Of a stretch of DNA of 64,000 nt, positions 1 to 64,000 are shown in pieces; the first letter of the stretch is position 1, and each line of letters starts with the position of its first letter. Source of the stretch: Desulfobacterales bacterium. Its GTDB lineage: Bacteria; Desulfobacterota; Desulfobacteria; Desulfobacterales; UBA2245. The notes beneath the pieces are model-generated. The model saw only the letters and a program-made list of their open reading frames with translations. It had not been told where the DNA came from and did no database searches. The position numbers and the translations under genes are program-made. The DNA is taken from assembly GCA_040771865.1 (NCBI GenBank), contig JAXGZF010000005.1, positions 310,001 to 374,000 on the forward strand. Direction: 5' to 3'.

Positions 1-920
1 TCGTATTCAAAGGTAGTAACCACAGGTCCGGGAATCACCGCAGCAACCTTACCTTGAACGCCGAAATCTTCCAGCTTTTTTTCCAGCAGCCTGGACTTCA
101 TTCGCAGGTTCTCGTCGTCGGCCGTTGTTTGAACCGGTTCGGACATTTCCAGAAAGGCAACTGAAGGCAACTGCAATCCATCTTTGCCCGTTTCCTTCAT
201 GAAAGGGAACACTTCCTGTTTGGGGACCGGAATATCTTTGATGGGCTTTAGCTCCGGTGCTTTTATGGTGATCCGGGACTCTTTTGCGCTGGAGGTTGAT
301 TTTTGCTTTTTTTCTTCGAACTGCTTCCGCGTTCTTTGTTTGCGTTTTTTCCAGATCTGAGCCAAATGATTGAGCTTGTCCGGCGCCTGAGCTGTGGATT
401 CCGATATGCGCCTGAGAAACTGCATCAGGGAAAAGCCGGTGGCCAGAATCAGGCCGATAATCCAGACAACGATCATGATCATCGTACCGCCGGCCACGTT
501 GGCGTATTTGGCAAGGAGGGATTTTAACGGAAGACCGACAAGACCGCCCGAGGTGAACCGGATACCGAAAATGACATAGTGATCCTGCTGAAAGGCCAGC
601 AGACTTCCGGTGCTGATAATCAACAGCATGCCTCCGCCTGCGGTCAGCCAGATGGCGCGAGCCGGATGATCTCCGAAAATGTGAAGGCAGATGAGTAACA
701 GCAGTATGGGAATCCAGAAGGCGCCCAAGCCGAAAAGACCGATCAGCAGTCCTGAAATGTAGGCGCCGACCACGCCGAACAGATTGTGCACTTTTTGACC
801 TGCGCTGACATGCAGAAAGGAGGGGTCTTCCGGGCTGTATGAAAGCAGGCTGATCAGACAGAAAATAACCAGAAAGAAAACAACGATGCCGATAATTTCT
901 TTGCGCATGTTTTTGGGCAT
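1..920 (-). CDS. ftsK: DNA translocase FtsK/SpoIIIE, N-terminal part (runs off the window edge)
   Basis: Hand translation from ATG 920 (or 908) gives MRKEIIGIVVFFLVIFCLISLLSYSPEDPSF..., a 4TM region with the HNLFGVVGAY motif. It continues to LEKKLEDFGVQGKVAAVIPGPVVTTFEY, the FtsK alpha domain. Absent from the ORF track because no stop lies in the window. Confidence 0.93.
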   Translation of the reverse strand, partial: MPKNMRKEIIGIVVFFLVIFCLISLLSYSPEDPSFLHVSAGQKVHNLFGVVGAYISGLLIGLFGLGAFWIPILLLLICLHIFGDHPARAIWLTAGGGMLLIISTGSLLAFQQDHYVIFGIRFTSGGLVGLPLKSLLAKYANVAGGTMIMIVVWIIGLILATGFSLMQFLRRISESTAQAPDKLNHLAQIWKKRKQRTRKQFEEKKQKSTSSAKESRITIKAPELKPIKDIPVPKQEVFPFMKETGKDGLQLPSVAFLEMSEPVQTTADDENLRMKSRLLEKKLEDFGVQGKVAAVIPGPVVTTFEY

Positions 921-962
921 AATCAAACTGTTTTTCGGGTTCGGTTTACTCAGCGTTCCGTC

Positions 963-2612
963 TTATACCTCCAGAATGAACGGCAGAATTACCGGCCGGC
1001 GGCGGATGGCAAAATAAAAATATTTTTTCAGAACCGTTTGCATAGCGGCTCGGATTTTTTCAATCCGGTCCGGAACGTCGGGATCTGTTTTGCCGACGAT
1101 TTCCAGAATTACCTGCTTGGCGTCTTCCAGAAGATGTCCGGTCTCGCTTTCAAAGACAAAACCGCGGGAGACGATCTCCGGACCGTATACCACAATTCCG
1201 GTTTCACGGTCAAAAGCCATGTTGACCACCACGAGGCCGTCTTGTGATAATACGTGGCGTTCCTTTAAAACGCTTTTCCCCACATCTCCGACGCCTTTAC
1301 CGTCGACCAGTATGCGGCCGGTTGACACGCTGTCCTGAATCCTTCCCCCAGCCTCGTCAAATTCAATCACCTGGCCGTCCTCGGCCAACAGAATTTTTTC
1401 GGGGGGTATGCCCACCTGACCGGCCAGACGGCTGTGAAGCAGCAGGTGCCGGTATTCTCCGTGAATGGGAATAAAATACCGGGGCCGGGTCAGGTGAATC
1501 ATCATCTTGAGTTCTTCCCGGAACGCATGGCCGGAAACATGAATCGCGGAGATTTTTTCATAAATGACGTCGGCGCCAAGCTTGTAAAGCTTGTTGATGA
1601 TGTTTGCAATGGCCTTTTCGTTTCCAGGAATGAATTTGGACGAAAGGACCACCGTGTCGCCGGACTGGATCTTGATCCGCTTGTGGTGTCCCATTGCCAT
1701 GCGCACCAAAGCGGACATCGGTTCCCCCTGGCTGCCGGTGGTGATGATGACGATGCGTTCTTCCGGGAAATTTTTGACCTGGTCGATATCGATTTCCATC
1801 CCTTCCGGAATCTGCAGATAGCCCAGGGATCTGGCGATGCTGACGCTGATTTCAATGCTGCGTCCGTTGAAGATCACCTTGCTTCCGGTTTTTTGCGCGA
1901 TCTGAATGATCTGCTGAATCCGGGCGATGTTTGAGGCGAAGAGGGCGACGATCACCCGGCCCGCGCTGTTGTCGATGATGTTTTCAAAGGTTTCGCCGAT
2001 CTGCTTGTCCGAGATGGTATAGCCTTCTTTCTCCACGTTTGTGGAATCCGACATGAGGGCCAGAACCCCTTTTTCTCCGGCCCGGGCGAATTTGCTCACA
2101 TCGGTGAGCATGCCGTCGATGGACGTATGGTTGATCTTGAAATCTCCGGTATGCACGATCAGTCCCAGAGGCGTGTGAATGATGATGCCGACTCCGTCCG
2201 GCACGCTGTGACACACTCGAATGAATTCCAAATCAAACACGCCCAGCTTCAGGCTTTTCTGAGGGGATATCTCGAAAAGCCGGGTCTGAGCCAGTAGTTC
2301 ATGCTCTTCGAGCTTGTGGCGGACCATTCCCAGGGTGAACGCCGTGCCGTAGACCGGAACCTGAATATCCCGCAGCAGATATGGCAGGGCGCCGATGTGA
2401 TCCTCGTGGGCGTGGGTTAAAATCACTCCGGCGATTCGGTGCCGGTTTTCCCGAAGGTATTCCATGTCCGGAATGACGAAGTCCACGCCCAGCATGTAAT
2501 CTTCGGGAAACATCAGGCCCGCGTCGATCACGAGAATGCTGTCCCGGTATTCGACGACCATCATGTTCAGGCCGATTTCGCCCATTCCACCCAGGGGGAT
2601 GATCTTCAGCAT
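963..2612 (-). CDS. rnj: Ribonuclease J
   Basis: PLGGMGEIGLNM, THAHEDHIG, HTGDFK, TGSQGEP, HVSGHA and PIHGEYRH motifs. Confidence 0.97.
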   Translation of the reverse strand: MLKIIPLGGMGEIGLNMMVVEYRDSILVIDAGLMFPEDYMLGVDFVIPDMEYLRENRHRIAGVILTHAHEDHIGALPYLLRDIQVPVYGTAFTLGMVRHKLEEHELLAQTRLFEISPQKSLKLGVFDLEFIRVCHSVPDGVGIIIHTPLGLIVHTGDFKINHTSIDGMLTDVSKFARAGEKGVLALMSDSTNVEKEGYTISDKQIGETFENIIDNSAGRVIVALFASNIARIQQIIQIAQKTGSKVIFNGRSIEISVSIARSLGYLQIPEGMEIDIDQVKNFPEERIVIITTGSQGEPMSALVRMAMGHHKRIKIQSGDTVVLSSKFIPGNEKAIANIINKLYKLGADVIYEKISAIHVSGHAFREELKMMIHLTRPRYFIPIHGEYRHLLLHSRLAGQVGIPPEKILLAEDGQVIEFDEAGGRIQDSVSTGRILVDGKGVGDVGKSVLKERHVLSQDGLVVVNMAFDRETGIVVYGPEIVSRGFVFESETGHLLEDAKQVILEIVGKTDPDVPDRIEKIRAAMQTVLKKYFYFAIRRRPVILPFILEV

Positions 2613-3331
2613 GCTGGCCGCTCCCTGTCGTATTTTTCAAATCCCTCCCGAATCGTTTTTTCAATGCGCGCTTGAAGCAAGTCCTTGTTTTTTCGGGTAA
2701 ACTCCGAGGCGTTCACCGGAGGAAATATCTCCACGTAAACAGGTCCGGGCCGGATCATGAGCCGCTTTTTCGACATGATCGGCCATGTGCCGTGAATGAC
2801 GATGGGAACCACCGGAACGCCCGCGTCCACAGCCAGAATGAACCCGCCCTTTTTAAAGGGCTGAATGCGTCCATCGAGGCTTCGCGTCCCTTCGGGGAAA
2901 ATGCTGACAGAGGTTCCCGACCGAATGATGGATGCGGCTTGTCTCAGGCTGTCAATGGCGGCCCTTCGGTTCGACCGGTCGATGCTGATATAGCCCGAAC
3001 GCTTAATGGCCAGCCCGAAGATCGGTATCCTGAAGAGTTCGGCTTTGGCGAGCCACCGGAAAGATGCGCCCAGGTGGGCGATCAGAATCGGAATGTCGAA
3101 ATTGCTCTGATGATTGGCCATGAAGATGTACGGACGGCCGGACCGGATATGGGACAGCCCGCGGACGTTCACCTTGATGCCTGTGGGGAAAAGCAGAGTT
3201 CTGGCCCAGAGCCGCGCCACACGGAATGCCCATTCCCCGCTGGAATCCAGAAATGAGGCGAAAATGGCCGCCATGCTGAAAAAAACGGTGACCGCCAGGG
3301 ACCATAGATTGATAAAGAGGCTTCGTAACAT
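2606..3331 (-). CDS. plsC: 1-acyl-sn-glycerol-3-phosphate acyltransferase
   Basis: NHQSNFD (HX4D) and FPEGTRS motifs. Start trimmed to ATG 3331; the gene overlaps the rnj start. Confidence 0.93.
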   Translation of the reverse strand: MLRSLFINLWSLAVTVFFSMAAIFASFLDSSGEWAFRVARLWARTLLFPTGIKVNVRGLSHIRSGRPYIFMANHQSNFDIPILIAHLGASFRWLAKAELFRIPIFGLAIKRSGYISIDRSNRRAAIDSLRQAASIIRSGTSVSIFPEGTRSLDGRIQPFKKGGFILAVDAGVPVVPIVIHGTWPIMSKKRLMIRPGPVYVEIFPPVNASEFTRKNKDLLQARIEKTIREGFEKYDRERPAC

Positions 3332-3354
3332 GGCGTTATCCTGAGACTTCAGGC

Positions 3355-3687
3355 CTATGTGATGAGTCCGAGTTCTTCCATCAAACGGTCGGCAAGCTGC
3401 ATCAGCCAATCCCGCTGAAATTTCGTGGCATAGGCAATGCAGCTGCACCGAATACGGTTCTGGGAGCGGACCAGAAATTCAAAGGAGATCCGGTCATGCT
3501 CCAGATCGACGGCGAAGTAATGCGGCCGGCATTCCGTATGAGACGCCTGCGCCTCTGAGAGCAGATCGTCCGGAATCGGTATCCAGTAGATTCCGCCCAT
3601 GCGGCACGGGCCGTAGCGCTCGTTCAGACACGCTCTGAGCGTCTCGCAATCCTTGGGCCTGATTTCATCGATGACGTAATGTTTCAT
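3355..3687 (-). CDS. Hypothetical protein (110 aa, Cys/His-containing)
   Basis: MKHYVIDEIR... co-oriented with and just upstream of plsC; normal codon style. Confidence 0.75.
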   Translation of the reverse strand: MKHYVIDEIRPKDCETLRACLNERYGPCRMGGIYWIPIPDDLLSEAQASHTECRPHYFAVDLEHDRISFEFLVRSQNRIRCSCIAYATKFQRDWLMQLADRLMEELGLIT

Positions 3688-3719
3688 GGAAAGGAAACCT
3701 ATCACAGTCCTGAAAGAGT

Positions 3720-3735
3720 TACAAGCGATATGCCA
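3720..3735 (-). promoter_or_regulatory. Possible sigma54 (-24/-12) promoter for the hyp-plsC-rnj-ftsK run
   Basis: Minus strand TGGCATATCGCTTGTA is GG-N10-GT (the -12 deviates from GC), about 35 nt upstream of ATG 3687. Confidence 0.3.
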
Positions 3736-3841
3736 TATCCGATTTGATCCGAAAATCAATAGGATGAATTCGAATATTGCTGCTTTATCTTGCCGGGAGC
3801 GGATTCGGAGCGCTCAATCTTTTATCCTTCGCCCGTATGCA

Positions 3842-3939
3842 AGGACTCAGGATTAAGGGATAAGGTGAGCTCAAAGCCCAAAGGGGAAAGGGATGAGGAC
3901 TCAGGGCTGCGAATCCAAGATCCAGAACTCCGAACCCAA
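3842..3939 (+). repeat. Degenerate 7-nt periodic tract
   Basis: AGGACTC AGGATTA AGGGATA ... AGCTCAA AGCCCAA AGGGGAA AGGGATG AGGACTC AGGGCTG ... AATCCAA GATCCAG AACTCCG AACCCAA. Confidence 0.7.
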
Positions 3940-4075
3940 ATTAAGCATGCGTTCAAGGGTGCGTGTCGTCGGAGCAGCTTTGCGATTTTCTCACCCGACT
4001 CATGCATGGCGCCCAAAAGCCTGTTTTTTATTAGCTGTGGTTGTTTTTTTCGTCTCAAATGGTGTAAATCAAAAT

Positions 4076-5406
4076 CATTGGCGTCCGGTTAAGATCCAAA
4101 TAAATTCAATTGGATAGGCCAAGCAGTAATTTTGTTTTTGCAACGTTCATCCGTAAACACGCATGAAATAAGGGTTTTCTCAAAAAGAGCAATGCTTAAA
4201 ATCTGTAATATTGTGTAGAGGCTCTGATCCAGGTTCAACTTCTTTTTCATGATGGCAACCATCAGATACACAGAAATTGCGATCCAGATTTGGGTCTTGA
4301 CGGCCGTTTCCGACGTTCCGAAAAATGATTTGATCCGCAGATGCTGCTTGATCCATTTGAAGAACAGTTCAACTTGCCAGCGATGCTCGTACAGGTCGGC
4401 TATGGTTTTAGCTTCCAGTGCAAAATGATTGGTTAGAAACGTCAGGCGTTTTCCGGTTTCACGGTCATGATACTTTATTCGTCTCAATTTATCGGGATAT
4501 GCATCCGCCGAAATTTCTCTGGCCGGTCGAACGATTTGATCGCATATTACCCCGGTTGATTGATCAACCTCGGACGAATATAGTCGCCGCAATTGGGTAT
4601 TGGTTTTGGATCTCAGGATGAAGAAGGACAAGCGCTGATGCATGGCGTAAAGCCTCTGAAAATCGAGATAGGCTCGATCCATCACATATATCGATCCTGG
4701 TTCCGAAACCAGTTCATCAAGGATGTTGACGTCATGAACTTTGGCGTCGGTAATCGAAATGAATGATGGGATGTTGCCTCTCAAGTCAAGCAACGTGTGG
4801 AGTTTTATTCCGCTTTTGGTTGACCTGAAATGCGCCCAGGGGAAGAGCGATCGGCATAGATCAATGGTAGAGGCGTCCAATGCATAGACCGTCTGATCGA
4901 GTTGAAGGCCGAAGTCGTCATCGGCATAAAGTCTGCGCGCTTGATCAATCAACACTTGAGCGAAGTCGGAATAAATGCGCCAGTCGCGCTTTTCGTTTGC
5001 GTCGGCAAGCGTGCTTCTGGAAACCTTGGTCTGGATGCCGACATGGTGAAGTTTGTCTTGCATAGCTCGCAAACACGTAACCGTATCTCGGAGACTTTCG
5101 CGATATGTCAGCTGCGCAAATGCCATACAGACAAACTGCTGATAGCAGGGGAAGGATCGAATGCGGCAATTCCCCTGATAACGATCAACGCATCTGCGGA
5201 AACTCTTACGAGGCATGAAGTCCAAAACCTGTGAAAACACCGTGCGCCCTTGATACATGGCCAGCTCCCTTCGCTAACGTTCTATGCGAAGGGGTGTGCC
5301 GGCCTAATTCTCGAAATTCAAGAGGGTTCCCGCTGTTTTTTGTTAATATTGGCTTATATATCATTTGGTTAACGCAATTTTCGATGAGCTTAACCGGACA
5401 CTAGTG
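4076..5406 (-). mobile_element. Complete IS4-family insertion sequence (1331 bp)
   Basis: Terminal inverted repeats CATTGGCGTCCGGTTAAG and revcomp CACTAGTGTCCGGTTAAG match 15/18. Flanked by a perfect 9-bp direct repeat AATCAAAAT (4067-4075 and 5407-5415). Confidence 0.95.
4089..5258 (-). CDS. IS4-family DDE transposase
   Basis: LDASTI, GIKLHTLLD, MDRAY and YEHRWQVELFFKWIKQ (YREK-like) motifs, with a DUF4372-type N-terminus. Confidence 0.96.
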   Translation of the reverse strand: MYQGRTVFSQVLDFMPRKSFRRCVDRYQGNCRIRSFPCYQQFVCMAFAQLTYRESLRDTVTCLRAMQDKLHHVGIQTKVSRSTLADANEKRDWRIYSDFAQVLIDQARRLYADDDFGLQLDQTVYALDASTIDLCRSLFPWAHFRSTKSGIKLHTLLDLRGNIPSFISITDAKVHDVNILDELVSEPGSIYVMDRAYLDFQRLYAMHQRLSFFILRSKTNTQLRRLYSSEVDQSTGVICDQIVRPAREISADAYPDKLRRIKYHDRETGKRLTFLTNHFALEAKTIADLYEHRWQVELFFKWIKQHLRIKSFFGTSETAVKTQIWIAISVYLMVAIMKKKLNLDQSLYTILQILSIALFEKTLISCVFTDERCKNKITAWPIQLNLFGS

Positions 5407-5626
5407 AATCAAAATATTATTTATTTTGGTACTACATAGGGATCGTGTGAACAATCGGGCATCTAAATTTTGGTGGGAGAGTTGATCTGGAAATGCTGGA
5501 CAGCGACGTCAGCGGGAGACATGCGGTATAAAGAACTCAGGGAAGTATCTCACATATCGATTCCTGTTTCGTGTTCGAAGAGCACAGACCACCTGTGTTG
5601 ATGATCCGGTTGAAAACGCGCTGCGG

Positions 5627-6451
5627 TTATCCCTCGAAGGTTCTGCAAAAGTTGACCAGCCGGCCGATGCCCTCGATTTCGACGATCACCTCGTCTCCGT
5701 CCTTCAGGTAAATTCGAGGGTTGCGGAAAACCCCCACGCCGGACGGCGTTCCGGTCAGAATCAGGTCGCCGGGCATCAGGGTGAAGTGACGTGACAGAAA
5801 ACTCACCAGAAAGGGAACCTTGAAGAACATCTCTCCGGTATGGCTGTCCTGAAGGGTTTGGCCGTTGAGATGGCAGTAGATCTTAAGATCGTGAGGGTCC
5901 GGAATCTCATCTTTCGTCACGATCCACGGACCCAGCGGGCAGAAGGTGTCCAAGGATTTGCCCCGGACCCACTGTTTGTCTCCGAACTGCAGGTCCCGGG
6001 CGCTGACGTCATTGGCGCAGGCATAGCCGAACACAGTGTCCATGGCCTGAGCTTCCGGAATGCAGCAGGCCTTCTTTCCGATCACCACGGCCAGCTCGGC
6101 CTCGTAGTCCACCTTCTTCGTGATGCTCAGATTCCAGGAGACGGTCTGGCCCGAACCGATCAGGCTGTTGGGAAACTTGGCGAAGATCAGGGGCGCCTCC
6201 GGAACCTGGGCCTTGCCTTCCACGGCATGATCCGGGTAGTTGAGCCCCAGCGCGATGATTTTGGTCGGGCGGGTCACCGGAGCGGCCAGCCGCACCCGGT
6301 CCATGGGGATCGAATCTCCCGAAGGCGAGACTTCCGGCTTCCGAAGGATGAAATCGATCATGTCGCCGTCAAACTTGATTGGAACCAGGACGTTTTCCTC
6401 AACGATTCCCAGGCGAATCCGGTTGATGTCAAAATACTGGGCGATTTTCAT
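5627..6451 (-). CDS. Fumarylacetoacetate hydrolase family protein
   Basis: GLNYPDHA, DYEAELAVVIG, NDVSARD, GKSLDTFCPLGP and LTGTPSGVG motifs. Confidence 0.95.
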   Translation of the reverse strand: MKIAQYFDINRIRLGIVEENVLVPIKFDGDMIDFILRKPEVSPSGDSIPMDRVRLAAPVTRPTKIIALGLNYPDHAVEGKAQVPEAPLIFAKFPNSLIGSGQTVSWNLSITKKVDYEAELAVVIGKKACCIPEAQAMDTVFGYACANDVSARDLQFGDKQWVRGKSLDTFCPLGPWIVTKDEIPDPHDLKIYCHLNGQTLQDSHTGEMFFKVPFLVSFLSRHFTLMPGDLILTGTPSGVGVFRNPRIYLKDGDEVIVEIEGIGRLVNFCRTFEG

Positions 6452-6468
6452 GGGCGTTGCCTTCCTTG

Positions 6469-7668
6469 TCAGCAGGCGAATTTACCGTTTTCATAGATGG
6501 TTACCGTTCTGCCCGAGACCAGCCTGGCGCTGACACGCTTGGGCTCGGTGTTGACCAGGTCCCAGTGCAGGGCCGAGTCGTTGAAGCCCAGCGACTTTTT
6601 GGTTTCCGGGGTCAGCTCTTTCGGGTCTCCGGCATAGGTGTCCGAATACGAGGCGCCGACGGCCACATGGCAGTTTCCGTGTGTGCCGCCGAAATTTTCA
6701 TCGTACAGGGTGTTGGCCATGAACCGGTCGATTCTTGAGAACCGGATGTCGGTGAGGGAAAACTCTCCCAGCTTGTTGGCGCCCCTGTCCATGGCCAGCT
6801 GGGTCTTGAGAAATTTTCCGCCGGTCATAGCTTCGGCCGAAACCACGGTGCCTTTTTTGAATTCCAGCCTTACCTTTTCCACGTAATTGCCGTTGCGGAA
6901 TGAGGGCTGGTCGGCGAAGTAAATCCCCTCGGTTCCCCGCCAGTCCGGAGAAATGAACAGCTCGAAGCTGGGAATATTATGACCCGAGATGCCGATCCAC
7001 CGGCGCTTTTCTCCCGGCGTGATCACCAGATCCGTGCTTTTGGATTCCACCCGGTAGGACTGAATCTTCATGCGGTTGAGCCATTTTTTAATGGCCCCGG
7101 CGTTTTTATGAATCCCCTTCCACTGAGCCACGGGGTTCTCGCTGTCCAGAAAGCAGGCCCGAACGATCTGTTCGGCATATTCCTTCAGGCTCATTCGGGC
7201 ATGACGGGCCAGTTCCTCGGTGGGGCTCATGCAAAGGGTCCATCCGTAAATCCCCTCTTCTTCGCGCCGGGTCAGAATATCCCGCAGGGGTTTGCGTGAG
7301 ATCAGGGCCCGGGCGATTTTTTTCGGATCCACATCGGCCAGATGGGTGATCGATTCGGGCCCCAGCAGGTGAATGCTGGCGTTGAGGCTGTGGAAAAGTT
7401 CTTTCTGACCCGGAGGGTGAAATTCCAGCTGCCGGGCGCTGGCGTGTTCGTAGAAGCTTTTTTCCATCCGTTTTCCGGCATTGATCCGTTGAACCGGATG
7501 CATGCCGGCGTCCAGAATTTTTTCAAACAGCCTTTCGCAGAGCCCGAGGGCGGAAAGATCGTATTGAATCAGAACAATGTCGTTTTTGTTGTATTTCCGG
7601 GTCCGGGCGGTCCGGATTCCCCACAGGAGCACGTCCGCATAGCGGTCCAGCTGTTGATCGTTGAGCAT
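6469..7668 (-). CDS. M29-family aminopeptidase (AmpS/PepS-like)
   Basis: NIPSFELF, GEFSL, NTLYDEN, HVAVGASY and SALHWDLV motifs. Confidence 0.93.
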   Translation of the reverse strand: MLNDQQLDRYADVLLWGIRTARTRKYNKNDIVLIQYDLSALGLCERLFEKILDAGMHPVQRINAGKRMEKSFYEHASARQLEFHPPGQKELFHSLNASIHLLGPESITHLADVDPKKIARALISRKPLRDILTRREEEGIYGWTLCMSPTEELARHARMSLKEYAEQIVRACFLDSENPVAQWKGIHKNAGAIKKWLNRMKIQSYRVESKSTDLVITPGEKRRWIGISGHNIPSFELFISPDWRGTEGIYFADQPSFRNGNYVEKVRLEFKKGTVVSAEAMTGGKFLKTQLAMDRGANKLGEFSLTDIRFSRIDRFMANTLYDENFGGTHGNCHVAVGASYSDTYAGDPKELTPETKKSLGFNDSALHWDLVNTEPKRVSARLVSGRTVTIYENGKFAC

Positions 7669-7678
7669 CGTTCCTCCT

Positions 7679-7954
7679 TCAGCCTTCTGCTTCCTTCAAA
7701 AACAGCCGGTGGTACTCGGCCTCGCTCAGGTGATTTTGCAGAAGTTCGGATATCAGGTTGAAGATTCGGGAAAGCTCGGGGTCCGAAAGCTTTTCCAGCA
7801 GATGATCCATCAGCGCGTCATCGGAGAATTTCTGAAGATAATACCGGACGCAGGCCTCATCGGTTCTGCGGTCCCATCCAAAGGCCACGGGTCCGGAGTA
7901 GGTCTCCACAAACTCGTGGCGATGTTTTTTTGCACAGGGCGGTTGACTTTTCAT
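7679..7954 (-). CDS. Small hypothetical protein
   Basis: 91-aa ORF whose 3' end abuts the aminopeptidase RBS (GAAGGAGGAA); ends ...HLSEAEYHRLFLKE. Confidence 0.75.
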   Translation of the reverse strand: MKSQPPCAKKHRHEFVETYSGPVAFGWDRRTDEACVRYYLQKFSDDALMDHLLEKLSDPELSRIFNLISELLQNHLSEAEYHRLFLKEAEG

Positions 7955-8081
7955 GGCAATCTATTTCATGCTGACAAAAATTTCAGTCAGCATACTTGAA
8001 AAGACGGCGGCGGTCAACGAATTCGGCCGTCTTCTCAAATTCCTGAGCCCTGAACGGCGCAAGGTTTCTGAAAGGAGAAAA

Positions 8082-8996
8082 ATGCGGCATCCGGTGATCG
8101 ATATGCTGAATATCGGCGGCGGGCTGAAAATGCGATACGGCATATGGCCATTTCCCGGTGCCGAGTGCCGGGGCAGCGTTCTGCTGCTCAACGGGCGCGC
8201 CGAATTTCTGGAAAAGCATCTGGAAACCGTATGCGATCTGATGGAACAGGGATTTGACGTTTACAGCCTGGACTGGCGCGGTCAGGGGCTGTCTTCCCGC
8301 ATGCTGAAAAACCCCCACAAGGGGCATGTGGCCTGCTTTGAAGATTATATTCATGACCTGGAGCTTTTCGTCCGGACCGTGATGGGGACGGCAACCTGTC
8401 CCCGGACGATTCTGGCCCATTCCATGGGCGCGCATATCGCGCTTCGCTTCATTCGGAAGCATGACGGCTTTGCGGACCGGGCCGTGCTGGTTTCCGCCAT
8501 GTGTGACATACGTACCTTTCCCCTTCCGGGGGTCCTGGCACGCCGGATTGTGAAATGGGCGGCGCACAGTGGTCGAAAGGACCGTTATCTTCCGGGAGAC
8601 GGCGATTACCGGAAGAAACCTTATTTTGCCAATCCCTACACCTCGGATCCGGTCCGGTTTCAGGATGAACACCGCGCCATTGCTCTGAATCCCGCCCTGG
8701 CCCTGGGCGGTCCGACCTGCGGCTGGGCGGCGGCGGCTTTTGACTCCATCGATCAATTGCAGACCCCCGGATTTGCCGAAGCGGTCCACACGCCGGTTTT
8801 GATGATTGCAGGACTGAAAGATCGGGTGGTCCGGCTCGATGCCATGAAGGAGATTTCCCGCAAGCTGCCCTTGAGCCGGCTTCTGGTGATCGAGAACGCG
8901 CGGCACGAGATTCTCAAAGAAACGGATGCGGTTCGAAAGCGGTTCTGGGAAGCGTTTGACCGGTTCTGTAGGAAAGGGCTGAGGGATGAAACCTGA
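8082..8996 (+). CDS. Alpha/beta hydrolase, lysophospholipase L2 (PldB)-like
   Basis: DWRGQGLS, AHSMG nucleophile elbow and ARHEIL. RBS AGGAG before ATG 8082. Confidence 0.9.
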   Translation: MRHPVIDMLNIGGGLKMRYGIWPFPGAECRGSVLLLNGRAEFLEKHLETVCDLMEQGFDVYSLDWRGQGLSSRMLKNPHKGHVACFEDYIHDLELFVRTVMGTATCPRTILAHSMGAHIALRFIRKHDGFADRAVLVSAMCDIRTFPLPGVLARRIVKWAAHSGRKDRYLPGDGDYRKKPYFANPYTSDPVRFQDEHRAIALNPALALGGPTCGWAAAAFDSIDQLQTPGFAEAVHTPVLMIAGLKDRVVRLDAMKEISRKLPLSRLLVIENARHEILKETDAVRKRFWEAFDRFCRKGLRDET

Positions 8997-9032
8997 AACC
9001 TGAAAGAGAAGTGCTGAGGACTCAGAACTGAG
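8975..9032 (+). repeat. Degenerate 7-nt periodic tract overlapping the hydrolase stop codon
   Basis: AGGGCTG AGGGATG AAACCTG AAACCTG AAAGAGA AGTGCTG AGGACTC AGAACTG. Confidence 0.7.
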
Positions 9033-9140
9033 TCCAACGTTTCCCTTGATATATCCATGTGTTTTGTTCTATCTTGAAATTTAATGCCGAGGCGGTCTGC
9101 GCTGAGGGCCGGGGAAATGAATCTTATTGGGAGGTGCGCC

Positions 9141-9806
9141 ATGTCCTGGAATGATCCGGAAAAAGAAAATGAGATCGAGGGTGTCGATGTGGAGGATTTT
9201 TACGATACAGAAGGGTATTCGAGTTTAAAAAAGAAAAAAAAGGGCCTTTTCGGCCTGGGCGATGGTTTTCCGGGTTTGCCTGATAGGTTCGGCAAGTGGG
9301 CCGGCATCGGAGCGGCGCTGGTGGCGGTCATGATTCTGGTCATGGTCTTGGCCTCAAGGGATTCCAACACGGTCCGGATCGATCCGCAGCTCTACCAGCG
9401 AGCCGATGCCCTTCAGGCCCGGATTGAAAGCCTTGAGGATGCGGTTCAGAAAATCGATACCCTGGAACAGCAGGTGGCCGCCCTTCAGCAGTTTCAGCGA
9501 AGCGTCGATGTGCGGGAGTCTGATCTGGTCACGCGCTTGGATCAGCTCGCAAAGGACATGGACAGGTTGAGCAAAAGACCCGCTCCTCAGGTTGCCGCTC
9601 CAACGGTCGCCCCAGCGCAGTCCAAACCGGCTGCCGGCGCTCCGGCAGGCGCGGGCAAATATCATGTGGTGCAACAGGGCGAAAATCTCTTCCGCATCGG
9701 CCTGAAATACAACCTCAGCGTTCCGGAGATTCAGAAACTCAACAAGCTCGGCCCCAATGATCCAATTCATGTCGGCCAGAAACTTCTGGTTCAGCCCGCC
9801 AGATAG
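9141..9806 (+). CDS. Membrane-anchored coiled-coil protein with C-terminal LysM domain
   Basis: RBS GGAGG before ATG 9141, one TM helix, heptad region, Pro/Ala linker, then YHVVQQGENLFRIGLKYNLSVPEIQKLNKL...IHVGQKL. Confidence 0.92.
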   Translation: MSWNDPEKENEIEGVDVEDFYDTEGYSSLKKKKKGLFGLGDGFPGLPDRFGKWAGIGAALVAVMILVMVLASRDSNTVRIDPQLYQRADALQARIESLEDAVQKIDTLEQQVAALQQFQRSVDVRESDLVTRLDQLAKDMDRLSKRPAPQVAAPTVAPAQSKPAAGAPAGAGKYHVVQQGENLFRIGLKYNLSVPEIQKLNKLGPNDPIHVGQKLLVQPAR

Positions 9807-9839
9807 CAGGTAAAAAAATCAAACGGCCGGAAATCGCCG

Positions 9840-11015
9840 ATGATCGATATCAAAGAGATCGCACAAAATCTTCAGCCCCGTCTGGTGGAGTGGAGGCGGC
9901 ATTTTCACCGTCATCCCGAACTCAGCTGGCAGGAGCATGAAACCTCGCGAACCGTCGCCCGCATGCTGACGCAGATCGGCATTTCCGTCCGCATGGCCTC
10001 CGGCACCGGCGTGATCGGCAGCATTTCGGGGAAAAAGCCCGGACCGGTGGTTGTCCTGCGGGCGGATATGGACGCACTCCCGGTTCTCGAATCCGGCGAC
10101 CTGCCCTTTTGCTCTCAAAACCCCGGCGTAATGCACGCCTGCGGCCATGACGCGCATACGGCCATGCTGCTCGGCGCGGCTCACGCGCTTTCGCAGTGCC
10201 GGGACGCCTTTTGCGGCGAGGTCCGGCTGATTTTCCAGCCGGCCGAAGAGGACCTGACCGGTGCTAAGGCCATGATTGCCGAAGGGGTTCTGGGAGATGC
10301 GGGGGCGATTTTCGGCATTCATGTCTGGTCTCATCTGGATGCCGGAAAAATCGCCATCGATGCGGGCCCGCGCATGGCGTCTGCGGACAAGATCGTGATT
10401 CGAGTTCTGGGAAAGGGCGGCCACGGCGCAGCTCCTCACCACGGCATTGACGCGATTCCGGCCGCCGCCTCGGTCGTCTCAAACCTTCAGACCATCGTCA
10501 GCCGGCATACCAGCCCCTTTGACACCCTGGTGATCACCATCGGCAAGATTTCCGGAGGAACGGCCTTCAACGTGCTCTGTGCCGAGGTGGAGATGGAAGG
10601 AACCGTCCGCTGCATGAAGCCGGGCGTCCGCAACCGTATTCCCGAGGCCATCGAACAGGTGGTCGTGAATTCCTGCAAAGCCCATCGGGCCGAGGGCCGG
10701 ATGGAATACATCGTCCGAACCCCGGTGGTCGTCAACGACGGCGATCTGTCCCGAATCGGCCGCGCGGCCGCCGAATCGCTTTTCGGACCCGAAACGTTCT
10801 TTTCCATGGGGCCTTCGATCGGAAGCGAGGATTTCGCCTGGTACGGAGAAAGGGTTCCGGCTCTCTTCGCCTTTCTGGGCACAGGAAAGACCGCGGAAAA
10901 GGTGGCTCCCCACCACAGCCCCGGCTTTGATCTGGACGAAAGTGTTTTATGGATGGGAACCGCGCTTTACGCCCGGTTCGCACTGGATTATCTGAGAGCC
11001 CATGAGAACCGTTGA
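9840..11015 (+). CDS. M20-family amidohydrolase
   Basis: HRHPELS, RADMDAL, MHACGHDAH, FQPAEE, GSEDF and HHSP motifs. Confidence 0.95.
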   Translation: MIDIKEIAQNLQPRLVEWRRHFHRHPELSWQEHETSRTVARMLTQIGISVRMASGTGVIGSISGKKPGPVVVLRADMDALPVLESGDLPFCSQNPGVMHACGHDAHTAMLLGAAHALSQCRDAFCGEVRLIFQPAEEDLTGAKAMIAEGVLGDAGAIFGIHVWSHLDAGKIAIDAGPRMASADKIVIRVLGKGGHGAAPHHGIDAIPAAASVVSNLQTIVSRHTSPFDTLVITIGKISGGTAFNVLCAEVEMEGTVRCMKPGVRNRIPEAIEQVVVNSCKAHRAEGRMEYIVRTPVVVNDGDLSRIGRAAAESLFGPETFFSMGPSIGSEDFAWYGERVPALFAFLGTGKTAEKVAPHHSPGFDLDESVLWMGTALYARFALDYLRAHENR

Positions 11016-11172
11016 TGAATCGGAAGGGATTGGCGCTTCAGGTTCGTTACACCATTTCATTTCCCGGGAAATAGAGAGGTGTCGGATATTAGAAAACTCA
11101 GATGGCCTGGTTCCATTGGGCAGGAAACAGTGATTTTCAAGTGGGGAACCGCCTTTATCCGAAAACCTGCAC

Positions 11173-11789
11173 TGAGGTCGGTCGTCAATAGCGGACACCA
11201 AAGCTTTCATGCTGCCCATCGTTCTTTGAAATATTTTTTCTCATAAGCGGCAGGTGAAAGGTACCCAAATCTTTTCTGACACCTTTGGCGATTGTAAAAG
11301 ATCTCTATGTATTCCGTTATTTCTCTCATTGCCTCTTGTCTGGTTGAAAAACAGCAACGGTGGAGCGATTCGTTCTTCAATACCCCCCAGAAGCTTTCAA
11401 TGGGGGCGTTGTCGTAACAGTTTCCTTTACGACTCATTGAGGCTCGTATCCCGAACTGGTCAAGCAACTTCCGGTATTCAGCGGCGCAGTACTGGCTTCC
11501 CCGGTCGGAATGATGAATCAGTCCTGCTACCGGACGTTTAGCCGTCACAGCATGAAACAAGGCTCGGGAAACAAGATTCCTGGTCATCCTCTCACCCAGT
11601 TTTCAAGGGTTGATTTCGGCAAGGAAAGTCGATGGGATGCTTCGTAGGCAGATATGCCCCCTTCGACAACCATCTTTACCGCCTCGATACGAAATTCTCT
11701 TGAATATCGGCTATTGTTCTTTTTGTCATGTTGACACCTCCGTTTATTGGGATTTAAACATTGGTGTCCGTTTTTTTCAACTTACCTCA
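11173..11789 (-). mobile_element. Internally deleted IS3-family element (617 bp)
   Basis: TG...CA ends with 29-bp imperfect inverted repeats TGAGGTCGGTCGTCAATAGCGGACACCAA and TGAGGTAAGTTGAAAAAAACGGACACCAA (22/29). Holds an OrfA start and an OrfB end only. No target duplication seen. Confidence 0.9.
11207..11729 (-). pseudogene. IS3 transposase remnant: frameshifted OrfA HTH joined to the C-terminal OrfB integrase core
   Basis: OrfA fragment NSRYSREFRIEAVKMVVEGGISAYEASHRLSLPKSTLENWVR is one base out of frame with ATG 11729. OrfB fragment carries HHSDRGSQY...SMSRKGNCYDNAPIESF...YIEIFYNRQR. Confidence 0.9.
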
Positions 11790-12596
11790 TTCCTCCCATG
11801 GCACGAGGGTTGAACACGGATGCAACCCGCTCTCCCCTCGCAGTTAGGTTTTATTTGACGCATACACAAAAAGTTGACAGCCTCATTTTGGGTCATATCC
11901 ATACACTTCCAAATTGACTCCGCAAGGCCGATAGGGTCAATGTTGGTCCAACAGCCAACGATTAAGTCGAAGTTCCAACTCCAAGCAAATCAGAAAGATG
12001 TGGAACTCGTCAAGACCGTCAACAAAGCACGTTTCAAAAAAGTCGCAGTCAAATTTTTGTCGAATTTCTGTAGGTCATGCCCATAACAATCCGGTGTGAG
12101 TACAATTTTTGATATAATATAGCACATTGCTTATCCCGCGGTCAAGGGAGCCAAAATTCTGACTTACGTGCACTCAAAGCTCACGAGCAGGCATTTGCAA
12201 ATCTGAAACCATGGTCATCATTCAGCGTTGCCACTGCTCACACGTGCATGATGCCGCGCCTGCCGGACCGCCCGTGACCGATTTATCAACATTCTGCCGA
12301 ACTTCGAGCTGTCATGCTTTTCCGATGTTTTGCTGGCGCGTAATTTGCATTCAATAATATGGGATTCATAATAAACCCGACCCAAAAACGAAATATCAGG
12401 CAAAGAATCGTGATGGGTTTTGCATAACCAACTTTGCTGCGGCCGGTTTCCGGCACGTTTCGGGCACAAAGGAAAAGATCCGTTGCTATCTGAACATAAA
12501 ATGCGTGGAAGGGGGTGCAAAGGCAATCCCGCGGGCCGATGGTTCGGGATCTCATTCCAAACCCCCTGCTTCGGGGGAAACACGCAAAACACAGTT

Positions 12597-12623
12597 TCGA
12601 AAAATACTGAAACCTGCCGACAA
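12597..12623 (+). promoter_or_regulatory. Possible FliA/sigma28 promoter for the MCP gene
   Basis: TCGA-N15-GCCGACAA versus consensus TAAA-N15-GCCGATAA, 150 nt upstream of a chemoreceptor gene. Confidence 0.4.
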
Positions 12624-12772
12624 TGATGGATATTATCGGCTACACACAAACCGAATTCTTGCAGATCAATGCATGGTTTATTCGGAAGAGAAAATTCAGT
12701 ACTGCCGCATGGTAAATCAGTTCTGAAAAGGGCTGGTTCTTTTTTTGCCGCAACAAAAAAGGAGAGATAAAT

Positions 12773-14902
12773 ATGTTTAATTCCATGAAACTGAGAACGC
12801 GCCTGCTTTTTTTCGGTATCGTACTGACCGCGCTTCCCCTGCTGGTCGTGTCAGGCCTGACCTATCTGCAAAACCAGAAGATGGTGCGCCTGTCCACTGA
12901 TGAAATATCCAAGCTGGCCTATGCCGACATGCAGCATGTGCTCGAGGGCATATACGGCACATGCTCCACACGGAACCATGCCGTTCAGGATCATGTCAAG
13001 GCCGGTCTCAATGTGGCCAGAGACCAGGTCCGGAAAACAGGAGCCGTGTCATTTTTACAGGAAACTGTGAAGTGGAACGCGGTGAACCAGTTCAACAACG
13101 CATCCCAGCCGGTTGAGCTTCCCAGGATGATGCTTGGAGACACCTGGCTCGGACAGAACGCCCGCGCCGGAGTGAAATCTCCGGTGGTGGACGATGTCAA
13201 GGATATCGTCGGAGCGGTATGCACGATTTTTCAGCGGATGAACGATGCCGGAGACATGCTGCGGGTGTCGACCAACGTGGCGAAGCAGGACGGGACCCGG
13301 GCCATCGGCACCTTCATTCCTGCCACTAATCCGGACGGCGTTACAAATCCGGTGATTTCCGCGGTGATGCGCGGAGAGGTCTATACCGGCCGGGCTTTTG
13401 TGGTGGACGGCTGGTATATTACCAGCTATGAGCCGATTTACGGGCCGGGAAACCGGATAGCGGGCGTCCTTTTTGTGGGAATTCCCCAGGATGCGGGTCA
13501 GCGGATCCGCCAGGATATTTTAAAGACCCTGGTCGGCAAGACCGGTTACGCTTATGTGCTCAATTCCAAGGGCGATTACATCATATCCGGCGGCGGCAAG
13601 CGGGACGGGGAAAACATCTGGAACACGCGGGACAGCTCCGGAAACTACGTGATACAGGAACTCATTCGAAAGGCCAAGGCGGCGGGAACCGGAAGGTGCG
13701 CCACCATGAGCTATATGTGGCAGAATCCCGGAGAACCTCAGCCGCGGTCAAAGGCGACCGCCATGATGTATTTTGAGCCGTGGGACTGGGTCGTCGGAAT
13801 CGGGGCCTATGAAGACGAGCTGCTCGAGGCCCGGAATCTTGCGGCCGAAATCGGGCAGAGAAGCAATATGATTCTGGCTGCCGTGCTCGCTCTGGCTCTG
13901 CTGGGTGCCGCGGCGGTCTGGTTTTTTGTGGCCCGGGGTATCGGCGAACGGATCAACCAGGTTTCCAGACGGCTGAATCTGTCATCGGATCAGGTGGGCG
14001 AGACTTCGCAGCAGGTGGCTTCCGCCAGCCTGACGCTTTCGGAAGGCGCTTCGCAACAGGCCTCATCTCTGGAGGAAACCTCGTCATCCCTGGAGGAGAT
14101 GGCTTCCATGACCCGCCAGAACGCCGACAACGCGAAACAGGCCGATCAGATCATGAAGGAAGGCAGACAGGTCGTGGACAAGGCTGATGCCTCGATGCAG
14201 GAGCTGACTGTTTCGATGAACGAAATCGCCCATGCCAGCGAGGAAATATCGAAGATCAACAAAACCATTGACGAAATCGCGTTCCAGACCAATCTGCTGG
14301 CGCTCAATGCGGCGGTGGAAGCGGCCCGGGCCGGAGAGGCCGGCGCCGGATTTGCCGTGGTGGCCGAAGAGGTGAGAAACCTTGCCATGCGTTCGGCCCA
14401 GGCGGCAAAGAACACGGCCGGCCTGATTGAAACCACGGTCAGAAAGATCCAGACCGGAACCGCGCTCGTATCCAGGACCAATGACGCATTTACCGGAGTG
14501 GCGGCAAGCGTTACCAAGGTCGGGGAGCTGGTCGGCGAAATCGCCGCGGCCTCGACGGAGCAGGCACAGGGGGTCGAGCAGCTCAACAAGGCGGTGGCCG
14601 AGATGGACAAGGTTACCCAGCAGAATGCGGCCAACGCCGAGGAGACGGCCAGCGCTTCCGAGGTGCTCAAATCCCAGGCCGATGAGATGAGATTCGTCTT
14701 AAAGCAACTGATCGCGATGGTGGATGGTAAAAACGGGCAGAACCGATCCGCAGGCCAGACCCGGAAAACGGCCGTTCCCGGCGCTTCCCGCAAAGCGCTG
14801 TCGGCGCCTGGAAAGAAATTGACGGGCAAAGCCGGGCATGCCGCCGAAGTCAGCCCGGAACAGGTGATACCCCTTGAAGAGGATGAGTTCCGGGATTTCT
14901 GA
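12773..14902 (+). CDS. Methyl-accepting chemotaxis protein with Cache-type periplasmic sensor
   Basis: Two TM helices, a Cache-like region ([11 protein letters not shown]...RAIGT...GKTGYAYVL...WDWVVG) and the signalling hairpin [46 protein letters not shown]. Confidence 0.97.
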
Positions 14903-14939
14903 CAGGCTGCTCCGTCAAACCGGCTGAATGGAACCTCAT

Positions 14940-14973
14940 GCCGCCCGCTTTCATGAAAGCGGGCGGCTTTTTT
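14940..14973 (+). terminator. Rho-independent terminator after the MCP
   Basis: Perfect inverted repeat GCCGCCCGCTTTCA/TGAAAGCGGGCGGC followed by a T run. Confidence 0.85.
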
Positions 14974-14978
14974 CCGGC

Positions 14979-15782
14979 TTATCCGCCGGCATTTTGTTTT
15001 GCCTTTTCAGCCAGGATTCTGATCGCATCCATGTAGGCTTCAAGCCCGTGCTGAAAGATATCGTTGTGGTTGGCGCCGGGAATTTTGAGCAGGGTCTTGT
15101 CCGCAGACGTGCATGCGTCAAACAGTGCCTGGCCGTCCGAATAAGGAATGATGTGGTCGAACTCGGCGTGAATGATCAGAACCGGTCCCTGATAATTTTG
15201 AATCTTGTCCAGATTGCCCATGCCCCGGTTTTCCATTGAAGCGATTCTATGGGTGTCCACGCCGAGGGTTCTGAGCAGCGCGGCCGTGTCGGCAAATCCG
15301 CTTTCGATGATCAGGCCGTTGATTTTCCGCGCATGGGAGGCAGACAGTTCCAGCGCGCTGGCGCTTCCCAGAGAGCGTCCCATGACAATGATCGGACCGG
15401 TGTACTGTTTCCTGTTGAGAAACCGGACAACGAATTCAAAGATGACGCCCGCATCCCTGAGCATCGAGGTGACGGTCGGCGTGCCGTTCGATCGTCCGTA
15501 TCCGCGGTAATCCACCGGCAGGAAATTCAGGCCCTGGTCGTTGTATATTTCCGCCAGATCGTCATAATCGGCGACGATCTCGCCGTTTCCGTGAAAATAC
15601 AGAATGTTCGGCGCTTCAGGACCGGCGAGGTGAAACCTGGCGCCCACAACCGTATCGTTTTCCACGGGAATCATCAGGTCCTGAGTGAAAAGACCGGACG
15701 GTCCCTGGTCCCATTCCTTTCTCGGATAAAACAGAAAACGCAGTATCTCGGGCTGATCCAGTGCCGCATAATTCGGGATCAT
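14979..15782 (-). CDS. Alpha/beta hydrolase
   Basis: FHGNGE, DYRGYG, GRSLG, HAEFDHII and ANHND motifs. Confidence 0.92.
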   Translation of the reverse strand: MIPNYAALDQPEILRFLFYPRKEWDQGPSGLFTQDLMIPVENDTVVGARFHLAGPEAPNILYFHGNGEIVADYDDLAEIYNDQGLNFLPVDYRGYGRSNGTPTVTSMLRDAGVIFEFVVRFLNRKQYTGPIIVMGRSLGSASALELSASHARKINGLIIESGFADTAALLRTLGVDTHRIASMENRGMGNLDKIQNYQGPVLIIHAEFDHIIPYSDGQALFDACTSADKTLLKIPGANHNDIFQHGLEAYMDAIRILAEKAKQNAGG

Positions 15783-15840
15783 GGTCTGTGCCGCCTCCTT
15801 TCTGATGTGTATTCATGCGTGATGAATGAACGCTGAATCG

Positions 15841-16704
15841 TTACGTCGTGCTCCGGCATTCGGGGACGCGCCAGCCGGTGTCAAATCCCAGGACCTCGAG
15901 CCGCCGAATGCCTTCGGCGATGCCCGCGCCCGCCGAATCGATGCCATGGGAATCATCTCCGGGAACCACGCTGATTCCCATTTCAAGGGCTTTTCGAAGA
16001 ATCAGCTCTGAAATGTAGGGCTCGTCGGCGCCTTTTAAGAGCGCCCGGACATTATAATCCAGAATCAGGTCCAGGTTTTTGATCAGCTCCAGGTTCCGAA
16101 TGATCCTCTGAAAGATTTCCGGTTGCATGATCCGTTGCCGATACCGGGGGTCAAAGAGCCTGATCAGGTCGAAGTGGCCCACCACCGCTGGCCGAAGCGT
16201 TCGAAGCATTTCATGCTGCTGGTCGAAATACCGCATGTACATCGCGTCGATTCCGCCCAGAGACGCCGCGGCTTGAAGGTATTGCCCGGAAGAACAGTCA
16301 AATCCGAGATCGTCCACATGGTGCAGGGAACCCACGATATAATCAGGTTGGAACGCCGCTGTCAGCCGGTCGATGAAATCCGGCGAGCCGGAACAGGTTT
16401 CGGATTCAAATCCGACCAGAATCCGTATTTGTGAGCGGTATTGCTCCTGAAGCCCGCGCGCGGTTTCCATGTACCGGGCAAAGCGCTGATACAGGGCATT
16501 TGCATCGAGTCCGGCTCGCGCTTCTTCGGGATAGCGGAACCGGTTTTCCAAAGGGGGCATATGCTCGGTGATTCCTACCCAGACAAAGCCCTGTTCAATG
16601 TAGCGCCGAATAATCGCTTCCAGGCTGTCCTGAGCATGACTGCAGAATTGGCCGCTGTGTCCTCCATGAATCGATACCAGAGCGGCCGGAGATCTGTTTT
16701 TCAT
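15841..16704 (-). CDS. PHP-family histidinol-phosphatase (HisJ/HisK-like)
   Basis: HGGHSGQFCSHA, GITEHMP, VGSLHHV, VGHFDLI and GDDSHG motifs. Confidence 0.9.
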   Translation of the reverse strand: MKNRSPAALVSIHGGHSGQFCSHAQDSLEAIIRRYIEQGFVWVGITEHMPPLENRFRYPEEARAGLDANALYQRFARYMETARGLQEQYRSQIRILVGFESETCSGSPDFIDRLTAAFQPDYIVGSLHHVDDLGFDCSSGQYLQAAASLGGIDAMYMRYFDQQHEMLRTLRPAVVGHFDLIRLFDPRYRQRIMQPEIFQRIIRNLELIKNLDLILDYNVRALLKGADEPYISELILRKALEMGISVVPGDDSHGIDSAGAGIAEGIRRLEVLGFDTGWRVPECRSTT

Positions 16705-16780
16705 AAAAGGCGTTCCTTTTTTCCGCCAACAGTTTTTTCACCCGCATCTTCCAGCTTGAGCAAGAGGGCGGGGTGAGGGA

Positions 16781-17515
16781 TCATTGAAAAACCTTTTTGA
16801 GCAGATCCGTGACCCGTGCGGTGGGGTTTTCGCGGATCTTTTTTTCTTCCTGGGCCAGCATGAGGAAAAGACCGTCCAGGGCGCCCTGCGTCACATATCC
16901 ATCCAGGTCGAAACTGAACTTGTCGGCAAGGGGAAAGGTCTGCATCTTGGCATCCAGGTCCTGATACTTTTTCGTGACGCCCACCTGGGCCATGGTGTCG
17001 TGAACCACGGGCTTAAAGATCTCATGAAGCCGGGTTTCGGTTTTGCCCTTGAAATAAAGGGTGGCTTCGTTTTCCCGGCCGTTCAGAATTTTCTGAGCGT
17101 CCGTAATGGTCATCTGGCTGACGGCGTCCACAAAAAGGGACTTGGCCTCCGGGGCGGCTTTTTCCGCGGCCAGGTTCATGCTCTTTTCAAAAGCCTCCAT
17201 CTGGGGACCGTAGCCGGCGATTTTCAACAGGGATTCAACTTTTTTGACGGTCGGCGGCAGGGGAATGCGGATCTTTGGGTTGTTCAAATAACCGCCGGCA
17301 GCCGAAACGTTTTCAACGGCATTTTTTGTGCCCACCTGAAGCGCTTCCTTCAAACCCTGAATGATCTCGCTTTCTCCAAGGGTGGCGCCTGTCGAAGTCG
17401 TTCCGCCGACGGTTTTTTGAACGCTTTTCAATATATCGCCGAACTGGGCCTGAGCCGTACCCGTCACCCCAAAAAGCATCAGAACGAACAAACATACGCA
17501 TCTTTTTTTCATCAT
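16781..17515 (-). CDS. DUF4197-family exported protein
   Basis: Signal peptide, GLKEALQVG, RIPLP, MNLAAEKA, and EEKKIRENPTARVTDLLKKVF at the C-terminus. Confidence 0.9.
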   Translation of the reverse strand: MMKKRCVCLFVLMLFGVTGTAQAQFGDILKSVQKTVGGTTSTGATLGESEIIQGLKEALQVGTKNAVENVSAAGGYLNNPKIRIPLPPTVKKVESLLKIAGYGPQMEAFEKSMNLAAEKAAPEAKSLFVDAVSQMTITDAQKILNGRENEATLYFKGKTETRLHEIFKPVVHDTMAQVGVTKKYQDLDAKMQTFPLADKFSFDLDGYVTQGALDGLFLMLAQEEKKIRENPTARVTDLLKKVFQ

Positions 17516-17570
17516 GTCGCCTGCCTTTCTGTTGAAGCGGTTTGAATCCTTAAACCGGAAACTCTGTGTC

Positions 17571-18113
17571 TTAAGAAGGAACGGCCCCGGAATCATCCGG
17601 CGGCAGCGCCGGCCTGACCTTGATCAGGTTCTGCCTGCGGATTTGAACGGTACCCGGCCTGGCTCCTTTTGGCTTGCTGACATCGCGTGCACGGGTCCAT
17701 GACACGAAGACCGATCCCGCGTTTCTGGCCTTGCTGTGGTATGCGGCGATGGCGCCCGCCTGAGCGAGAATTTTCCGGTCCGGCGCCATGTCTTCCCTGG
17801 CCTTCAGAATCACGTGGCTTCCCGGCATGCCGTGAATGTGAAACCAGTAATCATCAGGCCGCGCAAGGCGCAGGCTCAGATAATCGTTGGCCGCATCGGT
17901 TTTCCCCACCAGCACCTGCCACTGGCCTTTCAGGTAATAGGTACGAATGTCGGCTTCCGCCGCCGGTATTGTTTTTTCGAAATCTTTCACGATACTCCGG
18001 TATGGCCTCCGGTTGCTTCGAGCTCTTTGCGCTTTTATGAATCTTAAGATGAAACGAGGCATTTTGCAAGGCGCGGCAGGCGGGAGGTTCGAACGGCTGA
18101 ATTTTCCTTGCAA
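17571..18113 (-). CDS. NFACT RNA-binding (DUF814) domain protein; true start probably downstream
   Basis: VGKTDAANDYL, DYWFH...PGSHVIL, AAYHSKA and VSKPKGARPGTV motifs. Confidence 0.88.
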   Translation of the reverse strand: MQGKFSRSNLPPAAPCKMPRFILRFIKAQRARSNRRPYRSIVKDFEKTIPAAEADIRTYYLKGQWQVLVGKTDAANDYLSLRLARPDDYWFHIHGMPGSHVILKAREDMAPDRKILAQAGAIAAYHSKARNAGSVFVSWTRARDVSKPKGARPGTVQIRRQNLIKVRPALPPDDSGAVPS

Positions 18114-18173
18114 GTTTGGGATTATCGGCTAAGCTGGGTCATCAACCTTGATGCGGGAAAAGGGCGGTATTGA

Positions 18174-19763
18174 ATGTCCACAAGTATTTACCATAAGGTC
18201 GGCGTTGCATCCCTGCTCATGATGGCGTCCGTTTTTTTGAGCCGGGCCATGGGGCTTTTCCGGGAAATGCTCATCGCTTATGCGGGCGGCGCCGGCGCAT
18301 CGGTGGATGCCTACCAGATCGCGTTCGTGATTCCTGAAATCCTCAATCATGTCGTGGCCAGTGGTTTTCTGTCCGTAACCTTTATTCCGATATTTTCCGA
18401 GTATCTGGCGAGAAACGAGGAAGACGAGGGCTGGCGGATATTTTCCATCATTCTGACCGGATTCGGCGCTGCGCTTCTGGTTCTCATTCTGATCGCCGAG
18501 TTCTTTGCTCCGGATTTAATTCGAATCCTCGCCCCCGGTCTGAAGGACCCGGCCGTCAGAGACAGCGCCGTGACGATGACGCGGATTATTCTGCCGGCCC
18601 AGTTTTTCTTTTTTGCCGGCGGACTTTTCATGGCCGTGCAGTTCGCCAAGGAAAGATTTTTCATTCCGGCACTGGCGCCGCTGATCTACAATCTGGGCAT
18701 CATGACCGGCGGCGTTGTGCTGGGACCGTGGCTGAAAATGCACGGATTCGCCTGGGGAGTTCTGGCCGGCGCCTTTGTGGGAAACTTCTGGATTCAGTAT
18801 GTCGGCGCCAGAAAGGCGGGCATGCGCCTGAAGCTTGTTTTCGACTTCAAACACCCGGATCTTGAAAAGTACGTTTTGCTCACTCTGCCTTTGATGCTCG
18901 GGCTGACCATGACCTTTTCCACAGAGATTTTTTTCAAATTCTTCGGTTCCTACCTGCCGGAGGGAAGCATCGCGGGCCTGAATTACGGCCTTCGGCTGAT
19001 GCTCATGCTCGTCGGTCTGTTCGGGCAGGCCGTGGGGGTGGCCTCCTTTCCCTTCATGGCGCGCCTTGCCGCCGAGGGAAGACTGGATGAAATGAACCGG
19101 CTCCTCAACCAGACGCTCCGGTATCTGGCCCTGGTGATTCCCCTCTGCGCCCTGTTCATGGTGCTGAGAAACGAGATGGTGGTTGTCATATTTCAGCGGG
19201 GGCGATTCGATGCGCAGGCCACCGCCCTGACCGCATCGATTCTTCCCTACCTGATGATCGGCGCTTTTGCCTTTGCCGCGCAGACCGTGGTGGTCAGGGG
19301 GTTCTACGCGGTTCAAAACACGATTTTCCCTGCGGTTTTCGGAACCATCGCCGTGATGGTGAGCATTCCGCTGTATGTCTACGGCATGCATGCCATGGGC
19401 GTGAGGGGTGTGGCGCTGGCCGTTTCCCTGGCCGCGCTGGTTCAGAATATCCTGATCTATGCGGTCTGGAACCGGAGAACTCGAAACTATGAAAGCCGCA
19501 GCGTGTACGGCTTTGTTCTGAAGATGGCCGGGTTCAGCCTGTGTCTGGGCGCCGTCCTGGAGGGAATCAGAAGCGTGTTTCTTTCCGGCCCGAAGCTGAA
19601 CGGATTTTTCGGCAGCCTGATTGTCTGCGTTATTGTCGGATCCTTATTCGGTCTGATTCTGGTCGGCGCAGGTTATCTGCTGCGCATTCAGGAAATCATC
19701 GATATGGTCCGGCGCATCGCAAACCGGATACGCAAAAATTCCCCCCGGCGTCCGTCCGCTTGA
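18174..19763 (+). CDS. murJ: Lipid II flippase MurJ (MviN)
   Basis: SRAMGLFRE, DAYQIAFVIP, FQRGRFD and RGFYA motifs; polytopic membrane protein. Confidence 0.95.
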   Translation: MSTSIYHKVGVASLLMMASVFLSRAMGLFREMLIAYAGGAGASVDAYQIAFVIPEILNHVVASGFLSVTFIPIFSEYLARNEEDEGWRIFSIILTGFGAALLVLILIAEFFAPDLIRILAPGLKDPAVRDSAVTMTRIILPAQFFFFAGGLFMAVQFAKERFFIPALAPLIYNLGIMTGGVVLGPWLKMHGFAWGVLAGAFVGNFWIQYVGARKAGMRLKLVFDFKHPDLEKYVLLTLPLMLGLTMTFSTEIFFKFFGSYLPEGSIAGLNYGLRLMLMLVGLFGQAVGVASFPFMARLAAEGRLDEMNRLLNQTLRYLALVIPLCALFMVLRNEMVVVIFQRGRFDAQATALTASILPYLMIGAFAFAAQTVVVRGFYAVQNTIFPAVFGTIAVMVSIPLYVYGMHAMGVRGVALAVSLAALVQNILIYAVWNRRTRNYESRSVYGFVLKMAGFSLCLGAVLEGIRSVFLSGPKLNGFFGSLIVCVIVGSLFGLILVGAGYLLRIQEIIDMVRRIANRIRKNSPRRPSA

Positions 19764-19812
19764 TCGAAGAAAACGGATTTCGTTTTCTAAAGCCGTTCAG
19801 CAGCGCCGAGCG

Positions 19813-21120
19813 TCAGAGAATTGAATCCTGAATCCGCGTATCAAACACTCTTTTACTTTTCCGTTCCGAGCGGGGCAGCGCCCCGTAGGCCACGATCTGA
19901 ACTTCCGGTGTGATCATCAGTTTCTTTTTGACGGTGCTGATCAGAGTTTGAGCCAGCCGAGGGGCCTGATTTTCGGCAACGGTTTCCGCCCGTTCCACCT
20001 TCAGAATCATCTGGTCCCGAAGGGCTTCGTCGCGGGAAAGGTGGATCTGGTATTCCGAACCCAGTTCCTTGATTTCCGAAATAATGCTGTCGATGCTGGA
20101 GGGGTAGATGTTGACCGCCCGGAACTTGAACATGTCGTCGGTGCGCCCGAGAATGCGCGAGTGCCGCGGCAGTATCGATCCGCAGGTGCAGGGGCCGGGC
20201 AGAATCCGGGTGATATCCCGTGTCCGGTACCGGATCAGGGGGACCGCCTCCTTGCAGAGGGTGGTCACCACCATTTCGCCCCATTCGCCGTCGGTAAGCG
20301 GCTCCAGGGTATTCGCATCGAGAATTTCCAGCAGATAGTAATCGCTCCAGTAATGGATGCAGTCATGATCCGGACATTCGATGCCGGTTCCCGGACCGTA
20401 GAGTTCGGTCAGTCCGGGGATGTCGAACAGCTCCGCGCCGCCGAGAAGCTCGCTGATTTTCTGCCGCATCGAGACCGAAGAGCGTTCCGATCCGTAGATG
20501 ATTTTTTTCAGGGCGATTCGGTCGCCGATGCCCCGCCGGTTGACCTCTTCGGCCATCAGAAGCCCCATCGATGCGGTGCAGCACAGTACGGTGGGCTGAA
20601 GATCGACGAGGAACTGGCACTGAAGGTCCACGTTCCCGGGCCCCAAGGGAAGGGCCATGGCGCCGATCTTTTCACAGGCGGCCTGAAAGCCTGCGCCGGC
20701 TGTCCATACCCCGTAGCCGACGGCGATCTGGACCCGGTCATGGCATGTGACGCCGGCCATCTCATAGGCTCTGGCGAAGAAATGGGTCCAGTCGTCGATG
20801 TCCTTCTGGGTGTAACAGAGATTTTTCCGGGTTCCCGTGGTGCCGCTGCTCGAATGAATGCGTACGACCTTTTCTAATGGAACCGATACCAGGGGAAGCG
20901 GATAGCCGTTTCGCAGATCATCGGCGGTGGTGAAGGGAAGCCGGCCGAGATCCTCCAGACTTTGAATGTCCGAAGGGCGGATGCCGGCGGCATCCAGTTT
21001 GGCCCGGTATGCGGGCGATCCCTGATAGGCATGGGCGACGGTCCATTTGAGCCCTCGAAGCTGGTGGTCCCGCAGCTGGGACTCGTTTTCAAAGGTCGGC
21101 ATGAAGGTTTTCTTCGACAT
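19813..21120 (-). CDS. paaK: Phenylacetate-CoA ligase family protein
   Basis: RIHSSSGTTG, GLTELYGPG, PLIRYRTRD and GRTDDM motifs. Exact substrate not established. Confidence 0.9.
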   Translation of the reverse strand: MSKKTFMPTFENESQLRDHQLRGLKWTVAHAYQGSPAYRAKLDAAGIRPSDIQSLEDLGRLPFTTADDLRNGYPLPLVSVPLEKVVRIHSSSGTTGTRKNLCYTQKDIDDWTHFFARAYEMAGVTCHDRVQIAVGYGVWTAGAGFQAACEKIGAMALPLGPGNVDLQCQFLVDLQPTVLCCTASMGLLMAEEVNRRGIGDRIALKKIIYGSERSSVSMRQKISELLGGAELFDIPGLTELYGPGTGIECPDHDCIHYWSDYYLLEILDANTLEPLTDGEWGEMVVTTLCKEAVPLIRYRTRDITRILPGPCTCGSILPRHSRILGRTDDMFKFRAVNIYPSSIDSIISEIKELGSEYQIHLSRDEALRDQMILKVERAETVAENQAPRLAQTLISTVKKKLMITPEVQIVAYGALPRSERKSKRVFDTRIQDSIL

Positions 21121-21148
21121 AACGGTTCTCCCTTACCCGTTTTATTTT

Positions 21149-21691
21149 TCAGGTTTTATCGTCCGGATTCCGGGTCCGATCGGCCATCAGCAGCGAACTG
21201 ATGGTTTTGGCGTCCTGAATCCGTCCGTCCAGAATCATATTCATGGCATCTTTCCAGGCAACCGAATGGACTTCCAGAATCTCATCGGCGTCCGGATCAC
21301 CGTTCGCTTTTACAAGATCACAGGCCAGGTAGAGATGAATGCGCTCATTCGAATAACCGGGAACCGGAATCAGCTCGCCCAGCTTGCGCCAGCTTTTGGC
21401 GTCAAATCCGGTTTCCTCCGCAAGCTCCCGCCGGGCGCAAGTCAGCGGATCCTCGCCCCGATTCAGGGTGCCTGCGGGAATCTCCCACAGATAGCCGCCG
21501 ACGGCATGGCGGTACTGGCGCAGCAGGATCACCTGGTTGTCTTTGGACAGGGGCACGATGGCCGAGGCGCCCGGATGATTGACAAGGTCCATGTCCACGG
21601 TAATCCCGTTTGACAGAGTGACGTTTTCCGTTACTACCTGAAAAACCCTTCCTTGATGAATCATTCGGCGCGCATTGACAGCGGCTGTCAT
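21149..21691 (-). CDS. NUDIX hydrolase, ADP-ribose pyrophosphatase-like
   Basis: Nudix box GTLNRGEDPLTCARRELAEETG, plus HPGASAI, QYRH and IQDAKT. Confidence 0.92.
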   Translation of the reverse strand: MTAAVNARRMIHQGRVFQVVTENVTLSNGITVDMDLVNHPGASAIVPLSKDNQVILLRQYRHAVGGYLWEIPAGTLNRGEDPLTCARRELAEETGFDAKSWRKLGELIPVPGYSNERIHLYLACDLVKANGDPDADEILEVHSVAWKDAMNMILDGRIQDAKTISSLLMADRTRNPDDKT

Positions 21692-21767
21692 GTACTCTCC
21701 CTTCATTTGCGTCCCGTGAATCAAAGGCCGACTTTACCAGCAAGCGCCGTTCATAGCAAGTGATTTG

Positions 21768-21988
21768 GAAAGCTGAAAGCTCAAAGAGGAGGGCTGAGGG
21801 CCGAAACCTGGGACCTGAGGGGGGAAGAAGCTGAAAGCTCAAAGTTGAAAGCTGAAAGAGAAGGACTGAGGACTGAGCGATGAGGGCCGAAACCTGGGAC
21901 CTGAGGGGAAAAAAGCTGAAAGCTCAAAAAAAGGACTCAGGACTGAGTTAACGTTCCAAACGTTCTAAACGATCGTAACGATCCAAAC
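21768..21988 (+). repeat. Composite repeat: 7-nt units, a 28-bp direct repeat and 9-nt units
   Basis: AAAGCTG/AAAGCTC/AGGACTG heptamers. TGAGGGCCGAAACCTGGGACCTGAGGGG occurs at 21795 and 21881 (86-bp period). Ends with AACGTTCCA AACGTTCTA AACGATCGT AACGATCCA. Confidence 0.85.
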
Positions 21989-22083
21989 TTTTGCTCGTGG
22001 AAACTTTTGTCTTTCCAAATTCGAAGGTCGCACAAGGATGTTCGCCGGATATCGGCAAACCCGGCAAACGTCCTTGCGGCTTT

Positions 22084-22236
22084 TCATGATTTTCCGCCTC
22101 TTCCATCATCGCAGGGCTCATCCTTATCTGTCAGGCGTTGATGCTCGGGATCAGGGGCGATTTTGCAGGGTTCCATTTTTTCCATTTCTTGGGATTTTTT
22201 CGGTTTTGCTGTCTGCTTGGATTTCTCTTTTTTCAT
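22084..22236 (-). CDS. Small hypothetical protein (50 aa)
   Basis: Strong RBS AAGGAGG before ATG 22236; MKKEKSKQ...PCKIAPDPEHQRLTDKDEPCDDGRGGKS. Confidence 0.7.
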   Translation of the reverse strand: MKKEKSKQTAKPKKSQEMEKMEPCKIAPDPEHQRLTDKDEPCDDGRGGKS

Positions 22237-22445
22237 CGTTTCCTCCTTTTGTTGGATGGCAACTTCAATATCAAAGTCAAGCATGCGTTCCGGGTTTACG
22301 GCCGGGACACAGTCGAAATCATCGGAGAATATGTGCACTGAATCAGACCCCGCAGCGCAGAAATTTTTCAGCGGGAGAACCGGAAATTATTTGAGGAGAT
22401 ATCAGAAATATAACCGGACTGAATCCGGTTGTCAAAATTTATCTG

Positions 22446-23876
22446 CTAGAGATACGGCGTGAACAGCCAGGCCAGGGAATCGCGGATGCGGATGGGCAGC
22501 GGGCGACTTTCGACATCTTCGAAGCGGATTTCACGGGAACGTTTCCTGACGGCGTCGAAGTGCCGTGCCATAACGCCGGCAAAGGATTCGGCATAAACCT
22601 CCACGGCTATCTCGAAATTCAGCCGAAGACTTCTCGGGTCGATGTTGGCCGAACCAATCTGTGAATAGATGTCGTCCACGATAAACAGCTTGCTGTGCGC
22701 GAAAGGCGGCGGCTGATAACAGACGCGGACCCCGCGCTGAAGAAGCTCCCAGAGCATGTTTTCGGTCGCCCATTGAACAAATGGTAGGTTGCTTTTTTCC
22801 GGAAGTATAACTGTTACATCCACGCCGCGAAGAGCCGCAGCCTGCATGGCGCCGATCAACGGGCGGGGTGGAAGAAAATACGGGGTCATGATTCGAACGC
22901 TGTTTCGCGCCGCGGAAACGGCGCCGACCAGAATGGCGATCAGTTTGTCCAGATCCTCGTCCGGGCCGTCGATGATGGTTCTGCAAAAGGCCTTTCCTTC
23001 CAAGGGCGGCTGAGCGCTGGACGGCAACAGTACTTCTCCTGTGGTAAACCCCCAGTCATCGATAAAAATCTGTTCCATCTGGAACGCCGCCGGGCCGGTG
23101 ATTCGAAAATGGATGTCCTGAATGCATCGTCCTTTACCTGGGCAATGGACCAGATGGCGGTCGCTGATATTCATGCCGCCGGTAAAACCGGTTTGGCCGT
23201 CTGCGATCAGGAGCTTGCGATGATTGCGAAGGTTGATGTCCAGAGTCGGCGGAATGAGCCGGGGAGGGATGAAACGGGCCGCCGGTATTTTTCTTTTTCG
23301 AAGTTGGCGGAAAATAGGCGGAAAAGAGTACAGTGCTCCGAAACCGTCGACTAGAACGCGGACTTCGACGCCCTTGGATGTGGCGCGTTGAAGGGCTTCT
23401 ACAAAGCTTTTTCCCGTCGAATCGTTGTCAAAGATATAGGAAGCCAGAAAAACCCGGCGCTGCGCATTTTCTATGGCTTCGAGCATGGCCGGATAGGCCG
23501 CCTCTCCATTGCACAGCGTTTCGATCCGGTTTCCCGGCGTCAGGGGACGAAGGGTAATCCGGTCTGCAATGCGCACCAGCCCCTGATACAGGTGCGCCGG
23601 TCCGGGAAGAGCTTCGATGGCCGTAAGCCGGCGATCCTTTTCGTCCGTTCCGGTTCGACAGACAGGGCCGAACTGATGGAGTTTTTTGGCCTTGGTCTGA
23701 ATTCGGTTGATGCCAAACAGAAAGTAGAGCAAAGGGCCGAAAAGGGGAAACATGAGACAGACGGCGATCCAGCCCATCGAGGCCCTGGGGTCGCGTTTGG
23801 AAATCAGCGCATGACCGGCGGCATAAACGCTTGCCAGCGTGCTGAAAATCAGTATGAACCACTGCAACACGGTCAT
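22446..23876 (-). CDS. cls: Cardiolipin synthase (PLD family)
   Basis: Two HKD motifs (RNHRKLLIAD and HSKLFIVD), an N-terminal TM hairpin and RSLRLNFE. Confidence 0.93.
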   Translation of the reverse strand: MTVLQWFILIFSTLASVYAAGHALISKRDPRASMGWIAVCLMFPLFGPLLYFLFGINRIQTKAKKLHQFGPVCRTGTDEKDRRLTAIEALPGPAHLYQGLVRIADRITLRPLTPGNRIETLCNGEAAYPAMLEAIENAQRRVFLASYIFDNDSTGKSFVEALQRATSKGVEVRVLVDGFGALYSFPPIFRQLRKRKIPAARFIPPRLIPPTLDINLRNHRKLLIADGQTGFTGGMNISDRHLVHCPGKGRCIQDIHFRITGPAAFQMEQIFIDDWGFTTGEVLLPSSAQPPLEGKAFCRTIIDGPDEDLDKLIAILVGAVSAARNSVRIMTPYFLPPRPLIGAMQAAALRGVDVTVILPEKSNLPFVQWATENMLWELLQRGVRVCYQPPPFAHSKLFIVDDIYSQIGSANIDPRSLRLNFEIAVEVYAESFAGVMARHFDAVRKRSREIRFEDVESRPLPIRIRDSLAWLFTPYL

Positions 23877-23934
23877 AGCAGAATTTTCATATGTTCAGAG
23901 GATGCAGGAATTTAAACCAGGCGCTCACGGCCGT

Positions 23935-24186
23935 CTAATGCCTGTCGCCGTCGATGAGCCTTCGAATGATCGCGGGTTTTTCAAGAGAAACGATTTCGGG
24001 CTCAATGCGCTTGAGCTCTTCAATATCCCATACAGGCTCCGTTTTGAGCAGCTCCAGGGCCTGCTCGCAGGATTCGGCGGCCACGATGACCTCGGCCGTG
24101 AAGTAGCCTTTCTTATAGATATTGGGTTCGTTAAACATCGACCAGCTTGAATATGTTTTGTTGTGTCTCCAGATAAAGATTTTCAT
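23935..24186 (-). CDS. Small hypothetical protein
   Basis: RBS AAGGAG before ATG 24186; co-oriented between metF and cls. Confidence 0.7.
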   Translation of the reverse strand: MKIFIWRHNKTYSSWSMFNEPNIYKKGYFTAEVIVAAESCEQALELLKTEPVWDIEELKRIEPEIVSLEKPAIIRRLIDGDRH

Positions 24187-24212
24187 ACGCTGCTCCTTCA
24201 AAACGAGAGGCT

Positions 24213-25106
24213 CTATGAAATCAGCTGATCCGAGCTTCTGACCCCCAGGGACTCGTAAATCTTCAAAGTCGCCCTGGAACTGTTCAGTGTATAAAAATGG
24301 ATCCCTTTGACTCCGTGATCCAGAAGATCCCGTACCTGTTCCGTGGCCCAGTGGACGCCTACATGTTCCACATATTCCTTCTCCTTAGCTCTGGCTACGG
24401 CCTTGATCAGCGGCGCGGGAAAACGTGCCCCTCCGGCCAGATCGGCCATCCGCTCCATCATCTGGCAGCTGGTGATCGGCATGATGCCGGCCAGAATGGG
24501 AACATGAATTCCAGCGATCTCGCAGCGTTCGCAAAAGTCGTAAAAATCGCGGTTGTCGAAAAAGAGCTGGGTAACGATGTAATCGGCGCCGGCATCGACC
24601 TTCCGCTTCAGATATTCGATTTCTCTGAGCCGGTTGGGGGTTTCCGGGTGTCCTTCGGGATAGCCGGCCGCCCCTATGCCCATTCGAGGAAAATGCTTTT
24701 TGATAAAGGCCGCCAGTTCGCTGGCAAAGGCGAATCCGTCGGGCGGAGGCGTCCAGCCGGTTTGCCCCCTGGGCGGATCCCCGCGCAGGGCGAGAATATT
24801 TTCAATGCCGCTTCGGGCGTAGGATTCGAGTATCCTGTAAATTTCGTCTCGCGTCGATCCCACGCAGGTCAGATGCGAGACCACGGTCAGATCGGTTTCC
24901 TTTTGAAGCCTTGCCACCATCTTGTGCGTGTTTTCCCGTGTGGTTCCGCCCGCGCCGTAGGTTACGCTGACATAGGACGGCTTTAAGGGCACGAAGTCTC
25001 TGGCGATGATTTCAAAGAGTTTGTCCCAGTTTCCTTCGGATTTCGGAGGGAAAAACTCAAAGCTGAACGTTGTTTTTCGGGATTGAAGAATATCTTTAAC
25101 CAGCAT
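24213..25106 (-). CDS. metF: 5,10-methylenetetrahydrofolate reductase
   Basis: SFEFFPPK, SVTYGAGG, LALRGDPP, YPEGHP, TQLFFD and HFYTLN motifs. Confidence 0.97.
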   Translation of the reverse strand: MLVKDILQSRKTTFSFEFFPPKSEGNWDKLFEIIARDFVPLKPSYVSVTYGAGGTTRENTHKMVARLQKETDLTVVSHLTCVGSTRDEIYRILESYARSGIENILALRGDPPRGQTGWTPPPDGFAFASELAAFIKKHFPRMGIGAAGYPEGHPETPNRLREIEYLKRKVDAGADYIVTQLFFDNRDFYDFCERCEIAGIHVPILAGIMPITSCQMMERMADLAGGARFPAPLIKAVARAKEKEYVEHVGVHWATEQVRDLLDHGVKGIHFYTLNSSRATLKIYESLGVRSSDQLIS

Positions 25107-25187
25107 GGCGCATCCAGGTCGTATAAATTTAATAACGATTTCAACTTTTTTTCATGACTTGCCGCCTTTTGTCAAGGGGATTGAACG

Positions 25188-25219
25188 CGAGGGAACGGGT
25201 GAATGCATCCGTTCCCTCG
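25188..25219. other. GC-rich hairpin between the DUF486 gene and metF
   Basis: CGAGGGAACGGG-TGAATGCA-TCCGTTCCCTCG with no T tail, so its role is unclear. Confidence 0.4.
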
Positions 25220-25325
25220 TCGTATCCCGGTGCCGTAAGGCATTTCAGCGCGGGCGGTTCAGAAGCATGCCGGGCGGAAAGGAGGATTTGCGAATGATTG
25301 GGTCAGTAAGGCAGGCAACAAGGTT

Positions 25326-25676
25326 TCAGGGAGATCTGAACATGAAATATACCGCTCCGACCATGCAAAGACCCGCATACACAAAATCAAGCTTCATGCT
25401 TTGCTTCATGAACAGGATCGAAAACGGAATAAAAATGGCCAGCGTAATGACCTCCTGAAGAATTTTCAGCTGAGGCAAAGACATGGCTGTGTATCCGATC
25501 CGGTTGGCCGGCACCTGGATCAGGTATTCGAACAGCGCGATTCCCCAGCTGATCAATGCAGCTACGTACCAGGCCCTGGTGCTGAGGTTTCTCAAATGAC
25601 CGTACCAGGCAAAAGTCATGAATACATTGGAAAGAATCAGCAATACCGTGGTTTCCAGGATAATCGGCGGTTTCAT
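25326..25676 (-). CDS. DMT-superfamily small membrane protein (DUF486)
   Basis: SNVFMTFAWYGHL, SWGIALFEYLIQVPANRIG and QLKILQEVITL motifs. Confidence 0.93.
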   Translation of the reverse strand: MKPPIILETTVLLILSNVFMTFAWYGHLRNLSTRAWYVAALISWGIALFEYLIQVPANRIGYTAMSLPQLKILQEVITLAIFIPFSILFMKQSMKLDFVYAGLCMVGAVYFMFRSP

Positions 25677-26138
25677 GGCGGATTTTTGTCTGACCTCACT
25701 TCATGGATCGAAACGCTGCTGACCAGATGCCTTGTTACAAGGTTTTAAGCAACTGGTTTTTCAGGCAATACTTTCGTTCAGTCTCGTTGATCAGGCCGTC
25801 ATATGACAGTTTTTTTTGCCTTTTGCAAGAAAATTTAAGGGCTGGTGCGGTTTTGAAATGCAGTGCGGAATAAAGAATAAAAAAAACCGATAAAACAATG
25901 GGTTAACAAGGAGTTGAAAACCGGTATCAGGTTGTCGGACAAGGATGGTAGCTGATGGATTGATACAGAAAACGAACGTTCACTTTCCGGCCCGTCTGCC
26001 AACATCTTGGAAAAGACTGATGCGCAGGCCCGCTCATGGCAGACAATATCCGGAAACGGCTAAACGAGATTTCTTCATTCCTGACCGCCCAGCATACGGC
26101 GGCCAGGAAAACAGAAGGGCTGAATAAGTGCGGCTGTT

Positions 26139-26507
26139 TCAGGATTCCGGGGAATCAGGCGGCAGTATGTCTTCCAGATCGTTGGAGACCTTTCGAATGA
26201 TGCGCAGAACAAAAGGAATGGTGATGCACACCGCCAGGACCATGAACATGAGTATCCATTTCTCGGTGCGCTCCAGCTTGAACAGGGCGCGATCTACAGC
26301 TTCCTTTACATCCTGGGCCGCGTAATGGCTCTGGTCCGCATTCTGAGCCAGCAGTCCTCGAATGTCCCGATCCATGGACTTGAGGGTATAAAACCCGATA
26401 AGCCCCATCAAAATCATGATAATCACGACCGGCATGAACCCCATCATAATTCGATGAGAAATGCCCATTCGAAGCAAAGCCGACTGATTTTTCTCCAATT
26501 CGTTCAT
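26139..26507 (-). CDS. Hypothetical two-TM membrane protein
   Basis: Two hydrophobic helices around a short helical loop; GGAG upstream of ATG 26507. Confidence 0.6.
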   Translation of the reverse strand: MNELEKNQSALLRMGISHRIMMGFMPVVIIMILMGLIGFYTLKSMDRDIRGLLAQNADQSHYAAQDVKEAVDRALFKLERTEKWILMFMVLAVCITIPFVLRIIRKVSNDLEDILPPDSPES

Positions 26508-26538
26508 TCCATCTCCTTCGGGATATTGATTCATCGAA

Positions 26539-26862
26539 TCACTCTGTCCGTTCCACCTGATCGCCGACCCAGTCGAGAAAATCCGGATTGCCGTCGCATA
26601 CTGGAAGAGCAACAATGCAGGGGCAGTCGTAGCTGTGCATTGCCTTTACCCGCGCGATGAGCTCCGAAAGGCGCGAAGCGGTGGTTTTGGCAATCAGCGC
26701 CGCCTCGGCATCGTCCTGAATCCTGCCGTTCCAGAAATAAATGGACTGGACCTGCCCGATGATGTTTACGCAGGCGGCAAGCCCTGATTCCACAAGTTCG
26801 CGTCCGATGGAACGTGCTTCATCCAGAGAACCCGCGGTTATATAGACAAATTGAATCTCCAT
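26539..26862 (-). CDS. cutA: Divalent-cation tolerance protein CutA
   Basis: LVESGLAACVNI, SIYFWNG and HSYDCPCIVALP motifs. Confidence 0.95.
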   Translation of the reverse strand: MEIQFVYITAGSLDEARSIGRELVESGLAACVNIIGQVQSIYFWNGRIQDDAEAALIAKTTASRLSELIARVKAMHSYDCPCIVALPVCDGNPDFLDWVGDQVERTE

Positions 26863-26922
26863 AACCTTCTCCGGCCGGCAGAAACCCTCTTTTTTCCATG
26901 TTTCCGGACCGCTTCAAGGAAG

Positions 26923-27585
26923 CTAGAACCATGCCTGCTGCTTCAGAACGGCCTTGAAGTTTTGCTGGGCCTTTAAATTTTTAACCGTCGATGCGCAGAT
27001 CTTCAGCCACGCGTCATCGCTCATGCCTAAAGGGGTTTCTCCGGAAACCAATCGGTTCAGAATTTCGCGTCCCACCGCCTCGGGAGAATCATAAACCTGC
27101 ACGGCAAAATGCCACCGGGAAGAATTGGCCCAGCGCTGGTTAAAGGCCTCGGCAACGGCGTGCAACTGGATGCGTATCTGGTCGTTGTCCATGTCAAACA
27201 ACGGGTCGATCTGCAGAATGATCTCCCGCATGGCGGGAATGTCGTCCTTGAAATGGCATTGCGCTGAAAATTCGGCATTTCCGAAAAGTTCTTCGGCCCT
27301 GACATACCTGTCCGGATTCGCATCCCATTGAGGGCGCATCAGGGAAAACTCAAAAAACAGCGGGAAGACGACATAACGCAGGAATCCAGCCAAAGCTCCG
27401 GGGCAGGGCATGCAATTCCACATTCCGTTGACCGTATCATGATGTTTCGGAGCACCGACCTCCACCCATAAAAACATCGAATCGTTTGTGATGGGTTCAT
27501 CGACAAAGGGGCTTTCCAACGAAGGACCGCGACCTTTAAAAATATCCGCCCAGACCCCAAAGTTTCCCCAATTTTTTTCAATCAT
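26923..27585 (-). CDS. Hypothetical protein
   Basis: RBS AGGAGG before ATG 27585; 220-aa ORF with no family recognised. Confidence 0.7.
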   Translation of the reverse strand: MIEKNWGNFGVWADIFKGRGPSLESPFVDEPITNDSMFLWVEVGAPKHHDTVNGMWNCMPCPGALAGFLRYVVFPLFFEFSLMRPQWDANPDRYVRAEELFGNAEFSAQCHFKDDIPAMREIILQIDPLFDMDNDQIRIQLHAVAEAFNQRWANSSRWHFAVQVYDSPEAVGREILNRLVSGETPLGMSDDAWLKICASTVKNLKAQQNFKAVLKQQAWF

Positions 27586-27755
27586 GCCCGTTTCCTCCTG
27601 TGGAACCAACCGGTCTGCATTGATGTAAAAAAATATACCTATCGTTATGCCGGAAACATGTCAAATCAAAACCATTGAAAATTATCTTCAGCCGTTTTAC
27701 GCTGGCATCTTCCAGCAGACAAAACATGAAGATCGAAAGAAGACGGAGAAATCGC

Positions 27756-28592
27756 ATGCCTGCCTGGGTCCAATGGGTCGCGGGATTGTTCGCCCTTTAT
27801 GCCCTCTACTGCCTGAGTATTTTTCTGCTTCAGCGTCCGGTTCTCTTCCCCCGGCGTCTGATTGACATGCAGGCCGTGTCGGGCATCCCGGTTCCGGATC
27901 ATGAAACATATCTTTTAAATACGGAATACGGGCCGGTTGAAGCCTGGTTCATCCCTTCCGAAACGTCTGTCAAACCCGCTCCCGTGGTCATCTTCGGCCA
28001 TGGCAACGCGGAGGTCATCGATTTCTGGCCGACAATTCTTGAGCCGTTCACCCGATGGGGAATCGGGGTTTTGCTGGTGGAATACCCCGGATACGGACGA
28101 TCGGCGGGAACGCCCTCGCAAACCCGTATCTCCGAGGCGTTTGTCGCCGCCTGGGACGTGATTGCTCAACGCCCCGACGTGGATTCGAAAAAAATTTTTC
28201 TGTTCGGCCGCTCCCTGGGCGCTGCGGCCGTATGCGATCTTTCTCTGAAACGTTCCTCCTGCGCCCTGATTCTGATGTCGGCTTTCACCCGTGTTCGGGA
28301 TTTTACCGATCGCTATGCATTGCCCGGATTTTTCGTAAGAGACCCGTTTGACAATCTTTCGGCGGTCAAACGCTATTCAAATCCAATTCTGGTGATTCAC
28401 GGCGAAAACGATGAAATCGTCCCCTGCGCTCACGGTAGAGCGCTGGCGCGCAATGCCCGGCAGGGTTGTATGATTACATATGCCTGCGGCCACAACGACT
28501 GCCCCCCGGATTGGCCGCGATTCTGGAAGGACATCCGGCCTTTTGTCATGGAAGCGCTGAAATCTTGCGAATCGGCCTTGCCTGCGGACTAG
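27756..28592 (+). CDS. Alpha/beta hydrolase with N-terminal membrane anchor
   Basis: GHGNAE, EYPGYG, GRSLG, HGENDEIV and GHND motifs. GGAG before ATG 27756. Confidence 0.9.
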   Translation: MPAWVQWVAGLFALYALYCLSIFLLQRPVLFPRRLIDMQAVSGIPVPDHETYLLNTEYGPVEAWFIPSETSVKPAPVVIFGHGNAEVIDFWPTILEPFTRWGIGVLLVEYPGYGRSAGTPSQTRISEAFVAAWDVIAQRPDVDSKKIFLFGRSLGAAAVCDLSLKRSSCALILMSAFTRVRDFTDRYALPGFFVRDPFDNLSAVKRYSNPILVIHGENDEIVPCAHGRALARNARQGCMITYACGHNDCPPDWPRFWKDIRPFVMEALKSCESALPAD

Positions 28593-28694
28593 ATTTCTGC
28601 CCGAAAATTCTGGTTTTTCAGCAGCCCGGCAGGTCAATTTATGATATCATTTTAATGAAACAGGCTGTAGAAAGCGCTTGAGAAGGAATTCGCC

Positions 28695-29471
28695 TTGGCC
28701 ATTACGATTTTCAGCCATCCTTCAGATATCGCAAAATCCGCCATCCGGTATATCGCCTGGGCGCGCGGACAGGTCAAGCCCTCGCCGTTTAAGGGAGAAG
28801 CCATGCCCCAGTTTATGAAACGGGTCATTGCATGGCGGCGGGATCTTGAACGGCAGGCGGATATCATTTTTATGTTCGTGGAATATCTGAGAATCAGCAG
28901 CGGTCTTTCGACAGATCAACCGTTGACCATGAACTGGGCCGAATGCGAGCGCAGAACGATTTCCGAGTTCGTCAACCGGTGGCTGCCATCAAAAGTCAAA
29001 ACCAACACCATCGAGATTCATGCGCCCGCTGTCTTGCGCAAATGGCTCATCTGGTGCCGAAAACGCAATATTCTGGGAAGAGAGCACTTCAATGAACTGA
29101 TCCGGTCGCTTCCCAGGGGCAAGGGAGATGAAATCCGGAGGCTTCAGCGGGCCGGAGAGCTGCTGTTCAGGCTGCACAGCCCGGTTGATGAAGGCGGCCA
29201 GTTGTCCGAGCGCCGGAATATCGTATCGATCAACCACCGCAGGCAGCCCGTCGAATCCAGAGAAGGCTACATGAGGGTGCGCTGGATTGGGGAAAACATT
29301 TTGTACCTTGAAACCATGGACGGCGTTCTTGTGGGCCCCGTGCTCGTGGGGTCGGAACTGACTAAAACGCTTCGAATCGGAAACGTGATGTTTGTTGAAC
29401 TTGGACGATACGCACGGTGCTGGAAGGTGCTTAAAAGCGGAAATGTATATGCCGAAGACGTCATCGGATAA
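28695..29471 (+). CDS. Hypothetical protein, paralog of 30427-31182
   Basis: AAGGA before a TTG start; end-to-end similarity to the 30427 ORF (HPSxIA, NWAxC, IHAPxxLRxWxIWC, RAGELL, VGPVL, SGxV). Confidence 0.85.
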   Translation: MAITIFSHPSDIAKSAIRYIAWARGQVKPSPFKGEAMPQFMKRVIAWRRDLERQADIIFMFVEYLRISSGLSTDQPLTMNWAECERRTISEFVNRWLPSKVKTNTIEIHAPAVLRKWLIWCRKRNILGREHFNELIRSLPRGKGDEIRRLQRAGELLFRLHSPVDEGGQLSERRNIVSINHRRQPVESREGYMRVRWIGENILYLETMDGVLVGPVLVGSELTKTLRIGNVMFVELGRYARCWKVLKSGNVYAEDVIG

Positions 29472-29578
29472 ATTCCATCGGCATCGATGCAAATACGCCT
29501 TGACTTTTTTGACGGAGCGCCGCTAAATTTTCAAGCCGGTACGCTCCGGCAATACAGGCGCTGCAAAGGAAATGCCGC

Positions 29579-30400
29579 ATGAACTTTGTTCCGAAACTGA
29601 TACACGACGAAAGAGAGGTTCGACAACCGCCCTACTGGTTCCTGTTCCAAAATGAACGGCTGCTGATCCATGAAACCGGACCGGCCTTTTCGATTCCCTG
29701 CATTCCGGATCCCACGCTGATCGATTTGACGGTTCTTCATCGCCGGCATATCGGGCAGATCAATGGCCGACCCTGTTATTCGGCTGCGCTTGCCGAAAAC
29801 GCTTCTCCCCCTGAAGGAATGCGGTTCGAGGCTTTGCGCAAGCTTTTTTCCTGCCTGGACGAACCTCTGACCGTTGCTGCTGGCCGCGCGGCCGAACTTC
29901 TCCGATGGGACCAGACGAACCAGTACTGCGGCCGCTGCAAAACGCCGACCCAACACCATCCGACCGAACTCGCCCGTATCTGCCCGCAGTGCAACCTGAT
30001 TGTCTATCCGCGCATCTCGCCGGCGGTCATTGTCGCTGTCATACGGGGCGATGAAATTCTTCTGGTGAGAACCCGGCGGCATGGCCCGGGTCGTTTCAGC
30101 GTAGTCTCGGGATTTGTTGAACCGGGAGAAACCCTGGAACAGTGTGTGGAACGCGAGGTTATGGAGGAAACGGGAATTGCCGTGAAGGATCTTTACTATT
30201 TCGGCAGTCAGGCCTGGCCCTTTCCGGACTCTCTGATGCTCGGATTCACCGCCGGTTATGCCGGGGGCGAGGTTATGGCCGACGGTTCAGAGATTCTGGA
30301 AGCAGGATGGTTTTCCGCCGGCAATCTTCCCCTGCTTCCCGAACCGGTGACGATCTCCCGGCGCCTGATCGACTGGTTTGCAGGCCGGTATCCTGCATAA
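29579..30400 (+). CDS. nudC: NAD(+)/NADH diphosphatase NudC
   Basis: CxxC...CxxC zinc ribbon, YPRISPAVIV, Nudix box GFVEPGETLEQCVEREVMEETG and SQAWPFPDSLM. Confidence 0.96.
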   Translation: MNFVPKLIHDEREVRQPPYWFLFQNERLLIHETGPAFSIPCIPDPTLIDLTVLHRRHIGQINGRPCYSAALAENASPPEGMRFEALRKLFSCLDEPLTVAAGRAAELLRWDQTNQYCGRCKTPTQHHPTELARICPQCNLIVYPRISPAVIVAVIRGDEILLVRTRRHGPGRFSVVSGFVEPGETLEQCVEREVMEETGIAVKDLYYFGSQAWPFPDSLMLGFTAGYAGGEVMADGSEILEAGWFSAGNLPLLPEPVTISRRLIDWFAGRYPA

Positions 30401-30426
30401 AACATCTTAACCAGGACTCGGTTTGT

Positions 30427-31182
30427 ATGAGAGCGCTTAAAGAACATCCCTCGAATATCGCACGCGCTGCCGAGCGTTACATCGAATCGATGCAGGCGGC
30501 TGATAATGTGTCGCCCGGTTTTCCCCAGGTGCTTTATCTGTTTATTGAATACTTGAGTCTTCATATAGAGGAAAAAACGGCACACAATCCGGACCGCATT
30601 CTTTGCAGCAACTGGGCGCAGTGCTCAGCGAAAATTATTTCCAGTTTCACTGACCACTGGATGCCGCAGGTGATTCTCAACCACGTCCTGGCGATTCATG
30701 CCCCGTCTATACTGCGCAGATGGATGATATGGTGCTATAAACAGGGTTATTTCCCCCGATCGTCCTTGAAAAATTATCTCAGCGTTCTTCCCAGGGAAAA
30801 GGGCAGGGATATTGAACGGCTTATCAGGGCCGGAGAACTGCTTCATGAACTCCATTGCCCGGACAAGGCTTTGTGGAAAGAAAAACGCGACAAGGTGATT
30901 CAACTGAATCTCAGAAAATCGCCCCAGGAAGAAATGTCCGGCCGCATGATCCTTACGGCGCTGAATGTGGATAAAGCCTTTTTTCGAACTCAAGAAGGCA
31001 TGGCCGTGGGACCAGTTCTGCTCGGCAAACCCCTGGTCCGGCTTTTAAAAATCGGGGATATTTTACAGGTTGAAATCGCACGTTTCGGCGCCTGCTGGCA
31101 TGTTCTCAACAGCGGCGCTGTGTTTGCCGGGGATGCCGTATTTGCCCGAACGTTTTTCGTCAACACCGAACCGGAGCCTTAG
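30427..31182 (+). CDS. Hypothetical protein, paralog of 28695-29471
   Basis: ATG 30427 lies 26 nt after the nudC stop, and similarity to the 28695 ORF begins immediately after it. Confidence 0.85.
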   Translation: MRALKEHPSNIARAAERYIESMQAADNVSPGFPQVLYLFIEYLSLHIEEKTAHNPDRILCSNWAQCSAKIISSFTDHWMPQVILNHVLAIHAPSILRRWMIWCYKQGYFPRSSLKNYLSVLPREKGRDIERLIRAGELLHELHCPDKALWKEKRDKVIQLNLRKSPQEEMSGRMILTALNVDKAFFRTQEGMAVGPVLLGKPLVRLLKIGDILQVEIARFGACWHVLNSGAVFAGDAVFARTFFVNTEPEP

Positions 31183-31496
31183 ATTCTGTTGCATCAATGG
31201 CATTCCTGAACCGATACGTCCGTTCAGGGGTGCGGCTTACCGATGCTTTTCGCGATTCCGGTTTTTTTTCCTCAGCACGATGTTTGAAAAAGCTCCTATC
31301 CGGTTTTGCGTCATTCCGCTTCAGATGAAATTCTTCAGCGGTACTGATCGCACTCGCTTTTCTCAATTCATTACGCACAATAGATAATGACAAATATGCA
31401 ATAAAACAACCTTTTACAAACAAAAGTGTTTGTTTGTTCTAAGACCTGCGACTGTTTAAATTTAGTAACTATTTGATAAAACAATTAATATGTGTT

Positions 31497-31513
31497 TTGG
31501 CAAGTCCTTTGCA
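31497..31513 (+). promoter_or_regulatory. Sigma54 promoter of amtB-glnK
   Basis: TTGGCAAGTCCTTTGCA is GG-N10-GC, about 70 nt upstream of amtB and preceded by AT-rich DNA. Fits known RpoN control of nitrogen genes. Confidence 0.85.
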
Positions 31514-31585
31514 GTAAGTGCGGTTGAAGACTGAAGATCGGTTGAAGACTCAAATTTATTGACTGTAAAAGGAGGTTGCAAGAGC

Positions 31586-32803
31586 ATGATGAATTCCGGG
31601 GATACGGCCTTTATGCTTGTTTCGGCCGCGCTGGTTATGTTCATGACGCCGGGTCTGGCGCTTTTTTACGGCGGCATGGTTCGGTCGAAAAACGTGTTGG
31701 CCACCATTGTTCAGAGCTTCATCTGTCTTGGCGTGATATCCATCATCTGGGTTTTTTATGGGTATTCTTTGGCCTTTGGTCCGGATGTAAAGAGTGTCAT
31801 CGGAAATCTGGACTGGGCATTTCTCAGGAAGGTTGGGAGCTTATCGGGCCCTTATGCCGAAAACATTCCGCATCTGGTGTTTTGCGCCTTTCAGTTGATG
31901 TTTGCCGTTATTACACCAGCCCTGATCACGGGGGCTTTTGCGGAAAGAATGAAATTTTCCGCGTTTCTGCTTTTCAGCATCCTGTGGACCACACTGGTCT
32001 ATCTGCCGATATGTCACTGGGTCTGGGGCGGCGGGTGGATTGGAAAACTCGGCGCTCTTGATTTCGCCGGTGGAACGGTTATTCACATCAACTCCGGCGT
32101 CGCGGCGCTTGTATGCGCCCTGATGATCGGAAAACGAAGGGGCTGGCGGCGGGATATCTTCATGCCGAACAACCTGTCCATGACCGTGCTGGGCGCGAGC
32201 ATCCTGTGGTTTGGGTGGTTCGGATTTAATGCGGGCAGCGCTCTTTCCGCGGGCGAAACCGCTGCAGTGGCGTTTTTTACCACCCAGGTTTCCGCCGGGG
32301 CAGCGGCGGTATCCTGGGTTATTACCGAGTGGGTTCTTCACGGCAAGCCCACGACGCTGGGGGCGGCCTCCGGCGCAGTGGCCGGTCTGGTGGCCATTAC
32401 CCCCGCCGCGGGTTTTGTCGGCCCGGTTCCAGCCGTCCTGATCGGGCTTGTCGCGGGCACCTTATGCTATGTTGCGATCATGCTGAAAAACCATTTTGGT
32501 TATGACGATGCCCTGGACGTGGTGGCTGTTCATGGCGTGGGCGGTTTCTGGGGTTCTGTGGCAACAGGCCTTTTTGCCTCTACAGCCATCAACTCAGCAG
32601 GGGCTGACGGGTTGGTTTACGGAAACCCGAAACTGGTCGTTATTCAGATCGTGGGCGCTTTTGGCGCCATGACATATTGCGCACTGATGACCTTTGTCAT
32701 CATGAAACTTATCAAGGCCTTCGTGGGAATTCGGGTTTCCGAAGAAGAGGAGGTGCAGGGTCTGGATCTTTGTCAGCACAGCGAAGTTGGCTATAGCTTA
32801 TAA
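31586..32803 (+). CDS. amtB: Ammonium transporter
   Basis: MTPGLALFYGG, FQLMFAVITPAL, DFAGGTVIH, WFGWFGFNAGS and DDALDVVAVHG motifs. Confidence 0.97.
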   Translation: MMNSGDTAFMLVSAALVMFMTPGLALFYGGMVRSKNVLATIVQSFICLGVISIIWVFYGYSLAFGPDVKSVIGNLDWAFLRKVGSLSGPYAENIPHLVFCAFQLMFAVITPALITGAFAERMKFSAFLLFSILWTTLVYLPICHWVWGGGWIGKLGALDFAGGTVIHINSGVAALVCALMIGKRRGWRRDIFMPNNLSMTVLGASILWFGWFGFNAGSALSAGETAAVAFFTTQVSAGAAAVSWVITEWVLHGKPTTLGAASGAVAGLVAITPAAGFVGPVPAVLIGLVAGTLCYVAIMLKNHFGYDDALDVVAVHGVGGFWGSVATGLFASTAINSAGADGLVYGNPKLVVIQIVGAFGAMTYCALMTFVIMKLIKAFVGIRVSEEEEVQGLDLCQHSEVGYSL

Positions 32804-33160
<357 letters not shown>

Positions 33161-33173
33161 CAGCCCGTAGTGA

Positions 33174-33202
33174 AAAAGCCGGGGGATATTCCTCCGGCTT
33201 TT
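33174..33202. terminator. Probable bidirectional terminator
   Basis: AAAAGCCGGGGGA-TAT-TCCTCCGGCTTTT between convergent genes. Confidence 0.75.
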
Positions 33203-33269
33203 ATTCAAACTCGAACCTCATCGAATGACCACTCGTTCAAAAGAATTCGTGCAATGGATTCGACGTTGG

Positions 33270-34754
33270 TCACCAGTTGTAGATGATTTCCCATTGATCT
33301 TCAAAAGCCGGATCACTTAGGCTGTACTGAAAGAACTGCGTTTTTCCGGTACCCGGTCCGGCGCCCGAATCTTTTTCCCAGTAGCGCTGAACGATAGCGG
33401 GCAGCGGACGATTCTGTTTCCCGTTACCGAAACTTTCTTCTGAGGGTCTGAGCCAGATTTCCTTTTCTTCGATGACCTTCCACATTCTTCCCGTTTTTTT
33501 GTTTCGAAGCATTTCCCCCACATGGGGAAGTCCTTTCTGGGCACGCAGATCCTTGAATCGATAAGGCGACTGATCTCCGTAATCCAGAATTTTTTCACCG
33601 AGAATCTGGGTCGCTATCGCACCGATCGGAGCGGTGAGCAGAATGGACAGGACGGCCACGGCCAGAATCACCTCGCCCGAGGCCATTCCGGCCGCCAGAG
33701 GAACGGCACCGATGGCGGCCTGTACCGTTGCCTTGGGAACGTAGGCCACCACGCAGAATATCTTTTCTTTCCAGTTCAGGGGAGTTCCGAACAGGGAAAC
33801 CCAGGTGCCGACGCTTCTGAAAATCAGGCCGAAGAGGATTACCAGGCTGCCGGCAAGCCCGGCTTTCAAGGCGACTTGAATGTTGACCTGGGCACCGACC
33901 AGAACAAAAAGCAGAAGCTCGGCGAACACCCAGAGCTTTTTCAGCTTCTGCGAGATGATATGGGCGATGGCTTCTGATTTTTCGAGGATGATGAAGCCGA
34001 TGGACATTACGCCCACCAGGCTTGCCATGGGAATGATCCCGTGCCCGATTTCTTCCATCCAGGTGAGGGTGATGGCAACCCCCATCACCAGCAGAGTTCG
34101 CTTGGGCGGGCGCCAGTCGTATCGGCAGAAGAGTCGATAAAGACCATATCCGGCCAGCAGTCCGATGGCGACGCCGACGAGAATGGATACCGGAATTTCG
34201 GCAAGCTGAACGACAAGACGGTTTTCCTGGCCATTGTGCATGCCGAGAAAAGAGGTGAACAGCACAATGACGAAGACGTCGTCAAGGGAGGAGGCGCCCA
34301 GTATCAGGGTCGGAATTCCCTTCTTGGCGCCTCGGCCGCGATCCATAAAATCGATCATCAGAGGGACGACCACCGCCGGCGATACGGCGGCCAGAATGCA
34401 CCCCAGTATGGCTGCGTCCAGCAGGGTGATGTTCAGCAGGGCCGGTGCGATCAGCATAATTCCGAAAATTTCGAAAACCGCCGGAACACAGCTCATGATC
34501 AGTGCCGCGCGTCCGACCAAGTGCAGGGTGTCGCGGCGAAGTTCAAATCCGGCGCGCAGGAGAATGACGATCAGGGCGATCTTGCGAAGGTCTCCCGATA
34601 CTGTCATCATTTCCGGTGAAATAAGTTCCAGGGCATAGGGTCCTGCCAGAATTCCGACCAGCAGCATACCGACCAGTCCGGGAAGTCTCAATTTTCTGAA
34701 AAGGTGGTCTGAGAGCAGTCCCAGAATGATGATTGCCGCCAAACTGAAAGCCAT
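33270..34754 (-). CDS. Cation:proton antiporter with soluble C-terminal extension
   Basis: IILLRAG-type motif (VILLRAGF), AAVSPAVVVP, SSLDDV and PKATVQAAIG (NHA/CPA-type). Confidence 0.92.
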   Translation of the reverse strand: MAFSLAAIIILGLLSDHLFRKLRLPGLVGMLLVGILAGPYALELISPEMMTVSGDLRKIALIVILLRAGFELRRDTLHLVGRAALIMSCVPAVFEIFGIMLIAPALLNITLLDAAILGCILAAVSPAVVVPLMIDFMDRGRGAKKGIPTLILGASSLDDVFVIVLFTSFLGMHNGQENRLVVQLAEIPVSILVGVAIGLLAGYGLYRLFCRYDWRPPKRTLLVMGVAITLTWMEEIGHGIIPMASLVGVMSIGFIILEKSEAIAHIISQKLKKLWVFAELLLFVLVGAQVNIQVALKAGLAGSLVILFGLIFRSVGTWVSLFGTPLNWKEKIFCVVAYVPKATVQAAIGAVPLAAGMASGEVILAVAVLSILLTAPIGAIATQILGEKILDYGDQSPYRFKDLRAQKGLPHVGEMLRNKKTGRMWKVIEEKEIWLRPSEESFGNGKQNRPLPAIVQRYWEKDSGAGPGTGKTQFFQYSLSDPAFEDQWEIIYNW

Positions 34755-35079
34755 GTTAAAACCCTTTCCGCCTGTTCCTTTTCCGATTGGGGCGTTTTAT
34801 AATCGCTGGACGATCGAGTCAAGCCGATTTCCAGGCCGAATCAATAAAGATTCTGATCGTATTGAAAAAACGGAACAGATGCGGGATGTTAAAACATTTC
34901 GAAGAAGTGTGTGGGCAGGATGGGGGATTCCATTGTTTTGATATGATTCCGCCGGGCTTGAAAATCGGACCGTTCAAGACCGGCTGTCAGACCCAATAAA
35001 AAGTCCGGCCTGCGCCTGAGACAAACCGAACTTGTCAGCGGGTTTGAGAATTGAATTCTGGATATGAAACGAATTGGAT

Positions 35080-35586
35080 TCAGAACATTTTTTCTACTGC
35101 CAGCTTCATGTCCTTCCAATTAAACCGCTTGGCCAGGTCCACGGCCTCGCTTTCAGAATTCTCCTGGTATGAGATGGTGAAAATCGCGCCCTGAGTTTCT
35201 TTCTGGGTCAGGAAAACCGTCACATTGCCGGAATTTTCCTGTTTATCGTGAACACTGTAGACCTTGAATCCGTCAATCTGGCGCATATTCATGACCGAAT
35301 CATCGGATTCGGCATGCATGGTTTCCATCGGGCCCTGGGGCATCGCCTGATTGCCGATCATGATCATGGCCTCAAGTTCCCCGGAATTTCGGGAATAACT
35401 TCTAACAACGTTGATCATTTTATATGCGCCCATGTCCATATTCATGCCTTCGGCCGGCTCCGCGTTCCAGCCTTTCAGATCAATCAGCAACGGGATGAGC
35501 TGGTGATAATCTTGGGCGCTGACGAAGACCGGCGCTACGGTTAGGGCAAAAGCAAGCAGCAGGACGGCACTTTTGAATCGATTCAT
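35080..35586 (-). CDS. Hypothetical exported protein
   Basis: Signal peptide ending VSA-Q; AGGAG upstream. Confidence 0.8.
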   Translation of the reverse strand: MNRFKSAVLLLAFALTVAPVFVSAQDYHQLIPLLIDLKGWNAEPAEGMNMDMGAYKMINVVRSYSRNSGELEAMIMIGNQAMPQGPMETMHAESDDSVMNMRQIDGFKVYSVHDKQENSGNVTVFLTQKETQGAIFTISYQENSESEAVDLAKRFNWKDMKLAVEKMF

Positions 35587-35942
35587 ATCCTTCTCCTGTG
35601 GTTTTGATATGTGTTTATCTGGAATTATTTATGAGAAAAAAACTATAATTGATTTTCATGCGGAGTTCCAGAAAAACTCACCGGCCCGCTTGAAAGCGTG
35701 CGGTGCATACGGAAGCATGAGCGTACTTTGCCGGTTTGGTTTGCCAGTGTTTCCGCTCATGGCGATCATCGGGTTTCCGACTAATGAGCGGTGCGCCTTC
35801 ATATCGGCCGGAATATGCATGGCGCCGCAACCGTGGATGTTTTACCAGACGATCTGATCATGCACCAGTAACTTTGCGCAAGAATCCTGACAGATCCTCG
35901 AAAAAGAAAGGGGCGGATGGTCCGCCCCAATTTCGATACGGA

Positions 35943-36395
35943 TTATCGAATACGACGAAATCCTTCGCCCCGACGGCATTTCCGGGCTTCCCTCCACCGG
36001 TCTTCTCCGCTTCCCAGAGAGGGGTCGATTTTTTTGATTTCAAGACGGTGCTCCAGCCACATCTGGTCCATTTTACCGTTGAGCTCTGAAATTTCTTTCT
36101 GAACCGAAGCCGCTGTGGCCGCATCCGGAATTTTTTTGGCCAGTTCGGCTCTCAGGAAAAGCTTTTTTTCATGAAGCTGCTGGCGAATATCCCGGGTTTC
36201 AGAATAAAAGTTCGCTCTTTCTTCATTCAATTTCTGAATCTGTTCATCGGTTAATTGGATTCCTTTCATATGGGGACATCGGCTATGCCATTCCCGGTCA
36301 TCTCCTCGCCGATCGGCAGCGGCCACGGCCGCTGAACCGATGATGGCAAGGACGGCCAGCAGGGCCAGAAACTTTCCTGTTATTAATTTCTTCAT
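35943..36395 (-). CDS. ZraP/Spy/CpxP-like periplasmic protein
   Basis: RBS AGGAGGT, signal peptide, LTDEQ motif, and helical ETRDIRQQL...PDAATAASVQKEISEL. Confidence 0.85.
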   Translation of the reverse strand: MKKLITGKFLALLAVLAIIGSAAVAAADRRGDDREWHSRCPHMKGIQLTDEQIQKLNEERANFYSETRDIRQQLHEKKLFLRAELAKKIPDAATAASVQKEISELNGKMDQMWLEHRLEIKKIDPSLGSGEDRWREARKCRRGEGFRRIR

Positions 36396-36447
36396 TTCAT
36401 ACCTCCTTTTTTGAAAGCGATTGAATGACCTTTTGATTTTAGAGATT

Positions 36448-36463
36448 AGCAACGGGCGTGCCA
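36448..36463 (-). promoter_or_regulatory. Sigma54 promoter of the zraP-like gene
   Basis: Minus strand TGGCACGCCCGTTGCT is a near-perfect -24/-12 consensus, 52 nt upstream of ATG 36395. Confidence 0.9.
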
Positions 36464-36547
36464 TGGTGAAAAAATAAGCTAACACATTGAAATAAAAACA
36501 AAAAATCATTTAAACTACAAAGGCTGACCCGATATCGATGGAGAAAC

Positions 36548-36605
36548 TGGATATTTTATATTCATTTTTGGGTTTGGATTGTAAAAACTGGATATAAAAT
36601 ACCCA
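36548..36605. promoter_or_regulatory. Tandem imperfect palindromes, probable enhancer for a sigma54 activator
   Basis: TGGATATTTTATATTCA (36548-36564) and TGGATATAAAATACCCA (36589-36605), both preceded by AAAC and 41 bp apart. Confidence 0.6.
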
Positions 36606-36977
36606 TATTGATCAGTAATCCGAGGAGGATGGAATCGTGAGCTCTGTTTGAAGTCGCTGAAAAGATTTCAGGAACCGATCCATTAAATGCGGGTCGGTCA
36701 GAAGACATGGAATCGGGGACGGAAGTATGTTCTTTGATCTCGCCTTTGGCCGGATATTACACGGTTTTTATTTGAAAAACATGTTGACAAAACGGGTTTG
36801 CGCTGTAAAGAAAACCGGTGAAAAGCCATTTTTCAGGATCGTTCTGAAATGAAAAAACGGTTTCGGTAGTGATTCAGAAGGCGGCCAATGATTTCAGCGG
36901 TCCTTGAATCCGCTAGATGGAAATAAAAGGTGTGACTGCTTTTCTGTTTTATGAACCAACGAAAATAAGCCAAAGAA

Positions 36978-37001
36978 TCAGCGCAATTTAAATTGCGCTG
37001 A
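36978..37001. promoter_or_regulatory. Perfect 24-bp palindrome just upstream of the pdxS RBS
   Basis: TCAGCGCAATTT/AAATTGCGCTGA, ending 9 nt before AGGAGG. Confidence 0.6.
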
Positions 37002-37020
37002 ATAGCTATCAGGAGGATTG

Positions 37021-37941
37021 ATGATGAATTCCGAAAAAACCGCCGACACCCGAACAGCAGACGACGCCGGCAAAAATCTGGTAAAAAGAGGGCTGGCCCA
37101 AATGCTTAAAGGCGGAGTTATCATGGATGTGGTTACGCCTGATCACGCTGTTATCGCAGAAAAAGCGGGTGCTGTTGCTGTGATGGCGCTGGAGAGGGTA
37201 CCGGCCGATATTCGTGCACACGGCGGCGTGGCCAGAATGTCTGATCCCGGACTGATCCGGGAAATCATGCAGGCTGTATCCATTCCCGTAATGGCCAAAT
37301 GCCGTATCGGTCATTTCGTCGAGGCACAGATTCTTGAAGCCATCGGTGTTGACTATATCGACGAGAGCGAGGTGCTGACGCCGGCTGACGAGATGTACCA
37401 TGTCAATAAACACAATTTCAAGATTCCGTTTGTCTGCGGGTGCCGCAATCTGGGCGAAGCACTGCGCCGCATCGGTGAAGGGGCGGCGATGATTCGAACC
37501 AAGGGCGAAGCCGGAACAGGCGATGTGGTGGAAGCGGTCCGTCATGCCCGGTCGGTTCTGGGTGAAATCCGAATGCTTCAAAACAAGGCGGATGAAGAAC
37601 TGATGAGCTACGCCAAAGAGATCGGTGCGCCTTTTGAGCTTGTCAAGGAAACCAAGGCTCTCGGACGACTGCCTGTAGTCAATTTTGCCGCAGGAGGAAT
37701 AGCGACCCCCGCTGACGCCGCTTTGATGATGCAGATCGGTGTGGACGGGGTGTTTGTGGGTTCCGGTATTTTCAAAAGCGGTGATCCGGCCAGACGTGCC
37801 AAAGCCATTGTGGAGGCGACAACCCATTATATGAATCCCGATATTCTGGCCAGAGTCAGTGAAAATCTGGGGGAACCCATGGTCGGGATAAATGTCGGCA
37901 GCCTGGATCCGAAAGAGCAGCTGGCTCAACGTGGATGGTAG
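37021..37941 (+). CDS. pdxS: Pyridoxal 5'-phosphate synthase lyase subunit
   Basis: [33 protein letters not shown] and [13 protein letters not shown] motifs. Confidence 0.98.
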
Positions 37942-38044
37942 CACGGATTGAATTCCATGAAATCCTGAGGATTGATTTGCCAGGCCCTGTCGGCAATTCG
38001 GGATTAAACGGTTTTACTTTTGAAGAAGACAAGCGGAATGTAGC

Positions 38045-38629
38045 ATGAGGATCGGTGTATTGGCGCTCCAGGGGGCGTTCAGAGAACACATCGTGATATT
38101 GCGCCGGCTCGGCGTGGATGCTGTTGAGGTCAGACTGCCGGAAGAGTTGTGCGATATGGATGGATTGATCCTTCCCGGCGGCGAAAGCACCACCATTGGA
38201 AAACTTGCGGCGGCGTATGGCTTGATCGACTCCTTGAGGAGGTTTGCCCAGGACAGACCGGTCTGGGGGACCTGCGCGGGAATGATTCTAATGGCCAGAA
38301 AAATCGATTTAGACCAGCCGTGCTTAGGATTCATGAATATTGTGGTGCAAAGGAATGCCTTCGGCCGGCAGATGGACAGTTTTGTGGAGGATTTGCGGAT
38401 TAGCGTTTGGAAGGATTCTGGACAGCAGCCTTTCCCGGGCGTATTCATCCGGGCTCCCAAACTGATTGAAGCCGGCGAGGGGGTTGAGGTGATTGCACGC
38501 TTGGGTGACGGAACAGCTGTTGCAGCTCAGGAGGGAAAATGGCTGGCAACGGCTTTCCATCCGGAATTAACGCAAGACATGAGGTTTCATCAGTATTTTA
38601 CTGATATCATAATAGATAATCATAAATAA
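38045..38629 (+). CDS. pdxT: PLP synthase glutaminase subunit
   Basis: GVLALQGAFREH, PGGESTT, GTCAG, FIRAP and FHPEL motifs. Confidence 0.97.
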   Translation: MRIGVLALQGAFREHIVILRRLGVDAVEVRLPEELCDMDGLILPGGESTTIGKLAAAYGLIDSLRRFAQDRPVWGTCAGMILMARKIDLDQPCLGFMNIVVQRNAFGRQMDSFVEDLRISVWKDSGQQPFPGVFIRAPKLIEAGEGVEVIARLGDGTAVAAQEGKWLATAFHPELTQDMRFHQYFTDIIIDNHK

Positions 38630-38693
38630 CGGCGGGATCATAAATTCGGATACCGCACGGACCTTCGGCGCTGAAGCGTTCATCGGGGGAAAT

Positions 38694-40955
38694 TTGGATA
38701 AAAAAGTATTTATCAGGTTTTTAGACGGAGCCAGGACCGAAGGCTCACTCGTCGGCCCATTTAGCCCGGATGAAAATCAGTTCGTCATATTCGACTCGGA
38801 GGGAAGCAAACAGACCCTGTCCCTGGATATGATCAGCACCGTGTGGATGACCGGTGAATCGGAACACGATGCCGCCTCTGTCAATGATACGATGATAGAA
38901 GAGGTGGAGACCGTTGCCGGTGTGCATTATCAGGTCCGGATTCCTGAGCGGAAACAGTTTGAAACGGGTTTTTTCGGTTATCCGATCGAGCCTCTGGGAC
39001 CCTGCAATCGGATATTTTTTACTTTCGCAGGGCTTAAATCTCTCCAGAAAAACGAATTTATAGGTGAGATACTTGCGAGGAAAGGGACGATATCCGAGAC
39101 CCAGCTCATGGATGTTCTGGATGAACAGAAAAAGCTTAAACACAGACGGCTTGGTGAAATTCTGGCGGATTCCAATAATATCGATCAGCAAACCATTGAG
39201 GGTAAAATCAGCGAAACCCGGATTTCGGGAAAATTTCCATTACGGGCAAGAATCGGCGAAATACTGGTCTCAGCCGGGCTGGTGACCCAGAAACAGGTGG
39301 AAGAAGCCCTGGCCAGTCAGGAAGCCGGGAAAAAAAAGAAGATCGGAGCTCTGCTGATTGAAAAAGGGCTGGTGACCGAAGAGCAGCTGCTCTCGGCTCT
39401 TGCGGTCAAGTTTCGAATGCGTTTTGTGAATCTGGAAGACGTCGCTCCGTCTCGTGCGGTATTGAACGCCCTGTCGCTGAATGTCGTCAAACGGATGCAG
39501 GTGTTTCCGGTTGAGCTTCATTCCGATCGCCTTGGGGTGGCCACGTCGGATCCGACCGATCCTTTTATCGTTGATACCCTGAGATTTTATGCCAACAAGA
39601 GAGTTGATCTGGTCGTGGCCACATCCGGGCAGATTGCACAGGCCATTGAAAAATACTACCTGGCATCCAAGGATTCGGTTGAAGAAATCATCGGAGAACT
39701 GTCAGAAGAAGATGTCTCGGTCGAAGAAGAGATCGAGGACGCGCAGTTTGATGAAACCGATTCTCAGGTGATCAAACTGGTCAACAAGGTTCTGGTCGAT
39801 GCATACAAGAAAGGGGCTTCGGATATTCATTTCGAGCCCGGTCTGGGTCAAAAACCCTTTAAAATCCGGTATCGCATTGACGGCGTATGTCACGAGGCTC
39901 ACAAGATTCCAAGCAGTTACAACAAGGCGATCATTTCGCGGATCAAGATCATTTCCGGCCTGGATATCGCCGAACATCGTAAGCCTCAGAGCGGAAAGAT
40001 CGGCATTCGATACCGTCAGAAAAAAGTGGAATACCGGGTGGAAATTACGCCGACCATAGGCGGCAACCAGGATGCGGTTTTACGGATTCTCAGCAGTTCC
40101 AAGGCGATCCCCCTTGAAGAGATGGCTTTTTCACCGGAAAATTACCAGGGATTCAAGGAAGCGCTGGCCAAGCCTTACGGAATCATCCTCTGCGTCGGGC
40201 CGACCGGGTCCGGAAAGACCACCACACTGCACGCGGCTCTTTCAGTCATTAATTCGCCGGAAAGAAAAATCTGGACAGCTGAGGATCCTGTGGAAATAAC
40301 CCAGGAAGGTCTTAGACAGGTCCAGGTGCATTACAAGATCGGATTTACATTTCAGGAGGCGCTTCGATCTTTTCTGCGCGCGGATCCCGATGTGATCATG
40401 ATTGGCGAGATGCGAGACGCAGAAACGGCGAAAACGGCCATTGAAGCTTCTTTAACCGGCCATTTGGTCTTTTCCACCCTTCACACCAACAGCGCTCCGG
40501 AAACTGTGGTCCGACTGATCGAGATGGGAATGGATTCCTTTAATTTTGCCGATGCCTTCCTGTGCGTGATAGCACAGAGACTGGCCAGAAAACTCTGTTT
40601 GGAATGCAGAAAGCCATATCATCCAAGTCGAGAAGCTTACGAAGATCTTGTCCGGACATACGGAAGAAAATGGTTTGAAAAAGACGGGCTTCCCGAATAC
40701 GGTGAAAACCTGGAGCTGATGGGGCGTGCTGAATGTCCGGCCTGCGGTGGTATCGGTTATCAGGGCAGAATTGCGCTGCATGAGATGCTATTGGGCATTC
40801 CCGAGATCAAAAACGCCATCAAACAAAAGGCAACCATGGAAGAACTTCAGGGCATCGGACTGGAATACGGCATGCGAACTCTGAAAATGGACGGTATCCG
40901 CAAGATCTTTGAAGAACACACCGACCTGTTGCAGGTTCTCAAGGTGTGCCTGTAG
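38694..40955 (+). CDS. PilB/GspE-family assembly ATPase with MshEN-like repeats
   Basis: ASDIHFEP, Walker A GPTGSGKTT, TAEDPVE, LRADPDVIMIGEMRD, GHLVFSTLHTN and CxxC...CxxC. Repeated RLGxxL-type motifs at about aa 120-240. Confidence 0.93.
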   Translation: MDKKVFIRFLDGARTEGSLVGPFSPDENQFVIFDSEGSKQTLSLDMISTVWMTGESEHDAASVNDTMIEEVETVAGVHYQVRIPERKQFETGFFGYPIEPLGPCNRIFFTFAGLKSLQKNEFIGEILARKGTISETQLMDVLDEQKKLKHRRLGEILADSNNIDQQTIEGKISETRISGKFPLRARIGEILVSAGLVTQKQVEEALASQEAGKKKKIGALLIEKGLVTEEQLLSALAVKFRMRFVNLEDVAPSRAVLNALSLNVVKRMQVFPVELHSDRLGVATSDPTDPFIVDTLRFYANKRVDLVVATSGQIAQAIEKYYLASKDSVEEIIGELSEEDVSVEEEIEDAQFDETDSQVIKLVNKVLVDAYKKGASDIHFEPGLGQKPFKIRYRIDGVCHEAHKIPSSYNKAIISRIKIISGLDIAEHRKPQSGKIGIRYRQKKVEYRVEITPTIGGNQDAVLRILSSSKAIPLEEMAFSPENYQGFKEALAKPYGIILCVGPTGSGKTTTLHAALSVINSPERKIWTAEDPVEITQEGLRQVQVHYKIGFTFQEALRSFLRADPDVIMIGEMRDAETAKTAIEASLTGHLVFSTLHTNSAPETVVRLIEMGMDSFNFADAFLCVIAQRLARKLCLECRKPYHPSREAYEDLVRTYGRKWFEKDGLPEYGENLELMGRAECPACGGIGYQGRIALHEMLLGIPEIKNAIKQKATMEELQGIGLEYGMRTLKMDGIRKIFEEHTDLLQVLKVCL

Positions 40956-41016
40956 ACAGGTGCCCGATTTCAAAGCATCCAATTCTTTCTTTTGTATCCG
41001 GTGGGGATATTAAATA

Positions 41017-41265
41017 ATGAAGCGTATTGTAAATCCTTATCTGGTTGTCAGCCTGTTGTTTCTGGCGATCGTTCTTGTGGGAATTCGTTACTGGGATTGG
41101 GCACAAAGAGAACTGGGCTTTGCGTTGCTTCTGTATTTTGTCGTTTTACTGGGTGTCCGGCTCGATGAAATGACCCATCAGTTGATAGAGGTCAACGAAA
41201 ACTGTCGGCGCCTTCTGGCAGCCCTGAATCAGGCGAATGAAAACACACGAACCTTTAAACCCTGA
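41017..41265 (+). CDS. Small two-TM hypothetical protein
   Basis: 82-aa ORF with two hydrophobic helices and a short coiled coil. Confidence 0.65.
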   Translation: MKRIVNPYLVVSLLFLAIVLVGIRYWDWAQRELGFALLLYFVVLLGVRLDEMTHQLIEVNENCRRLLAALNQANENTRTFKP

Positions 41266-41346
41266 CCCTTGAGATCATGACCGATCCAGACGGACTTGCA
41301 TGAATCCGTCTGAGTTGAAATCCACCCGCTGAGTTCTGGTGGCGCA

Positions 41347-42627
41347 TCACCTTTGTTCAATGGGAATATAGGGGGTCAGTGCCGGACCGCAATAGACCTG
41401 CCGGGGTCGGGCGAGCTTCCACTCCGGATCATCAATACTTTCCTTCCACTGGGCGATCCAGCCGGGAAGCCTTCCGATGGCAAACATCACCGTAAACATA
41501 TTGGTGGGAATTCCTATGGCTCTCAAAACAATGCCGCTGTAAAAATCAATGTTCGGATAAAGGTTGTGTTCAATAAAATAATCATCCCTTAAAGCGGCCG
41601 TTTCCAGTTCCTTGGCAAGATCCAGAAGCGGATCATGAATGTGCAGCTTTTCAAGCAGATTGTCGCATTCGCGCTTCATGATTCTGGCTCTGGGATCATA
41701 GGTTTTGTACACACGGTGGCCGAATCCCATCAAACGGAAGGTTTCGCTTTTTGTTTTTGCCTTTTCAAGAACCTCTTTAACCGGAATGCCGTTTTCCAAA
41801 ATATGGGTGAGCATTTCGATAACTGCCTGATTGGCCCCGCCGTGCAGAGGACCCCAAAGAGCTGTAATTCCGGAGGAAATCGAGGAATAAAGATTGACGC
41901 GGGCGCTGCCGACAATGCGAACGGCCGTAGAGGAACAGTTCTGTTCGTGGTCGGCGTGTAGTATCCAGAATACATTCAGCGCACTGACCCGTTCGTCGTC
42001 GATCTGATAGGGTCTGACCGGCGTGTCAAACATCATGTTGAGAAAATTGGCGCAGTAACTCAGATCCGGTCGCGGATACACCACCTTATGGCCTTTGGAT
42101 ATCTTGTAGGACATGGCGGACATGGTGCGCACCTTGGAGAGCAGGCGGGTGACGGTTGTATTGATTTCTTCTTTCACGGCCTGAAATTCGGGATAGAAAC
42201 TTTTCAGCGCATTCACCATGGAAGACAGAATGCCCATGGGATGCGATCCGCGGGGATAGTTCTGGAAAAAGATCTGCATATCCTCGTGGACTAGGGAATT
42301 ATCATTCAGCATGACGGAAAAGCGGTTCAATTCCTTGCGTTTGGGCAGAACGCCATTAACGAGCAGATAGGAAGTTTCCACAAAACTAGAATTTTCGGCG
42401 AGATCTTCGATCGGAATGCCGCGGTAACGAAGAACTCCCTTTTCGCCATCCATAAAAGTGATGCTGCTGATGCAGCTTCCCGTATTGACAAATCCAGGGT
42501 CCATGGTGATCAGGCCCGTCATTCTGCGCAGTTGAGAGATGTCAATGGCGCGTTCGCCTTCCGATCCCGTGATGATTGGAAACTCGAAGGTCTTTCCATC
42601 AATGACGAGTTTTGCATATTCAGACAT
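41347..42627 (-). CDS. gltA: Citrate (Si)-synthase
   Basis: DPGFVNT, LHADHEQN, GPLHGGAN, MGFGHRVYK and YPNIDFYSG motifs. Confidence 0.97.
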   Translation of the reverse strand: MSEYAKLVIDGKTFEFPIITGSEGERAIDISQLRRMTGLITMDPGFVNTGSCISSITFMDGEKGVLRYRGIPIEDLAENSSFVETSYLLVNGVLPKRKELNRFSVMLNDNSLVHEDMQIFFQNYPRGSHPMGILSSMVNALKSFYPEFQAVKEEINTTVTRLLSKVRTMSAMSYKISKGHKVVYPRPDLSYCANFLNMMFDTPVRPYQIDDERVSALNVFWILHADHEQNCSSTAVRIVGSARVNLYSSISSGITALWGPLHGGANQAVIEMLTHILENGIPVKEVLEKAKTKSETFRLMGFGHRVYKTYDPRARIMKRECDNLLEKLHIHDPLLDLAKELETAALRDDYFIEHNLYPNIDFYSGIVLRAIGIPTNMFTVMFAIGRLPGWIAQWKESIDDPEWKLARPRQVYCGPALTPYIPIEQR

Positions 42628-42828
42628 GGCGTGTCCCGATCAGTTTGATTTTGTTTTGAATCGTGAACCGGATGGCTTTGACTTTTTTTATAAATATAGA
42701 ACTGTCTGCAGAATGCGTCAAGCGGCGCAGAAAACATTTGACAAAAATCGGTGAGCAATCGCATATGGTTTTTAAAGGCGTTACAGTTGCGGCCTGCTCT
42801 CAGCATTTCATCAACAGGACTGAAAAAT

Positions 42829-43629
42829 ATGTCATTTAAAGAAAATCTATTAAAAAAAATAGAGATCAAGCGACTTTCCGAAAAGGTGATCCGCTCTTTT
42901 GAAGTGATTCCATCCGAGGACAGTCCTCCGAAGGCCGACAGAGAAACCATGCGTAGTCTGCTTGCATCCAACGGATTTGAGGCACGATTCGAGCGGGATC
43001 TCGAACTCTACATTCTGGATGGCAACACAGACAAAGGCAGAATTCTGGTCTTAGATAATGTGATGTCGATTTATCTTACTTCCCTTGAGGATGTTCTGAT
43101 TCGAAAAAGTCCTACCATTAAGGAGATGGTCAATATCCGCAATGCGATTAAAATCATCAAGGATCAGGATGTGGTGTTCAGCAAGAAAGCCGCATCCGTT
43201 GAGATCATACGCGATCTTTGCATCAATCGTCTGGATCTTAGAATGACGATGGCCGATCTGGATCAGATTGAACGGGAAGGTCTTGCGGCTCTTGAAAACC
43301 GTTACGCTGAAGGAGTTATTGAAAGTATCAGTCTTTTTGCCGAAATTCTGGGTTACGCTCTTGTGCCGAAACCTTTTAGGATCAAACATTTCGAGATAAT
43401 GGGATGTATTTCGTTGAACGAAAAAGGCGAGCAGACGGTCGGGCCGATTGTCCTCTACAGCCTGATTCAGAATGAACTCAAGCTGATTGAACACAAGATC
43501 CCGGTTTTCAGTAAAGAGCAGGTGAGACTGTTTCACGAGATCGCCGCCGGCAATCAGGATCCCGCCAAACTGGGCCCTGATGTTTTAAATCGCCTCAAGC
43601 AGGAATCGTCGCTGCTTATCAGAGAATAG
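42829..43629 (+). CDS. Hypothetical protein
   Basis: 266-aa ORF from MSFKENLLKKI; no family recognised. Confidence 0.78.
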   Translation: MSFKENLLKKIEIKRLSEKVIRSFEVIPSEDSPPKADRETMRSLLASNGFEARFERDLELYILDGNTDKGRILVLDNVMSIYLTSLEDVLIRKSPTIKEMVNIRNAIKIIKDQDVVFSKKAASVEIIRDLCINRLDLRMTMADLDQIEREGLAALENRYAEGVIESISLFAEILGYALVPKPFRIKHFEIMGCISLNEKGEQTVGPIVLYSLIQNELKLIEHKIPVFSKEQVRLFHEIAAGNQDPAKLGPDVLNRLKQESSLLIRE

Positions 43630-43770
43630 CGAGGCGCCTGCGGGACAAAATCCCATCCATCTTCGGGAATTTCCCCAATAAAATGAATTTGTACCCCTAT
43701 GGACAAACCTGCATGATACCGTAATATTTTTAAAATATAACTGCGGCATCAATTTTTATGACAGCGAGGT

Positions 43771-44046
43771 ATGCAGGGTATGTGTCAAGATCTAAAATTT
43801 GAAATATCCAAAGTTCCCAAGGATAAAGATCTTCTGTCCACAGCTGCGCCCGAGAAAAACGGTGGTACTTTACCCAAAATAAATGTGGATCTTACGGCCC
43901 TTATTCGAAGCGTCCAGCGCTCTGAAGGCAACTCCGACTGCTTTCGCCGGAATAAGGGGTATTGCGATCAACTCGGTTGCGCCTGGCGGTCTTATTGCCT
44001 GCCATTGCAAGGTGATGCCCAGCAGGACCCGTCCAAATCAGCTTAG
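43771..44046 (+). CDS. Small four-Cys protein (LIRxxQRxEGNxDCF...CDQxxCxxRxxC)
   Basis: Shares its C-terminal motif with 44666-44857. Confidence 0.75.
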   Translation: MQGMCQDLKFEISKVPKDKDLLSTAAPEKNGGTLPKINVDLTALIRSVQRSEGNSDCFRRNKGYCDQLGCAWRSYCLPLQGDAQQDPSKSA

Positions 44047-44238
44047 AGTGTTTAATTAAGGCGACAAAACGGCCTCGTCAGCCAAGGTACGCTTCGAGCG
44101 GGGTTGCTGATGTCGGTTGCAGACTTGGTTCTGAAAATCAGGCCGCACTCAGCCCGCAAAACCCTGACGGGGATTTCTACAGCCGGTCTCTTGAATTTTC
44201 GAATTTCAGCAAGGCCGTGATCTGTATACGAGAGGGTC

Positions 44239-44526
44239 ATGTCAAACTTCGGAATTTTTATACACCGCAATGAAGACGTTTTGCATATTAAATTGATGGG
44301 AGATTTCGATGAATTATCGGCCATTCAGTTGATTCATGCGCTTGAAAACGCATGTGCGGTTATCCGGCGCGTCATGATTCATACCGATTGTCTGAAAAAC
44401 ATATCCTCATCGGGTCTGTGTTTATTTAAAGAACGTTTTTCGCAATTAAACATGCCTTCCTTTATGATTTCCTTTACAGGCAAGAATTCAAACCGGATGA
44501 TGCCGGTTGGCGCACTGACCTTTTGA
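44239..44526 (+). CDS. STAS/anti-sigma-factor-antagonist-like protein
   Basis: LHIKLMGDFDELSA...RVMIHTDCLKNISSSGL follows the STAS beta-alpha pattern. Confidence 0.65.
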   Translation: MSNFGIFIHRNEDVLHIKLMGDFDELSAIQLIHALENACAVIRRVMIHTDCLKNISSSGLCLFKERFSQLNMPSFMISFTGKNSNRMMPVGALTF

Positions 44527-44665
44527 TGTTCGATGCTGCTCGTACCGGTTTTTGTGGAACCGGTCATTGCGGCAAGACATTCGTTTGCGGAGTGAGAAAC
44601 CTGTTTTGATTGTGCCATAAAACAAATTTTATCAATTTGAACCGGGCAATAGTGGGAGGAATGGA

Positions 44666-44857
44666 ATGAAGATGCACGAAATCAGAACGATGGCAAAACA
44701 GCTTGGTGTCAAGTCGTTCGGTAAGTCCAAGGTGGAATTGATCCGGGAAATTCAGAGAAAAGAAGGTAATTTTGATTGCTTTGGTCGCGCCTCAGCATAC
44801 TGTGACCAAACCGACTGTGCTTTTCGTGCCCTGTGTTTTCAGGAAGGATCTGCCTGA
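44666..44857 (+). CDS. Small SAP/Rho-N-like helix-extension-helix protein with four-Cys tail
   Basis: RBS GGAGG; MKMHEIRTMAKQLGVKSFGKSKVELIREIQRKEGNFDCF...YCDQTDCAFRALC. Confidence 0.85.
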   Translation: MKMHEIRTMAKQLGVKSFGKSKVELIREIQRKEGNFDCFGRASAYCDQTDCAFRALCFQEGSA

Positions 44858-44997
44858 AAGCTTGAACACGGCACGATTCATCAGAATATTCAGTCGGCAA
44901 AGGATTTACGAAACACCGCACGCAGCAGGGGCGTTTTAAACGGAGAAAGCCGGCGTCCGCAGAATTATTGAGACAACGCCTCATTCCTGAATTTCAA

Positions 44998-45026
44998 TTG
45001 ACAGAGGGATTGTATCACCCTACTAT
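44998..45026 (+). promoter_or_regulatory. Sigma70 promoter of the glycogen cluster
   Basis: TTGACA-N17-TACTAT, about 70 nt upstream of ATG 45098. Confidence 0.75.
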
Positions 45027-45097
45027 AAGCTTCGAATAATTCGGCAATTTTTTATTCAATATTTTCCCGGTATCAGAAGAACTGGCGCGTTAACTCT

Positions 45098-48000
45098 ATG
45101 AAACCATTGAGCGGGCTTAGACAGGAACCCGATCCCGGAGCCTGTTTGTTGCATTTCCGGGGTGATGCGCTGGTTTTTACACTCAGCGCGCCATCCCTGG
45201 AAACCGGAAGCGCCTGGGTGCGAACCAATATCGGTCATGCCCGTGCAACCCGGACCGAGATTATCAGGCGGGTCAATTGTCAGGAAACGTCTCTGGGCAG
45301 GGACTGGTTCGATATTCCGATGCGGCGCATCGACAAGGGCCGTTTTCAGGCCAGACTTCCCCTCTGCGAGGTGGGACATTTTCAGGCCAAATGTTACTTT
45401 CTCAAAGACGGCGAAACCTACCCGATGTGGCCCGAGGGCCCCAATACCGTTATTAATGTGGAACCGGCGGAAACCTGTTGCGCCAATATCATTTACAACG
45501 CCTTTGTCCGGCAGTTCGGTCCGAACAAGGCGGGAACCTTTCTGTTCCCGGTCGAGCAGACCTGCATTCAGGCGTTGGACAATGCCGGATTTACCGTGAT
45601 CCCTCCCTCCGGAACCTTTCGGGACCTGATCAGGGAACTGGATTTCATCATCGAAAAGCTGGGCTGCCGCATCATTCAATTGCTCCCGGTCAATCCCACG
45701 CCTACCACCTATGCGCGAATGGGCCGGTTCGGCAATCCTTATGCTTCCCTGGATTTTACCGGCATCGATCCCGCTCTTGCCGAATTCGACCCTCGGGCTA
45801 CCCCCCTGGAACAGTTCTACGAACTGGCGGATGCGATTCATGCCCGGAATGCCAGGCTGTTTCTGGATATCGCCGTAAATCATACCGGTTGGGCCGCGAG
45901 CCTTCACGAATCCCACCCTGAGTGGCTGTCGCGTTTTCCCGATGGCCGTATCGAGGTGCCCGGCGCATGGGGCATTATCTGGGAGGATCTGACCAAGCTT
46001 GACTACCGGCATACTGATCTCTGGCAGTATATGGCCGATGTTTTTCTGACATGGTGCCGTCGCGGCGTCGACGGATTCCGGGCTGATGCGGGCTACATGA
46101 TTCCCGTGGAAGCCTGGAAGTATATTGTCGCCGCTGTCCGTGAACAATATCCGGATACCGTGTTCTTTTTGGAGGGGCTTGGCGGCAAGATCTCCGAGAC
46201 ACGCCATATTCTTGACGAAGCAAATTTCAACTGGGCCTATTCCGAACTTTTTCAAAACTATGACCGGTCCCAGATAGAAGGATATCTTCCCGGCGCCATA
46301 GAGATTTCCCGCAGCCAGGGGATCATGCTGCATTATGCCGAAACCCACGACAACAACCGAATGGCGGCCGTCTCACAGTGCTTTTCCAGAATGCGAACCG
46401 CCTTGTGCGCACTGTGTTCTCAACAGGGAGCTTTCGGATTTGCAAACGGCGTGGAATGGTATGCGACGGAAAAAATCAATGTTCACGGCGCATCTTCTCT
46501 GAACTGGGGTGATTCGGCAAATCAGGTGGATGAAATTCGACGGCTGAATTCCCTTTTAAGGGTTCATCCGGCTTTTTTTGACAATACCGATCTTTCAATG
46601 ATTCAAAACGGGCCGGGCAATTTCATTGTCATGCGGCGGCATCACCGGCCGACTGAAAAAAGAGTGCTGGTGGTGGTCAACCTGGATGCCGACCACCCTG
46701 TACATGCCGCCTGGGATTCGGATCAGGCCGGAATCAAGGAAAACGTTATGGTGGATCTGCTCAGCGGCGTCGAAGTCAAACTTCAGGTTTCAGGGAACCG
46801 TCGTTCATTAAACCTGGATCCGGGTCGGACCCTGTGTCTGTCTGCGGACTGGGCCGATATGGAGCTTCTGTCCCGGTACGGCAACCGGTTCTGCCGCATG
46901 CCCGAGCACGCGGCACGACGCAAACTGGCGGCAAAGGCGCTCGAGGTGAGGGGATACTATCGCGGAACCTGTGATCTGGGCGATGAGAACATTGATGAAG
47001 CAGCCCGTCTGCTTGCGGAACATCCGGCGGCGTTCTGCCGCAAATACAACCCGTACAGCGAGGAATCCAGGGTAGTGATGTGGAAATGGCCTCAGGATCA
47101 GAAGCGTCAGGTCATGGTTCCTCCGGAACATTTCCTGATGATTCAAAGCGCAACCTACTTTCGGGCCAGCATCATCCAGGAAGATCGATGTTTGGCAGCC
47201 GAAGATGCGGCGATGCGATCCGACGGAACTTTTTTTGCGCTCTTCATGCCCCTGCCGGCGCCCAAGGATTTTTTTTCCTGTTCCCTGAAAATGCGGGTCT
47301 ATACTCCGGAACACTGCCAGCACGTGGAATCCCCGCTTCTGTATCTGCCGTATCCGGCAGGAATCACCATCCGGCAGCGGTTTTCCCGACATGAGCTTCT
47401 CCAACATTCTCCCCGACTGCTGGGGACCAATGGTCATGGCGGCATGTTAAGAGCTAATGCGTCATGGGGTGATCTGGCCAGCCGATATGACGCGCTTCTG
47501 GCTGCCAATCTTTGCACGGATTTTCCAAAAGACCGGCAGATGCTCTTTGCCCGGTGCCGGGGCTGGATCGTGTATCAGGGGTTTTCACGGGAAATTAACA
47601 TCGATTGCCTGGATGCATTTGACTATGAGTATGAATCCCGGGGGTTCTGGCATTTTTACATTCCAGCCGGACAGGGGCAGCATCTCTGGTTGAGCATCGG
47701 ACTGGAGATGATTCCCGGAAAAAATGCGGTTCGCATGGTTTTTTATCGACATCACGCCGGTTCGGATGCGGACCGGCTTTCGGATGAAAAATCCGTTGCC
47801 CTGATTCTGCGGCCGGATATTGAAGACCGGAATTTTCATTATCTTACCAAGGCTTATGTGGGGCCGGAACATGAATGGCCCAAGGCGGTCAGGTCTTTTG
47901 ATTCAGGATTTGAATTCGCTCCCGCTCCGGATCACCGGGTGAGATTTGAAATTGCACCGGGAAAGTTCATCACGGCGCCTGAGTGGCATTATATGGTCTA

Positions 48001-49393
48001 TCGCCGGCTTGACGCTGAACGGGGACTGGACCCGGATTCGGATCTTTTCAGCCCGGGTTATTTTCTGGTTGACCTGACTTCCGAGGCGACGGTGACGCTT
48101 TCCGCCGCCGTGGAAAGCATTTCAGATCTTCCGGAATCGGATCTGGCGTCGAAGGTGAAGGGCGCTTTTAACCGCCAGGGTTTCTGGAAGCCTGAAGCGG
48201 CTTTTCGAAAATGCCTCGACCATTATGTTGTCAAAAGGGGAAATTTTAATACCGTGATCGCCGGTTATCCCTGGTTTCTGGACTGGGGCCGCGACACGCT
48301 GATCGTCGTTCGCGGTCTGATCGCCGCCGGAAGGCTGGAGGAATCCCGTTCCATTTTGAAACAGTTTGCCTCTTTTGAAGAAAACGGAACTCTGCCCAAC
48401 ATGATCCGGGGGCTTGATGCTTCCAACCGGGACACGGCCGATGCGCCGCTGTGGCTTGTCGTCGCCTGTTCGGACCTTTTGGCCGCCGAAAAAGACACTT
48501 CCTTCCTCAGGGAGCCCTGCGGCGGGCGAACGATCATTCAGGTGATTTCAGACATGGTCGGCTCCCTGATGTCCGGCACTCCTAACGGCATCAAAATGGA
48601 TGCGGCTTCCGGCCTGCTTTTCAGCCCCTCGCACTTTTCGTGGATGGACACCAATTTTCCGGCCGGTACTCCGCGGGAAGGGTATCCGGTTGAAATTCAG
48701 GCCTTATGGTATTTTGCTCTGGCCTTTCTTTCCCGGAACCTTCCGCATCGAAACGGTAAGGCATATGAAGATCTGGCCGAGCAGGTCAGGGCTTCGATAG
48801 TTGAGCTGTTTAATCTTGAAGGTTCCGGGTATCTGGCTGATTGCCTTTACGCAAAACCCGGATTGGCCGCCGCCGCCGCCGAACCCGATGACGCACTCCG
48901 GCCGAATCAGCTTTTTGCCCTGACTTTGGGGGCCGTAACCGATCCGGCTGTGGGCAGGAGTATTCTGGACCATTGCGCGGAGCTTCTGGTGCCTGGAGCT
49001 GTCCGCAGTCTCGCGGATCGTCCACTGCGCCGCCCGCTTCCCATCGTTTACAACGGGCGTCTGCTGAACGATCCCTGCCGTCCATATCAGGGAACCTATG
49101 CCGGGGACGAGGATACGAGCCGTAAGCCCGCATATCACAACGGGACGGCCTGGACCTGGCTGCTGCCTTCTTTTTGCGAAGCCTGGGCGTTGATGTATGC
49201 TCCGAATGGAAGCGATACGGCCCGTGCCTGGCTCGGCAGCATGTGCCGGCTCATGAATTCGGGTTGCGCCGGACATGTTCCTGAGATTCTCGACGGGGAT
49301 TTTCCGCACAGGCAAAGAGGATGCGATGCGCAGGCGTGGGGTGTCAGCGAACTTTTCCGGGTCTGGACACAACTATCCACAGGATCGGTCTGA
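45098..49393 (+). CDS. Two-domain glycogen debranching enzyme: GH13 domain plus amylo-alpha-1,6-glucosidase domain
   Basis: GH13 regions DIAVNHT, GVDGFRADAG, FLEGL and ETHDN. C-terminal AGYPWFLDWGRDT, WMDT...TPREGYPVEIQALW, YHNGTAW and QAWGVSE. Confidence 0.92.
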   Translation: MKPLSGLRQEPDPGACLLHFRGDALVFTLSAPSLETGSAWVRTNIGHARATRTEIIRRVNCQETSLGRDWFDIPMRRIDKGRFQARLPLCEVGHFQAKCYFLKDGETYPMWPEGPNTVINVEPAETCCANIIYNAFVRQFGPNKAGTFLFPVEQTCIQALDNAGFTVIPPSGTFRDLIRELDFIIEKLGCRIIQLLPVNPTPTTYARMGRFGNPYASLDFTGIDPALAEFDPRATPLEQFYELADAIHARNARLFLDIAVNHTGWAASLHESHPEWLSRFPDGRIEVPGAWGIIWEDLTKLDYRHTDLWQYMADVFLTWCRRGVDGFRADAGYMIPVEAWKYIVAAVREQYPDTVFFLEGLGGKISETRHILDEANFNWAYSELFQNYDRSQIEGYLPGAIEISRSQGIMLHYAETHDNNRMAAVSQCFSRMRTALCALCSQQGAFGFANGVEWYATEKINVHGASSLNWGDSANQVDEIRRLNSLLRVHPAFFDNTDLSMIQNGPGNFIVMRRHHRPTEKRVLVVVNLDADHPVHAAWDSDQAGIKENVMVDLLSGVEVKLQVSGNRRSLNLDPGRTLCLSADWADMELLSRYGNRFCRMPEHAARRKLAAKALEVRGYYRGTCDLGDENIDEAARLLAEHPAAFCRKYNPYSEESRVVMWKWPQDQKRQVMVPPEHFLMIQSATYFRASIIQEDRCLAAEDAAMRSDGTFFALFMPLPAPKDFFSCSLKMRVYTPEHCQHVESPLLYLPYPAGITIRQRFSRHELLQHSPRLLGTNGHGGMLRANASWGDLASRYDALLAANLCTDFPKDRQMLFARCRGWIVYQGFSREINIDCLDAFDYEYESRGFWHFYIPAGQGQHLWLSIGLEMIPGKNAVRMVFYRHHAGSDADRLSDEKSVALILRPDIEDRNFHYLTKAYVGPEHEWPKAVRSFDSGFEFAPAPDHRVRFEIAPGKFITAPEWHYMVYRRLDAERGLDPDSDLFSPGYFLVDLTSEATVTLSAAVESISDLPESDLASKVKGAFNRQGFWKPEAAFRKCLDHYVVKRGNFNTVIAGYPWFLDWGRDTLIVVRGLIAAGRLEESRSILKQFASFEENGTLPNMIRGLDASNRDTADAPLWLVVACSDLLAAEKDTSFLREPCGGRTIIQVISDMVGSLMSGTPNGIKMDAASGLLFSPSHFSWMDTNFPAGTPREGYPVEIQALWYFALAFLSRNLPHRNGKAYEDLAEQVRASIVELFNLEGSGYLADCLYAKPGLAAAAAEPDDALRPNQLFALTLGAVTDPAVGRSILDHCAELLVPGAVRSLADRPLRRPLPIVYNGRLLNDPCRPYQGTYAGDEDTSRKPAYHNGTAWTWLLPSFCEAWALMYAPNGSDTARAWLGSMCRLMNSGCAGHVPEILDGDFPHRQRGCDAQAWGVSELFRVWTQLSTGSV

Positions 49394-49428
49394 AAGGCGC
49401 TGATGACTGATTTCAACCATATCAAGGA

Positions 49429-49583
49429 TGATGGCTTCGTAACAAAGTCCAATTTCTGCGTCGCGCTGCACGCCCCATCATGACGGCGTACGCTGGGTAC
49501 GCCTCACCCCTCGGAATTCGCGGCGCCTTGAACTTGAACTTTTTACCTTGTCATCACAATTTCGACTTTTTACAAGACCATCA
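49429..49583. mobile_element. 155-bp MITE/REP-like element
   Basis: Imperfect terminal inverted repeats TGATGGCTTCGTAACAAAGTC and revcomp TGATGGTCTTGTAAAAAGTC. Internal hairpin GGCGTAC...GTACGCC. AGGA directly repeated on both flanks. Confidence 0.8.
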
Positions 49584-49595
49584 AGGATGAGCAAT

Positions 49596-52157
49596 ATGGG
49601 TCACTTGCAGGTTTATGAAGTATTTCCAGCCATTCCCGAGCGTTTAATGTTCCTCGAAACACTTTCCCGGAATCTCTGGTGGTCGTGGAACTTTGAGGCC
49701 ATCGATCTTTTCCGCCGTATCGACCCCCGTTCCTGGATGCAGGCCAAGGGGAACCCGATCGTATTCCTGGCCATGATTCCGCCGGAACGATACGATGCGA
49801 TGTCAAAAGACGAGAGCTTTCTGTCGCATCTGGAACATGTCCGTCAGAATTATGAAAAAGAGATTCTCGCTTCGGTCGAACCGGAAGGCTATTCCTTCTG
49901 TCCGGACGAATTTGTCGCCTATTTTTCCATGGAATTCGGAATCGATGCCAATCTGCCCATATTTGCCGGCGGACTGGGAGTGCTTGCCGGCGATCATCTC
50001 AAGGCATCATCGGATATGTCTTTTCCGCTGATCGGCGTAGGTCTGCTGTATCGGGAGGGCTATTTTCAACAATTTATGGATCAGGATGCCTGGCAGAAGG
50101 AAGAATATCCCGAAACGGATTTTTATCATCTTCCCATTTCCCGGGCCCGGGATTGCTCCGGAAAAAACCTTGCGATCACCGTCAGCGGGCCGGATGGAGA
50201 CATCCATGCAGCCGTATGGAAACTCAATGTGGGGCGTGTTCCACTTTATCTTCTGGACACCAATATCGGTAAGAATTCAAGGGAGCATCGGGATCTGACT
50301 TCCAGACTTTATCCCGGCGAATCCCAGCAGCGTCTGGCACAGGAGATACTTCTGGGCATCGGGGGTATGCGTGCGCTGTCCCGGATGGGGCTGGAACCTG
50401 CCGTTTGTCACATGAACGAGGGGCATTGCAGCTTTTCGAGTCTGGAACGACTGGCCCAGACCATGCAACGATACGGGGTGAATCTGAAAACCGCAAAAGA
50501 GATTGTCTCTCGAACCACGGTATTTACCACCCACACCCCGGTGTCCGCCGGATATGACGAGTTCTACCCGGATATGGTCAAGCCCTATCTCAAGGACTTG
50601 GAATCATCTTTGGGCATTCCGGTTGACCAGATTATTACCTTAGGGCAGTTGAAGGATGCCGGCCCCGGCGCTCAGTTTTCCATGTTTATTCTGGGATTGG
50701 GTATGGCGCAGTACTGCAACGGCGTCAGCCAGCTTCACGGATCTGTCGCCAGAAAAATGTGGCGCCATATCTGGCCGGGAAGGGGACAGGATGAGATTCC
50801 GATTTCTCATGTGACCAACGGGGTTCATATCCCCACATGGATTTCCGAGGAGAACTACCAGCTTTTTGAAAGATACCTTGGCCCGGAGTGGATTAAACGG
50901 CTGTTGAAGGAGGATATTGCCTCCAAAATTGATGAGATTTACGATGAAGAGCTCTGGCATGCCCATGAATTGAACCGAATGCGGCTGATCCGGGTCTGCC
51001 GGGACCGTATGGCCAAGCAGTATGAACGGATCAATGCCTCCAGAAGGACCATTGAAGATGCGGAAAGAGTGCTGGACAAAAATGTCCTGACCATCGGATT
51101 TGCCAGAAGGTTTGCGACCTATAAACGGGCCAATCTGATTCTGCAGGATCCGGAACGGCTCGAAGCGCTTTTGACCGACAAGGACCGTCCGATTCAGATT
51201 GTCTATGCCGGAAAGGCGCATCCCAGGGACAACGAGGGAAAGGAACTGCTGCGTCAGCTCCTCCGGTTTATTCAGGAGCCCAAAATCCGCCGCAAAATCA
51301 TTTTTCTTGAGGGATACGACATGAACATGACCAAGCTGCTGGTCCAGGGAGTGGATGTGTGGCTCAACACGCCCCGGCGTCCGCTCGAGGCCTGCGGAAC
51401 CTCGGGCATGAAGGCCGCTTTGAACGGCGTTCTGAACCTCAGCATTCTGGACGGCTGGTGGTGCGAAGGGTATTCGCGGGAAACCGGATGGCGCATCGGC
51501 AACGGAGAAGAATACAATGACGCCATGTTTCAGGATGCCCTGGAGAGCCGCGCGCTTTACAATATTCTGGAGAACGAGGTGATCCCCTGTTTCTATGAGA
51601 GAAAGGACGGCGACATTCCGGTGGAATGGGTTCGAAAGATGAAAGCCTCCATGAAGATGGCGCTGAAGGGTTTTTCCAGCCGGAGAATGCTGGCCATCTA
51701 TTATGAACGCTATTATGCGCCGGCGGTTCAAAGGCGACGAGAGCTGACGGCCGACGGAGCTGCCGAAGCCCGGCTTCTGGCCGATCGCACGGAAAAATTC
51801 CGCACGCTCTGGAAATATATTTTCGTTGACGCCGCGGTCAAAAGCGATGAAGGTCCATTTCGGGTCGGGGATTACTTTTCGGTTGCCGCCGAGGTGTATC
51901 TGGGTGACATTCGTCCCGAAGAGGTGGATGTGGAGCTTTACTACGGCCGTTACAAGACCATCTACGCCGTGGAGGTCGGGGAGACTGAAATCATGGATAT
52001 GACCGAAAACATGGGGCATGGGCGATACCGCTACGAGGGCCGGGTTCGCTGCCGGGTCTCGGGACGTTACGGTTTCAACGTAAGGGTGGTGCCGCGGGGA
52101 GACGATCAGATCAAATATTCGCGGGAATTTATCACCTGGGCTGAAAAGTCCCTATAA
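49596..52157 (+). CDS. glgP: Alpha-glucan (glycogen) phosphorylase
   Basis: NLWWSW, AYFSMEFG, GGLGVLAGD, NEGH, ARRFATYKR and EACGTSGMKA (PLP lysine). Start is 49596 or 49587. Confidence 0.96.
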   Translation: MGHLQVYEVFPAIPERLMFLETLSRNLWWSWNFEAIDLFRRIDPRSWMQAKGNPIVFLAMIPPERYDAMSKDESFLSHLEHVRQNYEKEILASVEPEGYSFCPDEFVAYFSMEFGIDANLPIFAGGLGVLAGDHLKASSDMSFPLIGVGLLYREGYFQQFMDQDAWQKEEYPETDFYHLPISRARDCSGKNLAITVSGPDGDIHAAVWKLNVGRVPLYLLDTNIGKNSREHRDLTSRLYPGESQQRLAQEILLGIGGMRALSRMGLEPAVCHMNEGHCSFSSLERLAQTMQRYGVNLKTAKEIVSRTTVFTTHTPVSAGYDEFYPDMVKPYLKDLESSLGIPVDQIITLGQLKDAGPGAQFSMFILGLGMAQYCNGVSQLHGSVARKMWRHIWPGRGQDEIPISHVTNGVHIPTWISEENYQLFERYLGPEWIKRLLKEDIASKIDEIYDEELWHAHELNRMRLIRVCRDRMAKQYERINASRRTIEDAERVLDKNVLTIGFARRFATYKRANLILQDPERLEALLTDKDRPIQIVYAGKAHPRDNEGKELLRQLLRFIQEPKIRRKIIFLEGYDMNMTKLLVQGVDVWLNTPRRPLEACGTSGMKAALNGVLNLSILDGWWCEGYSRETGWRIGNGEEYNDAMFQDALESRALYNILENEVIPCFYERKDGDIPVEWVRKMKASMKMALKGFSSRRMLAIYYERYYAPAVQRRRELTADGAAEARLLADRTEKFRTLWKYIFVDAAVKSDEGPFRVGDYFSVAAEVYLGDIRPEEVDVELYYGRYKTIYAVEVGETEIMDMTENMGHGRYRYEGRVRCRVSGRYGFNVRVVPRGDDQIKYSREFITWAEKSL

Positions 52158-52233
52158 AACCGGTGTCCGTTGCGGGTGCAGCTGAGGATGAAAAAGTTCA
52201 GAGCTGTTTTCGTATCACAAGGAGTTTTCAACT

Positions 52234-53763
52234 ATGAGCGGGTCTGCAAAAAATCCCCGCGTACTGATTGTCACGCCGGAAGTCACCTATCTCCCCAAAG
52301 AGATGGGGCACATCGCCGTCGGCCTCAGCGCCAAGGCCGGAGGCCTGGCCGATGTGTCGGCGGCGCTGATCAGCGCGCTTTTCGATCAGGGCGCCGATGT
52401 CCATGTGGCGCTTCCGAACTATCGTTCGCTGTTTAACGCCCAGCTGGCGCCGATACTTACAAAAGAGCTGAGCATCATTCGGAAAAAAATGCCAGACGAC
52501 CGGATTCATCTGGCCGAAGACCGGGCTTTTTTCTACATGCAGGGGGTCTATTCCAGTTACGGCGAGGAAAACATCAAGATCGCGCTGGCCTTTCAGCGGG
52601 AGGTCATCAACAACATCCTTCCATTTGTGCGGCCCGATCTGATTCATTGCAACGACTGGATGACCGGTCTGATTCCGGCCGTCGCCAGAAAAATGGGCAT
52701 TCCCTGCCTGTTCACCATTCACAACATTCACACCGTCAAGGAAACGCTGGCCCGAATCGAGGATATGGGAATCGATGCCGCCTATTTCTGGGAACACCTG
52801 TATTACGACAACATGGCCTACGATTATGAGCGAACCCGGAGCGTGAATTCCGTGGATTTTCTGACCAGCGGCGTGTTCGCGTCTCACTTTGTCAACACGG
52901 TCAGCCCGACCTTTCTGGTCGAAGTGGCTCAGGGGAGACATCATTTTATCAAGCCGTCTCTTCAACAGGAACTGGCCAACAAACTCTACGCCGAATGCGC
53001 GGTCGGCATCCTCAACGCGCCGGATCCGTCGTATGACCCATCCACGGACACCTCGGTTTTTCAGCAGTACACCGCGGAGAATGTGATGCCGGCAAAGCGC
53101 GCGAACAAGCGGCTGCTGCAAAGGACCATGGGGTTGATCGAGGATCCGAGGGCGCCCGTATTTTTCTGGCCTTCCCGTATGGATTCCGTTCAGAAGGGAT
53201 GCCAGCTTCTGGCAGAGATTCTGTACGCGATTGTCTCCCGTTACTGGAAGGAGAAGCTTCAGGTCGTTTTTGTGGCGGACGGAGAATTTAAAAAGCATTT
53301 TGAGAATATCGTCCGGATTCACGGCATTGGAGACCGGGTTGCGGTCTGGGGATTCGACGAGCGCATGGCCCGGCTGGCCTATGCGGGCTCTGATTTTATA
53401 CTGATGCCCTCGCGTTTTGAGCCCTGCGGTCTGCCCCAGATGATCGGCCCCCTGTACGGAGCGCTTCCCGTGGCGCACGACACCGGAGGGCTTCACGATA
53501 CGGTGGAACATCTGGATGTGGAGCGGGGAACCGGGAACGGCTTTATCTTCAAGCATTATGATTCTCAGGGCCTTTCCTGGGCCGTCGACCAGGCCATGGC
53601 CTTTCACAAGCTCCCGCAGTCCGTCAAAAGGGCTCAGATACGAAGGATCATGAACCAGAGCGCGGTCCGATTCACCCATGCGGTGTGCGCCCGTCAATAC
53701 ATCGAGCTTTATGAAAAAATGCTTCAGCGTCCGCTGATCGTCAATCAGGGGCAGGGTGCATGA
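52234..53763 (+). CDS. glgA: Glycogen/starch synthase (GT5)
   Basis: KAGGLADV, IHCNDW, FTIHN, QKG, MPSRFEPCGLPQM and TGGLHDTV motifs. Confidence 0.92.
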   Translation: MSGSAKNPRVLIVTPEVTYLPKEMGHIAVGLSAKAGGLADVSAALISALFDQGADVHVALPNYRSLFNAQLAPILTKELSIIRKKMPDDRIHLAEDRAFFYMQGVYSSYGEENIKIALAFQREVINNILPFVRPDLIHCNDWMTGLIPAVARKMGIPCLFTIHNIHTVKETLARIEDMGIDAAYFWEHLYYDNMAYDYERTRSVNSVDFLTSGVFASHFVNTVSPTFLVEVAQGRHHFIKPSLQQELANKLYAECAVGILNAPDPSYDPSTDTSVFQQYTAENVMPAKRANKRLLQRTMGLIEDPRAPVFFWPSRMDSVQKGCQLLAEILYAIVSRYWKEKLQVVFVADGEFKKHFENIVRIHGIGDRVAVWGFDERMARLAYAGSDFILMPSRFEPCGLPQMIGPLYGALPVAHDTGGLHDTVEHLDVERGTGNGFIFKHYDSQGLSWAVDQAMAFHKLPQSVKRAQIRRIMNQSAVRFTHAVCARQYIELYEKMLQRPLIVNQGQGA

Positions 53764-55775
53764 ATGATCCGCGGATCGATACGGAGCTGCAAAGACTGAT
53801 TGCGGATGATTCCCTTCTGGATTTATATCGGGATGCAATTCGCCGGCGTCTGGAAAAGATTGCCGAAACCCGTAGCCGTCTGACTTCCGACAGGATGTCT
53901 CTGCCTGATTTCGCCTCGGGCCATGAGTACTTCGGCCTGCATTTCCGGGAAAACCAGTGGATTTTCCGGGAGTGGGCGCCGAACGCCACGCACATCTTTC
54001 TGATCGGACAGATGACGGACTGGCTCGAGAAACCATCCTTCCGTCTGGAAAGAATCAGCAACGACGGGGTCTGGGAATTAAGGATTCCGGCCCAGCGGAT
54101 TTGTCACAAAGATCTGTATCGCCTGAAGGTTTACTGGCCCGGCGGCCGGGGAGACCGGATTCCCGCCTATGCCAGGCGGGTGGTTCAGGATCCGAATACG
54201 CTGATATTCAACGCCCAGGTCTGGGCGCCGGATTCTTATCCATGGCGGTGCCTGAATTTCAAGCCGCCCGAAGGTCCGCTGCTGATTTACGAGGCTCATG
54301 TGGGAATGGCCCAGGATGCCGAACGCATCGGCAGCTTCGATGAATTTTCCGGGAAGATCATCCCCCGCATCGTTGCCGCCGGATACAACACCCTCCAGCT
54401 CATGGCCGTTCCGGAGCATCCCTATTACGGGTCGTTCGGATACCACGTATCGAACTTTTTCGCCGCATCCTCCCGGTTCGGAACCCCGGAAGAGCTGAAG
54501 AATCTCGTCGATACGGCCCATGAGGCCGGGCTGCGGGTGATCATGGACGTCATTCATTCCCACGCCGTATCCAACGAGGTGGAAGGCCTGAGCCGTTTCG
54601 ACGGAACCTCGTATCAGTACTTTCACGAAGGCCCCAAGGGCCGACACCTGGCCTGGGATTCCCGGTGCTTTGACTACGGAAAGCACCAGGTGCTTCATTT
54701 TCTGCTGTCGAACTGCCGTTTCTGGCTTGACGAGTACCGTTTCGACGGGTTCCGGTTCGACGGCGTGACCAGCATGCTGTACTGGCATCACGGGCTGGAA
54801 AAAGCCTTTACCAGTTATGCGGATTACTTTGATTCGGGAGTGGATGAAGACGCCCTGACCTACCTGGCCCTGGCCAACGAGGTGATTCACACAGTGAAAC
54901 CCGATGCGGTGACGGTTGCCGAAGACATCAGCGGAATGCCGGGGCTGGCCGCTTCACGGGACAGGGGCGGAATTGGCTTTGACTACCGGTTCGCCATGGG
55001 CGTTCCTGACTTGTGGATCCGTCTGATCAAGCACGTTGCCGACGAGAACTGGCCCATGGGAGGGCTGTGGTACGAGCTGAACAACCGGCGTCCGGAGGAG
55101 AAGACCGTCAGCTACGCCGAATCCCACGATCAGGCCCTGGTCGGCGACCAGACCCTAATCTTCCGTCTGATCGGATCGGATATCTATGAATACATGCATG
55201 TGCGCCATAAAAGTCTGCGCATCGACCGGGGCATCGCCCTGCACAAGCTGATCCGTTTCATCACCCTGACGACCGCGGGCAGCGGGTATCTGAATTTCAT
55301 GGGAAACGAGTTCGGACATCCCGAATGGATCGATTTTCCAAGGCCGGGAAACAACTGGTCTTACCGGTACGCACGCAGGCAATGGCGCCTGGCCGATGCC
55401 GAGGATCTGAAATACCGGTTTCTCGGCCAATTCGACCGGGACATGATCGAACTGGTCAAGGCCCGCCGAATCCTGGAAAGCCCCTGGCCCCGGCTGCTCA
55501 AGGAGCATGACCTGGACAAGGTTATCGCTTTTGAGCGGGCCGGTGTGATATTTGTGTTTAATTTTCATCCCACCCGGTCCCATGTCGACTATCCGGTGCC
55601 GGCCGCTCCGGGAAAGTACCGGTTGATCTTCGACAGCGACCGGCCTGCTTACGGCGGTCATGACCGGCTCGTGCCCGATCAGTGTCATTTTACGCTCAAC
55701 GGAACGGATCCCGCCTGTTTTCTGAGCCTTTACATTCCCACCCGGACCGTCCTGGCGCTTTGCCGCGAGGCCTAG
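53760..55775 (+). CDS. glgB: 1,4-alpha-glucan branching enzyme
   Basis: FREWAPNA, IYEAHVGM, EHPYYGSFGYHV, DGFRFDGVTSM, YAESHDQ and FMGNEFGHPEW motifs. ATGA overlap with glgA. Confidence 0.95.
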   Translation: MNDPRIDTELQRLIADDSLLDLYRDAIRRRLEKIAETRSRLTSDRMSLPDFASGHEYFGLHFRENQWIFREWAPNATHIFLIGQMTDWLEKPSFRLERISNDGVWELRIPAQRICHKDLYRLKVYWPGGRGDRIPAYARRVVQDPNTLIFNAQVWAPDSYPWRCLNFKPPEGPLLIYEAHVGMAQDAERIGSFDEFSGKIIPRIVAAGYNTLQLMAVPEHPYYGSFGYHVSNFFAASSRFGTPEELKNLVDTAHEAGLRVIMDVIHSHAVSNEVEGLSRFDGTSYQYFHEGPKGRHLAWDSRCFDYGKHQVLHFLLSNCRFWLDEYRFDGFRFDGVTSMLYWHHGLEKAFTSYADYFDSGVDEDALTYLALANEVIHTVKPDAVTVAEDISGMPGLAASRDRGGIGFDYRFAMGVPDLWIRLIKHVADENWPMGGLWYELNNRRPEEKTVSYAESHDQALVGDQTLIFRLIGSDIYEYMHVRHKSLRIDRGIALHKLIRFITLTTAGSGYLNFMGNEFGHPEWIDFPRPGNNWSYRYARRQWRLADAEDLKYRFLGQFDRDMIELVKARRILESPWPRLLKEHDLDKVIAFERAGVIFVFNFHPTRSHVDYPVPAAPGKYRLIFDSDRPAYGGHDRLVPDQCHFTLNGTDPACFLSLYIPTRTVLALCREA

Positions 55776-56119
55776 CAGGGGACGTTCGTTCGAGATTGCT
55801 TCCAGTCTTACAGCCCTGTTCTGATGCAATTCCTCACACCAGGATCGGTCGGTTATCGATATAAAACCATTTTTTAACAGGCGCGCGGGCCCGGCCGTAC
55901 AAGCGATGCGAACTCCAGGCCTTTCGCGGGAAATGTTTTTGCTTGACGGTCCTTAAGATGGGTTGTAGGAAATGCTTTGCACCATCCATGCGCCGCAAGA
56001 TTTCTCAATCCGTTCCATTGCAGCACTATTTATGATCTTGAAAACGTGAGGCTAAGGCATGAAACACGTACTTGTGGGATGCGCCTGATGGGATATCAAC
56101 ACCTCGGCGCTCCGCGCCT

Positions 56120-56218
56120 TAGGAACCAAACGTTGGACCGGCAAATTTTCCCGAATAACAACCGGCAATCGACTTGCCGTTATCCGGTGAAAATTCGCCC
56201 GTCAACTCGGCGTTATGG
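56120..56218 (+). other. attC site 0
   Basis: R'' ..GGAAC, spacer CAAAC, L'' GTTGGAC, long imperfect stem, L' GTCAAC, spacer TCGGC, R' GTTATGG. Confidence 0.8.
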
Positions 56219-56227
56219 GTGAAATTG

Positions 56228-56662
56228 ATGAAAGCATTAAAACGGCAAAGCACAAGGCTTGAATCAGAAGGAGCTGAATTTCTTGTTCTTGGTCATTTAT
56301 TGATTCTCGGCATCCCAGCTTATAAAAACTATACAAATATGCCGGGATATGATCTCGTAGCTACCAATCCTGACAAAAATATTTCAAAACGTATTTCTGT
56401 GAAAAGCCGATGGACGACTACTGCAACTGGATTCATTATTAAGAACTTTGATTGTGATTTTGTCGTTGTAGCAAAACTTAACAGAGGTTCAAGAGACGGT
56501 AACGGTAAAGTGCTGCCACCTGAGTTTTACGTTTTGCCAGTTCACATTGTAGAGGATGCACCTCGAAGCAAGGGATGGAACAGAATATCATTTGGTAGAA
56601 TTCCTAATTTCCAGTCTTATCGGGATCGTTGGGATCTAATAAGAAAATCTTTGAAATATTGA
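56228..56662 (+). CDS. Cassette 1: small PD-(D/E)XK-superfamily nuclease
   Basis: EGAEFLV...PGYDLVA...RISVKSR follows the E...D...(S)xK pattern of Hjc-like restriction-fold nucleases. Confidence 0.75.
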   Translation: MKALKRQSTRLESEGAEFLVLGHLLILGIPAYKNYTNMPGYDLVATNPDKNISKRISVKSRWTTTATGFIIKNFDCDFVVVAKLNRGSRDGNGKVLPPEFYVLPVHIVEDAPRSKGWNRISFGRIPNFQSYRDRWDLIRKSLKY

Positions 56663-56672
56663 TGGAATAATT

Positions 56673-56728
56673 CCATAACAAAGTCAATACAGCCGATCAC
56701 TTCGCTCCGGCTGATTTTTTCGTTGGCA
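56673..56728 (+). other. attC site 1
   Basis: R'' CCATAAC is the exact complement of the upstream GTTATGG. L'' AAT(A)CAGCCG pairs with L' CGGCTGATT with one extrahelical base. R' GTTGGCA. Confidence 0.85.
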
Positions 56729-56739
56729 GAAAATAAAAT

Positions 56740-57429
56740 ATGGCGAATGAGATAATTCCATATATTGAAATGTGTCGCCGTGAAGGTGTTAGCCTTCAGC
56801 GCGGTATGAACTTCGGTCTTGGAAGAAACCATTCTGTTATTCTCATGTCTGTCAGTCCGGGCGCACCGTATGCAGATAGATTTGAGGATGATGGTTCCAC
56901 CATTGTTTACGAAGGGCATGATGTTCCCCGGTCAACGAATAACCAAAACCCCAAAATAAGTGATCAGCCTGAGTTCTCACCATCTGGTAAACTCACCGAG
57001 AACGGAAAGTTTCATCTTGCTGCACAAGAATATGTTTCCGGCAAAAAACAACCTGAAAGAGTTCGTGTTTACGAAAAGATTAAACAAGGAATATGGTCGT
57101 ATAACGGTGTCTTTCATCTTGTAGATTCATGGAGAGAAAAAATCAACGGTCGCTCTGTATTCAAGTTCAAACTTACTGCAGTTGAGGGCGAAGAAGATTT
57201 CACTTTACCTGTACCTGAACATTCAAAGGTACGCAGAGTCATACCTACATCGGTTAAGCTTGAGGTATGGAAAAGAGATGGTGGTAAGTGTACGAAGTGT
57301 GGCGCTACGGAGGACTTACATTTTGACCACATTATTCCTTGGTCAAAAGGTGGTTCATCAAACACAGCAGCGAATATTCAATTGTTATGTGGGAAGCACA
57401 ACTTAGCAAAGCATGACAAAATTGAATAA
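56740..57429 (+). CDS. Cassette 2: HNH endonuclease with SRA-like N-terminal domain
   Basis: C-terminal RDGGKCTKCG...HFDHIIPWSKGGSS...NIQLLCGKHN. N-terminal SVILMS..PYADR..TIVYEG..N..PERVRVYEK...YNGVFHLVD resembles SRA-fold readers. Confidence 0.85.
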   Translation: MANEIIPYIEMCRREGVSLQRGMNFGLGRNHSVILMSVSPGAPYADRFEDDGSTIVYEGHDVPRSTNNQNPKISDQPEFSPSGKLTENGKFHLAAQEYVSGKKQPERVRVYEKIKQGIWSYNGVFHLVDSWREKINGRSVFKFKLTAVEGEEDFTLPVPEHSKVRRVIPTSVKLEVWKRDGGKCTKCGATEDLHFDHIIPWSKGGSSNTAANIQLLCGKHNLAKHDKIE

Positions 57430-57432
57430 AGC

Positions 57433-57484
57433 GGCCAACCAGTCGCTACAGCGGATCGCGCTCCCGCTGAGCTTTTCGTCGGCC
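57433..57484 (+). other. attC site 2
   Basis: R'' GGCCAAC, spacer CAGTC, L'' GCT(A)CAGCGG pairing with L' CCGCTGAGC, spacer TTTTC, R' GTCGGCC (GTC instead of GTT). Confidence 0.8.
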
Positions 57485-57494
57485 AGGAGATGAT

Positions 57495-58052
57495 GTGGAG
57501 AACTTTCTGGAAGCAGACTACGGACTCGGCCCTCTGCGTGATGTTGAGGCCGCGATCGAGGCAGGGGTGCAGGCGTTGTTTCGGCGCAACAAGGTACAGC
57601 CATGGTTCGACGGTCTGTGGATGAACGAATGCGGAGAAGTACTTCATGGCGCACTTCTTGTCGCCGCACAGGCATATTGTCTGTGCACAGTAGCCGACAC
57701 GAACGAGATCAGGAGAGGCAAAGGGCTCGAACCAGTCGACAAGATCGCTGCGTACCACGCTCATTCGGTCGTGCGGAGCGATCATTCAGTCGTGGAACTC
57801 GTCAACGCCGCCGCGAACTGCTTCAAGCATCGTGATGAATGGGGCGACAATTGGCCGCACAATGGGACGACACGCGCTCTGGCTGCCTACTCAATAACCC
57901 CGGCTACAGAGTTTCCTGTGAATGAGGCCATTGTGATCATCACGACTGAACTCGGGTACCTACGGCTCTCAGACCTTCTCTCGGAGTGGCGCGAGGGGCT
58001 GATTCTGAAATCAAAGCAGGAAGGCCAACAACGCCTTCCATGCGACCGTTAA
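57495..58052 (+). CDS. Cassette 3: hypothetical helical protein, possibly HEPN-like
   Basis: AGGAG 5 nt before GTG; contains VELVNAAANCFKHRDEW; its 3' end runs into attC3. Confidence 0.7.
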   Translation: MENFLEADYGLGPLRDVEAAIEAGVQALFRRNKVQPWFDGLWMNECGEVLHGALLVAAQAYCLCTVADTNEIRRGKGLEPVDKIAAYHAHSVVRSDHSVVELVNAAANCFKHRDEWGDNWPHNGTTRALAAYSITPATEFPVNEAIVIITTELGYLRLSDLLSEWREGLILKSKQEGQQRLPCDR

Positions 58053-58103
58053 TCCGCGCCAGCGACGGTGCGTCTCCTCGGCGCATGAAGGCGGGCGTCC
58101 GTC
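58023..58103 (+). other. attC site 3 (degenerate right end)
   Basis: R'' GGCCAAC; CGCCTTC(C)ATGCG pairs with CGCATGAAGGCG; the R' position reads GTCCGTC. Confidence 0.7.
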
Positions 58104-58120
58104 GAAAATAGGGAGATCGC

Positions 58121-58540
58121 ATGAAAGTATTCACAATTGGATATGGCGGGCGAGGCAAAGATGACTTCTTGATGCTATTGAAATCCAATGGCGTAAAGAC
58201 CATCGTTGATATTCGCTTGCGTCCTGATCGTGCAAGTATGGGAATCTGGGTAAAGGCGAAGACGACCGACAAGGGTATCGAGAGCTGGCTCCGAGAGGCA
58301 GGTATTGGTTATCGCTCCCTCATTGAGCTAGGTAATGTGTTTCTCGATTTTCCGGACTGGCAAGATCGTTACCGACAGTTGCTTGATTCTGCGGGAGAAT
58401 TGCTGACCGATCGGCTCAAAAGCGTTCCCGGGCCGATTTGCCTGCTCTGCGCTGAAAAGCGAGTTGTGGAGTGCCACCGACGGCAAGTAGCTGAATACTT
58501 GGCTGATCGAATGGGGGCACAGATCCAGCATCTGGAGTAA
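58121..58540 (+). CDS. Cassette 4: DUF488 family protein
   Basis: VFTIGYGG, IVDIRLRP and CLLCAEK...CHRR motifs; GGAG RBS. Confidence 0.88.
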   Translation: MKVFTIGYGGRGKDDFLMLLKSNGVKTIVDIRLRPDRASMGIWVKAKTTDKGIESWLREAGIGYRSLIELGNVFLDFPDWQDRYRQLLDSAGELLTDRLKSVPGPICLLCAEKRVVECHRRQVAEYLADRMGAQIQHLE

Positions 58541-58593
58541 CAAATACCCCCAGGTGCTGAATCCGATCGTGTCCCTCACGGGCCATCGCTACC

Positions 58594-59955
58594 CTACCGC
58601 TTATTCGCGCCGCGATTGCTGCCGCAGTCCCCGTTGTTTGCGCCGTCAGCCCGTTCTTTTTCCAGGACAAAAGAATCGTAAATTTCCCCTCTGGCATCAT
58701 AGGACTCGTACTGCAGGCGGTCTTCATCCACGCTGATCACCTGAAACAGCTGACGGCCTGTTCCGGTCTTATCCATGATGTCTTTGTACCGGTTGTCTGT
58801 TTCATAGTATTTCGGGCCGCAGACCGAGATCACATAGACCGTTCCTTTTTCAGTATCCGGCACACGGATGCTGTTTTTGAGCCTAGCGGAACGGCTGTAA
58901 ACATGATCATGGCCCTGGAGCACCAGATCGACTGAATATTTGTCGAAAACAGGAACAAAAAGATGGTGGAGAGGGGAATCCGCTTTTGCTTTGCGTTTTT
59001 TTCCAGTCGAATAGACGGGCTGGTGAATTGCGGCAATGGTCCAGCGCTGAGGATTTTCAGACAAGACGCCGTCCAGCCATACGGCCTGTTTCTCAAGCTG
59101 TTCATTGCCGTTGAGCATCACAAGCCTGACGCCCTGATAATCGATGAAATAAACGGTTTCCTTCAAGCCCTCCGGTCCGTTTTCAGGGAGGGTGAAATGG
59201 GGTCGCCACAGCGGAAACAGTTTAAAGTTATCGCCATGAACGGTTCTTTTGTCGGGATATTCATGGTTTCCGGGCAGCATCATCATCGGGGTTGTTCGCG
59301 GAATCCAGCCAAAGGCGTCAAACAGCCCGGCCCATTCTTCATCCTGATCACCATTGTCCACAAGATCGCCGACGAAAAGCCAGAAGGCCGCGTCCGGCGC
59401 TGTTTGATACGCCGTACGAAATATTCGGGAACACATGGAACGGACTTCTTCCTGAGGATCGCCAAGATATACAAATTTAAATGAAGACGGAGTCTTGCTC
59501 GCTGTTTTGAACTGATTCCACTCGCTCCAGAACGCCCCGTCGCCGACCCGGTAGGCATACAGCGTATCCGGCAGCAGGGAATCGAAGATCGCCGAATAAT
59601 GATACGCCGTTTTCCGGTCGTGTATGGCAACCGGTTCCTTGTCCGCCTGAATTGTCTGTGCTGTTTCGATCAGATCCGATGATTCGTTCACCCGCGCAAT
59701 CTGGGCCTGGGGGCTTGAAACCTCGGATATCGTTCGCCAGGTAACCGCCTGGCTGAACCATGGCTGCTGAGTCAGATTCAATATGATTCTTTCGGGCAGA
59801 AGCTGATGCGGGCAGGCGTTTTCTGAAAAGGCTTCCGGGTTCAGGCATGTTCCATCTTCCTGTTTGATAACACCCAGACAGCCCAGCAAAGCCAGAATCA
59901 GAATGCCCGCACAGACGCTCAAATATCTGCTGGATGCGCGATGAATATTTTTCAT
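58594..59955 (-). CDS. Exported purple-acid-phosphatase-like metallophosphoesterase
   Basis: Signal/lipobox-like N-terminus, FN3-like domain (LLPDTLYAYRVG), and GDPQ, GDLVD, GNHE and GHDH motifs. Confidence 0.92.
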   Translation of the reverse strand: MKNIHRASSRYLSVCAGILILALLGCLGVIKQEDGTCLNPEAFSENACPHQLLPERIILNLTQQPWFSQAVTWRTISEVSSPQAQIARVNESSDLIETAQTIQADKEPVAIHDRKTAYHYSAIFDSLLPDTLYAYRVGDGAFWSEWNQFKTASKTPSSFKFVYLGDPQEEVRSMCSRIFRTAYQTAPDAAFWLFVGDLVDNGDQDEEWAGLFDAFGWIPRTTPMMMLPGNHEYPDKRTVHGDNFKLFPLWRPHFTLPENGPEGLKETVYFIDYQGVRLVMLNGNEQLEKQAVWLDGVLSENPQRWTIAAIHQPVYSTGKKRKAKADSPLHHLFVPVFDKYSVDLVLQGHDHVYSRSARLKNSIRVPDTEKGTVYVISVCGPKYYETDNRYKDIMDKTGTGRQLFQVISVDEDRLQYESYDARGEIYDSFVLEKERADGANNGDCGSNRGANKR

Positions 59956-60203
59956 TTTATTTCTCTTTCAATTTGTGTCGTCGAAGGTAAGAATTTAAAT
60001 GTCATTTCAGAACGCGTCAAGCCCATATGAGTTTATGAGCGTGAACAGTCAGGCAAATTCTGCTTGCAGGAATCGAAAAAATTGAATTGATTCTGAAAGC
60101 TGTTCTGGTAGATATTCGTATTTGAAGACACATAACGCGATGGGTTTTCAGCGGGCGTCACCATCAACCTGAAAGTGCAGATAGAACTCAGGCGGGCCTT
60201 TGT

Positions 60204-62069
60204 ATGACAGGTGATCAGATTGCATTTGTTGCGGTACTGGTGTCCACTCTGCTCATGTTCCTCTGGGGCCGCTGGCGACATGACATGGTTGCCATGGGCG
60301 CGCTGGTCGTTTGTGTGATTCTGGGCCTGGTGCCGGCCGGAGGAGCTTTTGCCGGATTCGGCCATCCGGCGGTGATCACGGTCGCCAGCGTGCTGGTTCT
60401 CGGGTATGGCCTGCAGATTGCCGGGACCGTGGATGAGCTCGCTAAGCGGTTTTTGCCGGCATCTGTGGGGCCGAGTTTGAGCATTCTGGCGCTCATCGGC
60501 CTGGCGGCGGTTCTGTCGGGATTTATGAATAATGTCGGTGCGCTGGCGCTCCTTATGCCGATCGCTATTCAAATGGCGGATAAACAGAATCTGCCGCCCG
60601 GCAAAGTATTGATGCCCCTGTCATTTGGATCGATCCTGGGCGGGATGACGACGCTGATCGGAACGCCGCCCAATCTGATCGTGTCGGATTTTCGCGCTAC
60701 GACCGGAGCGGGTCACTTTGCCATGTTCGACTTTACGCCGGTCGGTGTTTCCGTTGCAGTCATCGGGATTGTCTTTGTGGGGCTGGTCGGCTGGCGGCTG
60801 GTGCCCGCACGAAGGCAGGCGGATGCCGGAAGCTTTGACAGCGGAACCTACTTCAGCGAGGTACGGATCGTCGAGGGCAGCAAGGCAGTAAACAAGAGCT
60901 TGCGCGAGGTTGAGCAGATGATGTATGATGCCGACGCTCAGATTATCGGCATGGTGCGCCGCGACATCCGGATTTCCGCACCGAACCCGAGGCGGATGCT
61001 GCGGGACGGTGATATTCTGGTTATCGAGGTCGAGCCCGAGTCTCTTTCGTTGGCCCTCTCAAGCCTGGGGCTCGAGCTTGAAGGCGATGTCCAGGCCAGA
61101 ACCAACGGCAAAGGCGAGGAAGAGGGCGGGGAAGCACGACAGAACGGAAAGGAGGAAACTCAGGACGACAGTTCTTCGGATGAAAAAAAGAACAAGGGAA
61201 AGGCCCGGGCAGACGATATCCTTATTCAGGAACTGGTTGTGATGCCGAACGCGGCCCTGGTCAACCGGTCCGCCGCCCAAATTCAGCTGCGCACCCGATA
61301 CGGCATCAATCTTCTGGCCATATCGCACGGGGGGCGGCGTTCGATCAAACGCCTCCGGTCAACCCTCATTCAGGCGGGAGATGTCTTGCTCATGCAGGGT
61401 ATGCCCGAAGCCCTGTCCGGCTTTGCCGCCGAATTTGGCTGCCTGCCGCTGGCTGCGCGCGATATCCGGGTTCCGAAAAAAAGGCAGGCTCTTACCGCCG
61501 CACTGGTCATGGCCCTGGCGGTGGGCGTTACGGCGCTGGGGCTGATGCCAGCAGCCGTGTCGTTTGCCGGCGGTGCGCTGGCCTTCGTTGTTTTGGGGAT
61601 TGTTCCGATCCGTTCCGTCTACACGGCAATCGACTGGCCGGTCATCGTACTGCTGGGGGCGATGCTTCCGGTTGCCGATGCCATGGCGTCAACCGGCACG
61701 GCCGATCTGATCTCGCGCTTCCTGCTGGGCACCTTTGCCCATGGACATTCCATCGGCGGACTCATGGTGGTTCTTGTGGTGACCATGTTCCTGTCCGACC
61801 TTATGAACAATGCTGCTACGGCGGCGGTGATGTGCCCGATTGCCATCAGTACTGCAAATCAGCTTGGAATCAATGCCGATGCTTTTTTGATAGCAACTGC
61901 GGTAGGGGCCTCCTGCGCCTTTCTGACGCCCATCGGCCATCAGAACAACACACTGATTCTTGGCCCGGGAGGATTCCGCTTCGGCGATTACTGGCGTCTG
62001 GGCCTGACCCTCGAGGCCATCGTGGTCATGGTCAGCGTACCCATGATTCTTTGGGTGTGGCCGCTCTGA
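60204..62069 (+). CDS. SLC13/DASS-family permease with two TrkA-C domains
   Basis: SGFMNNVGA, LGGMTTLIGTPPNLIV, MNNAATA and FLTPIGHQNN motifs, with central soluble RCK-C repeats. Confidence 0.93.
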   Translation: MTGDQIAFVAVLVSTLLMFLWGRWRHDMVAMGALVVCVILGLVPAGGAFAGFGHPAVITVASVLVLGYGLQIAGTVDELAKRFLPASVGPSLSILALIGLAAVLSGFMNNVGALALLMPIAIQMADKQNLPPGKVLMPLSFGSILGGMTTLIGTPPNLIVSDFRATTGAGHFAMFDFTPVGVSVAVIGIVFVGLVGWRLVPARRQADAGSFDSGTYFSEVRIVEGSKAVNKSLREVEQMMYDADAQIIGMVRRDIRISAPNPRRMLRDGDILVIEVEPESLSLALSSLGLELEGDVQARTNGKGEEEGGEARQNGKEETQDDSSSDEKKNKGKARADDILIQELVVMPNAALVNRSAAQIQLRTRYGINLLAISHGGRRSIKRLRSTLIQAGDVLLMQGMPEALSGFAAEFGCLPLAARDIRVPKKRQALTAALVMALAVGVTALGLMPAAVSFAGGALAFVVLGIVPIRSVYTAIDWPVIVLLGAMLPVADAMASTGTADLISRFLLGTFAHGHSIGGLMVVLVVTMFLSDLMNNAATAAVMCPIAISTANQLGINADAFLIATAVGASCAFLTPIGHQNNTLILGPGGFRFGDYWRLGLTLEAIVVMVSVPMILWVWPL

Positions 62070-62552
62070 GTCCATGTTCGAACTGCCGGCATGGGCTTGG
62101 GATGGAGAACACACCCATTGAGTTATTCGGAAGTCATGGCAAGTAATAGACGCTCGAATGATGTAACTTATTTAATTCAAAAGAAAAACATAATTATTGG
62201 CCTTTGTGAAAAACAGGTCTCGGATCGGCATTATCTCTTTAGATACTTGAAATCGCATTTGAGATTTCTCGAAAACACGGGATGCATGGCGTTGAATCTT
62301 TAGAAAGATCAAAAAAACACTTTAAAAATACTGTATGTTGGTATAACGTAACAAGGCAGTTGAATGATCCAACAAGCGGTTTGCCGCCGATACAAAGCCG
62401 GCCCTTTTATTGATTTTCTAGTTTTTTGTGGAATGGATGTTGCGTTCGGCGTGTTATGGATAAGGACGTTTTTTGAAATATTCACAGGTGGTATGGCGCT
62501 TTCGAACAGGGCGCCAGGATGATGAAACGGCGATTTCATGAAAGGAGAGGGA

Positions 62553-62822
62553 ATGAATAAGAGTGATTTGGTCAACGAGATAGCCAAGGTGGTCAGCACG
62601 AAAAAAGAAGCACAGGCAGCAGTGGATGCCGTATTTGCAAGCATCACCAATGCTTTGAAGAAAAAGGAAAGCGTTACGCTGATCGGCTTTGGAACCTTCA
62701 AGGTTGCGGAGCGCAAGGCCAGAACCGGCAGAAATCCTCAGACCGGCGCAACCATTAAGATCAGCGCCAGAAAAGCGCCCCGGTTTATTCCCGGCAAAGC
62801 CCTGAAGGATTCCGTTCAATAA
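62553..62822 (+). CDS. hup: DNA-binding protein HU
   Basis: MNKSDLV...GFGTFKV..RKARTGRNPQTG..PGKALKD. Confidence 0.97.
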   Translation: MNKSDLVNEIAKVVSTKKEAQAAVDAVFASITNALKKKESVTLIGFGTFKVAERKARTGRNPQTGATIKISARKAPRFIPGKALKDSVQ

Positions 62823-63007
62823 TAATATTCCGGGTGCCGTTGGTCCACCATCCCGGATTCCACCGTACAAGCTAAGATTTTCTTCTGCTCCGGTATGGGT
62901 TGAGCTGTTTCACCAAACACATACCGGTCATTGAAGAAGCGGCATGGTGATGATTCCGGGCGGGGAATTTAAGGCATACCGGCCCTTTCTCAAGTTTCTC
63001 TGCATTC

Positions 63008-63080
63008 AAAAAGCCAACCCGCGGCTGAAACATTTCCGGTGTTATGTTGACCGGAATTTTGGCGGGGTTGGCTTTTTTTT
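63008..63080. terminator. Long hairpin with A and T runs, probable bidirectional terminator
   Basis: AAAAAGCCAACCC...TTCCGGT-loop-ACCGGAA...GGGTTGGCTTTTTTTT between convergent hup and larB. Confidence 0.55.
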
Positions 63081-63150
63081 ATTAAAACACCGCCACTCCA
63101 TGCCTGAAGGCGGGATATTCGCTTTTACAAGGCCGCATGCCTGTAAGATA

Positions 63151-63915
63151 CTATTTATCTGATGCGCGGTTGATGACGGACGCCATATAGCCTGCTCCGA
63201 AACCATTGTCGATGTTGACTACCGCCACATTGGAGCTGCAGCTGTTGAGCATGGCGAAAAGGGCGGTAAGCCCGCCGAAGCTTGCTCCGTAACCCACGCT
63301 GGTGGGAACGGCGATGACGGGGCGATCCACCAGCCCTCCGACCACGCTGGGCAATGCACCCTCCATGCCCGCGACGACAACCAGCACCGATGCGCGGCTG
63401 AGAAGGTCTTTGTAAGAAAGCAGCCGATGAATGCCGGAAACTCCCACATCAAACACGGATTCAACATTGTTTCCCATTGCCTGAGCGGTCAGGCAGGCTT
63501 CCCTGGCGACCGGAATGTCCGAGGTGCCTGCGCAGACCACCACAATCAGACCCTTGCATAGAATGGAGACCTTTCGGTGCTGAACAATCAGCATTCGGGC
63601 GTCTGAATGATATTCCGCCTCCGGAAACCGCGCCATAACCGACCGGGCTTTTTCCGGATCGATGCGTGTCGCCAGAATCACATCCTCCTGAGGCTGCATG
63701 CGTTCGATGATGCCTACAATCTGGTCGGCGGTTTTACCCTGGCCGAAAATAACCTCCGGAAACCCCTTGCGCAGGGAACGGTGATGATCTATATGGGCGT
63801 AGTGAATATCCTCGAAGGCAAGGTGTTTCAGCGCATCGGCTGCGTCATCGACACCGCGCTCGCCTTCGGCGACCGAACGTAAAATTTCATGTAATGATTC
63901 AAGATTCATCGACAT
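63151..63915 (-). CDS. larB: Nickel-pincer cofactor biosynthesis protein LarB (AIR-carboxylase-like)
   Basis: DHHRSLRKGFPEVIFGQGKT, AGTSDIPVA, DVGVSGIHRL, AGMEGALPSV, PTSVGYG and VNIDNGFGA motifs. Confidence 0.93.
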   Translation of the reverse strand: MSMNLESLHEILRSVAEGERGVDDAADALKHLAFEDIHYAHIDHHRSLRKGFPEVIFGQGKTADQIVGIIERMQPQEDVILATRIDPEKARSVMARFPEAEYHSDARMLIVQHRKVSILCKGLIVVVCAGTSDIPVAREACLTAQAMGNNVESVFDVGVSGIHRLLSYKDLLSRASVLVVVAGMEGALPSVVGGLVDRPVIAVPTSVGYGASFGGLTALFAMLNSCSSNVAVVNIDNGFGAGYMASVINRASDK

Positions 63916-64000
63916 TAACCCGCGCTAGGCGTAAAAGTCAGAGCGATATGCATTGCCTGGATAGATAAAACAGACGCAGGCAGCAGGTCAACACAAATTC

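Follow-up and report, generated by a model that had tools for sequence, protein, structure and literature searches.

The locus between glgB and a phosphatase gene is best explained as a decaying integron cassette array, built at an attI docking site that had no integrase beside it; this explanation is considered likely. All coordinates are positions in the analysed window, a 64-kb stretch of this genome (G000), and the relatives compared with it are G001, G176 and G023. The array is flanked on the left by the glycogen branching enzyme gene glgB (53760..55775, + strand; Pfam CBM_48/alpha-amylase), conserved in G001 and G176 at 93% and 92% DNA identity. On the right lies a purple-acid-phosphatase-type metallophosphoesterase gene (58594..59955, - strand; assigned by Pfam), conserved in G001 at 89% DNA identity. 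An earlier, sequence-only reading of the window had also placed the locus between glgB and a phosphatase gene.

That the locus is a real integron cassette array is virtually certain. Four attC hairpins are present on the + strand, at 56120-56218, 56673-56728, 57433-57484 and 58023-58103, exactly where the sequence-only reading had located them. All have the layout R''-spacer-L'' (with an extrahelical base)...L'-spacer-R', with spacer lengths of 5/5, 6/5, 5/5 and 5/6 for sites 1 to 4. A covariance model (R1), built from 18 attC sites adjoining intI in relatives and without any window sequence, scored site 3 at 28.5 bits, site 2 at 25.9 bits and site 4 at 20.3 bits: these are the top three among its eight matches at E<=10 in the 64 kb. 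Site 2 also has a near twin of the same geometry in G023. For site 1, which is 99 nt long against the 62 positions of R1, only an inner 33-nt piece was scored (13.4 bits), and the site as a whole was left unscored. It folds well (bottom strand z -4.35); for sites 2-4 taken singly, the fold does not surpass that of shuffled sequences (z -1.2 to -1.5, likewise on the bottom strand). A structural scan of our own over the whole genome gave 92 hits at a score of at least 11, a threshold chosen once the sites had been seen and equal to the lowest score among the four, and the array was the sole same-strand cluster of three or more. In a search of the whole genome, R1 gave scores to no more than 150 of 1010 candidates, and sites 2 and 4 were among those it missed, so that this run is no census of attC sites. 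Rfam gave no match in 55700-58700, and a generic repeat finder failed to group the sites into one family.

The locus is confirmed as a CALIN, as had been claimed: same-strand attC sites are clustered (three by the covariance model, four by the structural scan), no match to TIGR02249 exceeded the cut-off anywhere in the genome, and tblastn found no intI near the array. A complete integron would have intI and attI adjoining the array, and neither was found there. The earlier reading saw no intI in the window; the assembly as a whole, in which arrays extend off the ends of contigs C11 and C12, holds no intact copy either, only remnants.

The core sites bear on how mobile the cassettes may still be. 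Sites 1 and 2 have a paired AAC/GTT core and paired L boxes with the extrahelical base. At sites 3 and 4, the R' core reads GTC instead of GTT and is unpaired with AAC (a G.T wobble on the bottom strand). A cassette homologous to that of site 3 carries GTTGGCC where the window reads GTCGGCC, and on sequence comparison the GTC cores of both sites are the derived state. Data on IntI1 predict poor recombination if both partners carry T3>C (PMC2811028). It had been proposed that the leading core of each cassette complements its own trailing inverse core, as in excisable circular cassettes. This is perfectly so in cassette 1 alone (GTTATGG/CCATAAC); in cassettes 2 and 3, the match is 6/7, and in cassette 4, only 4/7. 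The last cassette lacks an intact attC of its own: at 58535..58585 (+ strand; boundaries approximate), an R''-like GAGTAAC overlaps the stop codon and is followed by the left half of an attC. The intact form of this broken fifth site exists at G000:C3:208859 and at the end of the G001 array (blastn 89% over 28 nt), and indels are present in this region in run X4. Because attI is deleted, two cores are GTC and the attC of cassette 4 is broken, only cassette 1 looks freely excisable, and would be readily so should an IntI arrive; the array looks largely frozen. No excision (cassette-skipping) joints were seen in runs X1, X2, X4 and X19.

The locus very probably arose at an attI that has since been deleted here. 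In a three-allele alignment, G001 and G176 have the glgB-side leader in common with this genome up to window position 56102; beyond it, both have a true attI that lacks a neighbouring intI. At the junction 56102..56103, this genome misses an attI segment of ~125 bp together with the 5' portion of a hairpin cassette that carries no gene, and no attI match is found at the array locus. Between 56102 and 56104, one contig of X2 reads differently or has extra letters. The sequence-only reading was silent on both the attI origin of the locus and the deletion. The MAG that contains the G176 contig is assigned to another family, and the contig stops short of the right flank; as it is nevertheless 92% identical, it may be a mis-binned close relative.

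The first cassettes at this attI begin at its GTT and end in a complementary core. Those of G001 and G176 differ from each other, and each is joined exactly at the attI GTT. No cassette is shared among the three alleles: one related allele carries Septu (PtuA E 1.5e-161, PtuB E 9.5e-68), the other a GNAT cassette and a type II restriction-modification set (Vsr, C5 methylase and type II REase). The four genes are not syntenic in relatives, in which the same site carries other cassettes; stable synteny, which the sequence-only reading had named as part of what would refute it, is thus not observed. An array could also form without attI if cassettes entered the genome at a secondary site (attG), a route suggested for small CALINs and SALINs; the absence of attI from the window today would fit, and the route has been demonstrated experimentally (bioRxiv 2022.09.11.507474). 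The full attI at exactly this position in two related alleles, however, largely refutes such an origin, against which the X2 contig with extra letters at the junction and the nature of the first element also speak, and it is regarded as very improbable.

This first element (56103..56218, + strand) is what is left of the 3' side of a multi-hairpin cassette without an ORF, with attC site 1 at its end. Elements that immediately follow attI in L054, L071, L148, L151 and others align with it; the alignment marks it as the tail of a type of cassette that is typically found at this attI, and places site 1 in a long attC family. The TAGGAAC of site 1 was considered as a damaged R'' and rejected, as it recurs across the family. 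Its members form a chain of hairpins of 170-200 nt with nested attC half-sites. Rfam gave no match on five loci carrying the cassette. The alignment given to RNAalifold was poor and yielded no net term for covariation (+0.7), so that the conserved structure rests on single folds. ORF-less integron cassettes are known (PMC8876359) and are similar in being gene-less, with a normal attC and a possible first position; those described there bear promoters or small RNAs, whereas the present family is a hairpin chain. No description of a hairpin-only first cassette was found in the literature searched, which excluded subscription papers.

The same attI occurs elsewhere both with and without an integrase gene. 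Among 30 GTDB loci, a whole or frameshifted intI adjoins nine, fragments adjoin three, and 18 have no intI hit; with at least 1 kb of upstream sequence, 15/27 are intI-less. In metagenomes, intI is present at 5/16 attI loci with at least 800 bp upstream, several of which are near-duplicates. This genome contains five copies of the attI and five intI remnants. G001 encodes two intact IntI, only ~50% identical to the class that accompanies this attI, of which its own copy is broken. At a second locus (C3:207 kb), this genome has two cassettes more than the G001 counterpart.

It is likely, in our estimate, that an IntI acted in trans at the locus. The comparison of alleles shows that, behind glgB, the ancestral site had the leader followed by an attI, one whose class is found next to a full intI at other loci, but had no intI here. 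Cassettes would have been inserted, removed or both by IntI made elsewhere, from another chromosomal integron or a transient mobile one, through the standard recombination of a folded bottom-strand attC with attI or with another attC. In this genome, attI has been deleted, two attC cores have changed from GTT to GTC and the last attC is truncated. Alternatively, the locus may be the fossil of a complete integron, which lost its local intI in the common ancestor and whose alleles differ by later integrase-independent or occasional losses. Loss of intI is one of the four possible origins listed for CALINs (PMC4889954), local intI decay beside attI sites is repeated in this genome (an internal deletion at C7, a 19-codon remnant at C6, and also at C3, C4 and C9), and the deletions at both ends of this allele are imprecise. 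Yet in all three alleles, tblastn searches of the 330-bp leader turned up no fragment of intI, the different first cassettes of G001 and G176 are joined precisely to attI, and the lack of a common cassette would require a long ancestral array with precise losses. A fossil integron is judged unlikely. As a point against loading in trans, the alleles could have come to differ as one long ancestral array lost different parts, with no new insertion.

CALINs and defence cassettes are already known, and the array on its own is ordinary. Like the CALINs described in 2016 (PMC4889954), it is small, has two or more attC in the same orientation within 4 kb, separated by single ORFs, and lies away from any intI. 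The definition given there ignores attI, which could then be searched for in few classes only. Mobilisation of CALINs in trans has also been proposed before (PMC4889954, PMC9668308). Here, the origin can be traced to an attI without intI that relatives retain and this genome has lost by deletion, and the cargo at this one site has turned over completely. The Xanthomonas CALINs (bioRxiv 2025.06.18.660453) are likewise fixed chromosomal loci away from intI with a progressive loss of integrase activity; no attI is reported at those loci in the available part of that source. Our literature searches, which were noisy and left subscription papers outside their scope, returned no description of an intI-less attI or of multiple attI. 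With a fixed site, a defined attI, three alleles and no adjacent integrase, the locus offers a direct test of how CALINs arise and whether their cassettes are still traded. If loading in trans is true, tools that depend on intI, or that recognise only the attI of classes 1-3, count too few integron capture platforms.

Cassette 1 encodes a stand-alone nuclease candidate of 144 aa (ORF1, 56228..56662, + strand). The restriction-type fold proposed for it is confirmed as PD-(D/E)XK on the structural model (pLDDT 89), which matches I-Ssp6803I (Z 14.4, rmsd 2.5 over 119), NhoI (Z 11.0) and Hjc (Z 10.4); almost all of the top 25 fold matches are nucleases. At the sequence level, PF11645 was under the cut-off (E 0.0068), and the profile gave no meaningful match to PDB sequences. 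The protein, which would be a DNA nuclease, thus resembles I-Ssp6803I, the BisI family (NhoI, Eco15I; PMC11347163) and Hjc without a sequence-profile match to any of them. It has 1757 homologs. E17, D42 and K59 are invariant, and position 57 is Ser in 31/63 homologs and Gln in 32/63; ORF1 itself has Ser at this (D/E/Q)xK position, in place of the Gln of the QxK motif of those nucleases. An attC was found at 0/2 of its homologs in a 400-genome sample.

The SRA-like HNH protein of cassette 2 (ORF2, 229 aa, 56740..57429, + strand) has the predicted domains in the order SRA, then HNH, with Pfam matches to SAD_SRA (30.6 bits, E 3.3e-7, at a cut-off of 30.7) and HNH (E 8.2e-10). C184, C187, D196, H197, C217, H220, N221 and SRA residues are invariant in 12 homologs; from the HNH motif, we take the former to be zinc ligands and active-site residues. 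PDB sequence searches at E<=0.01 returned only the SRA of plant SUVH5 and SUVH9 and the HNH of IscB, and TagI was not returned. An IscB/Cas9d HNH identity was rejected, all NCBIfam matches being below cut-off. SRA-HNH is a characterised restriction architecture (PMC6212794), and the protein is similar to TagI and ScoA3IV from that work in its N-terminal SRA, its C-terminal zinc-binding HNH and its stand-alone gene without methylase, of which it appears to be a divergent, shorter subfamily. From the sequence, a restriction-type enzyme is well supported, and it is probably a modification-dependent restriction endonuclease that would cut foreign DNA carrying 5mC or 5hmC. No C5 methylase was found in this genome. 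A C5 methylase is present in 1/14 genomes carrying SRA-HNH and in 15/40 controls (Fisher two-sided 0.043; kin not independent); with two partial matches added, the carriers become 2/16 (p 0.11). An attC lies directly 3' of 3/15 homologs and is absent there in 12/15.

The protein of cassette 3 (ORF3, 185 aa, 57495..58052, + strand) is all-helical and belongs to an unannotated cassette-borne family. HEPN RNases have the motif R-x4-6-H. In 49 sequences, no Arg occurs 4-6 residues before His, and the invariant motif is N108-x-F-K-H112. The best fold match is the HEPN protein SO_3166 (Z 7.3, rmsd 3.6 over 122), but unrelated bundles score just as high; several other HEPN proteins are in the list, and on the model, ORF3 is HEPN-like at best. 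Foldseek returned nothing at E<=0.001, and there was no hit to PDB sequences. In the ESM Atlas, only unnamed clusters were matched, with HEPN families at 0.75, a lead only. None of the 51 homologs has a Pfam assignment, and in 49 members only three chance Pfam hits occur. An attC is directly 3' of 5/10 close homologs, a count that covers 10 of 28 loci, the other 18 being distant (23-54% over short stretches). ORF4 of cassette 4 (139 aa, 58121..58540, + strand) belongs to DUF488, as suggested before (PF04343, 46.7 bits at a cut-off of 22.2, E 6e-12), in agreement with its ESM Atlas clusters. In the 400-genome sample, 0/1 of its homologs had an attC, the contig ending there.

It had further been proposed that all four genes are single-gene defences. 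PADLOC v2.0.0 (2023) gave no convincing system match for ORFs 1-3, and ORF4 matched only subunits of candidate systems (PDC-M45C, E 1e-14; PDC-M19A, E 4.5e-13), to none of whose other models ORFs 1-3 correspond. The proposal is not borne out, since none of the four is recognised as a defence system; that all four are anti-phage is improbable, and a defence role of ORF3 and ORF4 is plausible but unsupported. At least one anti-phage gene among them is nonetheless quite probable. Defence genes are frequent among the cassettes of integrons (bioRxiv 2024.07.02.601686). Small single-gene HNH, PD-(D/E)XK or HEPN-like cassettes of integrons and CALINs are reported there by Darracq et al. and by Kieffer et al. 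(bioRxiv 2024.07.02.601719); the four ORFs differ in having no match to a named system, in a PADLOC version older than both papers, and in a host that, to judge by its relatives, is not a Gammaproteobacterium.

The cargo may instead be mostly neutral or selfish, giving no phage protection here, being unexpressed or acting otherwise. The best fold match of ORF1 is a homing endonuclease, and its Ser, shared with about half of the homologs, and the missing canonical Arg of ORF3 point the same way. So do the GNAT cassette in one allele, the lack of any paper found on DUF488 or PDC-M45/M19 in defence, and contigs of RNA run X19 that cover the array only at its 5' end (56002-56267), which is no measure of expression. 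Against this stand the restriction architecture of ORF2, the four intact frames with invariant catalytic-type residues, the Septu and restriction-modification sets in the same slot in relatives and the frequency of defence genes among cassettes, and a mostly neutral cargo is thought rather unlikely. As the slot is rich in defence genes in relatives, the cargo, ORF3 above all, is sensible material for phage-defence screens.

A joint reading can be put forward tentatively. In this bacterial order, the integron might be split, many intI-less attI docks behind housekeeping genes serving as swappable defence slots, which an integrase present only intermittently would load in trans. The first insert to plug such a dock would often be a cassette made only of hairpins, with attC arms that are copies of the attI repeat; attI deletion and the GTT>GTC change of cores would then freeze the dock. 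The set frozen here would include an undescribed single-gene anti-phage family (ORF3, with its NxFKH motif), whose members occur in cassettes of bacteria ranging from Vibrio to Bacteroidota.

Upstream of the array, a dispersed repeat at 55938..56047 (+ strand), detected by blastn and context listing, is promoter-like (TTGACG, 17 nt, TAGGAA). A consensus promoter scan of this region called nothing on the + strand, this repeat included, so that its promoter activity is inferred only. It was rejected as a marker of cassette arrays, as only three of its ~7 copies in this genome precede one. The repeat is a possible substitute for Pc: from it, or by read-through from glgB, the array would be transcribed as a single unit.

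Between glgB (ending at 55775) and a convergent metallophosphoesterase gene (ending at 58594), the window, positions 310001-374000 of contig C5 in the source genome, carries four co-oriented ORFs, and the first 1.5 kb of this array has a G+C content of 42-43%, against ~55% in the flanks. The glycogen operon-like run upstream (49548-55775; phosphorylase-like, synthase-like and glgB genes) is ordinary. All four hairpins described in the sequence-only reading (sites 1-4 at 56120-56218, 56673-56728, 57433-57484 and 58023-58103, plus strand) possess the core, spacer and extrahelical base of attC sites. As an independent test, a covariance model of 18 attC sites adjoining intI in related genomes was run over the 64 kb: sites 3, 2 and 4 ranked highest (28.5, 25.9 and 20.3 bits), the best unrelated match scoring 15.1 bits; site 1 is longer than the model can take. 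A structural scan of the genome, at a threshold chosen post hoc, gave 92 matches and one cluster of at least three, which is this array. False attC matches were seen in two sets of three 144-bp tandem repeats within coding sequence (contig C3:98.4-102.3 kb of the source genome; locus L047:4383-4806 and 7849-8272).

The array is thus real, and its classification as a CALIN, a cassette array without a nearby intI, was upheld: a TIGR02249 search of the source genome (98% complete, 13 contigs) returned nothing over the cut-off, although an intI may lie in an assembly gap. Five intI remnants were detected there by tblastn: an internally deleted gene (C7:182.4-182.7 kb), three N-terminal pieces (C3:401.6 kb, C4:67.8 kb, C6:146.4 kb) and a C-terminal piece (C9:21.5 kb). 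The first belongs to an integron (C7:182350-190000, L036) with a shortened attI, a perfect core pair in its first cassette and a second attI mid-array at 186678. An intact intI is present in 21 of 41 genomes of the order; the congener G001 has two.

In G001, both flanks are shared with the window (93% and 89%) and enclose 3.25 kb of different DNA, with one cassette for Septu (PtuA, PtuB), a short one that lacks a gene and one with a 290-aa product. A contig of the MAG G176 matches glgB and the leader behind it at 92%; as this MAG has been assigned to a different family, the contig may be mis-binned. It continues with a GNAT cassette, Vsr, a C5 methylase and the first part of a type II REase, and stops short of the right flank. 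Both alleles continue past window position 56102 through ~125 bp, up to the GTT of the first cassette. This segment is an attI: 67 of 251 genomes from the order contain it, and among the 30 best loci, a whole or frameshifted intI lies directly upstream on the opposite strand in nine, fragments in three and none in 18 (three of these with <800 bp of upstream sequence); 16 of 29 exact metagenome matches, some of them near-duplicates, had at least 800 bp upstream, with intI in five. Seven intact integrases that go with this attI form one class (71-80% identical), to which both intact IntI of G001 are ~50% identical. The leaders of all three glgB alleles were searched and hold no trace of intI.

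The window lacks the attI after 56102. One contig of sequencing run X2 has different letters between 56102 and 56104, as expected from an undeleted allele. The likely history is that cassettes would have been loaded at an intI-less attI behind glgB by an integrase acting in trans, the array then being frozen through loss of the attI, core changes and loss of every intact intI. Less probably, the array is the fossil of a complete integron, its alleles differing by differential loss from one long array; turnover is evident among the alleles, yet it is compatible with loss as well as insertion. An attG route is very unlikely for this array.

Further copies of the attI occur in the source genome (five) and G001 (four). 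A tandem pair at C5:233631 and 236022 (L082) has a near-identical ~250-bp leader before each copy, GTC in one copy and, by eye, an AbrB/PIN-like pair, a restriction-like ORF and a 654-aa ATPase as cargo. In six metagenome contigs (L140, L143, L151, L152, L163, L167), copies lie within arrays or immediately 3' of attC, which suggests that attI fragments can travel within cassettes. Window 55938-56047 is a dispersed ~100-bp promoter-like repeat, this copy without Rfam match; of the others (C3:207117, C3:96882, C3:177631, C6:113136, C7:397483, C11:1944) and this one, three precede cassette arrays and the rest unrelated genes. Behind the same repeat lies a second intI-less array (C3:207100-211000, L037), with two cassettes (325-aa and 193-aa ORFs) more than its counterpart on G001:C17 (L041).

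The proposal that the cassettes are excisable is supported for cassette 1 alone, whose core pair is perfect and which is bounded by canonical sites; in cassettes 2 and 3 the match is 6/7. The core of sites 3 and 4 is GTC, a derived state since the equivalent core at the start of a 73% homolog of cassette 3 is GTTGGCC. IntI1 tolerates a compensated T3>C in a single partner; the cost is 150-fold when both partners carry the change, and a core made non-complementary at position 2 lowered the value from 2.2e-3 to 6e-6 (PMC2811028). The uncompensated T3>C of sites 3 and 4, a G.T wobble in the bottom strand, lies beyond the changes assayed in that study; recombination activity of both sites would presumably be reduced. 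The DUF488 cassette terminates with half an attC, joined directly to the end of the phosphatase gene. Run X4, from a separate study, spans sites 3 and 4 at ~96-98% identity; as it bridges them, the order of cassettes 2-4 is common to another strain. No cassette-skipping joint was found in any run examined.

All four cargo genes had been proposed as defenses; ORF2 is well supported as one and ORF1 fairly so, and ORF3 and ORF4 may be defenses. The strongest argument comes from context, because the same slot carries Septu and R-M genes in relatives. ORF2 combines SRA and HNH domains, with invariant metal ligands, the architecture of TagI, which cleaves 5mC/5hmC DNA (PMC6212794); TagI itself was not among the matches of ORF2 searches. 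A C5 methylase search of the source genome found none, and 13 of 14 full-length ORF2 carriers (this genome included) lack one versus 25 of 40 controls (p 0.043, rising to 0.11 once two partial carriers are counted), which weakly suggests that 5mC may be the target. ORF1 has a predicted PD-(D/E)XK nuclease fold (nearest I-Ssp6803I, NhoI and Hjc), and Ser occupies the Q/E position, a trait shared by half of its family. The ORF3 model is helical (pLDDT 90.8); its top fold match, a HEPN toxin (Z 7.3), is no better than the chance range for helical bundles, and its invariant N-x-F-K-H differs from the HEPN motif, R-x4-6-H. Close ORF3 homologs (Kiritimatiellae, Saprospiraceae, Vibrio, Pseudoalteromonas) have an attC directly 3' in 5/10 cases, and others lie in island-like contexts with core-site remnants; among homologs of the remaining ORFs, the frequency of a 3' attC is 3/15 for ORF2, 0/2 for ORF1 and 0/1 for ORF4. 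In two Vibrio loci (L095, L096), island- or prophage-like and without intact attC, the ORF3 homolog immediately follows a ~400-aa kinase-like ORF. ORF4 (DUF488) matches subunits of PADLOC candidate systems whose partner subunits are absent. Whatever the origin of the array, neutral or silent cargo seems improbable.

CALINs, their possible mobilization in trans and defense cassettes are known kinds, described in earlier work (PMC4889954, PMC9668308, bioRxiv 2022.09.11.507474, 2024.07.02.601686, 2024.07.02.601719, 2025.06.18.660453; cited alongside, PMC8876359, PMC11347163, PMC10853773, bioRxiv 2025.10.10.680097), and the four ORFs may have homologs in the supplements of the defense-cassette papers. 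A limited literature search gave no description of attI sites without intI or of hairpin-only cassettes.

Such a cassette is represented by window 56103-56218, which includes site 1 and is the tail of a gene-less family: a hairpin chain of 170-200 nt with attC half-sites nested inside, highly stable when folded (z ~ -10, three members). Whole or shortened, the family lies directly behind this attI at 8/30 GTDB and 5/29 metagenome loci, as judged by eye, and members occur within arrays too. For the window element and four of the 13 others that were scored, the attC arms resemble the internal repeat of the attI on both strands, versus 0 of 35 other long attC, the hairpin symmetry being lost in the shuffle control. 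Family members were seen at L054:1569-1771, L071, L077, L148, L151, L142, L144 and L162.
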